Of a DNA stretch of 64,000 bases, positions 1-64,000 are shown piece after piece. The notes beneath the pieces are model-generated. The model was not told where the DNA came from and did not search any database. It worked only from the letters and a program-made list of their open reading frames with translations. The translations under genes were made by a program, and so were the position numbers. This DNA is from Trichormus sp. ATA11-4-KO1 (GTDB lineage Bacteria > Cyanobacteriota > Cyanobacteriia > Cyanobacteriales > Nostocaceae): positions 64,001 to 128,000 of the forward strand of contig JAHHIM010000010.1 in assembly GCA_019358915.1 (NCBI GenBank), given 5' to 3'. Each line of letters begins with the position of its first letter. Position 1 is the first letter of the stretch.

Positions 1-125
1 GTGTTGATTGTTCAAAGACCTGAAGGAACTGGCGTTTATACTCAGGAAGGAAGCACCTTTGCTCTGGTGGGCGTTTCACAAAGTTGGCGAAGGTATAGAA
101 TCAAAAGACTTATTTTTCTGAAGAG

Positions 126-428
126 ATGCCAGGAAAATTTTTTCAGAAACCAAATGAAGAAGAGAGCGATCGCGTCCCCCCAGGTCAACACTTGGCGAAG
201 GGCTTTCCTGTATTAACCTACGGCGCAACGCCTCAAGTTAGTACAGAAGAATGGGAGTTTAGGGTTTGGGGGTTGGCAAAACCTGCTGTCTTTACTTGGT
301 CAGATTTGATGGCACTACCTCAACATGAGTTTACAGCCGATTTTCACTGTGTCACGCGCTGGTCAAAACTTAATGTCAAGTGGACTGGCATTAAGGTGAC
401 AGATTTTAGGAGTCTAATTCAAGGGTAA
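126..428 (+). pseudogene. Truncated sulfite-oxidase-like (molybdopterin-binding) oxidoreductase, N-terminal half only
   Basis: RVPPGQ...FPVL...DFHCVTRWS motif of the Oxidored_molyb family; stops at 100 aa, about half the usual length, and the C-terminal half is not visible downstream. Confidence 0.75.
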
Positions 429-528
429 GTTATGGAAGCGAATAGCATACTGCACTGACGAGTGGTAGTGCTTTGAAGTTACTGGTAAGGTGTTTAGAGT
501 TGAAGCTACAGTATTCGTATCGATTGAT

Positions 529-1128
529 ATGGAAGAGTATTTGAAGGTTAGTGAAGTCATCGACTGGCAGCATCCCAAAATTATGGAACGCGCCAAACAA
601 ATCTCACTGGGATGTGCGACCCCAATAGCGATCGCAAAAGCGTGTTTTGAGTGGGTGCGAGACGAAATATGTCACAGTTTTGACTATCAAATGAATCCTT
701 TGACTTGCCGAGCTTCAGATGTGCTTCAACACAAAACAGGTTATTGCTACGCTAAGAGTCATTTGCTGGCAGCACTGTTACGAGCAAAGCAGATTCCCAC
801 AGGATTTTGTTATCAGAGGTTGAGTATTGATGATAAAGGTGCGCCGTACAGTTTGCACGGTTTCAATGCAATCCATTTGCCTGAAGTTGGTTGGTATAGG
901 GTTGATGCAAGAGGCAACAAAGAAGGAGTCAACGCTCAGTTCACTCCACCTCAAGAGCAGTTAGCGTATAAAATTCAGTTTCCTGAAGAGGCAGATTTTC
1001 CAGCGATCTTTGCCGAACCGCTCCCAATTATCGTAGAAGCGTTGCAAGCACAGAGTACATGGGATGAGATGCTTCGCAACCTTCCAGACATTTCGTTGGA
1101 TTCAGCAAAAAGTTATGGGTTGGTGTGA
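529..1128 (+). CDS. Transglutaminase-like family protein
   Basis: GYCYAKSHLLAALLRA catalytic Cys motif, plus LHG and WYRVD (His, Asp); ATG at 529 preferred over GTG at 490. Confidence 0.85.
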   Translation: MEEYLKVSEVIDWQHPKIMERAKQISLGCATPIAIAKACFEWVRDEICHSFDYQMNPLTCRASDVLQHKTGYCYAKSHLLAALLRAKQIPTGFCYQRLSIDDKGAPYSLHGFNAIHLPEVGWYRVDARGNKEGVNAQFTPPQEQLAYKIQFPEEADFPAIFAEPLPIIVEALQAQSTWDEMLRNLPDISLDSAKSYGLV

Positions 1129-1612
1129 TAGATATTGAGTGCGTGCAAGGCAGCATTGGAAAACACAATATCGTAGGAGCGATCACCTACGGTGGGGCGT
1201 AGCCCATCGCGTTACACGTTAGAGCCATTACGTGTAATTAGTGACTATATATTATTGATGTAACGTTGAGCTTTTTTGGCATTGAGCCTATATGTAGCGA
1301 CCTGAAAAATACAGAGAATATGATTGGCAAGGACGCTCAATAAAATATCATCGCGCCCAGATTAGAAAGTTTTTTGGATTCATAGAAATCAAAGTTAAGG
1401 ATTTAAATGTTCGCGTAGTGGCTCCCGATTGGCGCATCGTGGTGAGTTATTTAAATAAATTAAGCAATCCGATCGCCTTTGTCAGTCGTCATCAGAATAG
1501 ATCGCATTTTTCAGAGGAAAGAGTTACTTGTTTTAGTCTTGGAGAGAGGTGATGGCAAGAAGTCTATCTCTAACTTGCTCCGGTATCTGTTCAAACCTGT
1601 TTTTGACACAGC

Positions 1613-2218
1613 ATGGAGCCTAAACTTCCCGAATCGAATTCCTCAGAGCTTTCATCTGCTACGGATGAAGCTTTGTTTGTGGCACTCAAAAATGGCAACT
1701 CCTCGGCACTAAGCATTTTGTTCAATCGTCATGGTCGTCTGGTTTATGGATTAGCTCTGAAAATTTTGGCTAACTCGCAAGAAGCCGAAGATTTAACTCA
1801 GGAAATTTTTCTCACCCTGTGGCGAAAAGCATCTAGCAATCCAGATTGTCGCTTTTTTGTGCGCTATCTGGTAACGATAACGCGATCGCGGGCGATTGAT
1901 AAACTACGCGAGCGCAGCAGACAACTCAAACTTGTGGAACGGTGGGGACAAACAATGACAAGCGAAGCAACACCTTCTCCAACTCCTGTTGATCAAGCAA
2001 CTTTTGCCGAGCGAGCAGGGCGAATTTACAATGCTCTGGCACAACTCCCAGAAAAGCAACGCCATGTCATCGAATTGGCTTATAACCAAGGATTAAGTCA
2101 GTCAGAAATTGCTAAACAGCTTGATATTCCTCTCGGCACAGTTAAAACCTGTACTCGCCAGGGATTACTAAAACTCAAGCGCATCTTACTAGATTCTGAT
2201 TTATTAATGTATGAATAA
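1613..2218 (+). CDS. ECF sigma-70 family RNA polymerase sigma factor (SigK-like)
   Basis: Region 2 (AEDLTQEIFLTLWR) and region 4 (GLSQSEIAKQLDIPLGTVKT) motifs; overlaps the downstream anti-sigma gene. Confidence 0.93.
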   Translation: MEPKLPESNSSELSSATDEALFVALKNGNSSALSILFNRHGRLVYGLALKILANSQEAEDLTQEIFLTLWRKASSNPDCRFFVRYLVTITRSRAIDKLRERSRQLKLVERWGQTMTSEATPSPTPVDQATFAERAGRIYNALAQLPEKQRHVIELAYNQGLSQSEIAKQLDIPLGTVKTCTRQGLLKLKRILLDSDLLMYE

Positions 2219-3017
2219 ATCTTTTGATCCCGAACACATCAAAAACTTGGCTGCGGGGTTTGTCGTTGATGATCTTACCCCTGAAGAAGCTGAAGAGTTT
2301 CGGCTATTACTTGATGAGCATCCAGAACTTGTAGTTGAAATAGAAGATTTACAGGAAGTTTTGCGACAAGTTTTAGATGGTTTCACCGAAGTAGAAGCTC
2401 CAGCGCATTTACTACCAAAAATTCTAGAACAAGCTGAAGCTTCGACCAGACAAGCTACTGAGGTCAACCGATATTCTACAGGAGTCACTAAGCGATCGCC
2501 TCGACAGTGGACAAGAATCGCTGGTAGTATCGCCGCGTTGTTTGTGGTAATTCTAGGGGTCGATAACTATCGGCTACGTCAAAATCTGGGTATTGTCACA
2601 GCAGACAACCAGCGTTTACGCCAGGATTTTGCCCAAGCTCAAGTGGTGAAGACCATGCTCCAAGATTACGAAACGCGACTGTTTACTTTTCAAGGAGTCA
2701 ACTCAGCAGATGTTGCCTCAGGAAGTATGATTATCAATCCGGAGCAACAAAAAGCGGTGATGGTTTTCCAAAATCTTCCCGCCCCACCTCCTGGTCATGT
2801 TTACTTATTATGGACAGTTGTTGCTAGCGAGAAGTTACCCTGCGGTGAAGTCAAGCCTTATTCATGGGGAAATGCTGCCTATGAATTACCGTTTACTCCT
2901 CAAATGTACAGAGAATTTTATCATCCACAATTTTCTGGGCTAGTTGTCACTTTGGAGACAGACCCAAATGTTTCTCGTCCTACCGGAACTGTGGTCATGC
3001 AAAGTTCACAAATTTAA
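2211..3017 (+). CDS. Anti-sigma factor (RskA-like, membrane anchored)
   Basis: N-terminal anti-sigma helix (DDLTPEEAEEF), one TM segment, C-terminal NLPAPPPGHVYLLW motif; 8-bp overlap with the sigma gene. Confidence 0.88.
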   Translation: MNKSFDPEHIKNLAAGFVVDDLTPEEAEEFRLLLDEHPELVVEIEDLQEVLRQVLDGFTEVEAPAHLLPKILEQAEASTRQATEVNRYSTGVTKRSPRQWTRIAGSIAALFVVILGVDNYRLRQNLGIVTADNQRLRQDFAQAQVVKTMLQDYETRLFTFQGVNSADVASGSMIINPEQQKAVMVFQNLPAPPPGHVYLLWTVVASEKLPCGEVKPYSWGNAAYELPFTPQMYREFYHPQFSGLVVTLETDPNVSRPTGTVVMQSSQI

Positions 3018-3071
3018 TCATCTAGGACTTACGCAAAAACTTTCTCAACGAGTTGAGAAACGGAATAATAA

Positions 3072-3198
3072 GTAAGTAGACATACTTCAATATAAGATAA
3101 ATTTTTGTTTGTAGTGAGCGATTTAGCGCTTGCTTACAAGGTTTTAAAGAGCTAGATCCCTGACTACGAACTTTTATTTTATTAAGTCTTACTACTTA
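3072..3198. repeat. Degenerate MITE-like element with an inner GTAGT...ACTAC palindromic repeat
   Basis: Ends TAAGTAG...CTACTTA; the inner part resembles the palindromic repeat at about 28790-28848. Confidence 0.45.
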
Positions 3199-3624
3199 AT
3201 AAAAACTTTGGCGATTAAGCTCGACTTTATCCATTTTTTTCGCAACGCGATTGCCCAAGCTGAAACCTATGTGGGACGGTAGTTTTATTCTTTGAACTTC
3301 ATCGATACTCTGTGACGTAGAAAAAGTATTTGCCAAAAAGACAGGATTTTTGCCAGATAAAGAAATCGAGTTCTTAATTTTGGATAAAGTCGAGTTAAGA
3401 GGATGTTTAAAAAGTCCGAGAGGGTATAATTTTGTCATTCTGAGCGAAGCGTAAAGCCCTGACGAGCATAGCTGCGTTTACCGCGTCAGCGTTCCGCATT
3501 AGTGGTTGAAATTTCTGAGAAAAATTACTTGTGTGCTCTATTTATTGTTAACAGTTCTCTCTGCCAAACGGTTAATTGAGCATCACAAGTAGGTCATATT
3601 ATTTTTGGAACAAAAACATTAATA

Positions 3625-4035
3625 CTAGCTTTTATCAACTGTGTAGAGTGTATCTAAATCTCTGAGATAGTAAAGAGTAAAGCAAGCAGCCAACATCGGC
3701 CAGGCGGCGAAAAACAGCAAATTCTCAAAAGGATCAAAGTATTGCCGAAAGGACGCGAAGGTAGAAACAGAATGGAAAAACAGCACTAGTAAATAAGTCC
3801 ACCGCTTTTGGAAACCTGCTACAAATCCCAAAATGATCACTAGCTGAATCGCCCCAATGATGTAAATCGGTAAATTGCTCAGTCCACCAATAAAATAAAA
3901 ATTCTTGAAAACTGCTGCTGCATGGTCAGGTTTCACAAATTTGTCTAAAGTCCACATCAACATCACAAGAAACACGCTCAGTCGCAGCAAGAGCAAAGCA
4001 ACAGCAATTCGGCGATCGCTACTCATAAGACTCAT
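3625..4035 (-). CDS. DoxX-like membrane protein
   Basis: Four hydrophobic segments; LLLRL...LDKF pattern typical of the DoxX family. Confidence 0.7.
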   Translation of the reverse strand: MSLMSSDRRIAVALLLLRLSVFLVMLMWTLDKFVKPDHAAAVFKNFYFIGGLSNLPIYIIGAIQLVIILGFVAGFQKRWTYLLVLFFHSVSTFASFRQYFDPFENLLFFAAWPMLAACFTLYYLRDLDTLYTVDKS

Positions 4036-4367
4036 ATTACTTCTTCTTATACTTCTTGAGTTAAGTAAAACTTGTTTGGTGTCAGTTTTGTATCATCACA
4101 TGAATTCTAGTCTTTTTTAGGGAAATATTATTATAAGATTTCATTATTGGTCTTTTTTAACCTTATATCTTTTTAATCAAGACACAGTGCCGACAGCACG
4201 AAAAGTATCTGTCGTAACTGGTTTTATGATTTGTAATCAATCACAGTTCGGCACTTGTTAAAGGTCAAAGATCAAAGGAATCGCGATCGCTGGATTGCTT
4301 CTGGTGTCACCTTTGATGGTCAATTAGTGAGTCGTTATAGAAGACGCTGATATGTCTGAAAGCGTCA

Positions 4368-4973
4368 TCAAAAGTTTTTTGCAGTACAGGTAACTGGATC
4401 GAATTCAAATCGCTGTTCGTAGTTTGTTTCGCCATACAAATTGAAGCTAATTGTTGGTTCATCACCGAGTGCTTCAACACTATGAATTGCATCTGGCATC
4501 AAGCTAATAATTTCTCCTGGAGATAAAATAATCTCCCCGATTTTTTCAATACCGCCGTTATTATCAGTCCGTCTCCACAGCGTATTTTTTTCTGCTCCAT
4601 TAATCAGTGCGACAACTCCCCAGGTAGCATGATTATGAATTGGTGATACTCTTCCTGGTAACCAAGCGACTGTCTGCACCGTCAAGGGAAAATTCGGCTC
4701 ATCATAGAGAGTGAGTACTGACCAGCCTGTTTCTGGATCTGGTTCGAGATATTCACCTTGCAACCAATCCGAACTGGTCAATAAGCGACGTACTAGGGGA
4801 CAAATCGCTTGCAGTCGGTGGCGATCGCTCTTGAATTTATCGAGAATATCTTCGATATCTGTTAAAAATCGATAGAGGCGATATTGAACTGCCGATAATT
4901 CTAAATTATCTGCCGATTCTTCCCAGGCTTCGCACTTGCCATCATCTGTCACTAACCAATCTTGACTTACCAT
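4368..4973 (-). CDS. Cupin / cysteine-dioxygenase-like protein
   Basis: SPIHNHATWG and IHSV metal-binding cupin motifs. Confidence 0.82.
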   Translation of the reverse strand: MVSQDWLVTDDGKCEAWEESADNLELSAVQYRLYRFLTDIEDILDKFKSDRHRLQAICPLVRRLLTSSDWLQGEYLEPDPETGWSVLTLYDEPNFPLTVQTVAWLPGRVSPIHNHATWGVVALINGAEKNTLWRRTDNNGGIEKIGEIILSPGEIISLMPDAIHSVEALGDEPTISFNLYGETNYEQRFEFDPVTCTAKNF

Positions 4974-5037
4974 ATCTTTTAAAAACTCAAGAACCGTTGT
5001 ATCTGAACAGCCACAGGACTAAAGCTCTATTACGAAT

Positions 5038-5240
5038 GGCGTTGCTGATTAATGGGATGAATTTTATTTCGCGCAAAGGCAAGCCAGTGCTTTGGTGAGG
5101 CAGTCCGGTCTTGGGGGTTTCCCCCAGGAGGAACTGCCGAAAGGGTTTCCCGACTTGTAGCAACTGGCGCGCAAAGTCGCAAAGAATCTAGGTTTATCCT
5201 TGGCAAATTATCTCAATTCATCCCGCATTTATGCAACGCC
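5038..5240. mobile_element. MITE with GGCGTTGC terminal inverted repeats and an 8-bp target-site duplication
   Basis: GGCGTTGCTGATTAATGGGATGAAT ... ATTCATCCCGCATTTATGCAACGCC, flanked by TTACGAAT at 5030-5037 and 5241-5248. Confidence 0.88.
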
Positions 5241-5263
5241 TTACGAATTAAGCATTATTTTGG

Positions 5264-5482
5264 TTACTTGGCTTCAAATTCTGCATCAATTTGCTGGTAA
5301 TATTCCTCATCTGTGCCCAGTTCACGACGTTCTACAAATTCCATATTGGGAGTAGACAGCAGTTCGTCATCTGTCTCAAGTTCTGCATGAAGTTGTTGAT
5401 TATGGTCTTCCATTTCAGCTTCTATGTAAGCTGGGATTTCCTCGACATTTGGTTTACTTTTATACATAGCAGCAAATTTCAT
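5264..5482 (-). CDS. Small acidic hypothetical protein
   Basis: ATG start, 72 aa, plausible protein composition; no recognisable motif. Confidence 0.5.
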   Translation of the reverse strand: MKFAAMYKSKPNVEEIPAYIEAEMEDHNQQLHAELETDDELLSTPNMEFVERRELGTDEEYYQQIDAEFEAK

Positions 5483-5700
5483 TTAATGGTGTTCAAGAGG
5501 CTCGATTTCCCAAGTAACTATATTTTGCTTTCACCAAAAGCGGTTGCGGAAGTTCATCTTAACCTCTAAGACAGAGTAATGGTCAACTTGCGGAACTGAT
5601 TTCCAGATAAAAAATATCCCACAATTATTTTTCAAGATGGAATAATTTAACTTGGTAGGTGCGTTACACTGTGTTAACGCACCAAAATCTCTTGCTGTAA

Positions 5701-7350
5701 CTAGATTTTGTCAAAAAGAGATTGTGTTAAATTTGCCACTAATTTAACATTAAACTCAGCCTCAAATACTCCTTTTTTGTAATCTAAACTCCAAAGTTCT
5801 AAGGCACAGTCATCATCAGGGCGAGAGGGAAAAATCAACATTTTAAATTCCTGATATTCAGGAAGATAATCACACTGCACTCGGGCGATCGCGCCAATTT
5901 GTCGTCTATCTAAAGCTACTGCCAATCGCAAAATAGCACTCAATTGATTGACTATTTGTCGGTGGTTTTTACTAAGCAGATTCCGGTAATTTTCGTGCTT
6001 CTTCTTGGGTTGTGATTTGCGATGATAACGCGCTAAGTTGGCAATGATTTCGATCTCGGTTTCGGTATAGCCGAGTAATTCACCATTGCGAACTAAATAA
6101 TATGAGTGCTTGTGGTGAGCCGAATGGCTGACATAATGACCACAATTATGTAATATTGCAGCTGCCCACAGTAGTTGCCGCTCGTCTGCACCCCAGTTGT
6201 GAAGGAGGCCTTGAGTTTGGTCAAATAAACTCAGGGCAAATAAGGCCACGCGATCGCTATGTTCGAGATTAATGTGGTACTTGTGAGCCTGTTTAAGTAC
6301 ACTTCGTTGGCGGACTGAACCTTGATAGCGTAGTCTATCTTCAATTAAACCGTGGGCTAGCATCCAGTCTACAATCACGCCTTCCCGGAGGGCACGTCCG
6401 CACACTGTGACTGATTCCACACCTAACAAAGTCATGGCTTCCTGTAAGATGACAGCGCCAGCCAATATCACTTCCGACCGCTTATCTGGCATACCGGGTA
6501 TGTGAGATATTTCTGAGTTCGTCATTTTCCGCAAGCGATTTACCCACTCTCGCAAGTCTTTGAGGCTGAACTGGTAACCATTGAGGGTGGAAGGAACAGT
6601 ATCTGAATTTTCCCGTGCATTGATCATTGCCAGGGTTTCAATTGTGCCAGAGGTGCCGATCAAACGAGGAGATTCACCAAACTGGATGTTTGCTAACACC
6701 TCTTCCACGGAACGTTCTAACATACCGCGTGTATAGGCTTGCAGGTATTGAAACTCGGCTTCACTGATGGGGTCAGTGGTGATTAATTCGCTGGTGAGTC
6801 GGACTGCACCAACTTTGGTACTGGTGAGACTACGCGCTTCTTGACTGTCCCCCAAAATTAATTCTGTGGAACCGCCGCCAATATCGACAATAATGTGAGG
6901 TTGGTTGTGAAATTCTATCCCCGACAGCACGCCTAGGTAGATGCGTCGCGCTTCTTCTTGACCGGAAATCAAGTCAACGCTTAAACCCAACTCATCTTCT
7001 ACCCTGTGTAAAAAATCTCTACCATTGGGGGCTTCTCGCACCGCACTAGTCGCTACAGCCACAATTGTTTCCGCATTGGCAGTTTTCGCAACTTCTTGGA
7101 AGCGTCTGAGGGCAACCATCGCTTTGTTAATTGTCTCTGGTTTTAGTTCTCCGGTGACGATATTGCGATCGCCTAATCTCACAGTTTCTTTTTCTTTGGC
7201 AATAATGCTAAACGATGGTAGCGTCGGGTCAATTTTTACTACTACCATATGCAGAGAATTTGTTCCCAAGTCAATGGCAGCAATAATCCGGTGTTGCTTA
7301 ACTGGTTGAGTACTAACACTCTCCCAGCTAGCTGAAACTAAATTCAGCAT
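5701..7350 (-). CDS. ppx: Exopolyphosphatase (Ppx/GppA family)
   Basis: AAIDLGTNS, ATSAVREAPN and DIGGGSTE motifs plus C-terminal HD-like domain. Confidence 0.95.
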   Translation of the reverse strand: MLNLVSASWESVSTQPVKQHRIIAAIDLGTNSLHMVVVKIDPTLPSFSIIAKEKETVRLGDRNIVTGELKPETINKAMVALRRFQEVAKTANAETIVAVATSAVREAPNGRDFLHRVEDELGLSVDLISGQEEARRIYLGVLSGIEFHNQPHIIVDIGGGSTELILGDSQEARSLTSTKVGAVRLTSELITTDPISEAEFQYLQAYTRGMLERSVEEVLANIQFGESPRLIGTSGTIETLAMINARENSDTVPSTLNGYQFSLKDLREWVNRLRKMTNSEISHIPGMPDKRSEVILAGAVILQEAMTLLGVESVTVCGRALREGVIVDWMLAHGLIEDRLRYQGSVRQRSVLKQAHKYHINLEHSDRVALFALSLFDQTQGLLHNWGADERQLLWAAAILHNCGHYVSHSAHHKHSYYLVRNGELLGYTETEIEIIANLARYHRKSQPKKKHENYRNLLSKNHRQIVNQLSAILRLAVALDRRQIGAIARVQCDYLPEYQEFKMLIFPSRPDDDCALELWSLDYKKGVFEAEFNVKLVANLTQSLFDKI

Positions 7351-7467
7351 CTAGTTTTCTCTCAGTGAAGGAAGGACGGTAAAAGTTGGAGTGTCGGGAT
7401 GCTTGGCACTGGTAGATGTGCAAAAAATTTATTCTCGGTCTGACTTTGTGCAAAGGCGATCTAAAAA

Positions 7468-7529
7468 AGTGCTGAGTGCTGAGTGCTGAGTGCGCTCGCC
7501 CTGAGCGAAGTCGAAGGGGAGTGCTGAGT
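7468..7529. repeat. GTGCTGA heptamer STRR carrying an inserted small dispersed repeat
   Basis: (GTGCTGA)n interrupted by CGCTCGCCCTGAGCGAAGTCGAAGGG; a near-identical unit lies in tandem at 14925-15000. Confidence 0.8.
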
Positions 7530-7713
7530 AACAAATACTAGTCTCCAGTCTCTAGCCTCTTGTTAATTTGTTCAGGTGTACGCAGTTCCAGACGACTATT
7601 GAGGTACGTCTCAAGTGGCCACTGAGGCTGTAGTTTTACAAATATCAAATAATGTTATTCTATAGATGTAAAGATGTGTGAATTCATCTATCTAAAGTTA
7701 TTACTTGATTTCT

Positions 7714-8595
7714 ATGTTGAGTACGCCAGAACGCAACCAGGAACCTGTGTGGCTTGTCATTATCCGGCTTTTGCGGTGGCATAAACCAGAAGGACGATTA
7801 ATTTTAATGATTCCTGCCCTGTGGGCTGTATTTTTGGCAGCCTCTGGAAAACCGCCTTTGCCTTTGGTTGTTGTGATCGTCTTGGGTACTCTGGCTACAA
7901 GTGCAGTCGGTTGTGTAGTTAACGATTTGTGGGATCGGGATATTGATCCAGAAGTGGAGAGAACACGCGATCGCCCCTTTGCTTCCCGTGCCCTTTCAAT
8001 CAAAGTCGGAATTGTGGTGGCGATCGTGGCGCTGGCATGTGCAGCAGCTCTCGCGTTTTATCTTAACCCGCTTAGTTTCTGGTTATCTGTGGCTGCTGTG
8101 CCTATAATTATACTTTATCCAGGTGCAAAGCGGGTGTTTCCTGTGCCCCAACTAGTACTTTCCGTTGCTTGGGGTTTTGCCGTGTTGATTAGCTGGAGTG
8201 CGGTAACCCAAAACCTCTCCCCACCAACTTGGCTACTATGGGGGGCGACGGTACTATGGACATTGGGATTTGATACTGTTTATGCCATGAGCGATCGCGA
8301 AGATGATTGGCGTATTGGCATTAATTCCAGTGCCTTATTTTTTGGTAATTACGCCCCTATCGCCATTGAAATTTTCTTTGTCGGCACAATTTTTTTACTG
8401 GCTTGGTTAGGTGTTTTAATCCACCTTAATTTGGCCTTTTGGATCAGCCTAGCAATTGCTACTATTGGCTGGATTTGGCAGTGTTTCCGATTAAGTAATC
8501 AAGACTTACCCAACCCCGTGTATGGTAGGATCTTCCGACAAAATGTGTGGATTGGTTTTATCTTACTGGCGGGGATGATTGCTGGATCTTTGTAA
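7714..8595 (+). CDS. plqA: 4-hydroxybenzoate solanesyltransferase (UbiA family, plastoquinone synthesis)
   Basis: NDLWDRDIDPEVERTRDRP and DTVYAMSDREDD aspartate-rich UbiA motifs; multiple TM helices. Confidence 0.9.
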   Translation: MLSTPERNQEPVWLVIIRLLRWHKPEGRLILMIPALWAVFLAASGKPPLPLVVVIVLGTLATSAVGCVVNDLWDRDIDPEVERTRDRPFASRALSIKVGIVVAIVALACAAALAFYLNPLSFWLSVAAVPIIILYPGAKRVFPVPQLVLSVAWGFAVLISWSAVTQNLSPPTWLLWGATVLWTLGFDTVYAMSDREDDWRIGINSSALFFGNYAPIAIEIFFVGTIFLLAWLGVLIHLNLAFWISLAIATIGWIWQCFRLSNQDLPNPVYGRIFRQNVWIGFILLAGMIAGSL

Positions 8596-8797
8596 TGGGA
8601 TATCTCAGTTTTTTGACACTCTCTGGTCTAAAGACGACGTATAGCCCCTACTTTCTTCACAATAGATTTACAATTAACCCGTATTTTCCCTGAATAGACA
8701 AAGTTTTTATCAATTTCTCTGGCATCATATCCGCAATCCTACGAATTTAGTTTAGTAGTTGGGTATATAACTATGAAATTTAGCTGTATCCAACTCG

Positions 8798-9376
8798 ATG
8801 AAGCGATCGCATCTTGTCAAAATAGCCATGATAGTTTTATTGTCTCTTGGCAGTCTTGGCGTTGTCGGGGGAAGTTTTTTTCTGAGAAAGGCTTTTAGCA
8901 GTAGTAGTCAGCCGGAAATGATTACTGATACAACTAAATACGCAGAAATACGCAAGTATTTATGGACTAATAATGACCAGATTAAACACTTTCCTCATGA
9001 GTTACCATCTGGTACAAAAAACGTTCGTATTGCTTATTTTCCAGGAATTTCACAGGGTAACAGTTATTTTCAAGTCAGGTTGAAACAGTCACCGGAAAAG
9101 ATAGAAAAATTACTTTCACAATACAGAAATATTGCTAAATATCAATACATAGGTGGTAGCACAAACGACCATGCTAACCAACCTAACGGTGTACCAACAA
9201 CGTTCTTCTACACCAGTGATTTCCCTGAGGAATCATTTCCAGCTAGCTACGAAATATTGGTATTAGATGCACAAGATAAAGGTACACCAGGCTTCAAGTG
9301 GAATCATGGTAATAGCTATGGTGTAGCTATTGATAGTTCAGCCTCAGAAATTATCTATTGGGCTGAAAAATGGTAA
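8798..9376 (+). CDS. Hypothetical exported or membrane-anchored protein
   Basis: 192-aa ORF with an N-terminal hydrophobic segment. Confidence 0.7.
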   Translation: MKRSHLVKIAMIVLLSLGSLGVVGGSFFLRKAFSSSSQPEMITDTTKYAEIRKYLWTNNDQIKHFPHELPSGTKNVRIAYFPGISQGNSYFQVRLKQSPEKIEKLLSQYRNIAKYQYIGGSTNDHANQPNGVPTTFFYTSDFPEESFPASYEILVLDAQDKGTPGFKWNHGNSYGVAIDSSASEIIYWAEKW

Positions 9377-9389
9377 GAAACAATTCAAA

Positions 9390-9896
9390 ATGAGGAAAAT
9401 TATTATTGGAGTGATGGGGCCGGGAGAACAGGCTACAGCCAATGATTTACAAAATGCCTATGAATTAGGTAAACTTATCGCCCAACAAGGATGGATTTTG
9501 TTGACTGGTGGTAGGAATGTCGGGGTAATGGATGCAGCTAGTCGAGGAGCAAAATCTGCTGATGGTTTAACTATTGGCATGCTTCCCAACGCTCATGAAG
9601 ATGGTATTTCTGAGGCGGTGGATATTGCCATTTTTACAGACATGGGCAATGCTCGCAACAATATTAATGTTCTTACTAGTGATGTAGTAATTGCCTGCGG
9701 TATGGGTGCAGGTACGGCTTCTGAGATAGCCTTGGCTTTGAAAGCAAAAAAGCCAGTAATTTTGTTGAATGAAGATGAAGCCAGCAAAGTTTTCTTTGAG
9801 AAAATATCGCCAGAAAAAGTTTATATTGTTGCAAGTGTCGAGGAGGCGATCGCCAAAGCTATTACTATTGTTAAAGCTCTCACGACAAACCTTTAA
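9390..9896 (+). CDS. TIGR00725 / LOG-like Rossmann-fold protein
   Basis: IIIGVMG...LTGG...GVM and GAGTASEIALA motifs; ATG at 9390. Confidence 0.85.
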   Translation: MRKIIIGVMGPGEQATANDLQNAYELGKLIAQQGWILLTGGRNVGVMDAASRGAKSADGLTIGMLPNAHEDGISEAVDIAIFTDMGNARNNINVLTSDVVIACGMGAGTASEIALALKAKKPVILLNEDEASKVFFEKISPEKVYIVASVEEAIAKAITIVKALTTNL

Positions 9897-9926
9897 TTAT
9901 CTTAGATAGACTACTGATAGCTACTT

Positions 9927-11309
9927 CTAAAACTTCTCCTTCACCATCAAACGTACGCCGCCATTTGGTGCAAATACTATACCACGGCGGACAGGTTTAA
10001 GAGGAACTTTTTCTAGTAACTCTAAGGAGTAATTGGAGAGGATTGTTGCCAAAACTATTTTCATTTCAAATAAAGCAAATGCCGCACCAATACAGCGACG
10101 ATTTCCACCACCAAAGGGTAAAAATTCATAGGGAGAAAACTGCCTTTCTAGGAAACGTTCTGGTCGAAAACGCTCAGGTTCTGGATAAATATCTGGGCGA
10201 TGGTGAGTTAAATAAATACATATTGATAACATCATGCCTTTTGGTAAATCGTAACCCATGAATTGCATAGGCGCTTTCAAAATACGTGGCAGACAGAAAA
10301 ATGCTACTGGGTAAATTCGCAGTGTTTCTGAGCAAACAGCGTTCAAATATGGCAGTTGAGTAATTACTGTCGGGTCTGCATTGACAACATCAATAGAGTT
10401 AAGTTCTTGCAACAGTTTTTCCCGCACTTCTGGGAGATAATGAACCCAATATAAAGCCCAAGCTAAGGCGATCGCCGTCGTTTCATGACCTGCAAATAAC
10501 ATAGTCATTAACTCATCGCGTAACTCTAAATCAGTCATGGCTTGGCCATTTTCATCGCGTGCAGATAATAACAAGCTAAGAATATCTTCACCTGGAGATT
10601 CAGGCTGATTACGGCGTTCACGAATTTCTTGGTAAATCAATTGATCAAGCTGCTGTCGGCGGCGGAGAAACTTTCCCCAAGGACTCCAAGCACCTAAATC
10701 GCGTTGCAAAGACTTAAAAAACAAAAAAACAGCACTCAAAGGAGAATTAAAAGTATCCAACATCGCCGTTAAGATTTGCTTGATTTGTTGGTATCGTTCT
10801 CCTTCTTTTAATCCAAAAACAGCACGTAAAATCACTTGCAAGGAAATATCTTGCATACGAGGACGAGCTACAAAAGTTTGTCCCACAGTCCATTGACTAG
10901 TGACCTGCTGAGTAATATCACGGATTAACTGACCATAAGCCCGCATCCGTTCACCGTGGAAGGGAGGCATTAAAAGTTTACGTTGTTGGAAGTGGCGATC
11001 GCCATCCAGCAAGATTAACGAATTAGCTCCTACAAGAGGTTGAATAATATTGTTTCCTGAACCTGAGTCAAACAGTTGAGGATCAGCCGTAAGCACTTCC
11101 TGGATTGCTGCAACATTACTAATAACTAGTTGTGGAGGAAAGTTAGTAAATTCTGATAATAAAATGTCACCATAGCGCCGTTGTGTTTCTTCTAAAAAAG
11201 ATATGGGGCTAACTATTCCTCGAATCGTTTGCAGCCATTTGGATGTGAAAATTTTCGGAGGAAGCTTAGGAATAGTTTGATTTTGAGAATTCTCTTCGAT
11301 GGTAATCAT
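9927..11309 (-). CDS. Cytochrome P450 (CYP110-like)
   Basis: AGHETT I-helix, ETLR, PERF and heme motif FGGGNRRCIG. Confidence 0.95.
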   Translation of the reverse strand: MITIEENSQNQTIPKLPPKIFTSKWLQTIRGIVSPISFLEETQRRYGDILLSEFTNFPPQLVISNVAAIQEVLTADPQLFDSGSGNNIIQPLVGANSLILLDGDRHFQQRKLLMPPFHGERMRAYGQLIRDITQQVTSQWTVGQTFVARPRMQDISLQVILRAVFGLKEGERYQQIKQILTAMLDTFNSPLSAVFLFFKSLQRDLGAWSPWGKFLRRRQQLDQLIYQEIRERRNQPESPGEDILSLLLSARDENGQAMTDLELRDELMTMLFAGHETTAIALAWALYWVHYLPEVREKLLQELNSIDVVNADPTVITQLPYLNAVCSETLRIYPVAFFCLPRILKAPMQFMGYDLPKGMMLSICIYLTHHRPDIYPEPERFRPERFLERQFSPYEFLPFGGGNRRCIGAAFALFEMKIVLATILSNYSLELLEKVPLKPVRRGIVFAPNGGVRLMVKEKF

Positions 11310-11314
11310 AAATT

Positions 11315-11880
11315 GGTAGTAGTGTATAGTAATGATTTAGCTTGCTAAATTAGCATTGTAGTGATGAACAAAATACCAAATAGCACCAATCAATATGGTT
11401 GTCCAGTATTTTAGAGAATGCAATGTTTTACGAACTAACCGTCCAACTCGTTGCCACAGTTGCCACAGAGTGTTATTAAATCTTTCAATATAGCTTGTCT
11501 TTCCACTATCTTTGCCTACCACTTTATGTTTTTTACTAGGTAGAATCTGTTCATACGCTTCCCAAAAGTCAGTGTAACAAATTGTACACTGACGATAGAC
11601 TAGTGGTAGAGATTGCCATAACTTTTTCGCTGACTGATGAGAGCGATCGCTGCCAATGAAAGCCGTTCAAGTAGTAGTTTGTCGATTAATTCACGTGTTG
11701 AGTTCTCCATCGGTTGCCGTGTTGCACTTTCGACAAATTTTCGTCCACAATTCTGGCATTTAAACCGTTGTTTTTCATAGTGAGTCCGCCCATTTTTGAC
11801 TATGTTGTTTGAGTTGCATCTAAGACAGTGCATAGCTCTTATATTGAAAGACACTTCTTCATTTTATCATTACACTGATT
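11315..11880 (-). mobile_element. Degraded IS1-family element (insA/insB remnant)
   Basis: InsA zinc ribbon CLRCNS...RFKCQNCGR; InsB segments YTDFWEAY, KTSYIERFNNTL, IGAIWYFVHHYN; internal deletion and frameshifts; upstream boundary (11880) approximate. Confidence 0.88.
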
Positions 11881-12267
11881 CGCGATTGCTGTATCAGATT
11901 TATTGGCAGAACTTTTCGCTGTTTTGTGTTGTCTGCTATACATTTACTCAATCCTCTATTTTGTTGTTATGCCAGCATAGAAGCTTTTACGGCATTGTGA
12001 TAAATTTTGCCCTAGCTTTAAATAGTTTTATTTATTCTTGTCTAATTATTTAAATAGCAAAAATTCATCATTAAACAAAGTAAAACGGTGCGCTTTTTGG
12101 TTAAAATTATCCAATGCACGAGAATTACTCAGTAGTGAATAAATACCTATTAAACATGATTTTTTGGTAATTATTCATTATTTATTACTTCAAAATGTCT
12201 GGTGACGTGCTTGCGTACTTCATTAGGCGTTTCTGTAATATTGCAAGAAGATTAGGAGGATAGCTAA

Positions 12268-13968
12268 ATGTATTCCGGACGCACACGAACATTCAAAACT
12301 TCGTCGTCAGATACACCAGCAACAAACCAGTTTGCACCACGTAAGTTTAAAGTACAGCCTTTACCTGAATTAGTTTCACCCCAGCAATCAACACCAGATT
12401 TACAACAGCAACCCGAAGCAACACCTGCGTCTGAATCACACTTTTACAAAGTGTCTATGTCTCCACGAGATTTAGTGCAAAAAAAGCCTAATTCTCACGG
12501 AATGAACTTAAAAATAGACCCAAACGTTCGGGCAAATGTTTTCGGTGAGACAGTTCAGCCAGATGTGCAAAAAAAAGCTGAGGTTGCCAATTTTACAGTT
12601 TCTTCACCAGCGTACCAGCCGCCACGATTACAAATGAAGCTGAGTATTGGTCAACCAGGGGATAAGTATGAGCAAGAGGCTGATAGAGTAGCCGCAGATG
12701 TGGTGCAACAAATTAATGCTCCTCAGCATTCATCTGTGCAGCGTGAAAAAATGCAAGATGAAGAAGAATTGCAAATGAAGCCGATGGTGCAGCGTGTTTC
12801 TGATGGTGGGATGGCTGCAACACCGGATTTGGAAGCATCAATTCAACGAGCAAAAGGGAGTGGACAGCCTCTATCAGATAATATCCGTCAACCAATGGAG
12901 CAAGCTTTTGGAGCAGATTTCAGTGGCGTTAAAGTTCATGCAGATGCACAGTCAGATGAGTTGAATCAATCAATTCAGGCAAAAGCATTTACCACAGGAC
13001 AGGATATCTTCTTTCGCCAGGGAGCATATAATCCTGGGAGTCGAGGAGGGCAAGAGTTGATTGCTCATGAGTTAACCCATGTAGTGCAGCAGAATGGAGC
13101 GACAGTGCAGCAAAAATCACTTGGTAAAGGCTCGGAAGGTCACTTGATGCACTTCGTTTCTCAAACCGATACCAGTAAGGCAGTAGTGCAGCGCGGCAGC
13201 CTTACCCAGGAGGAAAAAGACGCTATTAAGAAGAACATTTCACAGACAAGGAATTTTTGGCAAAACCTTAACGATACAGCAGGAGAGGAAACTGATATCG
13301 AAGAGAAAACTGACACCGACGAGGAAAGTGACACCGAAGAGAAAACTGATATCGAAGAGAAAAGTAACACCGAAGAGGAAACTGATATCGAAGAGAAAAC
13401 TGACACCGACGAGGAAAGTGACATTGAAGAGAAAACTGACACCGAAGAAGACTCTGACACTTGGGTTAAAGGAGTTGGGATGACAAAAGAAGCTGATAAG
13501 CCAAGGGATTGGTCTGATTTTGGTTCACAACTGCTTAGACAACTGAACCATGAACCAGCAAATGTCACAATTGCTACGTTGCAATCTATAACCGTCCAAA
13601 TGCTGAATCAAAACCTAGTGAAAGCACTAGAAAAGTACATAAATGTATTAGATAGAGACATGAACAGCAACTCAAACGACATAAATCAACTACAACGAAG
13701 AATAGACGAGGGAAGAAAAAAGGTAATAAAAGGCTATGTAAAACAAATTAAAAACCCCAAAAAGTTAAAGAAAAACTTAAGGCAACCTATTAAATCGCAG
13801 AAAACAGCAGTTAAAGCTTTATTACAAAAACGTAATCGAAATTACATGAATAAACTACAACAGGAAAATACGCAACTCATCCTCAAGAAGCAGGTAGTCA
13901 CCAAGTTACTCTTGGACTATCAACGCTGGCGGGAACAAAATAAATTCTTCTCATCTCATCGTAGATAA
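12268..13968 (+). CDS. DUF4157 (eCIS core domain) protein with an acidic repeat tract and a basic coiled-coil C-terminus
   Basis: GQPGDKYEQEADRVA, FGADFSGVKVH, AKAFTTGQDIFF and AHELTHVVQQ motifs. Confidence 0.9.
   Translation: MYSGRTRTFKTSSSDTPATNQFAPRKFKVQPLPELVSPQQSTPDLQQQPEATPASESHFYKVSMSPRDLVQKKPNSHGMNLKIDPNVRANVFGETVQPDVQKKAEVANFTVSSPAYQPPRLQMKLSIGQPGDKYEQEADRVAADVVQQINAPQHSSVQREKMQDEEELQMKPMVQRVSDGGMAATPDLEASIQRAKGSGQPLSDNIRQPMEQAFGADFSGVKVHADAQSDELNQSIQAKAFTTGQDIFFRQGAYNPGSRGGQELIAHELTHVVQQNGATVQQKSLGKGSEGHLMHFVSQTDTSKAVVQRGSLTQEEKDAIKKNISQTRNFWQNLNDTAGEETDIEEKTDTDEESDTEEKTDIEEKSNTEEETDIEEKTDTDEESDIEEKTDTEEDSDTWVKGVGMTKEADKPRDWSDFGSQLLRQLNHEPANVTIATLQSITVQMLNQNLVKALEKYINVLDRDMNSNSNDINQLQRRIDEGRKKVIKGYVKQIKNPKKLKKNLRQPIKSQKTAVKALLQKRNRNYMNKLQQENTQLILKKQVVTKLLLDYQRWREQNKFFSSHRR
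13285..13461 (+). repeat. Coding 18-nt tandem repeat, about 10 units
   Basis: Units such as GAGGAAACTGATATCGAA and GAGAAAACTGACACCGAC encode E[EK][TS]D[IT][ED]. Confidence 0.9.
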
Positions 13969-14076
13969 AATTTCCAGATAAATTTGCGAAGCACTTTTAA
14001 TTACCAGAACTCAAGTTTAATTTAGCGTATCCCACGTTCGCTTCACAGCCGAGTTTTTCACCAGGAAATACTTCTT

Positions 14077-16152
14077 TTAAATCCAGCCTTTCACTTCTGT
14101 ATCTGTTAAAGGGCGTTCTAATTTGGCATATTCACTCTTAGCCGCCTGTAAAATATGTTTCATCTCTACAGCTTCCCCAGCATCGGCTGCCAAAAAAGCA
14201 GCATTCAAGGCAATGTTACGAATATTACCACCAGATACATTTAACTTGGCCAACTTACTGGAGTCTAAATCTTGAGTTGGTGTTTGCTTGGGGAAAATGC
14301 GCTGCCAAATCTCCGTGCGCTGGTGGATATCTGGGAAGGAGAACTGCACAATAAACCGAATTCGGCGCAGAAATGCTTGATCTAAAGAACCTTTTAGATT
14401 AGTGGTCAAAATTGCTAAACCCCGATAGGACTCCATCCGTTGCAATAGATAGCCAACTTCAATATTGGCATGACGGTCATGGCTGTCTTTGACTTCGCTA
14501 CGCTTGCCAAATAAAGCATCAGCTTCATCAAAAAGCAAAATTGCTCCTCCTGTTTCCGCCGCATCAAACACCCGGCGCAAGTTTTTCTCTGTTTCGCCGA
14601 TGTACTTACTAACAACAGAACTTAAATCAATGCGGTATAAATCTAAACGCAACTCATCAGCAATTACCTCTGCTGCCATGGTTTTACCTGTGCCACTAGC
14701 ACCAGCAAATAAAGCGCTGATACCTAAACCGCGTCCTCCCTTATTGCCAAATCCCCATTGTTCATATACTTTTGCCCGTTGACGCACATGAGCAGCAATA
14801 TCTCGTAATATTTGACGCTGTAACTCTGGTAATACTAAATCATCCCAGGTAGCACCTGGTTCAATGGGTTGCGCCAACTCATCTAAACGCGGACGCGCCT
14901 GAGAACGGCAAGTATCCCATAAAAGAGTGCTGAGTGCGCTTGCCCTGAGCGAAGCCGAAGGGGAGTGCTGAGTGCGCTTGCCCTGAGCGAAGCCGAAGGG
15001 GAGTGCTGAGTGGTTTATTCCCTCCATCTGTCCATCTCCCCATCTTCCTCTGGCTTCGGTACAGACGGTGTGAATGGTGGCAGCATTGAGATTGAAGTGG
15101 GAAACTAAGGTGTCTATGTGACCGTTGAGGCTGGTGGTGGCTTCACCGAGGGCATTTTGCCAAATGGCTTTTTGCTCGGTAACACTGGGCTTGTGGACTA
15201 CGATAGTGATCAGGGGGCGTTGGGGCGATCGCCTTCTGTGATGACTACTGATAATTAAGGGACTGGGGATATTTTCAATTAAATAAGCGATCGCATTTTC
15301 TCTGGCTGGCTCTATATTGTCAACTTCATCACAATCCAGTAACAACGCGCTATTCATTAACCTATATTCGCGTTCCCACAAACGCAGTAAATCATTGATT
15401 TCGCTATGACGTAGGCTGGAAACTGCTCCGCCTGACATAATATGTAAGTTGATATTAAGTAGCTTACAGGCTGTAAAGGCGATCGCTCTTTTGCTGGCTA
15501 CTTCATCCCCACATAACTGGATAACTGGTATGATTGCTGCTGCTGTTTGTGCCCATGTAGTTGCTAATTGTTCAGCTAGTCGTTGATGAGAAGGCACATC
15601 TGCATGATATTTCACTACCAATGGTTCAATCACACCTCGTAGCCGTTGATCAAGATCAGTAAAACCCATGAGATAGTGTAATACCCGTTCATCAATTCTC
15701 AGTGGACTCAAGTTAAGAGCAGCACCTTCTGTGATGTGAATTAGTTGGCATTTCCGCAATGGTGAGGTAGGTGTGACAGCTTGCCAAAAAGCAGTTGGCA
15801 AAACTGCCATAGCTAAACTGAAGGTAGGATAAGGTTGTTTTGGGTGACTACCTTTGGTATTAGCACATAAAAAACCCCAATTTGCATCTGTTTCCATACC
15901 TAAACACAGTAGCAATATATCTCTTTCAAAGTCTGATAAACCGAAGATTTGGCAGAGAGTGGTGAGTGCTGGTGGGGGAAGATGGGATGGGTAAGTGGGG
16001 GGATGGGGGGAATTTGTATTGTTGCGATCGTCGGGTTTTAAAGCATGGCGAATTACAGTTATGGCATTCATTAAATAACGCTGGTTAGCTTCATACCATT
16101 CAGGAGAGTTAGTAGTTAAACGTAAATTGTGAGTTAATAACTCATCTTTCAT
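14077..16152 (-). CDS. AAA+ ATPase of the eCIS Afp15/Pvc15 type
   Basis: Walker A GASGTGKT, SKYIGETEKNL, Walker B LLFDEADALFG, DRHANIEV; N-terminal FGLSDFERDILLLC helical domain; ATG at 16152. Confidence 0.88.
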   Translation of the reverse strand: MKDELLTHNLRLTTNSPEWYEANQRYLMNAITVIRHALKPDDRNNTNSPHPPTYPSHLPPPALTTLCQIFGLSDFERDILLLCLGMETDANWGFLCANTKGSHPKQPYPTFSLAMAVLPTAFWQAVTPTSPLRKCQLIHITEGAALNLSPLRIDERVLHYLMGFTDLDQRLRGVIEPLVVKYHADVPSHQRLAEQLATTWAQTAAAIIPVIQLCGDEVASKRAIAFTACKLLNINLHIMSGGAVSSLRHSEINDLLRLWEREYRLMNSALLLDCDEVDNIEPARENAIAYLIENIPSPLIISSHHRRRSPQRPLITIVVHKPSVTEQKAIWQNALGEATTSLNGHIDTLVSHFNLNAATIHTVCTEARGRWGDGQMEGINHSALPFGFAQGKRTQHSPSASLRASALSTLLWDTCRSQARPRLDELAQPIEPGATWDDLVLPELQRQILRDIAAHVRQRAKVYEQWGFGNKGGRGLGISALFAGASGTGKTMAAEVIADELRLDLYRIDLSSVVSKYIGETEKNLRRVFDAAETGGAILLFDEADALFGKRSEVKDSHDRHANIEVGYLLQRMESYRGLAILTTNLKGSLDQAFLRRIRFIVQFSFPDIHQRTEIWQRIFPKQTPTQDLDSSKLAKLNVSGGNIRNIALNAAFLAADAGEAVEMKHILQAAKSEYAKLERPLTDTEVKGWI

Positions 16153-16599
16153 AATTAACCTGAGGGATAAGGAAAAGAACAGGTAGTCAGCTGATAACAA
16201 CGTTAAATCCAGCAACCTGCTCTATGTTTAGTTTAGATGCTTTATTTTGCCATGTAGATGATTTTTGTCAGAGTGAGATGATGACGATACTCATGGCATT
16301 TCATCAAAATCACTACCGGAATTTCCAGTATTTTTATCAATAAAGGCAGAGGGCAGGAGGCAGAAGGAATACTGTCCTCCGTCTTCTGCCGCGACCACTC
16401 GTGAGCAAGGGTCAAACCAATTCGCAATTACCAATAGAGCCTCCGGATGCCGCCAGGCTGTACGCAATTAAATCAGTGGGGGCTTGGACCCAAATTGGAC
16501 AAGGCGGGGCAGAGAGCACCAAATTTCTTTCCTTCTTCCTTATTTCTTCTCTTCCTTCTGCCCTCTGCCCTCTGCCCTCTGCCTTCTTCAATTAAATCA

Positions 16600-16710
16600 A
16601 GTGAAACAATACTAAAATCGACGGAAGTCTTACCTCTAGCAGCAAAATCCTTAAACACCTTGTTTCTTGAGATGCGACGAACAAGAATCATCCCTTGATT
16701 CAGCAACGCC
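16600..16710 (-). mobile_element. IS982-like transposase fragment next to a solo GGCGTTGC-type terminal repeat
   Basis: Peptide RRISRNKVFKDFAARGKTSVD resembles the IS982 DDE segment; 16686-16710 matches the TIR of the MITE at 5038. Confidence 0.6.
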
Positions 16711-16712
16711 CG

Positions 16713-19094
16713 TTAATAAGGCCACTTCCAATCGCGAATTTCCGGCATATCTTCGCCGTACTCTTGAATGTAGTGCTTGTGTTCAATCAGCTTATCTTCT
16801 AACATTTGCTTGACATAAGCTGCTGTATATCCTAGTTTGGGCACGCGGTCAATTACGTCCATCACCAGATGAAAACGATCAAGATCGTTAAGCACAACCA
16901 TATCAAAGGGAGTGGTGGTAGTTCCTTCTTCCTTATAGCCACGCACATGCAAATTTTTGTGGTTAGTGTGGCGATAAGTTAGGCGATGAATCAGCCAGGG
17001 ATAGCCATGAAAAGCAAAAATGATCGGTTTGTCTGTGGTAAAAATCGTGTCGAAATCTTTACTGCTTAAACCATGGGGATGCTCACTTTGTGGCTGTAAT
17101 TTCATTAAATTCACCACGTTAACCACCCGCACCTTTAAGTCAGGGAAGTGCTGGCGCAGGATGTCAACTGCTGCTAAGGTTTCTAAGGTGGGAACATCTC
17201 CAGCACAAGCCATGACTACATCAGGTTCACTACCTTTGTCATTACTGGCCCATTCCCAAATGCTGATACCTTTGGTGCAATGTTTAATAGCTGCATCCAT
17301 ATTTAGGAATTGCAATGATGGTTGTTTACCTGCAACGATGACATTTACATAGTGGCGACTTCTCAGGCAATGGTCTGTTACTGACAGCAGTGTGTTGGCA
17401 TCGGGTGGCAGATATACGCGAATAATCTCGGCTTTCTTGTTAAGTACATGGTCGATAAAACCGGGGTCTTGGTGAGAAAAACCGTTGTGGTCTTGTCGCC
17501 AGACATGGGAAGTTAGTAAGTAGTTGAGAGAAGCAATAGGTCTGCGCCAAGGGATATGACGGGTAGTTTTTAACCATTTGGCGTGTTGGTTAAACATCGA
17601 GTCAATGATGTGAATGAATGCCTCATAGCAGGAGAAAAACCCGTGACGACCTGTCAGCAGGTATCCTTCTAACCAGCCTTGACAATTAGTTTCGCTGAGG
17701 ACTTCCATCACCCGACCGTTAGGAGATAAATGCTCGTCTTCTGGAAGGATTTCGGCTACCCAAGTCCGGTCTGTAACTTCCAGCACAGCATCTAGGCGAT
17801 TTGACGCTGTTTCATCAGGGCCGACAAGGCGAAAGTTGCGGTTTTCTGCGTTCAGTTTCATCACATCCCGCAAAAATTGTCCCGTCACTTTGGTAGCTTC
17901 GGCATAGCTTTTACCCGGTTGGGTAACATTCACTGCATAGTCCTGAAAGTCGGGCATTTTCAGGTCGCGCAGCAAAATACCGCCGTTGGCATGAGGATTG
18001 TCACCCATGCGCCGATGTCCTAGGGGAGCGAGTTCTGCTAGTTCAGGAATTAGTTTACCGTTGGTATCGAAGAGTTCTTCTGGTTTGTAACTCTTCATCC
18101 AGTCTTCTAGTAATTTTAGGTGTTCTGGGTTACCGAATACATTGCCAAACGGAACTTGGTGCGATCGCCAGAAATCTTCGGTTTTCTTGCCATCTACTTC
18201 CTTGGGACCTGTCCAACCTTTGGGGGTTCTGAGGATAATCATCGGCCATTGGGGACGTTTTTTGAAACCATGTACCCTGGCTTCTCTTTGGATGCTTTGA
18301 ATTTCGGCGATCGCAATATCTAAAATTGCTGCCATCTGCTGGTGAACGTCTGCGGGTTCGGCACCTTCCACAAAGTAAGGTTTGTAACCATAACCTAAAA
18401 ACAAGTTCTCCAATTCTTCATAACTCAACCGTGCCAGTAAAGTTGGGTTAGCTATTTTATACCCGTTGAGGTGTAATATGGGCAGGACTGCACCATCATG
18501 CACAGGATTGAGAAATTTGTTGGAATGCCAGCTAGCAGCTAAAGCCCCTGTTTCCGCTTCGCCATCACCCACTACAGCCGCCACAATCAAATCAGGGTTG
18601 TCAAAAGCAGCACCATAGGCGTGGACGAGGGCATAACCAAGTTCGCCGCCTTCGTGAATTGAACCGGGGGTTTCTGGTGCAACGTGGCTAGGAATACCAC
18701 CAGGGAAGGAGAACTGTTTAAAGAGTTTCTTCATGCCCTCAGCATCTTGGGAGATGTTTGGGTAGTACTCGCTGTAAGTACCTTCCAGGTAGGTATTGGC
18801 TACTAGTCCTGGTCCACCATGACCTGGCCCAGCGATATAGATTGTGTTGAGGTCGTACTTTTTGATGACTCTGTTGAGATGAACATAGATAAAGTTGAGT
18901 CCTGGTGTTGTTCCCCAGTGACCCAAAAGTCGGGGTTTGACGTGTTCCTGCTTTAATGGTTCTCGCAGCAGTGGATTGTCAAATAGATATATTTGCCCGA
19001 CTGAAAGATAGTTGGCAGCACGCCAGTAGGCATTTATTTTATGTAGTTCTTCATCTTTTAAAGGTTTTGTTTGTGGAGTACTTACTAAAGTCAT
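16713..19094 (-). CDS. xfp: Phosphoketolase (XFP family)
   Basis: [11 protein letters not shown]-binding GDGEAETG and [13 protein letters not shown] motifs; 793 aa. Confidence 0.95.
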
Positions 19095-19231
19095 ATTAAT
19101 TAAACTCCATGATAAAATTATTTCGACAAATTCATTAGTATGCCAGTTTAATCATCTGTGGTCAGAGGTTCATCTTACCCACGATGAATTTTTTTCAGTT
19201 GGCTACTGAAAAATTAGGCATCATATTCATC

Positions 19232-19353
19232 TATAGCAATCGTATCTGAGTGGGAAAATTACTTTTTTTAAACATATCGCTAAAGCTTAAAGCTCCGCTA
19301 AAGCGTAGCGCATATCGCCAAAACGCCAAGAATCACCCATTTAAGACTGCTAT
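19232..19353. mobile_element. MITE-like element (ATAGCAATC...GACTGCTAT ends) containing a small dispersed repeat
   Basis: Imperfect terminal inverted repeats; inner repeat bounded by duplicated CATATCGC. Confidence 0.55.
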
Positions 19354-19772
19354 GTTATGGTTGCTCAATCTCAGATGAATGTTTAAAAAAAGTTGATGGT
19401 GATCTCTATAAAAAAATACCAGAATCAGTATCTAAATAAATAGTTTTTAAGATTAAGTTTATGTTTTATTCACATCGATAGAGAATAATATGGCAATATA
19501 TTCAGAAATTATTATCACTCCAATTTATAAATATGTCTTTTGACAGAAGTTTATTATATGATTATCAGGTAATAAATCAAATAAGCCTAATCAACATGAC
19601 AAATGTGATGGCAGAAAGCCCTTAATGATATTGAGTGACATTGCCTTTGGCTGATAGTAATCGATGGTGAATTAAAGAAGGAAGTGCTGTTGGAGTCAGA
19701 GTATGAAGCTGATATTCCTTTAAAGAACCGCACCTAAAATAATTTTAAGGTTGGCTATGGAACCAACCTTAT

Positions 19773-19866
19773 TAGGACTTACGCAAAATACTTCTTTAAC
19801 TCTCATTCCTCCGTGTTCTCTGTGCCTCTGCGATACGATTCTTCCGTAACTTGTGCGTAAGTCCTA
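19773..19866. mobile_element. MITE, TAGGACTTACGCA family
   Basis: Perfect 13-bp TIR TAGGACTTACGCA/TGCGTAAGTCCTA with TA at both ends; related copy at 40280-40387, solo end at 3023. Confidence 0.85.
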
Positions 19867-19922
19867 CTTATATTCCCCTCATATTTATAATTTTTTTGCA
19901 GCACCCTTTTTGGGTCTGATAC

Positions 19923-21536
19923 TTACTCTGAGATATTAACTAAAGTTTCAACTTGAGAAGAAGCTAAAGTTGGTGCTGTAAATATACGCGAGTACAAACT
20001 TGCTGGTTGCTGACGTGCGACAACTGGTAGAACTTGACGGGCATGGGCTGCTAGTTCTACTGTCTTCACATCATAAGTCTGCGTTGCCAATTTGGGATAG
20101 AAACCAATGCCGATGATGGGAACTATCAAACAAGCAGTGATAAACAATTCGCGGGGTTTGATATCGGCAATTACTGCATCTAAATGTAATTCTTCGCTTT
20201 GCTGACCGTAGAATACTTGGCGCAGCATGGACAGTAAGTAAATCGGTGTCAAAATCACGCCCACGGCTGACAACAGGATGATGACAACTTTGAAACTGGA
20301 ACTGTAAACATCGCTGGAGGCAATACCGAGGAACACCATCAATTCACCGACAAAGCCACTCATTCCAGGTAAAGCCAGAGAGGCCATTGAACCAACAGTA
20401 AACATTGCGAAGGTTCTGGGCATTACTTTCGCCATACCGCCCATTTTGTCCATCATCAAGGTGTGAGTACGTTCGTAAGTTACACCAGAGAGGAAGAATA
20501 AACTAGCAGCAATCAAACCGTGGGAAACCATCTGTAGCACTGCACCACTAGCACCAATTTCGGTGTAAGAGGCAATTCCGATTAAGACAAATCCCATGTG
20601 GGCAATTGAAGAGTAAGCCAAGCGGCGTTTGAGATTTGTTTGGGCGAAGGCACAGCAAGCACCGTAAACAATGTTCACTACACCCAACACTGCTAGGACT
20701 GGGGCAAAGTAAACATGGGCATTAGGCAACATTTCCACGTTGATACGGATGAGGGCATAACCACCCATTTTTAACAACACACCAGCCAAAATCATGGAAC
20801 CAGGTGCAGATGCTTCACCGTGGGCATCAGGTAACCAGGTGTGTAAAGGGAAAATTGGCAACTTCACACCGAAGGCAATCAAGAAACCTGCATAAGTTAA
20901 CAATTCAACAGCTTTGGGGTATTGCTTCATGCCCAGAGTTGCCATGTCGAAGGTGACGGTATCTCCAGAGAATGCCATGGCAAAACCAGCTACCAAGATA
21001 AATATTGATGCTGCAGCTGTGTAGAGAATGAACTTGGTGGCTGCATAACGGCGGTTTTGACCTCCCCAAATGGAAATCAGCAGGTAGACAGGTACTAACT
21101 CTATTTCCCACATCAGGAAGAACAACAGCAAATCTTGGGCGACAAATACACCAAGTTGAGCGCTGTACATCGCCAACATCAAACCATAAAACAATCGCGG
21201 CTTGTTGGTGACTTTCCAAGCCGCGAAGATTGCGAGTGTATTAATCAAACCTGTTAACAGGACTAGGGGCATCGATAAACCATCAACCCCGACTGCCCAA
21301 TTTAAACCTAGTTGTGGAACCCAAGTATAATTTTCTACGAGTTGCAGTGTGGAGTTTTGGAAATCGTAGCTATGCCAAAAAGCATAAATCATCAGGGCAA
21401 AGTCGGCGATCGCAACTCCCAGAACATACCACCGAACGGTTTTGCCTTCTTTATCTGGGATTAAAGGGATGGCTAGGGCAGCCACCAAGGGCAATAAAAC
21501 TATGGCTGACAGCCAGGGAAATTCAATAGCATTCAT
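19923..21536 (-). CDS. ndhD: NAD(P)H-quinone oxidoreductase subunit 4 (NdhD)
   Basis: Multi-TM NuoM-type protein; [18 protein letters not shown] and AYSSIAHMG motifs. Confidence 0.93.
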
Positions 21537-21812
21537 CACTTCTGACAATCAATTTACCTTTTTACTTTTAATTACATTATATTAAGGAATCGTTACTTTT
21601 GTAAATGTTATTTATCCCTAATCCCGGTTTTTTGCAAAAATTTTAGGAATAAATACTCATTGATTCCCGTCAAGCCTATTCTAATTGTAAACTTTTGCAA
21701 CGTCAACAAAAAAAATAATAAAAAAGGCGGCTAAAGCCACCGTTTAAAGTTATGATATTCAATGGTTTGCATAGATACGGATAATTTGATCAAACCGCAA
21801 AGAGTGCCAAGT

Positions 21813-22358
21813 TTAAACAATTCGATTCACAATTGTCCAGACTTCTCCATCTGAGCGGACATAGGGAACTGAGATGGTTTTAAACCCAGTAATAAAAGGT
21901 TTGTAGTACACCTGCCAATACATGGGACTGAGATAATCAGCACAAGACTTCAACTGGCGGATTTCTGTTGCTAGTTCCGCAGCCAGTTGATTAATGCGTT
22001 CAGCATGAACCTGAGCCACTTCTCTGGCTGCTTCTAACTCTTGCTCTTGGGTAAGTTGTCTTGATTCTTTTTGCCAATTTTTTAATTCAGCTTGTTTGTA
22101 TTGTCGCTGTACTTCCAACGCCGCGATCGCATCGTCTATACCCTTGAGTTCTACAGACAATTGGGGATTTTCTCTGGCTTGGCGGCGATAAGCTTCAACC
22201 ATTGCCGACGGTGAATTATTTTCGCTAGATAATACATTATTAGCTGAATCATGATCGCCAGATAACACATTCTCAATAGTTAGCGCAGCGCGTTCTTGCT
22301 GGAGAGCCTGAATTTGTGAGTTCAGGGTGGTGATTTCTGTATGAATTGGATTAATCAT
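21813..22358 (-). CDS. Coiled-coil hypothetical protein, probably co-transcribed with thrB
   Basis: 181-aa ORF starting 6 bp after the thrB stop. Confidence 0.75.
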   Translation of the reverse strand: MINPIHTEITTLNSQIQALQQERAALTIENVLSGDHDSANNVLSSENNSPSAMVEAYRRQARENPQLSVELKGIDDAIAALEVQRQYKQAELKNWQKESRQLTQEQELEAAREVAQVHAERINQLAAELATEIRQLKSCADYLSPMYWQVYYKPFITGFKTISVPYVRSDGEVWTIVNRIV

Positions 22359-22364
22359 TGCGGT

Positions 22365-23282
22365 TTATCCTTCGTAGCTTGCACCTTGGGTATCGAGAGA
22401 AAGCGATCGCACAACTGCTATAATTCCTGCTGACTGCCAAGCTGATAACATAGCCTCCTCTACAGCTGGGGAATGCAACTTATGTACTAAAGCTAACAGT
22501 GTTGGCCCTGCACCACTAATCACCATCCCATAGGCACCAGCTTTCACCGCAGCTGCATTTACCGTATCGTAGCCAGGAATCAAAGCTTGACGATATGGCT
22601 GATGCAATTTATCTTGCAAAGCCGTCCTTAACCATTCTCCCTTACCAGTTTCCAAGCCGCGTAATAATAACCCTAGATGCGCTGTGTTGAAAATTGCATC
22701 TGCACGACTCACTTGAGTGGGTAAAACTTGCCGTGCTTCACTGGTGGAAAGTTCAAAATCAGGAATAGCTACTACTGGTACAACATCTGCATTCCAGGGA
22801 ACTTCGCAAATTTCCCAATCATCGCCATAGGTAGCAGCCAAACGACATCCCCCCAACAGTGCTGGAACTACATTATCAGGATGCCCTTCCATTGCGATCG
22901 CTAATTCCATCACCTGCAACTGACTCAAAGGCTCACCCGCCAGTTGATTCGCACCAACCAAGCCGCCGACAATGGCTGTAGCTGAACTACCCAAACCTCT
23001 CGCCAAGGGTACACCCAACTCAATCTCCATTTTTACCGATGGCGGTGTCTGTCCTATATATTGATAGCACTTAACAAACGCCTGATAGAGCAAATTACTT
23101 TCATCGGTTTGCACCCGTTCGGCTTCTGCACCTGTGACATTAATAATTAATCCACCCTCTTCTAAGCGAGTGAACTTGAATTTGTTGTACAGAGTTAAAG
23201 CTGCACCAATACAGTCAAAACCAGGCCCCAAGTTAGCCGTGGTGGCAGGAACGGTAACAGTGATACTAGAAACGACAGACAT
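22365..23282 (-). CDS. thrB: Homoserine kinase
   Basis: [29 protein letters not shown] and ISGAGPT motifs. Confidence 0.96.
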
Positions 23283-23397
23283 CTGCAAATACTCTCCAAT
23301 CATCAACCAGCATCTCATGTAAAGGTTACTGTTAGGTAGTTTGTAAAAGTCAATAACCAGATTAAAATAAGACTAGATTTCAATAGTTAAGGTAACA

Positions 23398-23622
23398 ATG
23401 GAAGTTTTTCAGATGAAGTCAACTGTTGGTGAATCAGGAGATTTGCATATTGAGATTCCCACAAAGTTGCCACCCGGACAGGTAAGTATAGTAGTTATAT
23501 TGAATCCTCTTGTCCCAAACAGCGTACTGGAAGCTGATTATGATTTTTCTGATGTCGCCGGAAAGTTAGCCTGGCAGGGGGATGCAGTAGCCATGCAAAG
23601 GTTGCTTAGGGATGAGTGGTAA
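23398..23622 (+). CDS. Putative antitoxin of a VapBC-type module
   Basis: 74 aa, ends in RLLRDEW and overlaps the start of a PIN-domain gene. Confidence 0.7.
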   Translation: MEVFQMKSTVGESGDLHIEIPTKLPPGQVSIVVILNPLVPNSVLEADYDFSDVAGKLAWQGDAVAMQRLLRDEW

Positions 23623-23990
23623 TCGTTATTTGCTTGATACAAATGCGGTGGTGGCACTGCTACAAGGTAATTCACAACTACTACAACTGTTGCAAAATGC
23701 TGATTGGGTGGGAATTTCTGTTATTAGTCAAATTGAATTTTTAGCATTTTCTGGGTTGAGTCAGGAAGATAAGCTAGTTTTTCAGCAATTTTTAAGACGG
23801 GTGGAAGTTGTTAGTTTAATGTCCGGGGATACAGTATTAATTGAACAGGTGATCCAACTTCGCCAACAATATCGCCTAAAATTACCGGATGCAATCATCG
23901 CAGCAATGGCCGCTTCAGATCAATGCAAACTTGGTAACTCTAGATCAGGAATTTGCTAAAGTCTCCACACTAAAAGTTATTGGCTGGTAG
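23612..23990 (+). pseudogene. vapC: PIN-domain (VapC) toxin with a +1 frameshift near 23910
   Basis: YLLDTN, SVISQIE and LKLPDAIIAA motifs; the conserved tail LQINANLVTLDQEFAKVSTLKVIGW* continues in another frame to TAG at 23988-23990. Confidence 0.82.
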
Positions 23991-24087
23991 CTGGCAAAGT
24001 CTTGCTTGATTTTAGCAGCGTCGCTGATTTACAGTCGTGGTTAGGCTAAACAATGCCTAGCCTACGAAGGGTTAAAAGTTCTCGAAG

Positions 24088-24390
24088 TTAGCGATCGCCT
24101 TTTAGTTCATCTACGAGTCTGTTTCCATGAATCACTGCTGCAATAGTCACGGTGTCACCTTGAATTCGATAAATAATTCGATAACTGTATGCAAACTTTT
24201 CCCTGATATTATCTTTACCAAACTCTGGTACTAATCGACCTGAAAAGGGAAATTCGTTTAAATTTTGAGTTACATCAAGTATTTTTTGTACGACTGTAGC
24301 CGCATAAGCAGCCGAGTCACGAGATATGTATGTAGCGATTGCTTCTACATCTTCTAAAGCTTTAGTAGACCAGACTACTTGATAAGCCAT
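24088..24390 (-). CDS. RelE/ParE family toxin
   Basis: VVWSTKALEDVEAI...FPFSGR...YRIIYRI...IAAVIHG pattern. Confidence 0.88.
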   Translation of the reverse strand: MAYQVVWSTKALEDVEAIATYISRDSAAYAATVVQKILDVTQNLNEFPFSGRLVPEFGKDNIREKFAYSYRIIYRIQGDTVTIAAVIHGNRLVDELKGDR

Positions 24391-24563
24391 TTGCTTAAAA
24401 GTTCTTTAGCTTCTTGTTGGCTAATGGTTTTTTCTGTATCAGCTACTTCCAATCCATGACGAACTTTTTCGATGACATACAAATGATACTGGATATCTTC
24501 AATTGAGCAGTCATCTGGTAGTTGCTGTAAAAGAGATTGCACTTGTGCTTTTGTAGTACTCAT
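24375..24563 (-). CDS. Antitoxin partner of the RelE/ParE toxin
   Basis: LPDDCSIEDIQYHLYV pattern; overlaps the toxin start. Confidence 0.78.
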   Translation of the reverse strand: MSTTKAQVQSLLQQLPDDCSIEDIQYHLYVIEKVRHGLEVADTEKTISQQEAKELLSKWLIK

Positions 24564-24617
24564 AGGCTGTTTGAGTGATTTATTTTTTAGACTAGACAAT
24601 GCCTAGCCTACGGATGG

Positions 24618-26462
24618 TTAGAAGTTATCGAAGTTAGCGATCGCATTTTTCATTTTATCTAGCACCTCATCTACAGGTATCGCGCCTAACTCCCCAGAAG
24701 CACGGGTACGGATACTTAAGCTGTTGGATTCCACTTCTTTAGCTCCCACAACTGCCATTACGGGTATTTTTTGTTTCTCGGCATTGCGGATTAATTTACC
24801 CAGGCGATCGCCACTAGTATCGACTTCGGCACGGATACCCAAAGCCAACATTTTCGCTGCCACATCTTTGGTAAAATCTAGTTGGTCTTCTCCTACTGGT
24901 AATAATCGAGCTTGCACTGGCGCTAACCACAAGGGGAAATCACCAGCGTATTCTTCAATCAAAATCCCAATCAGCCGTTCCAGAGAACCAAAAGGCGCAC
25001 GGTGAATCATTATGGGACGTTGGCGGGAACCATCTTCAGCGACGTATTCTAAATCAAAGCGTTCAGGTAAGTTGTAATCTACCTGGACTGTTCCTAGTTG
25101 CCATTCTCGTTCTAAGGCATCACTCACAATGAAGTCTAGCTTTGGCCCATAGAAAGCCGCTTCACCAATACCTTCAAAGTGTTCCATTCCTAAGGTTTCA
25201 ACGGCTCGACGAATAGCATTTTCGGCTTGGTTCCAAGCTTGATCAGATCCAATATATTTATCACTAGCAGGATCACGAAAACTGAGTCTTGCTTTGAAAT
25301 TCCCCAGTTGCAGAGTTTTAATCACTGACAATATCAGATCAACCACGTTGAGGAATTCGTTATCCAATTGCTCTGGAGTCACAAAAATATGGGCATCATC
25401 TTGAGTGAAACCCCTAACTCGCGTTAAACCGCCCAATTCTCCTGATTGTTCGTAGCGGTAAACAGTACCGAATTCTGCCAATCTGATTGGTAATTCCCGA
25501 TAAGAACGTAATTCACTCTTATAAATTTGGATGTGGAAGGGGCAATTCATCGCTTTCAGGACAAAGCCCTGTTCATGCGCTGCTGCTTCCTCATCCTCTG
25601 CCATCATTGGGAAAAGGTCATCTTTATATTTTTGCCAATGTCCAGAAGTTTTGAATAAGTCAACTCTACCAATGTGAGGGGTGACAACCTGCTGGTAGCC
25701 ACGTTTTAGCTGTTCTTGTTTGAGGAAGTCTTCTAAAATACTCCGCAGCAAAGTACCTTTGGGTGTCCATAAGGGTAAACCTGGCCCCACTTGTTCAGAA
25801 AATATAAATAATCCTAGTTCCTTACCGAGTTTACGATGGTCACGCCGCAAAGCTTCTTCTTTACGTCGCTTATACTCAGCAAGTTGTTCTGGACTTTCCC
25901 ACGCAGTAGCATAGATGCGTTGTAACTGTGCTTTGGTTTCGTCTCCACGCCAATAAGCACCAGCAACACTTTCTAATTCAATGGCTTTGGGGTTTAATTC
26001 GCTAGTATTTTCTACGTGAGGTCCGGCGCACAAATCCCACCATTCATTTCCTAAATGGTAAATTGTGATGGGTTCTTCTTTGATATCTGCTAGGATTTCT
26101 AGTTTGTAAGGTTCCTGAATTCCCTGAATGCGTTTTTCGGCTTCTGTGCGGCTGACTTCTTCTCGAATCACTGGCAATTTGCGATTAATAATTTTAACCA
26201 TCTCTTTCTTGATGGCTTTTAAATCATTTTCGCTAAATGGTTCTGGACTATCAAAATCGTAGTAAAAACCGTTCTCAATCCAGGGGCCGATTGTAACTTG
26301 CGCCTTGGGAAACAACTTTTGTACTGCCATTGCCATCACATGAGAAGCTGTGTGACGAATCTTTTTTAAGTTTTCTGATTCGCTGGTACGCGGTAAATAC
26401 ATTTTTTCAGGTTGTTCTGACTGACTAAGAGATGATTTTGGCGACATCGGTTGCTGAACCAT
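24618..26462 (-). CDS. thrS: Threonine--tRNA ligase
   Basis: RHTASH, DLCAGPH, MNCPFH, RVRGFTQDDAH and IHRAPFGSLER motifs. Confidence 0.97.
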   Translation of the reverse strand: MVQQPMSPKSSLSQSEQPEKMYLPRTSESENLKKIRHTASHVMAMAVQKLFPKAQVTIGPWIENGFYYDFDSPEPFSENDLKAIKKEMVKIINRKLPVIREEVSRTEAEKRIQGIQEPYKLEILADIKEEPITIYHLGNEWWDLCAGPHVENTSELNPKAIELESVAGAYWRGDETKAQLQRIYATAWESPEQLAEYKRRKEEALRRDHRKLGKELGLFIFSEQVGPGLPLWTPKGTLLRSILEDFLKQEQLKRGYQQVVTPHIGRVDLFKTSGHWQKYKDDLFPMMAEDEEAAAHEQGFVLKAMNCPFHIQIYKSELRSYRELPIRLAEFGTVYRYEQSGELGGLTRVRGFTQDDAHIFVTPEQLDNEFLNVVDLILSVIKTLQLGNFKARLSFRDPASDKYIGSDQAWNQAENAIRRAVETLGMEHFEGIGEAAFYGPKLDFIVSDALEREWQLGTVQVDYNLPERFDLEYVAEDGSRQRPIMIHRAPFGSLERLIGILIEEYAGDFPLWLAPVQARLLPVGEDQLDFTKDVAAKMLALGIRAEVDTSGDRLGKLIRNAEKQKIPVMAVVGAKEVESNSLSIRTRASGELGAIPVDEVLDKMKNAIANFDNF

Positions 26463-26930
26463 TGGCGAAGTGATTGCAAAAAGATAATTTTAGTAGTTGA
26501 ATCTGTGCAAAATCTACCCAGAGACTAGGGTATGGGGGGATAAGGAGACAGTGTTTTCAAGTGCTGCTTCAAATATAGCGAGTTTAATTACTTTAATTAC
26601 TGCTGGATGAATTAACCCTTTTCTCATAAACCACAGATGCTGAGGGTTAAGCATTAGCGCCAAAGTGAAATATTCTGCACACTAGCATGTGATGCCTAGG
26701 GTACGTTAGACTAACGCCTTGCCGAGAATCTTCCAAACCCATTCTCTGTATGGTTTCCTCTGCACATCTAGAGTTTACATAAAGCTTCTACCAATATTAG
26801 CTTTACATTTATTTCGTAACTATCATTACAGATTTTTCCACAACCTATCCCAGGAAGGAGCATATAAGAATATTAAAAATTGTAAACAATGTTAATATTA
26901 GTAGAGAAGTTGGAAATATACTTTTTAGTT

Positions 26931-27248
26931 ATGCAAGACTCAAATTTACCAGGGACTGAGCTGCTGAAAACGGTATTAGAACCCTTACTGGGAGATTTTC
27001 AGTATTGGTTCGGGCGATCGCGTCAATTGTTAGAAACCGAGCAACTCTCATTTATGAGTCACGAAGAGCAATCTGATTTACTCTTGCGAGTCAAGCAAGC
27101 GCAAGAGGAAGTAAATACAGCAAAAATGATGTTTACCGCAACTGACGGACAAGTTGGGATTGATATGAATACCTTAATGCCTTGGCATCAATTGGTAACA
27201 GAATGCTGGAATGCGTCAATGCATTTCCATCAAGCGCGAGAAGTCTGA
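26931..27248 (+). CDS. DUF2605-like conserved cyanobacterial protein
   Basis: LLKTVLEPLLGDFQYWF and LMPWHQLVTECW motifs. Confidence 0.75.
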   Translation: MQDSNLPGTELLKTVLEPLLGDFQYWFGRSRQLLETEQLSFMSHEEQSDLLLRVKQAQEEVNTAKMMFTATDGQVGIDMNTLMPWHQLVTECWNASMHFHQAREV

Positions 27249-27526
27249 AGTCTGGCTGCTGCTGGTTTACTTCAGCAAGCTGATTGCCACAACAGCAAGA
27301 CAGTATACAAATCTCATTGATAGTAAAGAATCCTTAACATTATTTTTATTAACAAATAATGTATCCTATGCTACCGTAATCTGAATAGCGTTTGAAAATT
27401 TTTTCTAAATAAATATAGACGCACCAAGAGTGCGTCAAAACTTTAACATCGTCGTAATTCACAATATTATCGATGAAGCGTTACAGTATAAGGTTTTAAA
27501 ACTTGCTGCTCCTGGAGGAAAAACCG

Positions 27527-27856
27527 ATGTTACACCTACTTTACATTCTTGCTTTTACAATCCTTGCTTTTATTGCCGTTGCTAACTTAATCCGCAACTT
27601 GATCATGTTTAGTTTTGATCGAGAGAGAACTTATCCGTCCCAATATTCGCCAAGAGGTAATCAGAGTAATTTTGCTTATTTTTCGGCAAAAAAACAGTTT
27701 ATTCCCCATCCAGAGTTATTAGATAATGCAGGTAACTTAATCAAAGAACCTTTGTTAGTCATGCGTTCTGTCAACGTTGAAGATGCTCGTCAACAGCTAG
27801 ATGCTCTTTATGAAGCTTCCCCAGGACAGAAAATTGACCGTCAAGAAGAGGGTTAA
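27527..27856 (+). CDS. DUF2973-like conserved cyanobacterial membrane protein
   Basis: N-terminal TM helix, HPELLD...EPLLV motif; GGAGG RBS upstream. Confidence 0.78.
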   Translation: MLHLLYILAFTILAFIAVANLIRNLIMFSFDRERTYPSQYSPRGNQSNFAYFSAKKQFIPHPELLDNAGNLIKEPLLVMRSVNVEDARQQLDALYEASPGQKIDRQEEG

Positions 27857-27889
27857 TTTATAATAGTCATAATTTAAAATTGGTAGGAG

Positions 27890-27916
27890 TAGGGGTTGAG
27901 CATTGCTCAACCCCTA
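27890..27916. repeat. REP-like palindrome or terminator
   Basis: TAGGGGTTGAGCA-T-TGCTCAACCCCTA; sister hairpin at 40468-40496. Confidence 0.7.
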
Positions 27917-28092
27917 AAATTATTGATGTGTCAAGAGGGATAAAGGTAATCGTAATTTGTACCTAACAACCATGCGATCGCTTCTTATTCACAACCACAA
28001 ACAGGGAAACAACATTGCCAGATTTCTCATCGCTAGGGCAATATTTATTGTTCTAAGTAAAGTTAAATAATTTCTGAATCAGCACTCAGCAC

Positions 28093-28226
28093 TAAGTAGG
28101 TAGGCACAAATAAAATCAACTATGTAAAAAAGAAAAATGAATCAGCTTAAAACCCTCTTCCCTTCTGCCTCCTGCCTTCTGCCTTCTGCCTTATCCTAGC
28201 GATAAATTTTCCCACCCACCTACTTA
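28093..28226. mobile_element. MITE, TAAGTAGGT family, copy 1
   Basis: TIR TAAGTAGGT/ACCTACTTA; near-identical inverted copy at 62295-62411. Confidence 0.87.
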
Positions 28227-28714
28227 TTTTGGTCATGATTGTAATTATATTCGGGAAACCAGTTTTCATTTAAAATCTGCTCTAAGGAACCAATGGGTAT
28301 AAGAGGAAATATATCAATTATTAGTTGAGTGCGATCGCTTGCTTCTTTTCTCGCTTCTTCATAACATTCATCAAATATTTCTAATATGTAAGGTTTTAAA
28401 CTAGGACTATCTTGAAGTTCATCTTTTATCTGTCTACGAAATGTCCTAATTTCCCCTTTCCAATGTCCTTGATTACGTTCTCTTTCCTCATGCCAATACT
28501 TGAGTTTTAGTAGATGTTCAAGAAGCTTAATCAATAAACTTTTAATTGCTCGCTTCTGACTCCTACCCATAGTTTCCAACTCTTCTAACAAATTATCTAA
28601 ATCAACTGAGGAAAACTGTTTCGTGCGAATTTGGTTGATAGTTATCCTCAGCCACAGATAATAATCTTGGTCGTATAGGGTTTGAGATGCTGGTTGTATT
28701 ATTGGTGTCATCAT
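28220..28714 (-). CDS. DUF29 domain protein
   Basis: LYDQDYYLW, DLDNLLEELETMGRS, HLLKL and DSPSLK motifs. Confidence 0.88.
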   Translation of the reverse strand: MMTPIIQPASQTLYDQDYYLWLRITINQIRTKQFSSVDLDNLLEELETMGRSQKRAIKSLLIKLLEHLLKLKYWHEERERNQGHWKGEIRTFRRQIKDELQDSPSLKPYILEIFDECYEEARKEASDRTQLIIDIFPLIPIGSLEQILNENWFPEYNYNHDQNK

Positions 28715-28903
28715 ACACTAGCGGCACTCCTACTATTTTTTTACTTTAGCCCAATTCCTGAATTGAGTTGGTTAGCAGATGAAAAAACGTGTTTGTAGTA
28801 AGCACTTGAGTGCTGAGAATATCAAGGACTAAAGTCCTTACTACAAACAAAAATTTCAAAATCCCAAAGTAAAAGCCTCTTGACTTCCGCGCAGCAGTAC
28901 TAG

Positions 28904-31195
28904 TTACGCTTCGATAACCACCCGGAGGTTACCGCGTTTTTTGGCAACGCGACAAGCGGTAGTGCTACCAGAACGCTCAAATTCTAAATCTAGTATGGTG
29001 GGGCCGACTCGTAAATTATGTAATGACAGCCGATTAATTGATTCTGGCAAAGCGGGGTCAATAATGCGCAAGCAGTTATTTTGAGCGTCGGGTACTAAGT
29101 TGACTACCATTTGTAGTAGTTGAAATATAGTACCAGTAGCCCAAGCTTGTGGTGTACAAGCAACTGGATATTGGACAGGTGTATGATGACCATTACGTTC
29201 GTAACCGCAGAAAAGTTCTGGAGGACGTTGTAAGGGTTGTTGGCTAGTCATATCGAACAAACCTTGGAATACTTCTAAAGCTTGATCGATTAAACCGAGC
29301 GATCGCAATCCCATTGCAATCAGAGAATTATCATGAGGCCAAACTGAACCGATGTGATAGCCCATAGGATTATAAGCTGGGGACAAACTGCTCAAAGTCC
29401 TAATACCCCAACCATTAAACATATCTGGTGCGCGCAATCTCTCTGCCACACTATAGGCTTTTTCGGGTGTGAAAATGCCCAAATTCAAACAGTGACCAGG
29501 ATTAGATGTAATACTCTCTACTTGTTTACCATCTCCATCTAAAGCTAAAGCACAGAAATCTTGGTCTTCTATCCAAAAGTCTTTATTAAAACGCACCTTG
29601 AGGTTTCTCGCCTCATCTAGCCAGCGTTCAGCCAAGTCAAGCCGCTTCTTCATCCTGGCTATTTCTGCTAGGCGAATTTTTGCTGCGTAGACGTAAGCTT
29701 GTACTTCACTTAGAGCGATCGGCCCGTTGGCTAACTCTCCTTTGCGGTCTACAATACAGTCACCAGAATCTTTCCATCCTTGGTTAGCTAGACCGCGTTT
29801 AGATTTACGGTAGTAGGTGAGATAACTGGTTTGTTGGAGATGGCGATCAATCCACTCCATCGCCGCTAGAGCATTCGGCCAAAGTTTCTCTAGGGTTTCT
29901 TGATCATGAGTCCAAGCGTAGTATTCAGCATACAACATCAACCACAGAGGTGTGGCATCAACTGTGCCGTAGTAGGGTGTATGCGGAATTTCTTGACAAC
30001 GAGCCATTTCCCCGAACCGCAACTCGTGCAAAATCTTACCTGGTTCTTCTTCGCGCCAGTCATCCTCGGTTTTACCTTGGTATGATGCTAGTATCATTAG
30101 GGTTTCTTTGGCAATTTGGGGATTTAACATCAAGGTTTGGGAAGCTGTAATCAGCGAATCCCGCCCGAATAATGCCGAAAACCAAGGCACACCTGCGGAA
30201 ACAGTCTTATTCTTGCCAAAAGACTGACGCAATAAATACATATCTTGCTCGGCTCGCTCAATCACACGATTGAAGATACTTTTATCTGATCTAATCTGTG
30301 TAATTTGCTGTACCCAGTGCTGCTCTTCCATCAACTCAGCAGCTTTGGCTTGTCCTAAGGTAAAAGCTGCACTCACCGTGGAACTTGGCTTGTTGTTGGT
30401 CAACATATTCAATCGATAGCCCAGTTTTTGGGTTTCGTGAGAAGCCAAATCCAACCGCCAAACCGCAGTGTAACCTTTGAAATAGTCTGGTTGGCGATGC
30501 TGGAATTGGATACGAGATTCCATCAGTAAGCCGTCTAAACCTTGATAGGCCAATGTCAAGGATTTTTCTGGCTGTGCGGGGGGTTGACTATGTAAGGGCG
30601 AAATCCCATCACCGACAAAATGTGCCCCTTCCGCAAACGCAGGTTCCATTAAGCGTAAAAGTCTACCCCGTTGTGATCTTTGGGCACCGCGAACTTCAAA
30701 TAAATCAACAAAATCGGCATCAAAGCTAATACTTAATTCAAAACTGACGGTAGTTGTGCTGTAATTAGACACCTCTATTTCTTCAAATAGTGCCCCATTG
30801 AGAACTATTTCCCGGCGAATTCCCACAGTCTCGGCTCTTAGGTGTTCGTCAATTCTCGGGTTAGTACACAGAACTGACAGTGAAAACCCTTTTTCAGCAG
30901 TACTGCTGAGGAGAATAGGCGATCGCCCTTCAATTTGCAACTCCAGACGATTGAGAAACCGGGTATCACAGCAAAATAGTCCCACGCTGGGGTTACCATC
31001 GTTGAGGGAACAACCAGAAATGTTCCCCATTGTATCCGTCACCAAAAATAAATCATCATCTTTAGCCGTCAGAGTTGGTTGTGGTTTTTCACCTACAACA
31101 CAAGGCCACTCCGAGATAGATAATTGTTCTGCGGGAATAAAAGTTTTTCCATCCAGGAAGATTGTTTCCGGGGTTATTAGTGTATCCGGTGTCAT
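28904..31195 (-). CDS. Amylo-alpha-1,6-glucosidase / glycogen debranching family protein
   Basis: AGVPWFSALFGRDS, EPGKILHE, NQGWKDS and YHIGSVWPHDN motifs. Confidence 0.9.
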   Translation of the reverse strand: MTPDTLITPETIFLDGKTFIPAEQLSISEWPCVVGEKPQPTLTAKDDDLFLVTDTMGNISGCSLNDGNPSVGLFCCDTRFLNRLELQIEGRSPILLSSTAEKGFSLSVLCTNPRIDEHLRAETVGIRREIVLNGALFEEIEVSNYSTTTVSFELSISFDADFVDLFEVRGAQRSQRGRLLRLMEPAFAEGAHFVGDGISPLHSQPPAQPEKSLTLAYQGLDGLLMESRIQFQHRQPDYFKGYTAVWRLDLASHETQKLGYRLNMLTNNKPSSTVSAAFTLGQAKAAELMEEQHWVQQITQIRSDKSIFNRVIERAEQDMYLLRQSFGKNKTVSAGVPWFSALFGRDSLITASQTLMLNPQIAKETLMILASYQGKTEDDWREEEPGKILHELRFGEMARCQEIPHTPYYGTVDATPLWLMLYAEYYAWTHDQETLEKLWPNALAAMEWIDRHLQQTSYLTYYRKSKRGLANQGWKDSGDCIVDRKGELANGPIALSEVQAYVYAAKIRLAEIARMKKRLDLAERWLDEARNLKVRFNKDFWIEDQDFCALALDGDGKQVESITSNPGHCLNLGIFTPEKAYSVAERLRAPDMFNGWGIRTLSSLSPAYNPMGYHIGSVWPHDNSLIAMGLRSLGLIDQALEVFQGLFDMTSQQPLQRPPELFCGYERNGHHTPVQYPVACTPQAWATGTIFQLLQMVVNLVPDAQNNCLRIIDPALPESINRLSLHNLRVGPTILDLEFERSGSTTACRVAKKRGNLRVVIEA

Positions 31196-31666
31196 TAGCA
31201 CAAGTTCCGTTTACAGGTCTATGTCAATAGGGTCAACAGGGAAAAGTCGCGCTGGAAGACTCTTTCAAGCCAAAAGTCAAATTAATAATCACATATTGTT
31301 GCCAAAGGAGCAGGCATCAAACCTACACAACAAATCCTTATAAGAGTATATTTTTTATATCTGAAGTCAAGGTGGAAATATGATGATTTTTATCTGATTA
31401 ATCTACCACTCAAGCTTATAGGGCACAATGTACAGGGAATACTTAGTCAAGATACTCAAGGCACATTTTTTTGCCAACAAACTTATTCTTCACTCAGGAA
31501 GGAAGCACTATTTTTTGAAAGCCCAAATGTCAAGTTAGATACTTCACTCAAATAAACTTTGGCGCAGGCTGATAGTAGAGATGTCTGTTATACTGCTGGG
31601 CTGTTGGTGGGGGCGCAGCCGCAAGGTTGTCGGTTGGATGGTACAAAACTTAATCTAAAATCCAGC

Positions 31667-31698
31667 TTGACCTTGTACTTAGGTATAGGGTTTATCCT
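31667..31698 (+). promoter_or_regulatory. MerR-type promoter/operator
   Basis: -35 TTGACC, 20-bp spacer, -10 TATCCT; dyad ACCTTGTAC-TTAG-GTATAGGGT overlapping the spacer. Confidence 0.78.
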
Positions 31699-31736
31699 TA
31701 AAGCATCCAGATCACTGCATCGGCGGAGTATTCAGG

Positions 31737-32142
31737 ATGCTGCAAGTTGGCAAGGTCTCCCGCAAAGTGGGACAAAGTGGGACAAACTCTATATTTCTAT
31801 GAGCGCATTGGATTAATTCCAAAGCCCAAGAGAACTGAATCAGGCTATCGCTTGTACGAGGAGCAAGATATAGAGCGATTAGCCTTTATTACTCGTGCCA
31901 AAGCACTAGGCTTAACCCTTGAGGAGATCAAAGAGGTCTTATTACTTCAAAACGGCAAAGCACCTCCATGCCGCGAGGTTCATTCCAAACTGGTGAATAA
32001 AGTCAACCAAATTGAAGAGGCGATCGCCCAGTTACAGGAATTGAAAAGTGAATTGTTACCCCTTATTCAGCATTGTGAAAATAACCTTGCTGAAGCAGGA
32101 CAGTCCGCTAATTGTATTGTTTTTCAAGATAAACCGTTATGA
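31737..32142 (+). pseudogene. MerR-family heavy-metal-responsive regulator, frameshifted near the N-terminus
   Basis: MLQVGKVSRKVG from ATG 31737 is out of frame with QTLYFYERIGLI...SGYRLY...C...C...C; the junction is a CAAAGTGGGA tandem duplication. Confidence 0.8.
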
Positions 32143-32348
32143 AGCCAAAAGTTGCATTTTGGGCGAGTCTATCAGGGACAGCCATAGTCGCTCTATGTTG
32201 CTTCACACCTGTTCTTGTTGTAACCCTGAGCGCGATTGGCTTCGGGGCTGTAGTGGGCTACCTAGATTACGTTTTACTACCTGCCTTAGTTGTGATGCTG
32301 GTTATCACATTTATTTCGTATCGTCAGTACAAACACGGAGGAGTTTAA
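32139..32348 (+). CDS. merF: MerF-like mercury/heavy-metal transporter
   Basis: 69 aa, two TM helices, VALCCFTPVLV and GYLDYVLLPAL signatures. Confidence 0.85.
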   Translation: MKPKVAFWASLSGTAIVALCCFTPVLVVTLSAIGFGAVVGYLDYVLLPALVVMLVITFISYRQYKHGGV

Positions 32349-32350
32349 TA

Positions 32351-32842
32351 ATGACTGAATGCTGTTGTCCATCTTCATCACCTAAAGACAGTGAATCTCG
32401 TTGGCAGCGTCTCTGCCCACAGGACGGGACAAAAGGAAAAATTGTCCAACTGATCACTTTAAAGAGTTTGCTAGTACCAAGCGCACTAGAGCAATTAGAT
32501 TCAGCAAGTGCTTATGGGTTTTGTGCAAGCCCCAATTGTCCAGTTGTTTACTTTTCTGAGCAGGGGCAGACGTTCACAACTGATGATCTGAAAGTACCTG
32601 TTTTCCAAAAAGATTTTAATGAGGATATTTCTGTTTGCTACTGTTTTGGTTGGAGTCGCCAACGCATCCGTGAAGAGTTCAGCCAGTTCAGCCAGTCAGT
32701 TGAAAGCAAGGTTATTGATATAATCACCACTCACATCAAGGCAAAACGCTGTGGCTGCGAAGTCAATAATCCTCAAGGTGCTTGTTGCTTAGGAAATGTT
32801 AGATTAGTGACTGAACAAATCGTTGGAGAACTTGCTAAATGA
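32351..32842 (+). CDS. Cys-rich Zn/[2Fe-2S] metallochaperone (CopZ N-terminal / BFD-like family)
   Basis: CCC, CP, FCxxxxCPVVYF, VCYCFG and CGCEVNNPQGACC motifs; ATG at 32351. Confidence 0.8.
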   Translation: MTECCCPSSSPKDSESRWQRLCPQDGTKGKIVQLITLKSLLVPSALEQLDSASAYGFCASPNCPVVYFSEQGQTFTTDDLKVPVFQKDFNEDISVCYCFGWSRQRIREEFSQFSQSVESKVIDIITTHIKAKRCGCEVNNPQGACCLGNVRLVTEQIVGELAK

Positions 32843-32849
32843 TGTCGCA

Positions 32850-32936
32850 GTATAACAACCCGGTTGGAGCGGACTGTTGAAAGCTGCTGGCGGTGATGCA
32901 AAAGTTAGTAGCAGCCGCTCAACCGGAACGTTGAAT
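32850..32936 (+). other. attC-like recombination site
   Basis: R'' GTATAAC, 5-nt spacer, L'' GGTTGGAG ... L' CTCAACC, 5-nt spacer, R' GTTGAAT; the arms pair with two extrahelical bases. Confidence 0.75.
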
Positions 32937-33246
32937 GTATATTGGGCGTAGTAGCTGATTATTTGAAACCTCACGATGCTAGCAAATGGATAAACAAAAC
33001 TTGGGTGAAGATCAAAGCGAGTGTAACGAAATGCTACAACACACCAGGGTGGGACCAATGAATGTATTGCCATTGTTGGTCTAGGCTGGGAAATTGTTCC
33101 CACGCTGCCACTATAACTTTGTAGAAAGTGCTGTTCAAAATTCTTTACATATTCCCACTGTTTGCTGCACTTGAGAGTCCATTGTAATTTGTACAATGCA
33201 GCTGTGACGCGAATCTTGTCCAGATTGGGCTTCTTTAACGATATTC

Positions 33247-35256
33247 ATGAGCATTTCGACTTCCGTGCTGAGTGATCTGCTACAGTCCATACCTTACCTG
33301 CGGCCCCAGCTATATTTCAAAGCTTCACTAACGGCCCTCTCCCACGCGATGGAAGATCAGGTTTTGGCGGCGACTTTAGACCAGCCTTTAGTAATTGCTA
33401 GCTTCCAACGAGAGCGATACTATCGCCAAGAGGCGCATCGCTATCAGCGATTAGCTTTGCGTAGTAATCAAATATATGTCTTATCCGCACCGGAAACGGA
33501 TTTCACCAACAGTTCGGAATACTATGAAAAAATTGCCTTTGAGCCAGAAGATTTTTTAAGTCAAGAGTGGCATTTGGTGGTAATCGCTGATAACTATGCT
33601 ACTTGTTTAGTTTGTCGGGAAAGCCTTGGTTCCATTGCCAAAAATCAGCAGATACCAGATGTCAGTCCTGGTCTAGACATGGATACTGCTCGGAGGTTTG
33701 AGGGAATTTGGACATCAGAACGGGGAGTTAGCCTCAAAGCAGCCGAATTGCTCTTAGACAGGATTTTGGTTTACAGACCAGACCTGGCAAAGAAAATTCA
33801 AAATGCACGCCAGAGGTTTGGTATAGGGGGTAGCCGCAACTACTCCCAGACTGCACAAATCACTGAGTTTGCTTGTGACATTGATACTGACCCCTTTGTG
33901 CAGCGTTTGGTGACTTATCTGCAAGCTAGTCAGTACAAATTACATAAAGCTTATCGTTCAATTACTGCCCAAGCACGCAAAGAACGTTTAGTCAACTCTA
34001 TTAGTACTGCCATTCGGCGATCGCTTGACCCCCACGAAGTGCTACAAATTGCTGCACAAGAATTGGGGCAACATTTAGGGGCTAGCCGTTGTTTAATTTA
34101 CCGCTCTCCCACCATAGATACTCCAGCCGAAATTAAACACGAGTTCTTGACTCCCGGTGTTGTATCGATGAGTGGGCAAACCTGGGAGCTAGATAAAAAT
34201 CCTTTATTTCAGGAAGTAGTAAAAAATGGTGAAGGCGTTTGTGTAGCTGATACTCAAACTGACCCCCGCGTTACTAGTTCGACCACATTATCCCTAATTG
34301 TCAAAAAATTCGCGATTCGTTCTTGGCTGATCGAACCAGTATTATTTCAAGGGCGATTGTTGGGGATCGTAGAATTACACTATTGCAGCCTACCACCACA
34401 CGAGTGGCAGGCAGGGGAATTGGATTTGGTAAAAGCGATCGCTACCCAAATGGGAGCAGCCTTGATTCAAGCAGAAGCCTACGCTAACCTAGAAGACCTC
34501 AATCAACAGTTAGAAGCCCTCGACCGCACCCGCAGCAACTTAATCGCCATTACGGGACACGAACTCCGTACCCCCCTATCCACAATTCAAGTGTGTTTAG
34601 AAAGTCTCGCCACTGAACCTGATATGCCTGTAGAGTTGCAGCAGGTAATGTTGAGTACTGCTCTTTCCGACTCAGAACGGATGCGGAAACTAGTGCAAGA
34701 TTTCCTCACTCTTTCTAACCTAGAAAGCGGTCGAGTGGAATGGCATCCAGAATCCCTCACCTTAGAAGAGTGTGTAGAGTTAGCTCTCAGCCGACTTCGC
34801 ACCCGTTCTTCAACAGAAAAACTCCCCCAAGTCAAAACTCAAATTGCCCAAAATCTGCCTTTAGTGAGAGCCGACGGTGATTGGCTGGTGGAGGTATTAG
34901 CCAAACTTGTAGATAACGCTTGTAAATTTACACCACCCGAAGGAAAAATCACAATTACAGCTACCCAAAACGACAATCAGATGGTTGAAGTGACAGTAGC
35001 TGACACTGGACGCGGTATCGAAACCAATCGTCTAGAAATCGTTTTTGACCGTTTCTATCAAGAAGAAGGAGCGCTACGGCGTACCACTGGCGGTACTGGT
35101 TTAGGGCTAGCAATTTGCCGCCAAATTGTCAATGGCTGGGGCGGTGAAATTTGGGCAGAATCAATGGGTAAAGACCAAGGTAGTCAGTTTCACTTCACTA
35201 TTCCCATTGCCCAGGTGAGCAAAGAGGAAAAGCGGTCGAAAGTCAAGAGTAAGTAA
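33247..35256 (+). CDS. DICT-GAF sensor histidine kinase
   Basis: DICT motif (KASLTALSHAMED, ASFQ, EWHLVV), GAF domain, H-box HELRTPL, DNACKFT and GTGLGL. Confidence 0.9.
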   Translation: MSISTSVLSDLLQSIPYLRPQLYFKASLTALSHAMEDQVLAATLDQPLVIASFQRERYYRQEAHRYQRLALRSNQIYVLSAPETDFTNSSEYYEKIAFEPEDFLSQEWHLVVIADNYATCLVCRESLGSIAKNQQIPDVSPGLDMDTARRFEGIWTSERGVSLKAAELLLDRILVYRPDLAKKIQNARQRFGIGGSRNYSQTAQITEFACDIDTDPFVQRLVTYLQASQYKLHKAYRSITAQARKERLVNSISTAIRRSLDPHEVLQIAAQELGQHLGASRCLIYRSPTIDTPAEIKHEFLTPGVVSMSGQTWELDKNPLFQEVVKNGEGVCVADTQTDPRVTSSTTLSLIVKKFAIRSWLIEPVLFQGRLLGIVELHYCSLPPHEWQAGELDLVKAIATQMGAALIQAEAYANLEDLNQQLEALDRTRSNLIAITGHELRTPLSTIQVCLESLATEPDMPVELQQVMLSTALSDSERMRKLVQDFLTLSNLESGRVEWHPESLTLEECVELALSRLRTRSSTEKLPQVKTQIAQNLPLVRADGDWLVEVLAKLVDNACKFTPPEGKITITATQNDNQMVEVTVADTGRGIETNRLEIVFDRFYQEEGALRRTTGGTGLGLAICRQIVNGWGGEIWAESMGKDQGSQFHFTIPIAQVSKEEKRSKVKSK

Positions 35257-35484
35257 TATTAATTTGTAATTCGTAATATTTCCTATGGCTACGCCACGCT
35301 GCGCTATCGGAAACGCTGCGCGAACGTAATTCGTAATTACAAGTGCAGATGCCATCTAGGATTCTATTTGGCCCAATGCCCAATGCCCAATGACTAAAAA
35401 CTGTTACAGTCTATGACGCGATCGCAATATGATCGTGTTAGCGGTGTTAGGATGCCGTAAAAACCGTTGAGAGACTACTTTTTT

Positions 35485-35904
35485 ATGGCAGAAAAACTTT
35501 CTGGACAAACCCCGCTTTTTGGTGGCAGCACAGGTGGCTTGCTGACAAAAGCAGTAGAGGAAGAAAAGTACGCTATCACTTGGACTAGCCCCAAAGAGCA
35601 AGTTTTTGAAATGCCTACAGGTGGCGCTGCCACTATGCGGAAAGGTGAAAACCTGCTGTACATAGCTCGTAAAGAATATGGCATTGCTTTAGGCGGTCAA
35701 CTCCGGAAATTCAAAATCACAGACTACAAAATTTACCGGATTTTACCTACTGGAGAAACCACTTTCATTCACCCGGCTGATGGTGTCTTCCCAGAAAAAG
35801 TAAACGAAGGCCGCGAGAAAGTACGTCATGTACCACGCAGTATTGGGGAAAATCCCAGTCCCGCACAACTCAAGTTCAGTGGTAAAGCTACCCATGATGT
35901 CTAG
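35485..35904 (+). CDS. psaD: Photosystem I reaction centre subunit II
   Basis: [11 protein letters not shown]...EKYAITW...FEMPTGGAA...[12 protein letters not shown]. Confidence 0.97.
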
Positions 35905-36019
35905 AGGCTAGGAATTGGGGACAAGGGGGCAAGGGGACAAGGAGAGATTACTAATATAAGTTCTTTCCCCCCATCCCCCTATCTCCCCATCCCCCATTCC
36001 CCATTCCCTGAATTCATTT

Positions 36020-37534
36020 ATGATGTTCCCTGATTTTTCTGATTTCTCCGAGCTAGCTTTACAAGGCAATTTTGTTCCGGTGTATCAAGAATGGGTAGCA
36101 GACCTAGATACGCCAGTATCTGCTTGGTATAAAGTCTGTGCTGGTCAGCCTTATAGCTTTTTGCTGGAATCGGTGGAAGGTGGGGAAAAATTAGGACGTT
36201 ATAGTTTACTGGGTTGTGATCCGCTATGGATTTTGGAAGCAAGAGGCGACATTACTATCCAAACCCACCGCGATGGTTCAGAGGCAGTTTTTGCAGGTGA
36301 CCCCTTTACAGCTTTAGCTAATTGCTTAGCACCTTATAAGCCAGTTACATTACCACAATTACCACCAGGAATTGGCGGATTGTTTGGCTTTTGGGGCTAT
36401 GAATTGATTCGCTGGATTGAGCCACGTGTACCAATTCATCCACCAGATGAGCGTAATATCCCTGATGGATTGTGGATGCAGGTAGACCACCTGTTGATTT
36501 TTGACCAGGTGAAACGAAAAATTTGGGCGATCGCCTATGCTGATTTACGTGATCCAGAAGTAGATTTGCAGGCGGCTTATGAAAAAGCGTGCGATCGCGT
36601 CACTCAAATGCTGTGTAAGTTATCTCTACCTCTATCGCCACAAAAGACCATTTTAGAATGGACACCCCCAGGAACAAAGAATGTCGGGGGAACAGAGGAA
36701 TATACCAGCAACTTCACCCGCCCAGAATTTTGCGCCAGTGTGGAAAAGGCCAAAAAATACATCAAAGCTGGCGATATCTTTCAAGTAGTCATTTCCCAGC
36801 GTTTATCAACAGAATACACAGGCGACCCCTTTGCCCTTTATCGTTCCCTACGCCAAATAAATCCTTCGCCTTACATGGCTTACTTTAACTTCCAGGATTG
36901 GCAAATCATCGGTTCCAGTCCCGAAGTCATGGTAAAAGCCGAAAGTGATCCAGATGGTGGGGTAATAGCCACAGTCCGTCCAATTGCTGGGACACGTCCA
37001 CGGGGTAAAACAACCAAGGAAGATGCAGCTTTAGCTGAAGATTTGTTGCAAGACCCCAAAGAAACGGCGGAACACGTCATGTTAGTTGACTTAGGGCGTA
37101 ACGATTTGGGGCGTGTTTGTCAAAGCGGTAGCGTCAAAGTTGATGAATTGATGGTGGTTGAACGCTATTCCCATGTGATGCACATTGTCAGTAATGTGGT
37201 GGGCAAATTAGCACCAAATAAAACCGCCTGGGATTTACTCAAAGCTTGCTTTCCTGCGGGTACGGTTAGCGGCGCACCCAAAATTCGAGCGATGGAAATC
37301 ATCTACGAATTAGAACCGAGTCGCCGGGGTGTCTACTCTGGTGTGTATGGTTATTACGATTTTGAAGGACAATTGAATAGTGCGATCGCCATTCGCACAA
37401 TGGTATTGCACGATAATACAGTAACTGTGCAAGCTGGTGCAGGTTTGGTAGCTGATTCTGAGCCTGAGAAAGAATACGAAGAAACGTTAAATAAAGCCAG
37501 AGGTTTGTTAGTGGCGATTCGTTGTTTGCAGTGA
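36020..37534 (+). CDS. trpE: Anthranilate synthase component I
   Basis: LLESVEGG, NPSPYM, RPIAGT, AEHVMLVDLGRND and PAGTVSGAPK motifs. Confidence 0.95.
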   Translation: MMFPDFSDFSELALQGNFVPVYQEWVADLDTPVSAWYKVCAGQPYSFLLESVEGGEKLGRYSLLGCDPLWILEARGDITIQTHRDGSEAVFAGDPFTALANCLAPYKPVTLPQLPPGIGGLFGFWGYELIRWIEPRVPIHPPDERNIPDGLWMQVDHLLIFDQVKRKIWAIAYADLRDPEVDLQAAYEKACDRVTQMLCKLSLPLSPQKTILEWTPPGTKNVGGTEEYTSNFTRPEFCASVEKAKKYIKAGDIFQVVISQRLSTEYTGDPFALYRSLRQINPSPYMAYFNFQDWQIIGSSPEVMVKAESDPDGGVIATVRPIAGTRPRGKTTKEDAALAEDLLQDPKETAEHVMLVDLGRNDLGRVCQSGSVKVDELMVVERYSHVMHIVSNVVGKLAPNKTAWDLLKACFPAGTVSGAPKIRAMEIIYELEPSRRGVYSGVYGYYDFEGQLNSAIAIRTMVLHDNTVTVQAGAGLVADSEPEKEYEETLNKARGLLVAIRCLQ

Positions 37535-37633
37535 AGTTATTCCTCCTTAATTTAAGATTATCTATCCGAAACTTTGAAGTGCGATCGCTTGCCCACAGCA
37601 CTAAACTAGAAAGTAAGATGCTGGGATATACCT

Positions 37634-38221
37634 ATGAACACCGCCATAGTCAATTTACCACCTACCCTCAAATTGAAACTTAACTTGAGCGATGAACAAT
37701 TTTTCCAGATGTGTCAAAAAAACCGCGATTATAGATTTGAGCGCACAGAATCAGGGGAAGTATTAATCATGACGCCATCTGGAAGCGAGACAGACAGGCG
37801 TAACGTCAAAATTACTACACAACTAGATATTTGGAACGAGCAAAATCATTTAGGTGAAGTATTTGGCCCCTCTGCTGGCTTTAAACTTCCCAATGGTGCA
37901 AATCGTTCTCCAGATGCTTCTTGGGTGCATATTGATAAATGGAATGCTTTAACCTCAGAACAACAAGAAAAATTTGCCCCAATTTGTCCTGATTTTGTAG
38001 TAGAGTTGCGATCTCCTAGTGATTCCCTCAAAGACTTGCAGGATAAAATGCAGGAATATATCGACAATGGCGCTCAATTAGGCTGGTTAATTGATCGGAA
38101 AAATAAGCGCGTAGAACTTTATCGTCCAGGTAAAGATTTAGAGATATTAGATAATCCTAATAGCTTATCAGGAGAAAACATATTACCTGGATTTGTATTG
38201 AACTTACAACAAATTATGTGA
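37634..38221 (+). CDS. Uma2 family (DUF820) endonuclease-fold protein
   Basis: GFKLPNGANRSPDASW, PDFVVELRSPSD and LGWLID motifs. Confidence 0.92.
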   Translation: MNTAIVNLPPTLKLKLNLSDEQFFQMCQKNRDYRFERTESGEVLIMTPSGSETDRRNVKITTQLDIWNEQNHLGEVFGPSAGFKLPNGANRSPDASWVHIDKWNALTSEQQEKFAPICPDFVVELRSPSDSLKDLQDKMQEYIDNGAQLGWLIDRKNKRVELYRPGKDLEILDNPNSLSGENILPGFVLNLQQIM

Positions 38222-38231
38222 CTAATAATTT

Positions 38232-40175
38232 TCAACGATTAGGATAAACATGGCGCATTTCAAATCTGCTTTGTTCCCAAAGTGCTAGCAAAGCTCTTTT
38301 AGCAGCATTTAACTGTGATTGAGAAAACCGGACTTTGCCATGCTCGATAATCCAGATAAATGTCCGTGTGATTAAATCTGCTTGCAAACTGTTCTCAAAT
38401 TTACAATTATTTATTCTTGCTATTTGCCTATCTAAAGCACATATTGCATCTTTAAAAGTGGAGTTTTTATAGTTTATAGACTTGCTAGAAATACCTTCTT
38501 GGTAATTTTCCCATTCAATCCTATGCAAAGTTCCTGTAATATAATCTATGCCTGCGATCGCAGAATCAGTATTACGTACTAAATCTGTAAATGCTTGGTA
38601 ATATGGCTGTAACAGCGAAGCAGCAAGATTTTCAATATAAATATGTAACCACGACTGGATATCACGTAAATAAGGAACTAATTCTTTAATATCATTAATT
38701 TTTTCAATAGGACGCCGCTCAAGTTGAGAATTTACGATATTTTTTGTTAATTCAGCTTCAGATAATTGAAATTTATTGGAGTAATAATCAATAACTTTAG
38801 GAATATATCTTTCTAATAACCATTTTTTGGTATATCTAGCCGTCCAAGTTCCCTGTGGGCCAATATCTTGTTGCCATGAGGTAACTTCTCCTCTCTCAAG
38901 CGATTGTAAGTGAATTTCATTTATTATATAAACTATATTAATTTTCTTATTTTCTGAGTAATTACTATCAGCTTTAGGCAATATAAATGCATGATCACGA
39001 ATTCCCCGGCTTACCCGGATTGATAGATTTTCTTGATGAAACAGATGCCATTCGGATTTACCTTGGGCATAATTAAATTCATTGGCAAAGTTTTGCATTA
39101 ATTCCCATAATTTTAACTCTACCGAGAAAAGATAAAAACCACAAATATTGGTAAACTTTACTAACTCAAAATCCCATGTTTCTAAAATATTTTCAAATCC
39201 AATAATTAATTTTTTATATTCTTGGCAAACTGCATCAATACACAAACACAAGTCAGTAATTTCTAATTTTGATAAAATTACTGATACTTGCCCTAAATAT
39301 ACTTCAAAGGCATTATTTCCTAGTTGTTTCAAAAAACGACGGCATCCCCACTCTAGCGGAGTATCCAACCCAATCATTAATTTTTCTAAAATGTCTCGAT
39401 GATTTAAGTCGATTTTTAACCCTCTGAAATTTAAACTACTGAACTGGATTTGACAATTACCTTCTGCAAATGCTTTTGGTAAATTACACTCAATTAAAAC
39501 TTTAGATTTTATAACAATAAAGTGATTACCTTCTTGTATAATAGAAGGTTCAAAATCTGATTTTGATAAAATATTTTGTACGTCTGGATAGGAATTGAGA
39601 GTTTTTTCTAAATTAATATATTTAGTAAAAGCAAAATTATTATTTGTATTTTTGTCAATATTTTTAACAAATGCAAAATTTAATTTATTATAGAATTTCG
39701 AGGCTAAGTTAATATTAATCAATAAATCAGTATTTGTATCAAAAATAGTCTCTTCTTTTTGGTAATAAAGGCATTTAAATACATTTACTTTATAGCCATT
39801 AGTGACAACAAAAAATAATAATTTTAGATATTTATTGTAGAATTTTGCTTGTTCAATCGCCTCTTTAAAATTAGTTGCGCTTGGTTCTAAGCATATAACA
39901 CTAATTAATGATGTCTCTGCATTTTGTTCTTTTATGTGATCAGTAGAAAAATAAAGTTGCGCAATTTTTAGTTTTTTTGCCTGGGTTCCAGAGTTATATA
40001 TTTTTAATGGATACTTACTCTGCCGACATCTTTCTGGATAACCAAGATACTGAAACATCGGAATAGCAAAATTTTTTTCTACATCATCTTCAGTTTTTAA
40101 AAGACGATTATCAAAAGATTGTATCCATTTAATAAAGTGATTAATTGACGCTGAATTAGACATTAGGGAACCCAC
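38232..40175 (-). CDS. AT-rich hypothetical protein with an N-terminal restriction-endonuclease-like (HsdR_N-type) segment
   Basis: TEDDVE...FQYLGY, EQAKFY and VVTNG pattern in the N-terminal 140 aa; the rest is unrecognised. Confidence 0.6.
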   Translation of the reverse strand: MGSLMSNSASINHFIKWIQSFDNRLLKTEDDVEKNFAIPMFQYLGYPERCRQSKYPLKIYNSGTQAKKLKIAQLYFSTDHIKEQNAETSLISVICLEPSATNFKEAIEQAKFYNKYLKLLFFVVTNGYKVNVFKCLYYQKEETIFDTNTDLLININLASKFYNKLNFAFVKNIDKNTNNNFAFTKYINLEKTLNSYPDVQNILSKSDFEPSIIQEGNHFIVIKSKVLIECNLPKAFAEGNCQIQFSSLNFRGLKIDLNHRDILEKLMIGLDTPLEWGCRRFLKQLGNNAFEVYLGQVSVILSKLEITDLCLCIDAVCQEYKKLIIGFENILETWDFELVKFTNICGFYLFSVELKLWELMQNFANEFNYAQGKSEWHLFHQENLSIRVSRGIRDHAFILPKADSNYSENKKINIVYIINEIHLQSLERGEVTSWQQDIGPQGTWTARYTKKWLLERYIPKVIDYYSNKFQLSEAELTKNIVNSQLERRPIEKINDIKELVPYLRDIQSWLHIYIENLAASLLQPYYQAFTDLVRNTDSAIAGIDYITGTLHRIEWENYQEGISSKSINYKNSTFKDAICALDRQIARINNCKFENSLQADLITRTFIWIIEHGKVRFSQSQLNAAKRALLALWEQSRFEMRHVYPNR

Positions 40176-40279
40176 CTGCTTGTATAAATTTTTAAATTTT
40201 TAGTTATCTAAATTGTTCATTTAACTAGCAATTTATCAAGTCAGTTTGGATAGTATGGTAATTGTAAATACTTTATTAA

Positions 40280-40387
40280 TAGGACTTACACAAAATAATG
40301 AAAAAACGTTCGCGAAGCATACGCGCAGCGCATACCACAAAGGACACGAAGTTAAGAGGGTTTCAGAGAGTTCCTGCGTAAGTCCTA
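40280..40387. mobile_element. MITE, TAGGACTTAC family, with an inner small dispersed repeat
   Basis: TAGGACTTACACA...TGCGTAAGTCCTA ends. Confidence 0.82.
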
Positions 40388-40520
40388 ATTAACTAAAACA
40401 GGAAGCAGAAAGTATTTAATTTTGGCAAAAATTTCTGACTAATTCTATGCGTGTCTATACAAAATATTTAGGGGGACAGCATTGCTGTCCCCCTAAGTTG
40501 TTCATTAATGAAGATTAAAG

Positions 40521-41195
40521 CTATGCTAATGCCGCCACATTCTCTAACAGCCCTTGAAATAGCCTTAACCCATCACTACTCCCCAACATGGCATCTGATG
40601 CCCTTTCTGGGTGGGGCATCATCCCTAAAACATTGCCCTGACGATTACAAATTCCGGCAATGTGATTCAACGAACCGTTAGGATTTCCCCCTGCATAGCG
40701 GAAGACAACTTGTCCGTTATCTTCGATCGCTGATAAAGTCGCTTTGTTAGCGTAAAATCGGCCTTCGCCATGGGCGACAGGCAAAGTAATAACTTCACCA
40801 GTTTTATAAGCTTGCGTCCAATTCGTATTGGTACGCTCAACTTTCAGGGGGACACGATCGCATATAAAATGCAAATCCTGATTTCTTGTCAAAGCCCCAG
40901 GTAAAAGTCCGGCTTCAGTTAATACCTGAAAACCGTTACAAATACCGAGGACGAACTTACCCTGTTGGGCGTGGGTCATCACCTGCTGCATCACAGGCGA
41001 AAACCGCGCGATCGCACCGCAGCGCAAATAGTCACCGTAACTAAAACCACCAGGTACGATCACCACATCCAAATCACTAATATCCGTTTCTTGGTGCCAA
41101 ACCATGCGAGTCGGTTGACCCAGCAAGTCTTTGGTTACGTAAGCCACATCGCGATCGCAATTAGAACCCGGAAAAACCAAAACTCCAAATTTCAT
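40521..41195 (-). CDS. purQ: Phosphoribosylformylglycinamidine synthase subunit PurQ
   Basis: [27 protein letters not shown] and MMPHPER motifs. Confidence 0.97.
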
Positions 41196-41318
41196 GATTT
41201 AGTCAATAGTCATTGGTTATTAGTCAACGGGAGTGAGGAGTGAGGGAGTAGGGAGTAGGGAGATGAGGAAGCATTTTCGTTCTTGTCCCCTTGTCCCCTT
41301 GTCTCCCCATCCCCCAAC

Positions 41319-41597
41319 TCAAATGACTCCCGTCTGTGTTTCCACCTCAATCAATTCAAAGCGATAATTTTCAATCACCGGATTGGCGAGCATTTTGTCA
41401 CAGATGTTTTCCAGGTCTTGACGCGCTTTACGTTCTTCTGTCGAAGTGATGGTTAGTTCAATGTACTTACCAATCCGCACCTGTTCCACGTTGTCGTATC
41501 CCAGTTGCTTGAGACCGGATTGTACAGCCACACCAGCAGGGTCTAAGACTGAAGGGCGAAGCGTCACGAGAATTTTGGCTAGATACTTCCTTTGCAC
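41319..41597 (-). CDS. purS: Phosphoribosylformylglycinamidine synthase subunit PurS
   Basis: VLDPAG, VRIGK and LANPVIE motifs; GTG start; upstream of purQ. Confidence 0.95.
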   Translation of the reverse strand: MQRKYLAKILVTLRPSVLDPAGVAVQSGLKQLGYDNVEQVRIGKYIELTITSTEERKARQDLENICDKMLANPVIENYRFELIEVETQTGVI

Positions 41598-41741
41598 AGG
41601 CTTTTGCTGAATGCTGCGATCGCTATACTATAACTTTCTGCTCCAACTGAGTGAAAATAAGATTACGGAGCAGTTAGAGTTAATTTATTAGTTAGCCAGT
41701 ATAACAGCTTCTATCACAGTGGCGAATTTAAATAATTGTCT

Positions 41742-42149
41742 ATGAGAGTCATACGCACCCGCAGTCAAGAGCGTATTTTGAACCTGCTGAAAACTATCAA
41801 ACAAGGTATTTCCGCCCAGGATATTTACGTAGAATTACGTAATCGCAATCAGAGCATGGGATTAGCAACGGTTTACCGCTCCTTAGAGTCCTTAAAACTA
41901 GAAGGTATGGTGCAGGTACGGACTTTGGCTAACGGTGAAGCCCTCTACAGCCCAGCACAGCAAGATAAACACCACTTAACTTGTCTACAATGTGGTGTCT
42001 CCATTCCCATTAATCAATGCCCTGTCCATAACCTAGAAGACCAATTGCAATCTAGTCATAAGTTTAAAATTTTTTACCACACACTCGAATTTTTTGGTTT
42101 GTGTGGTCAATGCCAGATGAATCAAGCTACTGGCATTGGCGCTGATTAA
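41742..42149 (+). CDS. zur: Fur-family regulator, Zur/FurB type
   Basis: GLATVYRSL, HHLTCLQCG and C-terminal CxxC; resembles cyanobacterial FurB/Zur. Confidence 0.8.
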   Translation: MRVIRTRSQERILNLLKTIKQGISAQDIYVELRNRNQSMGLATVYRSLESLKLEGMVQVRTLANGEALYSPAQQDKHHLTCLQCGVSIPINQCPVHNLEDQLQSSHKFKIFYHTLEFFGLCGQCQMNQATGIGAD

Positions 42150-42187
42150 AAAGAGTTAAGAGTTAAGAATTAATAATTCTTAACTCC

Positions 42188-43192
42188 TTAGTGGGGGCGA
42201 TTATGATTTCCCCCTGATATTTCACCACCAAATAAGGGGTTAGCAGAAGCGTCTGAAACAATGGAACGCATCCCCTCTAAAGTAGCTGGGATACTGCGGG
42301 GGTCCATAAACATTACCTTGCTGCTGTCGCTGCTGCCAATCTTCATACCCATTTCTAGATAATTTTGGGCAAGTAAAAACTGTAACGCTTCCTGTGCCCC
42401 TGGTTCAGTATTCAAGGTTTTGGTGATAATTTGCATTGCTTCTGCTGTTGCTTGCGCCTTAAGCACTTGTTGCTGACGTTCTGCTTGGGCTTGCAGCACA
42501 ATTGACTTTTGTTGGGCTTCTGCGTGGAGAATTGTGGCTTTTTGCCGAGCTTCCGCATCCAAAACTTGCGCTTCTGCTTTACCTTTAGCACTATTTACAG
42601 CCGCTTCCCGTTCACCTTCAGAAGTGAGAATAGCTGCCCTTCTGCGCCGTTCCGCCGACATTTGCAATTCCATTGATTCCCTGACGGTTTGAGATGGGCT
42701 AATATCACGCAGTTCTACCCGCGTAACTTTTACTCCCCAAGGATCAGTCGCTTCATCCAAATCACGCAGTAAAGTTTCACTAATTTGAGCGCGAGCGGTA
42801 AAGGTTTTATCTAACTCCAATTTACCCATTTCCCCGCGAATTTGAGTTAGCACTAAGTTAGTCATAGCTGCCTGGAGATTTTCTACCTTGTACCAGGCTT
42901 TTTCCATATCCAAGATGCGCCAGTAAACCACTGCATCTACTTCAATACCCACGTTATCCCCAGTAATACATTTTTGGGGAGGAATATCTAAAACTTTTTC
43001 CCGAATAGTTTGTTGATAGACGATTTTATCGAGGAAAGGGATAACAAAGTTCAGTCCTGGTTCCAATTTTTTGTTGTAGCTACCCAATCTTTCTACTAAA
43101 GCTTCATTACCTTGATTGACGACTCTTACAGATCCTGCCACCGCAGAACCGCCAAGCGCCAAAAAGACAAGTAAAAAGAAATTTTCTAACAT
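42188..43192 (-). CDS. SPFH / stomatin-like protein
   Basis: VERLG...[18 protein letters not shown] and AERRRRA motifs. Confidence 0.92.
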
Positions 43193-43312
43193 TTCTTCAT
43201 TCTCCTAAATTTTTGAGTAATACAGTATGAAACAGGGACTGGGGACTAGTATTGTTACTCAGCACTCAGCACTCAGCACTTGGAAAAGCACTCAGCACTC
43301 ATAAAAACCACT

Positions 43313-43744
43313 TCAACGCAAAATATTTTCTGGCATCACAATTAGGGTGGTGCCTTCTCTTCTGACTACATAAACTCTTTGATTGGGTGCTACGCTAAGC
43401 TTTTCGTCGTCACATTGTGCGCGCCAAGAATTCCCCTCGTATAGCACCCGCCCTATTTGTCCAGCAGGAATTTCTGTTAAAGTTTCGGCTAAAATTGCAT
43501 CCTGAATTTTCGACTTGCGTCGTGGTGGTTGCAAAAACCGTCGGGAAAGTACGACTAGAACTGTGGAAAACAACAGCCAAACCGTAACTTGCAGCCATAA
43601 ATTCACCAAACCCACCAAAGACAGTAGCGCCACTACAAAGGCACTAATTCCCATCATGAATTCGACAAAAGCCGAGGGTAAGAACAATTCCATTAAACAC
43701 AGAACTGCTCCTGCCAGAAGCCAGATTAAGGTATAACTTGGCAT
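43313..43744 (-). CDS. NfeD family membrane protein
   Basis: Three TM segments and C-terminal OB-fold GRVLYEGNSWRA; canonical partner of the SPFH gene. Confidence 0.88.
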   Translation of the reverse strand: MPSYTLIWLLAGAVLCLMELFLPSAFVEFMMGISAFVVALLSLVGLVNLWLQVTVWLLFSTVLVVLSRRFLQPPRRKSKIQDAILAETLTEIPAGQIGRVLYEGNSWRAQCDDEKLSVAPNQRVYVVRREGTTLIVMPENILR

Positions 43745-43977
43745 AGCGCCATCCTAGACACTACATTTACGTAAATGCATTTCTGAGATTAAATACACCC
43801 AGATACAAACTGTTTACAGAAAGCAAAACTTGATTTTTTACCATCAATGTTTAATTAATTTCAGTAACAAGGTGTAGCCAGGGGTACACAAATCCAGTCT
43901 ATTCTAGCGTTCAAGTCTTTGACACTTAAATTTAATCGAAATTCACGAGTTGATTTATCTTCAGAATTTATACTTAT

Positions 43978-45933
43978 ATGATTTCTACTCAGCAGATAAT
44001 TTCTTGCATAAACCCAGACTGTACTAACCCCATTAATTCTGTGGGAGATCGTGTTTGTGCAAATTGCCAAACTCCCTTAGTTCACCGCTATCTCTGGGCT
44101 AGTGGTTCATTACCTGCCACACTCTCACCAGGAACTAAAGTGATGGATAGATATGAGGTAATTACGCAGCAGGTTTGGCTAGATACTCAGCCGGGACTGT
44201 CGCCAACAGTACCTGAAGAGTTACCAAAAATAGTTATTCCTTACCTTAAGCTCTATCAAGAGCGCTTGCACCTACCTGAAGTTTATGGGTTGGTTAGTAC
44301 CCAAGAAGGCGCAGATCATATCCTCTTACTGGAAAATGTGCCCATAGATGAGGTAGGACAGATTTATCCCAGCATTGCTGAAGCATGGGAGCAAGCAACG
44401 GCTGTCAGACAAGTTTACTGGCTATGGCAAATCCTGCAACTGTGGACACCTTTATTAGAGTTAGGCGTTGCCCAAAGTTTACTTGTACCAGAAAACCTGC
44501 GATCGCAAGGTTGGTGTGTCAGACTTTTGGAACTTCACCAAACAGAAACCCAGCAGCCGAATTTGCAGGATTTGGGGCAGTCTTGGCAGTCTTTGGTAGT
44601 ATCTGCAAAAACTCCAGTAGTCAGAGAACTAGAAAATATAGTCCAACAGATGTGTAGCTCTGAGGTAGAGTTAGATACCATCACTACTCAACTCAATGCT
44701 TTATTACTTTCATCGGCGGCAGAACTGCCATTAAGTCTGAAACTGGCAGGGGCAACAGATATCGGCCCGGAATTGCGGCAAAATGAAGATAATTGCTACC
44801 CCATAGCATCTAGTGATTCAGATGACCCAATACTGCCACGGTTATCGATTGTGTGTGACGGCATTGGTGGACATCAAGGGGGTGAAGTTGCTAGTCAATT
44901 GGCTGTGCAGTCCCTAAAACTGCAAATTCGAGCCTTGTTGACAGAAGTAAGAGAACAAAATGAACTTGTTTCACCAAACTTGTTGCAAGAACAACTAGAA
45001 GCCAGCTTGCGGGTGGTGAATAATGTCATTTGCTCCCGTAACGATGAACAAAAACGCCAAGGTAGAGAACGCATGGCTACAACCCTGGTGATGGCGGTGC
45101 AAGTGCCACAACGAGTCTCAACAACCTCTGGCTGGCACTCAGACAATGCTCATGAACTTTACTTAGCTAATATCGGTGATAGCCGTGCTTATTGGATAAC
45201 TCGCAACTACTGCCAACTATTGACAGTAGATGATGTTGTCGCCACACGGGAAGTCCGCCTGGCCCGGAGTTTGTATCGTCCAGCACTTCAGAGAATCGAT
45301 GCGACTGCCCTCACCCAAGCATTGGGAACAAAAGATGCTGAATCCTTACGTCCTTGCATTAAGCGCTTTATTTTAGAAGAAGATGGCTTATTACTGCTGT
45401 GTTCTGATGGTTTAAGTGATCATAACTGGGTGGAACAATCTTGGCAAGATCACGCAATTCCAGTGTTAACAGGTCAACTTGCGGTTGAAGATGCTGTTCG
45501 CGATTGGATTAATTTGGCAAACGAGAAAAATGGTCATGATAATACTTCTGTGGTTCTGACTCTTTGTCGAGTGTCCAAAGAGTACCTAGTACCAGTGACG
45601 CAATCATCGCCGCCAGTAGAAATCATCAAAGTAGAAGAACCACAAGAACTAGAAGAACTAGAAACAGAATCTTCCTTTGCAGAAAGTTCTCAAGCACTAC
45701 TGGATTTGGATCTAACACTAGATTTAGATGTGACAGAAGCACCGACCCCCACTCCAGTCAAAAAACCAATTCGACGTAAACCTGTGGTGTTAATTGGAGG
45801 ATTATTAGGTGTTCTCTTGGCGGGTACAAGTCTAGGATTATTTGCTTGGTGGCAAGTTAATCCTCAAGGTTTTCAGCAGATTTGTCGGCAACTTCCCCAA
45901 AGAATACAGCCACTGTGTCCGCCACAAAGGTAA
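43978..45933 (+). CDS. PP2C/PPM-type Ser/Thr protein phosphatase with N-terminal Cys-rich ribbon and C-terminal TM
   Basis: RQNED, VCDGIGGH, NIGDSRAY, LLCSDG and GHDNTS motifs. Confidence 0.9.
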   Translation: MISTQQIISCINPDCTNPINSVGDRVCANCQTPLVHRYLWASGSLPATLSPGTKVMDRYEVITQQVWLDTQPGLSPTVPEELPKIVIPYLKLYQERLHLPEVYGLVSTQEGADHILLLENVPIDEVGQIYPSIAEAWEQATAVRQVYWLWQILQLWTPLLELGVAQSLLVPENLRSQGWCVRLLELHQTETQQPNLQDLGQSWQSLVVSAKTPVVRELENIVQQMCSSEVELDTITTQLNALLLSSAAELPLSLKLAGATDIGPELRQNEDNCYPIASSDSDDPILPRLSIVCDGIGGHQGGEVASQLAVQSLKLQIRALLTEVREQNELVSPNLLQEQLEASLRVVNNVICSRNDEQKRQGRERMATTLVMAVQVPQRVSTTSGWHSDNAHELYLANIGDSRAYWITRNYCQLLTVDDVVATREVRLARSLYRPALQRIDATALTQALGTKDAESLRPCIKRFILEEDGLLLLCSDGLSDHNWVEQSWQDHAIPVLTGQLAVEDAVRDWINLANEKNGHDNTSVVLTLCRVSKEYLVPVTQSSPPVEIIKVEEPQELEELETESSFAESSQALLDLDLTLDLDVTEAPTPTPVKKPIRRKPVVLIGGLLGVLLAGTSLGLFAWWQVNPQGFQQICRQLPQRIQPLCPPQR

Positions 45934-46257
45934 GTGGGGAGTGTGAGAAGTGTGACCAATGACTAATGACTTAGGAATAGAATATCTATTTGTTGTAGAA
46001 TTAGATTTATCGTTAAAGCGCACAGCAAAAGCAAAACGGGTTTTTTCTAGCCCGAATGTCGCTGACTAACCACTATTAAAGCCTGCATGGGCAGGCTTTG
46101 TTTGTATAGCAGTTACAGAGGCGTAAAACAGAGCTTCTATCCAAATGGAAGCTTAAAAGTGACTATAGAAAACAGTCTATTTTTCAAAAAAGCAGTTCAG
46201 TGAGAGATGCCTGTGGAGATGCTTGTGGAACAGCAAAAGCTAGGTGTAAATGTTGTT

Positions 46258-46479
46258 ATGAAAGTTGGCGATCGCGTCCGCGTTAAAGAGTCGGTGGTAG
46301 TTTATCATCATCCTGAGCATCGAGGTCAGGCTTGTGACATTAAAGGCACAGAAGGTGAAGTCATAGGGATTGCCACCGAATGGCAAGGTAGACCTGTAAG
46401 CGCTAATTTGCCGATTTTAGTCAAGTTTGGTAAAAAATTTAAAGCTCATTTGCGTGAGAGTGAGCTAGAAATAATCTAA
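46258..46479 (+). CDS. ftrV: Ferredoxin-thioredoxin reductase variable chain
   Basis: MKVGDRVRVKESVVVYHHP...SANLP...FKAHL. Confidence 0.92.
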   Translation: MKVGDRVRVKESVVVYHHPEHRGQACDIKGTEGEVIGIATEWQGRPVSANLPILVKFGKKFKAHLRESELEII

Positions 46480-46484
46480 ATCAC

Positions 46485-46706
46485 TTACGAGCGGCGAAAC
46501 CACTGCAAAATATTCAGTTCGCCGCGCATTTTTTTTACATCTTGGCGGTGCTGTTCTGCGGTTATGTAGTACCACTCGCAATGACGCTGAAATTCTGAGC
46601 GTGTGTGAACTTCTTGGTAAAACTGGTGAGTTGTTTGGTAACTACCAAAGGATTCCTCAACTTCAGGTTGAGAGGCAGGAATAATATAAGGTAAATTTTT
46701 AGTCAT
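46485..46706 (-). CDS. Small conserved hypothetical protein
   Basis: 73-aa ATG ORF convergent on ftrV. Confidence 0.65.
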   Translation of the reverse strand: MTKNLPYIIPASQPEVEESFGSYQTTHQFYQEVHTRSEFQRHCEWYYITAEQHRQDVKKMRGELNILQWFRRS

Positions 46707-46771
46707 AATTTTAATATTTAAAAATTAAAACTCTCCGACTAATGAAATTATAGCTATCAGTAAGGACTGAT

Positions 46772-47083
46772 ATAGAAACAATAAAATTACAAGCACATAT
46801 TGGGGCAGATGGTATATTGCAAATCCAAACGCCCACCGATTGAAAAGATATTTCTGTTGAAGTGGTGGTGGTTGTGCAACCGTTACCCGATACAAAAGTT
46901 ACCCTATCATCCGCAACCCAACCACGATATAACGCCTGGGGAAAGCCTACGACAGCACAATCAATAAATATTACGATTGCCAGGATGCAAGAACTGCGGC
47001 GAGAAGTGGCTTTGGATAAAACGTCAATCCGCTCCATGATTGAAGAGGGGCGAAGAATGTGGTATGTGCAATCGCTTCGTTAG
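46772..47083 (+). pseudogene. Decayed antitoxin-like gene
   Basis: IETIKLQAHIGADGILQIQTPTD*KDISVEVVVVVQP...MIEEGRR, with ATA in place of a start codon and in-frame TGA at 46841; resembles the 23398 antitoxin. Confidence 0.6.
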
Positions 47084-47871
47084 AGCCAACCGCGTAAGCG
47101 ATATACCAAACTGCCAATGTATTCTTTGAGGGCGTTAGTAAATTGGTGTAGGTTGTTGGTATCTGGTAATAAATTCAAGATAGCGGCTTTAGGAGTGCTG
47201 CGAATTTCTTGCAGTTCACCTTGGCTAACGAGAAAATCGGTAGGTGCAGCAATAGCCTTAATGCCTTGACGCTGGAAAATCTTTAGCGATCGCGGCATAT
47301 GCATTGCCGATGTTACCAACAATATTTGACTAATGCCACGAGATTCTAAAATTTTCTTGACATTAACGGCATTTTCATAAGTATTGAGAGAATCAGGCTC
47401 TTGGATAATCGCCTCAGATGGAATACCAATAGATGTCAGCACATCTGCCATATCTGCCGATTCTGGGGAACCCCCACCACGCCAGTCAATGCGTCCCCCA
47501 CTCAAAATGATCATAGGAGCTTTTTTTTGACGATATAGTTGAGCTGCATAAATCACGCGATCGCCCGCTTCACTTAAATCCACAGTAGGTCTGGGAGGAA
47601 AGGCTGATTTTGTTGCACCACCCAAAACTACAATAGCTTCTGCATTGGGCATAGGATTAGGAGGGAGATATTGCCATTCGAGCGATCGCACTAGGGATTT
47701 AGCCACCCAAGCATTACTACAAAAGAGCAATAAAATCAAGGCTATAGAAATGGCGATCGCTGCTGTGCGTGGTCGTTTCCGCAACGTTACCAAAGCCACG
47801 ATCAAGCTGACACTGGCTAGCCCTAGAGGATAGAAAAATAGTGGCAGTAATTTGGAAAGATATAAAAACAT
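47080..47871 (-). CDS. YdcF / DUF218 (ElyC-like) family protein
   Basis: AIVVLGG, IILSGG, SLNTYENA and LVTSAMHMPR motifs. Confidence 0.9.
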   Translation of the reverse strand: MFLYLSKLLPLFFYPLGLASVSLIVALVTLRKRPRTAAIAISIALILLLFCSNAWVAKSLVRSLEWQYLPPNPMPNAEAIVVLGGATKSAFPPRPTVDLSEAGDRVIYAAQLYRQKKAPMIILSGGRIDWRGGGSPESADMADVLTSIGIPSEAIIQEPDSLNTYENAVNVKKILESRGISQILLVTSAMHMPRSLKIFQRQGIKAIAAPTDFLVSQGELQEIRSTPKAAILNLLPDTNNLHQFTNALKEYIGSLVYRLRGWL

Positions 47872-47981
47872 ATTGGGGAGTAGGGAGTAGAGAGTGGGGA
47901 GAGGATGGGGGGATGGGGAGATGGGGGGAAGAACTTAATATTAGTAATCTCCCCTTGTCCCCCCATCCCCTCCGCCCCATA

Positions 47982-48488
47982 TTACCTTTCCCAAAACCTG
48001 AAATTGAAGCTTCCAGAAGTACGACGATAACGACGGGTTAATCTTCTTCTTTGCCGTTTTGTGATCCTCTCTGCTCCAGACTGTTCACTTGCTACCTCTT
48101 CTGAAGTTGCAACCGGTAGCTGAGTTCTCGTTTCTTCCTTGCTTCCCCACCAAGCGGTAATCCAGCCTCCACCAATAGCGGCGATTCCACCCAGCAAAAT
48201 ACTCATAGGTGGAGAATAACCCAAAAATACAAAGCCTAATAGGAAAAATAACCAGTATTTGAGTCCTGCATCAATACCATCAGAGGAGGCTACAGTTGTG
48301 GGCTGGGGGCTATTTTTACTGGCATTGGTAAACCAACCCAAGACGAAACCACCTAAAATGCCTAAAAAGAGGCTCAGAGGTAGGGAAAAACCTGCCATCG
48401 ACAATATAAATATTAAAAATGCCCCAAATATCAGTTGAGAAAGGAAATCGGACGAAACAGGGGGAAATCCGTTATTGTTTGGTGCCAT
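47982..48488 (-). CDS. Hypothetical membrane protein with an internal two-TM duplication
   Basis: Two similar Gly-rich hydrophobic hairpins and an Arg-rich tail. Confidence 0.7.
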   Translation of the reverse strand: MAPNNNGFPPVSSDFLSQLIFGAFLIFILSMAGFSLPLSLFLGILGGFVLGWFTNASKNSPQPTTVASSDGIDAGLKYWLFFLLGFVFLGYSPPMSILLGGIAAIGGGWITAWWGSKEETRTQLPVATSEEVASEQSGAERITKRQRRRLTRRYRRTSGSFNFRFWER

Positions 48489-48500
48489 AAGATAAAAATA

Positions 48501-50045
48501 CTATTGGCGAATCAATTGTTGAAATTGTGCCTGTTGTGGTTTAGTTGTATCCCAAGTTTGCACGTAGGGTTTTTCTGCGTCGGTAAAAGGTTCAGCTTGC
48601 TGAAGTTGTGATGTTAATAAATCAACGGTAGCATCAGCAATATCACCACGGCGCTTGACAAGACGCTCTTGCAAAACTTCTAGGGGTGCTGTGCAATAAA
48701 TAATCTGAAGAGGAATTTGGTGTTTTTCAGCTTGGGCGATCGCTTCTTGTCGGAGCTTTTGTTGGTCATATTTGGCATCTAAAATTACATTAAAACCTTG
48801 ATTAGCCAGTATAATTCCCAAATCCAATAACCGTGCATAGGTTTTCTGAGTCATCGCTGGCGTGTATAAATCATCTCCACCACGTTCCCGCAGAGAAATT
48901 CCCCCTAAATGCTTTCGCACTGCATCTGAGCGAATCTGAATTGCACCCAATTGACGAGCTAAATATTTTGCTGTTGTAGACTTACCAGAACCAGACAACC
49001 CAGACATTAAAATTAATTTTCCTTGTTTGGGTTTAGTGTACTCCCATGCTTGCTTGTAATAGTCAGCCGCCGTTTTTGCTGCTTCTTCCTTGGCTGTTGC
49101 TGGCACATTGGGGTCATCTAACAAAAAAGAAGTCACCTTGGCCCGGACATAAGCTTGACGGCTTAAATACAAAGGCAGTACCTGCAATCCTTCCCAATCA
49201 CCGGTTTGCTCAACATAGGTGTTTAAAAACGCATTTCCTAAGTCTTGGCGCTGTCGCGCTTCTAAATCCATCACCGTAAATGCTACATCGTACATCACAT
49301 CGACAAAGCGAAACGGCTCATTAAATTCAATGCAGTCAAAGAGGATAATTTTGTCATGCCACAGAGCAATATTTCTCAGGTGTAAATCTCCGTGACATTC
49401 ACGAATATAGTTATTTTGAACTCTGCTAGCAAATAATTCTGGATGTGCTGCAAAAAAGTTATCTGTATATTGTTTTGTTTCTTCAAACTGTGACTGTGTT
49501 TGGGGTCCACCGATATACTTGTGAGTTTGCTGGTAATTTTCATCAATTGCCGCCCGTACTTGCGGCACTTCGCCAAAACTGCGAATATAATCATTAATTG
49601 CAGCTTTAGCATGGTATTCAGCTACTACCTGCCCCAACTCTTCTAGATGAGCTTCAGTTAATTTACCTTGCTCAAATAATGTGGTGAACAGCAATTCTTG
49701 AGGAAACTGGCGCATTTTCAGCACATATTCTACAGCTTCTCCTGTTCCTCCTAAATGATATTGCTCACCGACAAAAGTCACAGGCAAAACTTCCAAATAC
49801 AGTTCAGCTGCTCCGCGTTGATTTAAACGCAACTCTTCCTGACAAAAATGTTGCCGTTTCGCTAAGGTAGAAAAATCCAAAAAGCCAAAATTCACCGATT
49901 TTTTTAGCTTATAGGCGTAATCTCCTGTAAGTAGCACATAAGAAACATGAGTTTGAATGAGTTGAATTGGTTCAGTTACTGCATGAGGATAAAATCCAGG
50001 CTGCAACATGTGCTGAATTAAAACTGAAAGATTGACTTCTGTCAT
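48501..50045 (-). CDS. Aminoglycoside-phosphotransferase-like / P-loop kinase (AAA_33) fusion protein
   Basis: QTHVS, ECHGDLHL and FDCIEF motifs, then GLSGSGKS and RSDAVRK. Confidence 0.88.
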   Translation of the reverse strand: MTEVNLSVLIQHMLQPGFYPHAVTEPIQLIQTHVSYVLLTGDYAYKLKKSVNFGFLDFSTLAKRQHFCQEELRLNQRGAAELYLEVLPVTFVGEQYHLGGTGEAVEYVLKMRQFPQELLFTTLFEQGKLTEAHLEELGQVVAEYHAKAAINDYIRSFGEVPQVRAAIDENYQQTHKYIGGPQTQSQFEETKQYTDNFFAAHPELFASRVQNNYIRECHGDLHLRNIALWHDKIILFDCIEFNEPFRFVDVMYDVAFTVMDLEARQRQDLGNAFLNTYVEQTGDWEGLQVLPLYLSRQAYVRAKVTSFLLDDPNVPATAKEEAAKTAADYYKQAWEYTKPKQGKLILMSGLSGSGKSTTAKYLARQLGAIQIRSDAVRKHLGGISLRERGGDDLYTPAMTQKTYARLLDLGIILANQGFNVILDAKYDQQKLRQEAIAQAEKHQIPLQIIYCTAPLEVLQERLVKRRGDIADATVDLLTSQLQQAEPFTDAEKPYVQTWDTTKPQQAQFQQLIRQ

Positions 50046-50169
50046 AAAAGTTTTGGATGAGATACTTACAGAAAAGGCAAAATTATAAATTACGTATCTT
50101 TAAAGCGTATCGTTAAAGCGTAAAGCTCTGACGGGCATGGCTACGCTTTAGTCGTTGATAGCTTAACAA

Positions 50170-50195
50170 AAAACCAGGGTTTAACCCCTGGTTTT
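50170..50195 (-). terminator. Rho-independent terminator after rplY
   Basis: AAAACCAGGG-TTTAAC-CCCTGGTTTT hairpin followed by a T-run on the minus strand. Confidence 0.7.
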
Positions 50196-50249
50196 AACAG
50201 CAATGATCACAAAGTTTAAGTGACAATAAAGACAAAATATGCGCTTGTA

Positions 50250-50549
50250 TTAGCCTTTAGCAAAGGCAAAAAAGCTCAGGTGATAGGGCGTACCCTTAGC
50301 TGGATGGATCTGAACTTCTCGTAGTACAGTTGTACCACTCCACTCAAGTTCAGGAATATTCAATTCAATCTCTGTTTTGTTAACAGCAGCCCTTTTGAGC
50401 AGGCGCTCAACGGTTTTTGCGTCAACTACTAGAGAAATTGATTCGGTACCTTTGTGACCGTACAAGTTAGCAGGAATAAGACCAGAACGGCGCAAAGCAT
50501 TTGGCTTGCTACCTTCTGGGCGCTTTTGAGATTCGACTGTAATAGCCAT
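50250..50549 (-). CDS. rplY: 50S ribosomal protein L25
   Basis: [14 protein letters not shown] and EVQIHP...HLSF motifs. Confidence 0.93.
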
Positions 50550-50615
50550 ATAAGTTATCAGTTGTCAGTTATCAGTTGTTTGTGTTTTCTTCGCGGGCTA
50601 CTGAAACCCAAATAC

Positions 50616-51974
<1,359 letters not shown>

Positions 51975-52176
51975 TTATGAGCTAAAGTTTCCACAAATTA
52001 TAATTATCAACATATTTTGCGATTTTTGTCAAGTAATTTAGATAATCACGAATTTTGTTACCAAAAATAGGCAGGCGATCGCTACACATATAGTTGTTAA
52101 TTCACAGGATAAACAAGCCAATATTTAAATATAACTAAAATGCTTTGCTAAAACCCTACAGGAGTTAAGAATTATC

Positions 52177-52812
52177 ATGATAGCTGTTAAAAATAGAGCC
52201 GATAGAGTGGTACTTTACAACATTAGCTGGCAACAGTTTGAAAACCTTTTGCAAGATTTGGGAGAATCCCGTGCAGCAAGAATAGCTTATGATTGCGGAA
52301 CTTTGGAAATTATGACACCTTTACCAGAACACGAATATTATAAAAAAACTATCAGCATTGCTATTGAAGACATAGCTTTAGAATTAGATTTAAAATATGA
52401 AAGTTATGGTTCAACTACCTGGAAACGAGAAAGCCGCATGGTTGGTTTAGAACCGGATGATTGTTTTTATTTTCAAAATGAAGCAGCAATTAGGGGAAGA
52501 CTAGATTTAGATTTAAACCAAGACCCGCCGCCAGATTTAGCGTTAGAAATTGACGTTACTAGTAAATCTTTAAATCGGTTTCCTATTTATGCGCGGTTGG
52601 GTGTTCCTGAAATTTGGTGTTATGACACTGGAGAATTAAGAATTTATCTATTGCAAAATGGCGAATATATAGAATCTGAAACAAGTTTAGTTTTTTCTGG
52701 TTTACCGATTCGAGAATTACCAAGGTTGATTGAAACTCATCGCAATGATGGGAGAAGGGTAATGAGAAAAGCTGTAAAAGAATGGGTGAGACGTTTTGGA
52801 GAAAATTTCTAA
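52177..52812 (+). CDS. Uma2 family endonuclease-fold protein
   Basis: LEIMTPLPEHE, EPDDCFY, PPPDLALEID and LGVPEIW motifs. Confidence 0.9.
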   Translation: MIAVKNRADRVVLYNISWQQFENLLQDLGESRAARIAYDCGTLEIMTPLPEHEYYKKTISIAIEDIALELDLKYESYGSTTWKRESRMVGLEPDDCFYFQNEAAIRGRLDLDLNQDPPPDLALEIDVTSKSLNRFPIYARLGVPEIWCYDTGELRIYLLQNGEYIESETSLVFSGLPIRELPRLIETHRNDGRRVMRKAVKEWVRRFGENF

Positions 52813-52899
52813 TAATCAATAATATGAGATAGAACTCCAATGTATAAATTAACGGTTTGGTGGCTAGAACCGAAGAAAATAGCAATTTACTCTATACTT

Positions 52900-53376
52900 A
52901 TGACGAATATTATTATTTCTAATCTTGATGATGAAATCAAATCTCGTCTCCAAAAACGAGCCGAAAAACACGGACGTTCCTTAGAAGAAGAAGCCAAAGA
53001 AATTCTCTATCTTGTTCTAGCAGAAAATCACGAACCTCCCTTGAATCTAGCTACGCTCATTGAACAGCGTTTTGCAAATTTTGAAGATTTTGAATTACCT
53101 GAAATTCTCTATGGTATCGCCTTACTTCCTGGAGGAAAAAGACGAGATGAACTTAGTCAAGCAGCACAATTGATGTTTTCTGAAGATTTTGCTGGACGTG
53201 TTCTTCCCCTTGACCAACTTGCTGCTGTAAGAGGGTTTAATAGGGTTTTTGCGTCAGTCCCTTATATTTTTGCCAAATTGGGATGCTCCCAGGAACTAGG
53301 GACTAGTATATTTTACTCAGCACTCAGCACTCAGCACTTTTTCAAGTTAGGTAAGGCAGATAGATTTTTTATTTAA
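52900..53376 (+). pseudogene. FitA-like RHH antitoxin fused in frame to an internal fragment of a FitB/VapC PIN toxin
   Basis: NLDDEIKSRLQKRAEKHGRSLEEE followed directly by EILYGIALLPGGKRR...FAGRVLP; the tail is repeat-derived. Confidence 0.72.
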
Positions 53377-53421
53377 AACTTTTGTTACAATTAGTGAAAT
53401 TTTTATTTACAAAATATCACT

Positions 53422-54465
53422 ATGGCTTTATATGCGGAGTTACATAGACACCTGGGGGGTTCCGTTGTTCCCCGTGTGTTGTGGCGATACTTTGAGCGCC
53501 ATGCTACTGATTTAATTGCTCGTTTTGCTGAATATTCAGAATTTGAAGACTTTTATACCCGTCCTCGTAATACTTTAGATGAGTATCTAGAATTACACAC
53601 CTTAGTAGAAAGTGTACAAACTGTAGAAACCTTACCTTACTTTATTTATCGCCTGTTGCGAGGAGCTTATATTTTTGAAAATCTGGCTTATTTAGAACTG
53701 CGCTATACACCATATTTACGGACACCTGAGCATCTAAGTCAAACTGAGAGAATTGACAAGATGGCGGAAATTGTCGAGGTGGTAGGCAAAGCTAGTCACT
53801 TACCGGAATATCCTATTATCACTAGCCAAATTCTCTGTATGCACTCGCGCTTACCTTATGAGGTGAATCAGGCAATTATTGATTTGGCAGCGCAAAATAA
53901 ACAGTATGTTTGTGGGATAGATGTAGCTGGGGGCGATCGCTATTATGCTGAACGTTTAGAAGAATGGATTAGCTTGTATGAGTATGGGCGATCGCTTGGC
54001 ATTAATACAACAGGACACCTCTACGAAACCACAGATGGTTGTTACCCCAAACTATTACCTTACCTGATGCGAATTGGTCATGGTATCCAAATTCCTTTGT
54101 TATCTCCAGAGTTACTTAAAGAAGTAGCTAGACGGGGACAGTGTTTGGAAGTTTGTCCCACAACTTACCTGAAGACAGGAACTTTACAGGATATCCGTCA
54201 ATTGAAATTGGTTTTTGACCGTTGTTTTGAAGTTGGGGTAGATATTGCTATTTGTACTGATAACGCTGGGTTGCATAATATGCGTCTGCCGTTTGAGTAC
54301 GAAAACCTTTTGACTTACGACATTATTAACTTTGAACAGTTACAAGCTTGTCAAAATGCAGCTTTCCGTCATGCTTTTGCTTGGCCTCACAATCAACCTC
54401 CTGCATCTCTATTGAACAAATTACTGAAACCTGAACTGCCTAAAGTTTTGGTAATGACAGAGTAG
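53422..54465 (+). CDS. add: Adenosine deaminase family protein
   Basis: ELHRHLGGS, GHLYE, RIGHG, LEVCPT and TDN motifs. Confidence 0.88.
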   Translation: MALYAELHRHLGGSVVPRVLWRYFERHATDLIARFAEYSEFEDFYTRPRNTLDEYLELHTLVESVQTVETLPYFIYRLLRGAYIFENLAYLELRYTPYLRTPEHLSQTERIDKMAEIVEVVGKASHLPEYPIITSQILCMHSRLPYEVNQAIIDLAAQNKQYVCGIDVAGGDRYYAERLEEWISLYEYGRSLGINTTGHLYETTDGCYPKLLPYLMRIGHGIQIPLLSPELLKEVARRGQCLEVCPTTYLKTGTLQDIRQLKLVFDRCFEVGVDIAICTDNAGLHNMRLPFEYENLLTYDIINFEQLQACQNAAFRHAFAWPHNQPPASLLNKLLKPELPKVLVMTE

Positions 54466-54876
54466 TTGCAAAAATTAAATTACAGCACTTTGTCAGGAAA
54501 TGAAGTACAAGCCTAAAATTATAATCCTTGTGGGGTAGGCATCTTGCCTGCCCTTGCATACCTGATTTATATGAAATGTGCTGTATTTTCTTTTGTGGGG
54601 TGGGAATACCTATCCCACAGAGAAATTTTAGGCGTTGCTGATTGAAAATATGAATTGGTCTCACACTAGCAATTTATGCCTAAAAATTGTATTTGCTACC
54701 ACAATTACCAAGTTTTTGAATCTGTAGACCAATGATTGACTGAAAAGACACCTCTTCAATACACTGCAACTAACGTTGAGTTTGTCGTTTTTGAAAGTTA
54801 GGCTACTTGTTTCTTCAATATGAATCTAGCTATTGCTAGATGCTGTAATTTACTCAAAAGCTGTAATCTACTAACT

Positions 54877-56232
54877 ATGGAGCCGAGAGATTTACCTGTG
54901 GATGTCATATTAAAGCGATCGCACGAATTAAAACAAGCCTTGGTCGATTTTGTCCTGGATGCAGAAGGCGAACTAGCAGCAGCATTGGAAACCTATGCAG
55001 CAGTAAAGTTACGCCGTGGCAGTGGTGATAGTACACACCAAGATTTAATTGTTGATAGCTTTCTTGTCGAAGGGCAAGTTGGTAATCAGTCTCCCCTAGA
55101 GTTGTTTATTGACAGCCATCAAGATTTATCAGAGAGCGATCGCAATTTAATCAACAACTGGCATCGTAGTTTTATTGGCTTATTTGCCATCACCAGCATC
55201 TTACCTGATGGCTTTGAGTTAATGAACTGGCTTACAGATAAACGCTACATTGTCAAGTCCAATAATCCGCAAACATTACAAACATTATCGCGGTTAAAAG
55301 TCGGAGAAATCTTGCTCACTCGCATTTCTCCTGTTAACAGTAGCTACTGGATGTTTTCTGGTCCCCATACACTAATGGGTAAATTGGGTAAGCCAAAACT
55401 TGCTGTAGCAATTGGTAATTTTAAAGAAAATTATAAAAATAATCTTTATAGTGATGCGCCTGATTTATTAGAAGAAGCTTGGAAATCAGTAGAAAAATAT
55501 CATCAGCAATTTGTTGATTTTTTTGGTAGCGATGAAATTACATTACCAGGATATCAACTTAATAAAAAAATAGCTGAATTTCAAGAGTTACTCACTGAGC
55601 AAAATTTAGCGGCTGCGGGAATTGATTCGTCTAAGTCTTTGGCAGAAATAGCAGAAGAAGCTGGGGTTAGCGAAGAAGAAATACAAACAGCAGCAGCAGA
55701 AGTTGGTGCAGATTCAAAGGTAGTTTCTCAGCTTTTTAAAGGTGATAGTGGCAATGGTAAAAGCAAAATGGTAATGCCAAAAGTTGATTTACCTGCCGAA
55801 CTCAAAAAAGCAGAACAGGTAACGGCTATTTCCCATCCGCGTTGGGGACAAATGTTTGTACAAACATATATTAGAATGCAAGAAATTCTATCATCTGAAG
55901 ATGGGCAAAATATTGCAGGCAATGAAAAATTAATTCGCCACTATCTAGAAGATAAAAGTATTAATGCCTTTATTTGGCATCGGTTAGCCGAAAAATATCC
56001 AACTCAGCTAGAAAAGGTATTACAAAATTTTCTACAACGTCCAGAATTTAGCCTGAAAACTGACTTGGATTCCCTTTTACAAGAATTCGATAAACCTACA
56101 GAGCCAGATTTACCAGAAATCGCCAGTGTACCTATACATCTGCACAATTTATTTCAAGAAGCCATCACAGAAGTAAACAAATCAAAACCCAAAGGTAAGG
56201 GACAGAAAAAGTCTGCAAAGGGCTTTAAATGA
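54877..56232 (+). CDS. Conserved hypothetical protein
   Basis: Long ORF with a Lys-rich KGF-type C-terminus; start could also be GTG at 54898. Confidence 0.75.
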   Translation: MEPRDLPVDVILKRSHELKQALVDFVLDAEGELAAALETYAAVKLRRGSGDSTHQDLIVDSFLVEGQVGNQSPLELFIDSHQDLSESDRNLINNWHRSFIGLFAITSILPDGFELMNWLTDKRYIVKSNNPQTLQTLSRLKVGEILLTRISPVNSSYWMFSGPHTLMGKLGKPKLAVAIGNFKENYKNNLYSDAPDLLEEAWKSVEKYHQQFVDFFGSDEITLPGYQLNKKIAEFQELLTEQNLAAAGIDSSKSLAEIAEEAGVSEEEIQTAAAEVGADSKVVSQLFKGDSGNGKSKMVMPKVDLPAELKKAEQVTAISHPRWGQMFVQTYIRMQEILSSEDGQNIAGNEKLIRHYLEDKSINAFIWHRLAEKYPTQLEKVLQNFLQRPEFSLKTDLDSLLQEFDKPTEPDLPEIASVPIHLHNLFQEAITEVNKSKPKGKGQKKSAKGFK

Positions 56233-56487
56233 AGGTAATCATTTAGCTACTCTTGAAATTACTAAATTAATTACTATTAACTGTTGGATAGCAATTAAGC
56301 AAAAATATAGTAATCCTTCAATCTCCTACTATCATAGTAAAAAGTTAGCAATTCGCCAGTATTTATTATGCCAAACTATTAATTAAAATTTGAAATCTAC
56401 TATTACATTAGAGTTAAAATCTCTAAACCGTATAAAACTAATGCTTTGGTTCTATGAGCAGGCGTTTCCAGCTTTTTATCACAAGTT

Positions 56488-57240
56488 CTATATATAAAGG
56501 TCATTAGTTAATACTGAGGCAAGGTGAGCAGGACGAGACAAGTGTGGGCAATGACCTCCAGGCATCTCTATGGCATTAACTCCCAAGCGCTTACGTGCAG
56601 CGTAGCGTGACCATGCAGGAGAGATTATTCGGTCATCAGTACAAACAATATATTTACACTCTATATTTGGTAAAGAATTCAGGGGATTAACCTCGAAAAT
56701 ATATGCCATTGATTGCTGCAAACGTCCTTTTGAGAGTGCCCAACGCATTACATCCGGTTGACAATCGTGATAGAAAAACTCCATCAATACTGCTTCATCT
56801 GAAAAGTTTTTACCAGCAGACACTGGATTAAACATATCAGGTTCATCATAAAATTGTTCAAGTCGTCTTGGCTCTTTTGGTTCGTAATTTAATGATTTGA
56901 GGCTATCAACATCGAGATTATGAGAAAATTGGTCAAGTGTACTGGTTTCTGGGTATGGAATAAGCGCAGTAAGGAATACTAGTTGACGTACTTGATGCGC
57001 TTCTGCAACCAGGGGAATCACAGTACCAGCCATTGAGTGGCCAACCAGCACAATATCATCATCAGTTTTTGGTAGCGCTTGAAATACTACATCTGCAAAT
57101 TGCGATAAACTTGCAGATACATCTTCAATTGGCAAATCCATTGCTACTGTTTTATGACCTTGCGCTTCTAAGTAAGGAATTAACAAATCCCAACACCAAG
57201 CACCTTGGAAGGCACCATGAACTAGACAAAAAAGACTCAT
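56488..57240 (-). CDS. Alpha/beta hydrolase (esterase, SABP2/methylesterase-like)
   Basis: LVHGAFQGAWCW, GHSMAG, DRII and GHCP motifs. Confidence 0.9.
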   Translation of the reverse strand: MSLFCLVHGAFQGAWCWDLLIPYLEAQGHKTVAMDLPIEDVSASLSQFADVVFQALPKTDDDIVLVGHSMAGTVIPLVAEAHQVRQLVFLTALIPYPETSTLDQFSHNLDVDSLKSLNYEPKEPRRLEQFYDEPDMFNPVSAGKNFSDEAVLMEFFYHDCQPDVMRWALSKGRLQQSMAYIFEVNPLNSLPNIECKYIVCTDDRIISPAWSRYAARKRLGVNAIEMPGGHCPHLSRPAHLASVLTNDLYI

Positions 57241-57367
57241 AGGATTTTAGGCTTTCCGAATTGTGCTTGACTTCTAGTTTAGATTTTGCACCACTGTTTG
57301 AGTTTTAATTAATAATTTAGCTTAACAGAGACTGAAGTCTACAAAATTAGGGAGTATCATCAAAAAA

Positions 57368-59275
57368 ATGGTGCGATTAAAACTGTGGCAATGGGTAGTA
57401 TTAGCAATTCCCATCGCCATCATCATTACCTTCTTACTAATATCCGCAGGGATGCAGATTCATACCTGGGGTATTAATTGGATATGGGGTGTGTTTACCC
57501 TGGTATTTGTGGGTTGGCGTTGGCTGCTGGTGAAATGGACTCAACCTGCAATCAAGCAGGTAGAAGCAGTGATGACAGAAGTCAAAGAAGAACTGGAATC
57601 AGCCGCAGATAATACAGCAGGAAGCGACACTACAAAGCAAGCAGAAATTGCACTGCAAAATATTCTCCAAGCAGCACAAAACGATCGCCCGATTTGGGAA
57701 GATTGGCAAACTTTTTGGACACGATGCCAAGATTTAGTCACAGTGATCGCTCATATCTACTATCCTGAAGTTCAATATCCCCTGTTAAACATTTACATAC
57801 CCCAGGCTTATGGGTTGATTCGGGGAACTGTGGATGACTTAGATCAATGGATGCAAAAGTTATCACCGGCTCTTAATCAAGTCACCGTTGGGCAAGCTTA
57901 CCAAGCATACGAAGTTTATCGGCAACTAGAGCCATCCGCTCGTAAATTATGGCAAGCCTGGAACTTTGCGCAGTGGCTGTTGAATCCTGTAGCAGCAGTG
58001 GCAAACCGAGCTACCAAGGGTTACAGTAACCGCGCAACTCAGCAGTTATTAGTCAATTTGGGTCAATTGTTGCGAGAAAATGCTCTCAGAAATTTATGCC
58101 GTCAGGCGATCGCGCTTTATAGTGGTACTACACTGCCAATGTCAGCATCTGCAATTTCTCCGCCGACGCTACCCAAAGCGAAAACTCAAAATCTCCGAGA
58201 AATCCTCGCGCAAGCAGAAACACCAGAGGCAGTTGCACAAAAACCCGTCAATATTTTACTGGTAGGGCGGACTGGTTCTGGTAAAAGCAGTTTGATTAAC
58301 ACTTTATTTCAAGCTGATTTGGCAGCCGTGGATGTTTTGCCCAGCACTGATCAAATTCAAAATTACCAATGGCAATCTTCAACCGGGGAAACTTTAAATC
58401 TTTGGGATACACCAGGTTATGAACAAGTGAACGGTGGCGATCTGCGAAACTTGGTGCTTGACTATGCTATCAACGCAGATTTACTGCTGTTAGTTACTCC
58501 TGCCCTTGATCCTGCCCTACAGATGGATGTAGATTTTTTAGAAGATATGCTGGCGGCAGTTGCAGACTTACCAGCAATCGCATCTGTCACCCAAGTAGAT
58601 CGTCTGCGTCCGATTCGTGAGTGGCAACCGCCTTATGATTGGGAATGGGGCGACAGGCCCAAGGAAATTGCTATTCGGGAAGCTACCCAGTACCGCGCTC
58701 AGCTTTTGGATAAATTCTGTCATCTGGTTTTACCAATTGTTACCAGTGATGTGAAAACAGGTCGAATTGCCTGGGGAGTAGAAGGGTTATCTTTAGCATT
58801 ATTACAAGCGATCGCTCCTGCCAAACAACTCAGACTAGCCCGCTTTTTGCGTAACTTGGAAGCCCGTACAGTCGCCACTGCCAAAATCATTGACCACTAC
58901 ACTTTCCAGATGGCGACAACTCAGGGACTAACTGCATTACTTAAAAGTCCTGTGCTTCAGTTTATTTCTACCTTATCAACGGGTTCTCCAACTCTGGCAT
59001 ATCTGCTGGCAGAACAAATCCCCGTGGAACAGCTACCAATTGTGATTGGTAAACTCCAGATGGCCTACGATTTGTTTTCACTTTTAAATACCAATAATGT
59101 TAACCCGTTTAACTTTGATTTACTATCTCTCTGGCCATTACTGCTAGAAAACTCAGCCTCTCCTGACCGCAACGCCTGGGCTTTTGGTCACGCTTTAGTA
59201 GAGTATTGGACTCAGAATTTGACTGTTGAACAACTACGGGAACGGTTTGCTCACTATTTGCAGCAGGATAAATAA
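57368..59275 (+). CDS. Membrane-anchored GTPase family protein
   Basis: Two N-terminal TMs; G1 GRTGSGKS, G3 DTPG, G4-like TQVD. Confidence 0.85.
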   Translation: MVRLKLWQWVVLAIPIAIIITFLLISAGMQIHTWGINWIWGVFTLVFVGWRWLLVKWTQPAIKQVEAVMTEVKEELESAADNTAGSDTTKQAEIALQNILQAAQNDRPIWEDWQTFWTRCQDLVTVIAHIYYPEVQYPLLNIYIPQAYGLIRGTVDDLDQWMQKLSPALNQVTVGQAYQAYEVYRQLEPSARKLWQAWNFAQWLLNPVAAVANRATKGYSNRATQQLLVNLGQLLRENALRNLCRQAIALYSGTTLPMSASAISPPTLPKAKTQNLREILAQAETPEAVAQKPVNILLVGRTGSGKSSLINTLFQADLAAVDVLPSTDQIQNYQWQSSTGETLNLWDTPGYEQVNGGDLRNLVLDYAINADLLLLVTPALDPALQMDVDFLEDMLAAVADLPAIASVTQVDRLRPIREWQPPYDWEWGDRPKEIAIREATQYRAQLLDKFCHLVLPIVTSDVKTGRIAWGVEGLSLALLQAIAPAKQLRLARFLRNLEARTVATAKIIDHYTFQMATTQGLTALLKSPVLQFISTLSTGSPTLAYLLAEQIPVEQLPIVIGKLQMAYDLFSLLNTNNVNPFNFDLLSLWPLLLENSASPDRNAWAFGHALVEYWTQNLTVEQLRERFAHYLQQDK

Positions 59276-59394
59276 AGAGGCTACAAGATGACATGCAATC
59301 GAAAATGTCCGTAGCCCCTTTTGCTCATCAATACCATCTAGATTGCTCAGTGCGGTTTTCTATTTGGTAAAGTCGATCCCTGAAAGTTCAACAA

Positions 59395-60990
59395 TTAAGC
59401 TTGCTGTACTTCTGGATTACCATCTTCAACCACAAATGTAGCCCGCTTACTCAGCGTACCAAAAGGAGTTGTGACGTTGGACATCACCATATAATCTGTC
59501 TTCCAGTTTGTGGGAGTCAATGAACAGCGAACATACCCCCGTTGACCGTTGTAAAACTTAATGTGTGGGTTATCGGGTAAATAAGCTGCAACTGTGGGGC
59601 TTATATCTACCCCATCTCCACCAGAGCTAATTGAAGTACAGACAAATTCACTACCAACTGTAGCGGATTCTGGGTTATCAAAATTAGCCTTCAGATTCAT
59701 TGCCCAGTTGGAATGCACATCGCCTGCCAAGGATACTGGATTAGAGGGCTGACGCTGTTCGAGAAAATTCATCAGGCGATCGCGCGAAGCCAGATAACCA
59801 TCCCACTTATCCATACTGAAGGTTTGTCCTTCACCTGGCAGGAAGTCTCGTTGAGCAATAGGCACTTGCTGAGCTAAAATATTCCACTTAGCTTGTGAGC
59901 TATCTAAACCTTGATACAACCAACTTTCTTGTTCTTGTCCCAGAATTGTTGCTTGTGGATCAAAAACCTCTGGACAACGCTCTTTGATGCCATCACCACA
60001 AGGCTGGTCAGTGCGATACTGGCGGGTATCTAGGACATGGAATGTTGCCAAGTTACCAAAAGAAAGTCGGCGGAAAAGTTGCATATCAGGGCCAGTGGGT
60101 CGTGAGAAGGGACGCAATGGCATGTGTTCGTAGTAAGCCTGATAAGCTGCTGCTCGTCGTTCTAGAAAAATTGCTGGGTCTGCATCTGGCTCATTATCAA
60201 GTTGTGAGATGTCATTGGCGTAGTTGTTTTCCACTTCGTGGTCGTCCCAAGTGACAATCCAAGGAAACGCTGCATGAGCTGCTTGCAGATTGGGATCGGT
60301 TTTATAGAGGGCGTGACGGTTGCGGTAATCCTCCAAAGTCACAATTTTGGGACTATTGTGTTGTCTGACAGTATTGTTTCCGATTCCTCCTTCATAGATG
60401 TAGTCACCAGTATGTACCACTAAGCTGAGGTCGTCCTGAGCTAAATATTTATAGGCGGTATAGTATCCCTGCTGATAGTTCTGGCAAGAGACCACTGCAA
60501 AGTTAAATTGATTCAAGTAGCTTCCTGGTAAAGGAGCTGTACGAGTGCGACCAATAGGGCTAGCCTCTCTGCCTACAATAAATTGATACCAATACCAAGT
60601 ATTAGGTTCGAGTCCTTCAACTACAACTCGAATTGAATGCGCCAGTTCTGGAGTTGCAAACTCGCTACCCCGGGCCACAATCCTTCTCATTTTGGGATCA
60701 GTTGCCACTCGCCAGCGAACAGGCACATTAACAGGTGGCATTCCTCCTCCATTTAAAGGTTCGGGCGCTAGACGAGTCCAGAGGACTACGCTAGTAGCAT
60801 AGGGTTCACCCGATGCCACACCGAGTTTAAAAGGATAATCAGAAAATCTGCCTGTAGCGATCGCTCGTTGATGGGAAAATTGGCTGGTGACCGCTAACCC
60901 AGTAAATGCTCCTGCCCCAATAATTAAGTTACGTCGTTTGATGCGATTACGCAAAAACTGCTCAAAGTTTAAATAATCTGCCATTGTCAT
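59395..60990 (-). CDS. phoD: Alkaline phosphatase D (Tat-exported)
   Basis: KRRNLI Tat signal; GVASG, GDYIYE, WDDHE, LDTRQYR and GDVH motifs. Confidence 0.94.
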   Translation of the reverse strand: MTMADYLNFEQFLRNRIKRRNLIIGAGAFTGLAVTSQFSHQRAIATGRFSDYPFKLGVASGEPYATSVVLWTRLAPEPLNGGGMPPVNVPVRWRVATDPKMRRIVARGSEFATPELAHSIRVVVEGLEPNTWYWYQFIVGREASPIGRTRTAPLPGSYLNQFNFAVVSCQNYQQGYYTAYKYLAQDDLSLVVHTGDYIYEGGIGNNTVRQHNSPKIVTLEDYRNRHALYKTDPNLQAAHAAFPWIVTWDDHEVENNYANDISQLDNEPDADPAIFLERRAAAYQAYYEHMPLRPFSRPTGPDMQLFRRLSFGNLATFHVLDTRQYRTDQPCGDGIKERCPEVFDPQATILGQEQESWLYQGLDSSQAKWNILAQQVPIAQRDFLPGEGQTFSMDKWDGYLASRDRLMNFLEQRQPSNPVSLAGDVHSNWAMNLKANFDNPESATVGSEFVCTSISSGGDGVDISPTVAAYLPDNPHIKFYNGQRGYVRCSLTPTNWKTDYMVMSNVTTPFGTLSKRATFVVEDGNPEVQQA

Positions 60991-61499
60991 GCTCCTGACT
61001 AACAGGTGAATTCAAGCAGAGAAACATTTGACGCTAGGAAAACCGGATAACTGTAGGCAAACTCCATAACTAATTTCCTTACCAAAATCAGGCTGGAATT
61101 CCCATATTTAGCCGATAGTTTTTATGTATCAGATGTCACTTTGCCAAATCAAACCTACTAGTTAGAGATTAATTCTGTGCAAAGGAAGAGTTAAAAACAA
61201 CTTAATTTTTGCATTTTTAACGTCAGTTTGATGAACCACTTTCTCCTCAACCTCCCCCTCCTAAAAGGCAAGAAAGGAGTAATAAAAAAATAGGCTTTTT
61301 ACTCCCATTTCCTTGGTAAGAAGAGAGGTAGGGAATGAGGTAAATACAATACAATATTTGTCGAACTCACATATATTTATTGTTTAGGATAAATTTATCC
61401 AAATCAAATGCATCTAAATCGTTATTAATTAATCTTCAGGTAAGGCTAATCAAAATAAAAATATCTATAATTTTTTTAAATAACTTTTTGGTTGACAGA

Positions 61500-61554
61500 T
61501 TTAACTAAAAACTGCTCATACTGAAGGTACAGTCAAGAGCAGTTTTTAGTTAAA
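61500..61554. terminator. Long inverted repeat, probable terminator
   Basis: 18-bp perfect arms TTTAACTAAAAACTGCTC/GAGCAGTTTTTAGTTAAA, 15 bp after the stop of 61570-61890. Confidence 0.65.
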
Positions 61555-61569
61555 ATGCCCAGATACAAT

Positions 61570-61890
61570 TTAGGCATCTTCCATTTCAAATTGCGCTACA
61601 GTCACAGCGTTAAAGGCAAATGCTAAAACTAATGGCATAGGACACTTCAATATAACTGTAGAAACGACCGCGACAATTGTGCCAATCACTGCCGATGCTG
61701 ACCATACTCTTTCCTCAACAGTTAATCCTTTTTCAGCTTTAATTAAGTTGAGGACATGATGGGGAATTGGTTCTGGCATTACTCCTCCAGGCGGAAAAGC
61801 CCAGTAGTTGTTGCGCCGCTCGACAAATAATTCTGTCCAGCCATTTTCTTGGCACCATGCTTCAATCCAATCAACAGAGTAATGTGTCAT
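61570..61890 (-). CDS. Conserved cyanobacterial hypothetical membrane protein
   Basis: WIEAWCQENGWT...YWAFPPGGVMP motif and C-terminal TM hairpin. Confidence 0.75.
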   Translation of the reverse strand: MTHYSVDWIEAWCQENGWTELFVERRNNYWAFPPGGVMPEPIPHHVLNLIKAEKGLTVEERVWSASAVIGTIVAVVSTVILKCPMPLVLAFAFNAVTVAQFEMEDA

Positions 61891-62294
61891 AACGGTGTTG
61901 GTAATCGGCTTGTGGAATTTGTGTAGGTTGGTGAATATAATTTGTGGGAGATTCCTGAATAGTTAAACAATTATTATGCAGTTACAGGTCATGCTCCTCT
62001 TGTAAAGCTGTATAAGCATTTTCAACATCTAATTATTGCTTAACTGCTCATCATAATTAACAGATTAACAGCCACTAGAAGTTGTTGAACTCAAAATACA
62101 ATAATCTTTACTTGGAAATTTAGATGTCAAGAATTGTAAATAACTTAGTAAAACTATTTGTATCCCAAAATTGTTTTTTTTAAGTCAAGAATTGTAAATA
62201 TTTAAGTAAGCAATGACTTAATTTGATTCTTAAACATATATAAACACAATCCTAATTAACAAATCGGCTAAAAAACTATACCTTGCGAATGAAT

Positions 62295-62411
62295 TAAGTA
62301 GGTGGGTGGGAAAATTTATCGCTAGGATAAGGCAGGAGGCAGAAGGGAAGAGGGTTTTAAGCTGATTCATTTTTCTTTACATAGTTGATTTTATTTGTGC
62401 CTACCTACTTA
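62295..62411. mobile_element. MITE, TAAGTAGGT family, copy 2 (inverted relative to 28093-28226)
   Basis: Reverse complement of copy 1 with fewer CTGCCTT heptamers. Confidence 0.87.
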
Positions 62412-62576
62412 CTCAATCTGGAAGCATAAATTACTGCTTAGATATCGTAGGGCGATCGCCACTAGCGGCATAACATAAATTTAAGTATAATAAAATACAT
62501 AAAATGCTTAATTGTTAACTTATCTAAATGCGGTAAGCTGAAAGAGAATGACAAAAAACAACAGTAGCTACCGTAT

Positions 62577-63065
62577 ATGTTTTGGCAGCAAGGATTAGCG
62601 TTTATTTTGGGGATTGTGGTATTTTTCCAGGCTTACCCGGCATTGGCGGATTGGACTCATCCCATGTCATTTAGTAATGCAGAGTTAGCCAGACGTGATT
62701 TTTCTGGTCAAAGTTTACAAGCGGCTGAGTTCTCTAACGCCAATATGGAATTGGCTAACTTTAAAGATGCGGACTTGCGGGGAGCAGTCATGAGCGCTTC
62801 GGTGATGACGCAAGCGAATTTACATGGAGCGGATTTAACTAATGCTATGGTGGATCAGGTAAAGTTAACAGGGGCTGATTTGAGTGATGCCATTTTCAAA
62901 GAAGCTCTTTTGCTCCGCTCCATCTTTACTGGTGTGAATATAGACAGCGCAGATTTTACAGATGCAATTTTGGATGGAGCACAAATTAAAGAACTGTGTC
63001 ACAAAGCCAGTGGAGTCAACTCTAAAACTGGCGTAGAAACTCGTGATTCTCTAGGATGTCGATGA
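62577..63065 (+). CDS. Pentapeptide repeat protein with a signal peptide
   Basis: A(D/N)LxG repeats, signal peptide ending ALA, C-terminal LC...TRDSLGC. Confidence 0.9.
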   Translation: MFWQQGLAFILGIVVFFQAYPALADWTHPMSFSNAELARRDFSGQSLQAAEFSNANMELANFKDADLRGAVMSASVMTQANLHGADLTNAMVDQVKLTGADLSDAIFKEALLLRSIFTGVNIDSADFTDAILDGAQIKELCHKASGVNSKTGVETRDSLGCR

Positions 63066-64000
63066 AGCGTATTGGTGTAATTGGTGGTGGACAACTGGCC
63101 TGGATGATGGGGGATGCAGCCAAGAAGTTAGGCGTGGAATTGGTGGTGCAGACTCCCAGTAGCCATGATCCTGCTGTATCCATCGCCCAGGATGTTATTT
63201 TAGCCCCAGTTGATGATGCGATCGCTACAGAGGTTTTAGCAGCAAAAACTGATGTCATCACCTTTGAAAATGAATTTGTTAATTTAGATGCTTTATCTTT
63301 TTTAGAACATCAAGTTGTTTGCTTTCGACCCAGATTGGCAGCTTTAGTTCCTCTTTTAGATAAATATCATCAGCGCTGTTATTTACAGAATTTGGGATTG
63401 CCTATTCCTCGGTTTTTCGCCCTTAACCAGCAGGAAAATCTTGCATCTCAAATAGAACACCTGGGTTTTCCAGTTGTCTTAAAATCCAGACGGCACGGTT
63501 ATGACGGTCAGGGTACTTTCATTATTAAAGATTTAGCGACGTTGCAACAACAGCTAAATTCTGATGACACAAAAAATTTTAGTCAATCTCAATTTTTAAT
63601 CGAAGAATTTGTGCCTTTTGAACGAGAACTAGCAGTAATTGCTGCTCGTTCTGTAGCAGGTGAGGTTGTGACTTACCCAGTGGTAGAAACTCAACAAGAA
63701 CAACAGGTGTGTCGGCGAGTGATTGCACCAGCTGATATTACACCTGATCAAGCGGCAGAAATAGAAGCGATCGCCCATACTCTATTAAATAGCTTGCAAG
63801 TAGTGGGAGTTTTTGGTATTGAACTATTTCTCACCACCACAGGTAAGGTATTGGTGAATGAAATTGCCCCCCGTACCCACAATTCTGGGCATTTCTCCTT
63901 AGACGCTTGCGAAACATCACAGTTTGAACAGCAATTAAGAGCGGTTTGTGGTTTACCTTTGGGAAATTCTGCTTTACGTTGTGCCAGTGCTGTCATGGTC
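63062..64000 (+). CDS. purK: N5-carboxyaminoimidazole ribonucleotide synthase (runs off the window end)
   Basis: Read directly from sequence: ATG at 63062, MKRIGVIGGGQLA, ITFENE, HGYDGQG, NEIAPRTHNSGH; absent from the ORF track because there is no stop in the window. Confidence 0.94.
   Translation, partial: MKRIGVIGGGQLAWMMGDAAKKLGVELVVQTPSSHDPAVSIAQDVILAPVDDAIATEVLAAKTDVITFENEFVNLDALSFLEHQVVCFRPRLAALVPLLDKYHQRCYLQNLGLPIPRFFALNQQENLASQIEHLGFPVVLKSRRHGYDGQGTFIIKDLATLQQQLNSDDTKNFSQSQFLIEEFVPFERELAVIAARSVAGEVVTYPVVETQQEQQVCRRVIAPADITPDQAAEIEAIAHTLLNSLQVVGVFGIELFLTTTGKVLVNEIAPRTHNSGHFSLDACETSQFEQQLRAVCGLPLGNSALRCASAVMV

Follow-up and report, generated by a model that had tools for sequence, protein, structure and literature searches.

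Integron gene cassettes are known to settle at genomic sites away from any integron. Single attC sites lacking an integrase (SALINs) were defined by Loot et al. (bioRxiv 10.1101/2022.09.11.507474), who counted 3,400 of them in 2,469 genomes; proposed from genome counts, they were reproduced in E. coli and V. cholerae. According to that work, a double-stranded GWT site, cut at G|TT, is the partner with which the folded bottom strand of attC recombines; both insertion of attC at such sites and subsequent excision were shown. A natural example of a complete cassette at a non-attI site is that of aadB, which Loot et al. cite from secondary sites in RSF1010 and pRAY, a single promoterless plasmid gene in need of a neighbouring promoter. 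Integrons in cyanobacteria and cassette-borne promoters are already known (PMC4889954, PMC8618304), and examples such as toxin–antitoxin cassettes show expression independent of Pc and more than one ORF. On the mer side, Synechocystis has the Hg-responsive MerR Slr0701 and the MerA Slr1849; according to PMC6741143, merT, merP and other transport genes are undetected there, and cyanobacteria are without mer operon organisation. No description of mer genes or MerR operons as integron cassettes was found in the literature searched, which covered few subscription journals.

The locus described here, in a 64,000-nucleotide stretch of Trichormus sp. ATA11-4-KO1 DNA (hereafter the window), resembles the SALINs of Loot et al. 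in that one complete cassette occupies a GWT triplet with no att site or intI nearby, but it differs from them in having a natural empty allele as well as copies at attI and in an array. Cassettes of this type also carry three or four genes with their own predicted regulated promoter, and therefore need no host promoter. Unlike aadB, the window cassette is chromosomal, operon-sized and self-promoted; unlike the internal-promoter and two-ORF cassettes, its type has three to four ORFs, with a putative metal-sensing activator and an operator. The process of SALIN formation by insertion at a genomic site (attG) is already known, and what is new is the completeness of the natural evidence together with the regulated, multi-gene, mer-type cargo. 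A natural SALIN with an empty allele and with copies in normal settings ties the genome counts to laboratory insertion, one cassette is seen in three states (attI-like, array and genomic GTT) in cyanobacteria, a group with few integron studies so far, and the cargo widens the cassette concept to a regulated three- to four-gene mer-type operon.

Judged from its sequence, the segment 31588–32930 (+ strand, 1,343 bp) is a real integron cassette, as the original prediction had it, with exact ends, empty alleles, the attC anatomy and the same ends elsewhere in its support. The crossover lies within the GTT common to both ends, and its placement at G|TT is conventional. At the left junction (31587–31596, + strand), a host G is followed by the remainder of the cassette's own R' box, and two orthologous cassettes, L044 and L045, share this start. 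The decamer at 31587, GTTATACTGC, is complementary to R'' and the three bases preceding it, being the reverse complement of the ten bases ending in R''. This perfect 10-bp match, already pointed out in the original prediction, has a chance of about 0.003 of arising within 3 kb; the decamer is not unique, with seven occurrences in the genome and another at the start of the first cassette in the integron of a relative, G016. The predicted positions of the third-gene stop, R'', R', the left decamer and a HIP1 octamer were all borne out in the sequence. The HIP1 octamer (32020–32027, + strand), which is also present in merR of L044 and L045, had been taken as a sign of circulation among cyanobacteria; on its own it is weak evidence, since one copy in a 1.34-kb cassette matches the genome average of 0.82 per kb, and HIP1 was discarded as a sign of origin. 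GC content was rejected as a marker too (cassette 44.5%, genome 41.7%, flanks similar).

The insertion GTT is genomic and intergenic, between two divergent host genes that are kept in relatives: an amylo-alpha-1,6-glucosidase-like gene on the left (28904–31201, − strand) and a DICT-CHASE6-GAF histidine kinase gene on the right (33247–35256, + strand). The empty site was found in relatives with the flanks joined at the predicted GTT. In G001, the one further genome of the genus to compare with, left and right flanks abut (query 1–1091 and 2431–3499) with the junction letters GATGTCTG|TTAAATG, and G019, of a different genus, reads TTGTCTG|TTGAATG. There is no target duplication beyond the common GTT at the cassette ends. 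Bases at the junction and immediately to its right are kept in five genomes of five genera (G001, G019, G005, G002 and G014); in an alignment of ten intergenic regions, five rows were informative. A full copy of the cassette was found neither among 388 other family genomes (four partial matches of 67–72%) nor among 400 genomes drawn from the phylum (two partial matches), which argues that it was gained in this lineage; plasmids gave nine partial matches, none covering 80%. The insertion point borders an element (32931–32960) that is kept in five genera and precedes the histidine kinase gene by about 310 bp; if this element is a promoter, the insertion may have changed expression of the kinase.

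The attC site (32850–32936, + strand, 87 bp) lies at the right end, its last bases, those after the G of R', being host DNA. Its R'' box (32850–32856) reads GTATAAC, with 6/7 matches to the consensus, and its R' box (32930–32936) reads GTTGAAT, with 7/7, so that both the invariant AAC and the invariant GTT are present. With the host bases of R' exchanged for those of the cassette's left end, the R box pairs completely. R'', R' and the 87-bp length agree with the original layout, but the L boxes do not: comparison of 30 sites places L'', GTTGGAGC, at 32863–32870 and L', GCTCAAC, at 32917–32923, one base further in and with 6-nt rather than 5-nt spacers. The arms do pair with exactly two extrahelical bases, as claimed. 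These lie at 32866 and 32873 and correspond to T-N6-C on the bottom strand, a spacing that PMC3053210 associates with efficient excision by four integrases. Folded as DNA, the bottom strand reaches −15.5 kcal/mol (z = −2.64), and 2 of 200 shuffles did as well. Pairing of L'' with L', extrahelical bases on one arm, an unpaired central spacer and a variable terminal structure, which are among the structural features of attC sites listed in PMC5027507, are all seen here.

Sister sites were collected by profile searches seeded with the window site and four others from its own genome, a generic scan of the genome for the AAC...GTT architecture having returned 143 candidates that were mostly noise. 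After seven incomplete matches were dropped, 32 complete cyanobacterial sites remained. Some of them sit in undoubted integrons, behind an attI and an intI remnant on contig C25 of the same genome and, in another case, upstream of the intact intI of G024 (L037). When 30 sister sites were aligned with the window site, the stem was 91.4% paired, against 26–41% in slid controls, and 12 of the 18 pairs showed two-sided changes across the 31 sites. The covariation score was reached by none of 500 shuffles, a result to which no probability attaches because the aligned sequences are related. A covariance model of 28 sister sites, from which the window site and its two orthologues were left out, gave the window attC 84.2 bits for the bottom strand against 17.7 for the top, a score that is partly circular because the training sites had been gathered by similarity to this very attC. 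By this model of sister sites the result favours the original prediction, and the site is the only real match of the model in the window. An Rfam scan of 31000–33500 returned nothing relevant, with four weak unrelated matches.

The same cassette is found elsewhere, in close copies that are 81–89% identical and have the same two ends. In L044, an unclassified MAG, the cassette has a further cassette behind it and, on its left, a sequence that can be aligned with the palindromic attI known from intact cyanobacterial integrons; in L045, from Gloeomargaritales cyanobacterium VI4D9, the cassette is preceded by an attC and lies within a run of eight attC sites. The window's left flank is not attI-like when aligned with bona fide cyanobacterial attI sites, to which that of L044 does align. 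Homology between the three copies extends from the left GTT to the attC GTT, so the units of L044 and L045 are bounded by identical ends, the outcome foreseen for homologues of a true cassette. When the window is compared with L044, the leader is 88.5% identical, merR and merF 86%, the third gene 81% and attC 68%; the differences from the orthologues in the attC arms are compensatory. Both L044 and L045 have an additional merT-merP fusion. Contigs from runs X3 and X7 pass from merF straight into the third gene, from which it follows that the three-gene form exists outside this genome. One soil contig from run X2 (197 bp, depth 3.2) has attI-like letters joined at 31587. The exact left-end pattern had a single match in metagenomes, L182, which is the window's own DNA, and 26 in genomes; two of these, L044 and L187 (the L045 region), are the cassette, and the 154-bp cassette leader was unmatched at the remaining ones. 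In VI4D9, one copy of a transposase gene precedes the cassette array (L045:1362-2354) and another (L145:7093-8474), about 940 kb away, stands in place of the 5' part of intI, which suggests that an IS split a single integron. A short deletion in L045 has also fused merR and merF.

These data make it very probable that a promoter-bearing multi-gene cassette was inserted by IntI acting in trans at a genomic GTT (attG) between the divergent host genes. The folded attC bottom strand would have recombined with the double-stranded GWT site, cut at G|TT. The insertion is at a 5'-GWT-3' in DNA unlike attI or attC, with an empty allele, and the attC is the only one in the window, with neither intI nor a further att site close by. 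Because the target is not an attI, the locus is a SALIN formed by attC × attG recombination, and the original proposal of insertion at a secondary GTT between two host genes holds, with empty alleles in two genera. The CRGM motif of the attG hotspots of Loot et al., which marks a subset of attG only, is missing: TGTA stands at +6 to +9 of the cut.

Three other histories were weighed. The insertion might have been made in another strain, the filled allele then being received by homologous recombination through the flanks. The absence of an intact intI from the assembly and the comparison with just one other genome of the genus would fit such a transfer, but closely related IntI remnants occur in the lineage, as do sister attC sites, and no other carrier of the filled allele turned up among the 388 family genomes; we regard this history as improbable, and the junction mechanism would be identical anyway. 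Still less probable is a cryptic primary or hotspot target, in the form of a degenerate attI that is kept in Nostocales and has repeatedly captured cassettes. Conservation around the junction in five genomes of five genera might be read in this way, but it is more simply that of a host promoter element, the target is without the palindrome and L box of cyanobacterial attI and without the CRGM motif, and none of the five genomes has a cassette there. The least credible history, which the empty alleles largely refute, is that a resident integron decayed here, lost its intI and attI by deletion and left only this cassette: although the genome has several decayed platforms (a deleted intI on C25, a truncated one on C5, an attI-like region on C73), in two genera the flanks run on without a break as ordinary intergenic DNA, identity of the left flank to the empty allele is 91% as far as the junction itself, and a probe of attI and the region upstream of intI matches C25, C73 and C18 but not C10, the window's contig.

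Insertion by IntI in trans raises the question of its source. The original prediction noted no integrase nearby, which holds for the window and for C10, where none of the 18 matches of the integron integrase model TIGR02249 falls, but broken integron integrases exist on C5 and C25. A search of the assembly (73 contigs, 99.89% complete) turned up no intact intI: residues 92–313 are all that C5 retains, the intI on C25, next to two cassettes and an intact attI, has lost a large internal part, and on C37 a short stretch of the C-terminus is left. Identity to the intact IntI of G016 is 93–97% for the pieces on C5 and C25, and an intact intI occurs in 4 of the 24 other family genomes compared. Seven full attC sites on five contigs, six of them in the covariance training set, answer the call for sister sites in the genome. 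The idea of an IntI-like recombinase encoded elsewhere is supported, although the genome's own integrases survive only as broken remnants; we infer that the inserting enzyme was most likely the lineage's own cyanobacterial IntI before its decay, and that, with no intact copy in the assembly, the cassette is now largely locked in.

Several of these remnants deserve mention in their own right. The small integron on C25 (L030:5140-8622) consists of the intact attI, two cassettes and the internally deleted intI, and directly next to its last attC is a 364-bp duplicate, 97% identical, of the 3' portion of a cupin gene located beyond intI. The platform looks as if moved whole by recombination of attC with a genomic site, a move that is unproven because the full cupin gene has T, not G, before the junction. 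On C5 (L029:10298-11159, contig positions 123297-124158), intI is without residues 1–91, an attC lies about 120 bp upstream and toxin–antitoxin-like genes lie beyond; an IntI-made breakpoint was ruled out there, as homology ends away from a GTT, and G001 has other integron remnants at this locus. C73 (L140:1724-3650) has an attI-like region and two attC sites with no intI; since the attC found there in G001 is a different one, the region looks like an integrase-less docking site of variable content. Further solitary or truncated attC sites occur on C13, C47, C33 and C15 (L139, L141, L142 and L143), those of C47 and C15 sharing an identical truncated end, and C18 has an attI fragment (20812-22322). 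Comparison of the attC sites on C13, C73, C47, C25 and C5 with five genomes for empty alleles met contig breaks or poor intergenic similarity.

The cargo begins with a predicted MerR-type promoter (31667–31698, + strand; −35 TTGACC, 20-nt spacer, −10 TATCCT), whose layout recurs before other cyanobacterial MerR homologues and which a sigma-70 scan had missed because its spacers were limited to 16–18 nt. Within it lies a predicted palindromic operator (31671–31690, + strand), identical at 18 of 21 positions, compared by eye, to the Slr0701-bound oligonucleotide given in PMC6741143. The operator is the sole match in the genome with zero or one mismatch and one of the 12 listed at up to two mismatches. 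The following merR-family gene (31737–32142, + strand) keeps three Cys codons and has a +1 frameshift near its 5' end, so that the original three-gene metal module stands as to its three genes but not as to an intact merR. From the ATG at 31737 the frame runs for 21 residues to a stop; the alternative frame from TTG at 31747 gives 131 residues with the normal first helix of the HTH replaced. The source of the frameshift is a 10-bp tandem duplication (31764–31783, + strand) in place of nine orthologue bases, and its letters are confirmed at high depth in a Logan contig of run X1, which probably is the source of the window DNA and is not independent. The X7 contig has no extra base and an intact frame, and all 10 of the other members fetched from the regulator's 90% cluster (72 proteins, with the cargo found in many metagenome assemblies) have an intact N-terminus. 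The frameshift implies that the module is probably not inducible in this strain, and the window copy would probably be left with only weak, uninduced expression. A 9-bp in-frame tandem duplication in the third gene (32676–32693) is absent from L044, L045 and the X7 contig; together, the two duplications suggest recent slippage-type decay of the window copy.

A predicted operator, a 20-bp spacer and Cys, as expected of a mer-operon regulator, are present, but the gene, intact in the orthologues, is frameshifted here. The intact MerR of L044 finds its best PDB match in 4UA1, which we take to be a Hg sensor from Bacillus, with Cys at the first two aligned ligand positions and the third 13 residues on. 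The nearest other MerR proteins of the host are 33–42% identical. The protein falls below every NCBIfam subfamily cut-off, with similar scores against the CueR, CadR/PbrR, ZntR and MerR models. The second gene encodes MerF (32139–32348, + strand, 69 aa), a mercury transport protein by NF033565 (85.1 bits, cut-off 50) and PF11431, so that one of the transport genes of mer operons (merT, merF, merC or merE) is present. The third (32351–32842, + strand, 163 aa) encodes a CopZ-N-terminal-like putative Fe-S/Zn metallochaperone (NF047645, 127.1 bits, cut-off 100; PF18423), similar to PDB 2HU9 at E 1e-9. The cassette has no merA, and no MerA above the cut-off was found in this genome or in the two other carriers; the best match to the MerA model in the genome (389 bits, cut-off 454) is a PRK06370-family oxidoreductase on C6 whose gene is without a matching operator. 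One of 79 neighbour proteins scanned, at L055, exceeded the MerA cut-off. With no merA, the cassette represents the sensing and transport half of a mer operon, not a complete one. It shares with mer operons and with the Slr0701–Slr1849 pair (PMC6741143) a three-Cys MerR-family regulator, a predicted matching operator and mer transport genes that would be co-transcribed, but it differs in being without merA, in having a CopZ-N-like Fe-S protein instead and in lying on an integron cassette.

From these domain matches we lean towards a self-inducing mercury module in the intact copies. The intact MerR would sense Hg(II) or a similar soft divalent ion and activate the 20-bp-spacer promoter, MerF, with or without MerT-MerP, would carry the ion across the membrane, the Cys-rich protein would bind it or hand it on, and reduction would be left to a host enzyme. 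A module for Cu, Cd, Zn or Pb seems rather unlikely, although several observations agree with it: the third gene resembles the N-terminal domain of archaeal CopZ (2HU9), for which we assume a copper role, the regulator scores alike on the four subfamily models, homologous modules adjoin multicopper oxidases (L049, L051, L060) or lie near CopM (L053), and merA is missing. Against these metals speak MerF, which is above its cut-off, the MerT-MerP fusion of the orthologues, itself below cut-off, 4UA1 as the best solved relative of the regulator, an operator matching the site of the Hg-responsive Slr0701 and a Cys at the first ligand position, which argues against the CueR type.

The mercury-type cassette may belong to a wider pattern. 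In G570 (L208:19-935), a cassette with the window's leader and promoter follows another cassette's attC and carries merR and a TIGR00412 thioredoxin-like gene, its right end lying off the contig. A 2.36-kb cassette of Egbenema (L238:3316-5676), bounded by a 10-bp match of R'' and start, has a MerR operator and an inverted operon of merR, a TIGR00412 thioredoxin-like gene and a permease gene. We tentatively suggest that cyanobacterial integrons hold a recurring class of operon-sized, self-regulated cassettes in which a MerR sensor with its operator and inducible promoter would be joined to exchangeable metal-handling cargo: merF and CopZ-N with or without merT-merP, a thioredoxin-like gene, or a thioredoxin-like gene and a permease. 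With their own inducible promoter, such cassettes would work wherever IntI puts them, in arrays, at attI or at a genomic GTT. If the suggestion is right, mer-type transport genes, which Synechocystis is reported to be without, would pass between cyanobacterial orders with integrons as a main route, and MerR-regulated cassettes should be over-represented among SALINs. Among 62 loci of MerR homologues, an attC match was found in 6 and none in 56, with both ends around the operon in L238 only. Among the best 80 of 257 loci of the third protein, an attC lies directly behind the gene in two (L044 and L045) and in none of the other 78, one of which has an attC 3.2 kb off; given these counts, the CopZ-N module, as far as these loci represent it, is mostly outside cassettes. 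The locus raises the questions of whether self-promoting cassettes are favoured at attG and what role a merA-less, mer-like unit with a CopZ-N Fe-S protein plays.

Elsewhere in the window, a low-GC stretch (23–34%) at 38200–40200 contains a 647-aa ORF that is probably a separate acquired gene.
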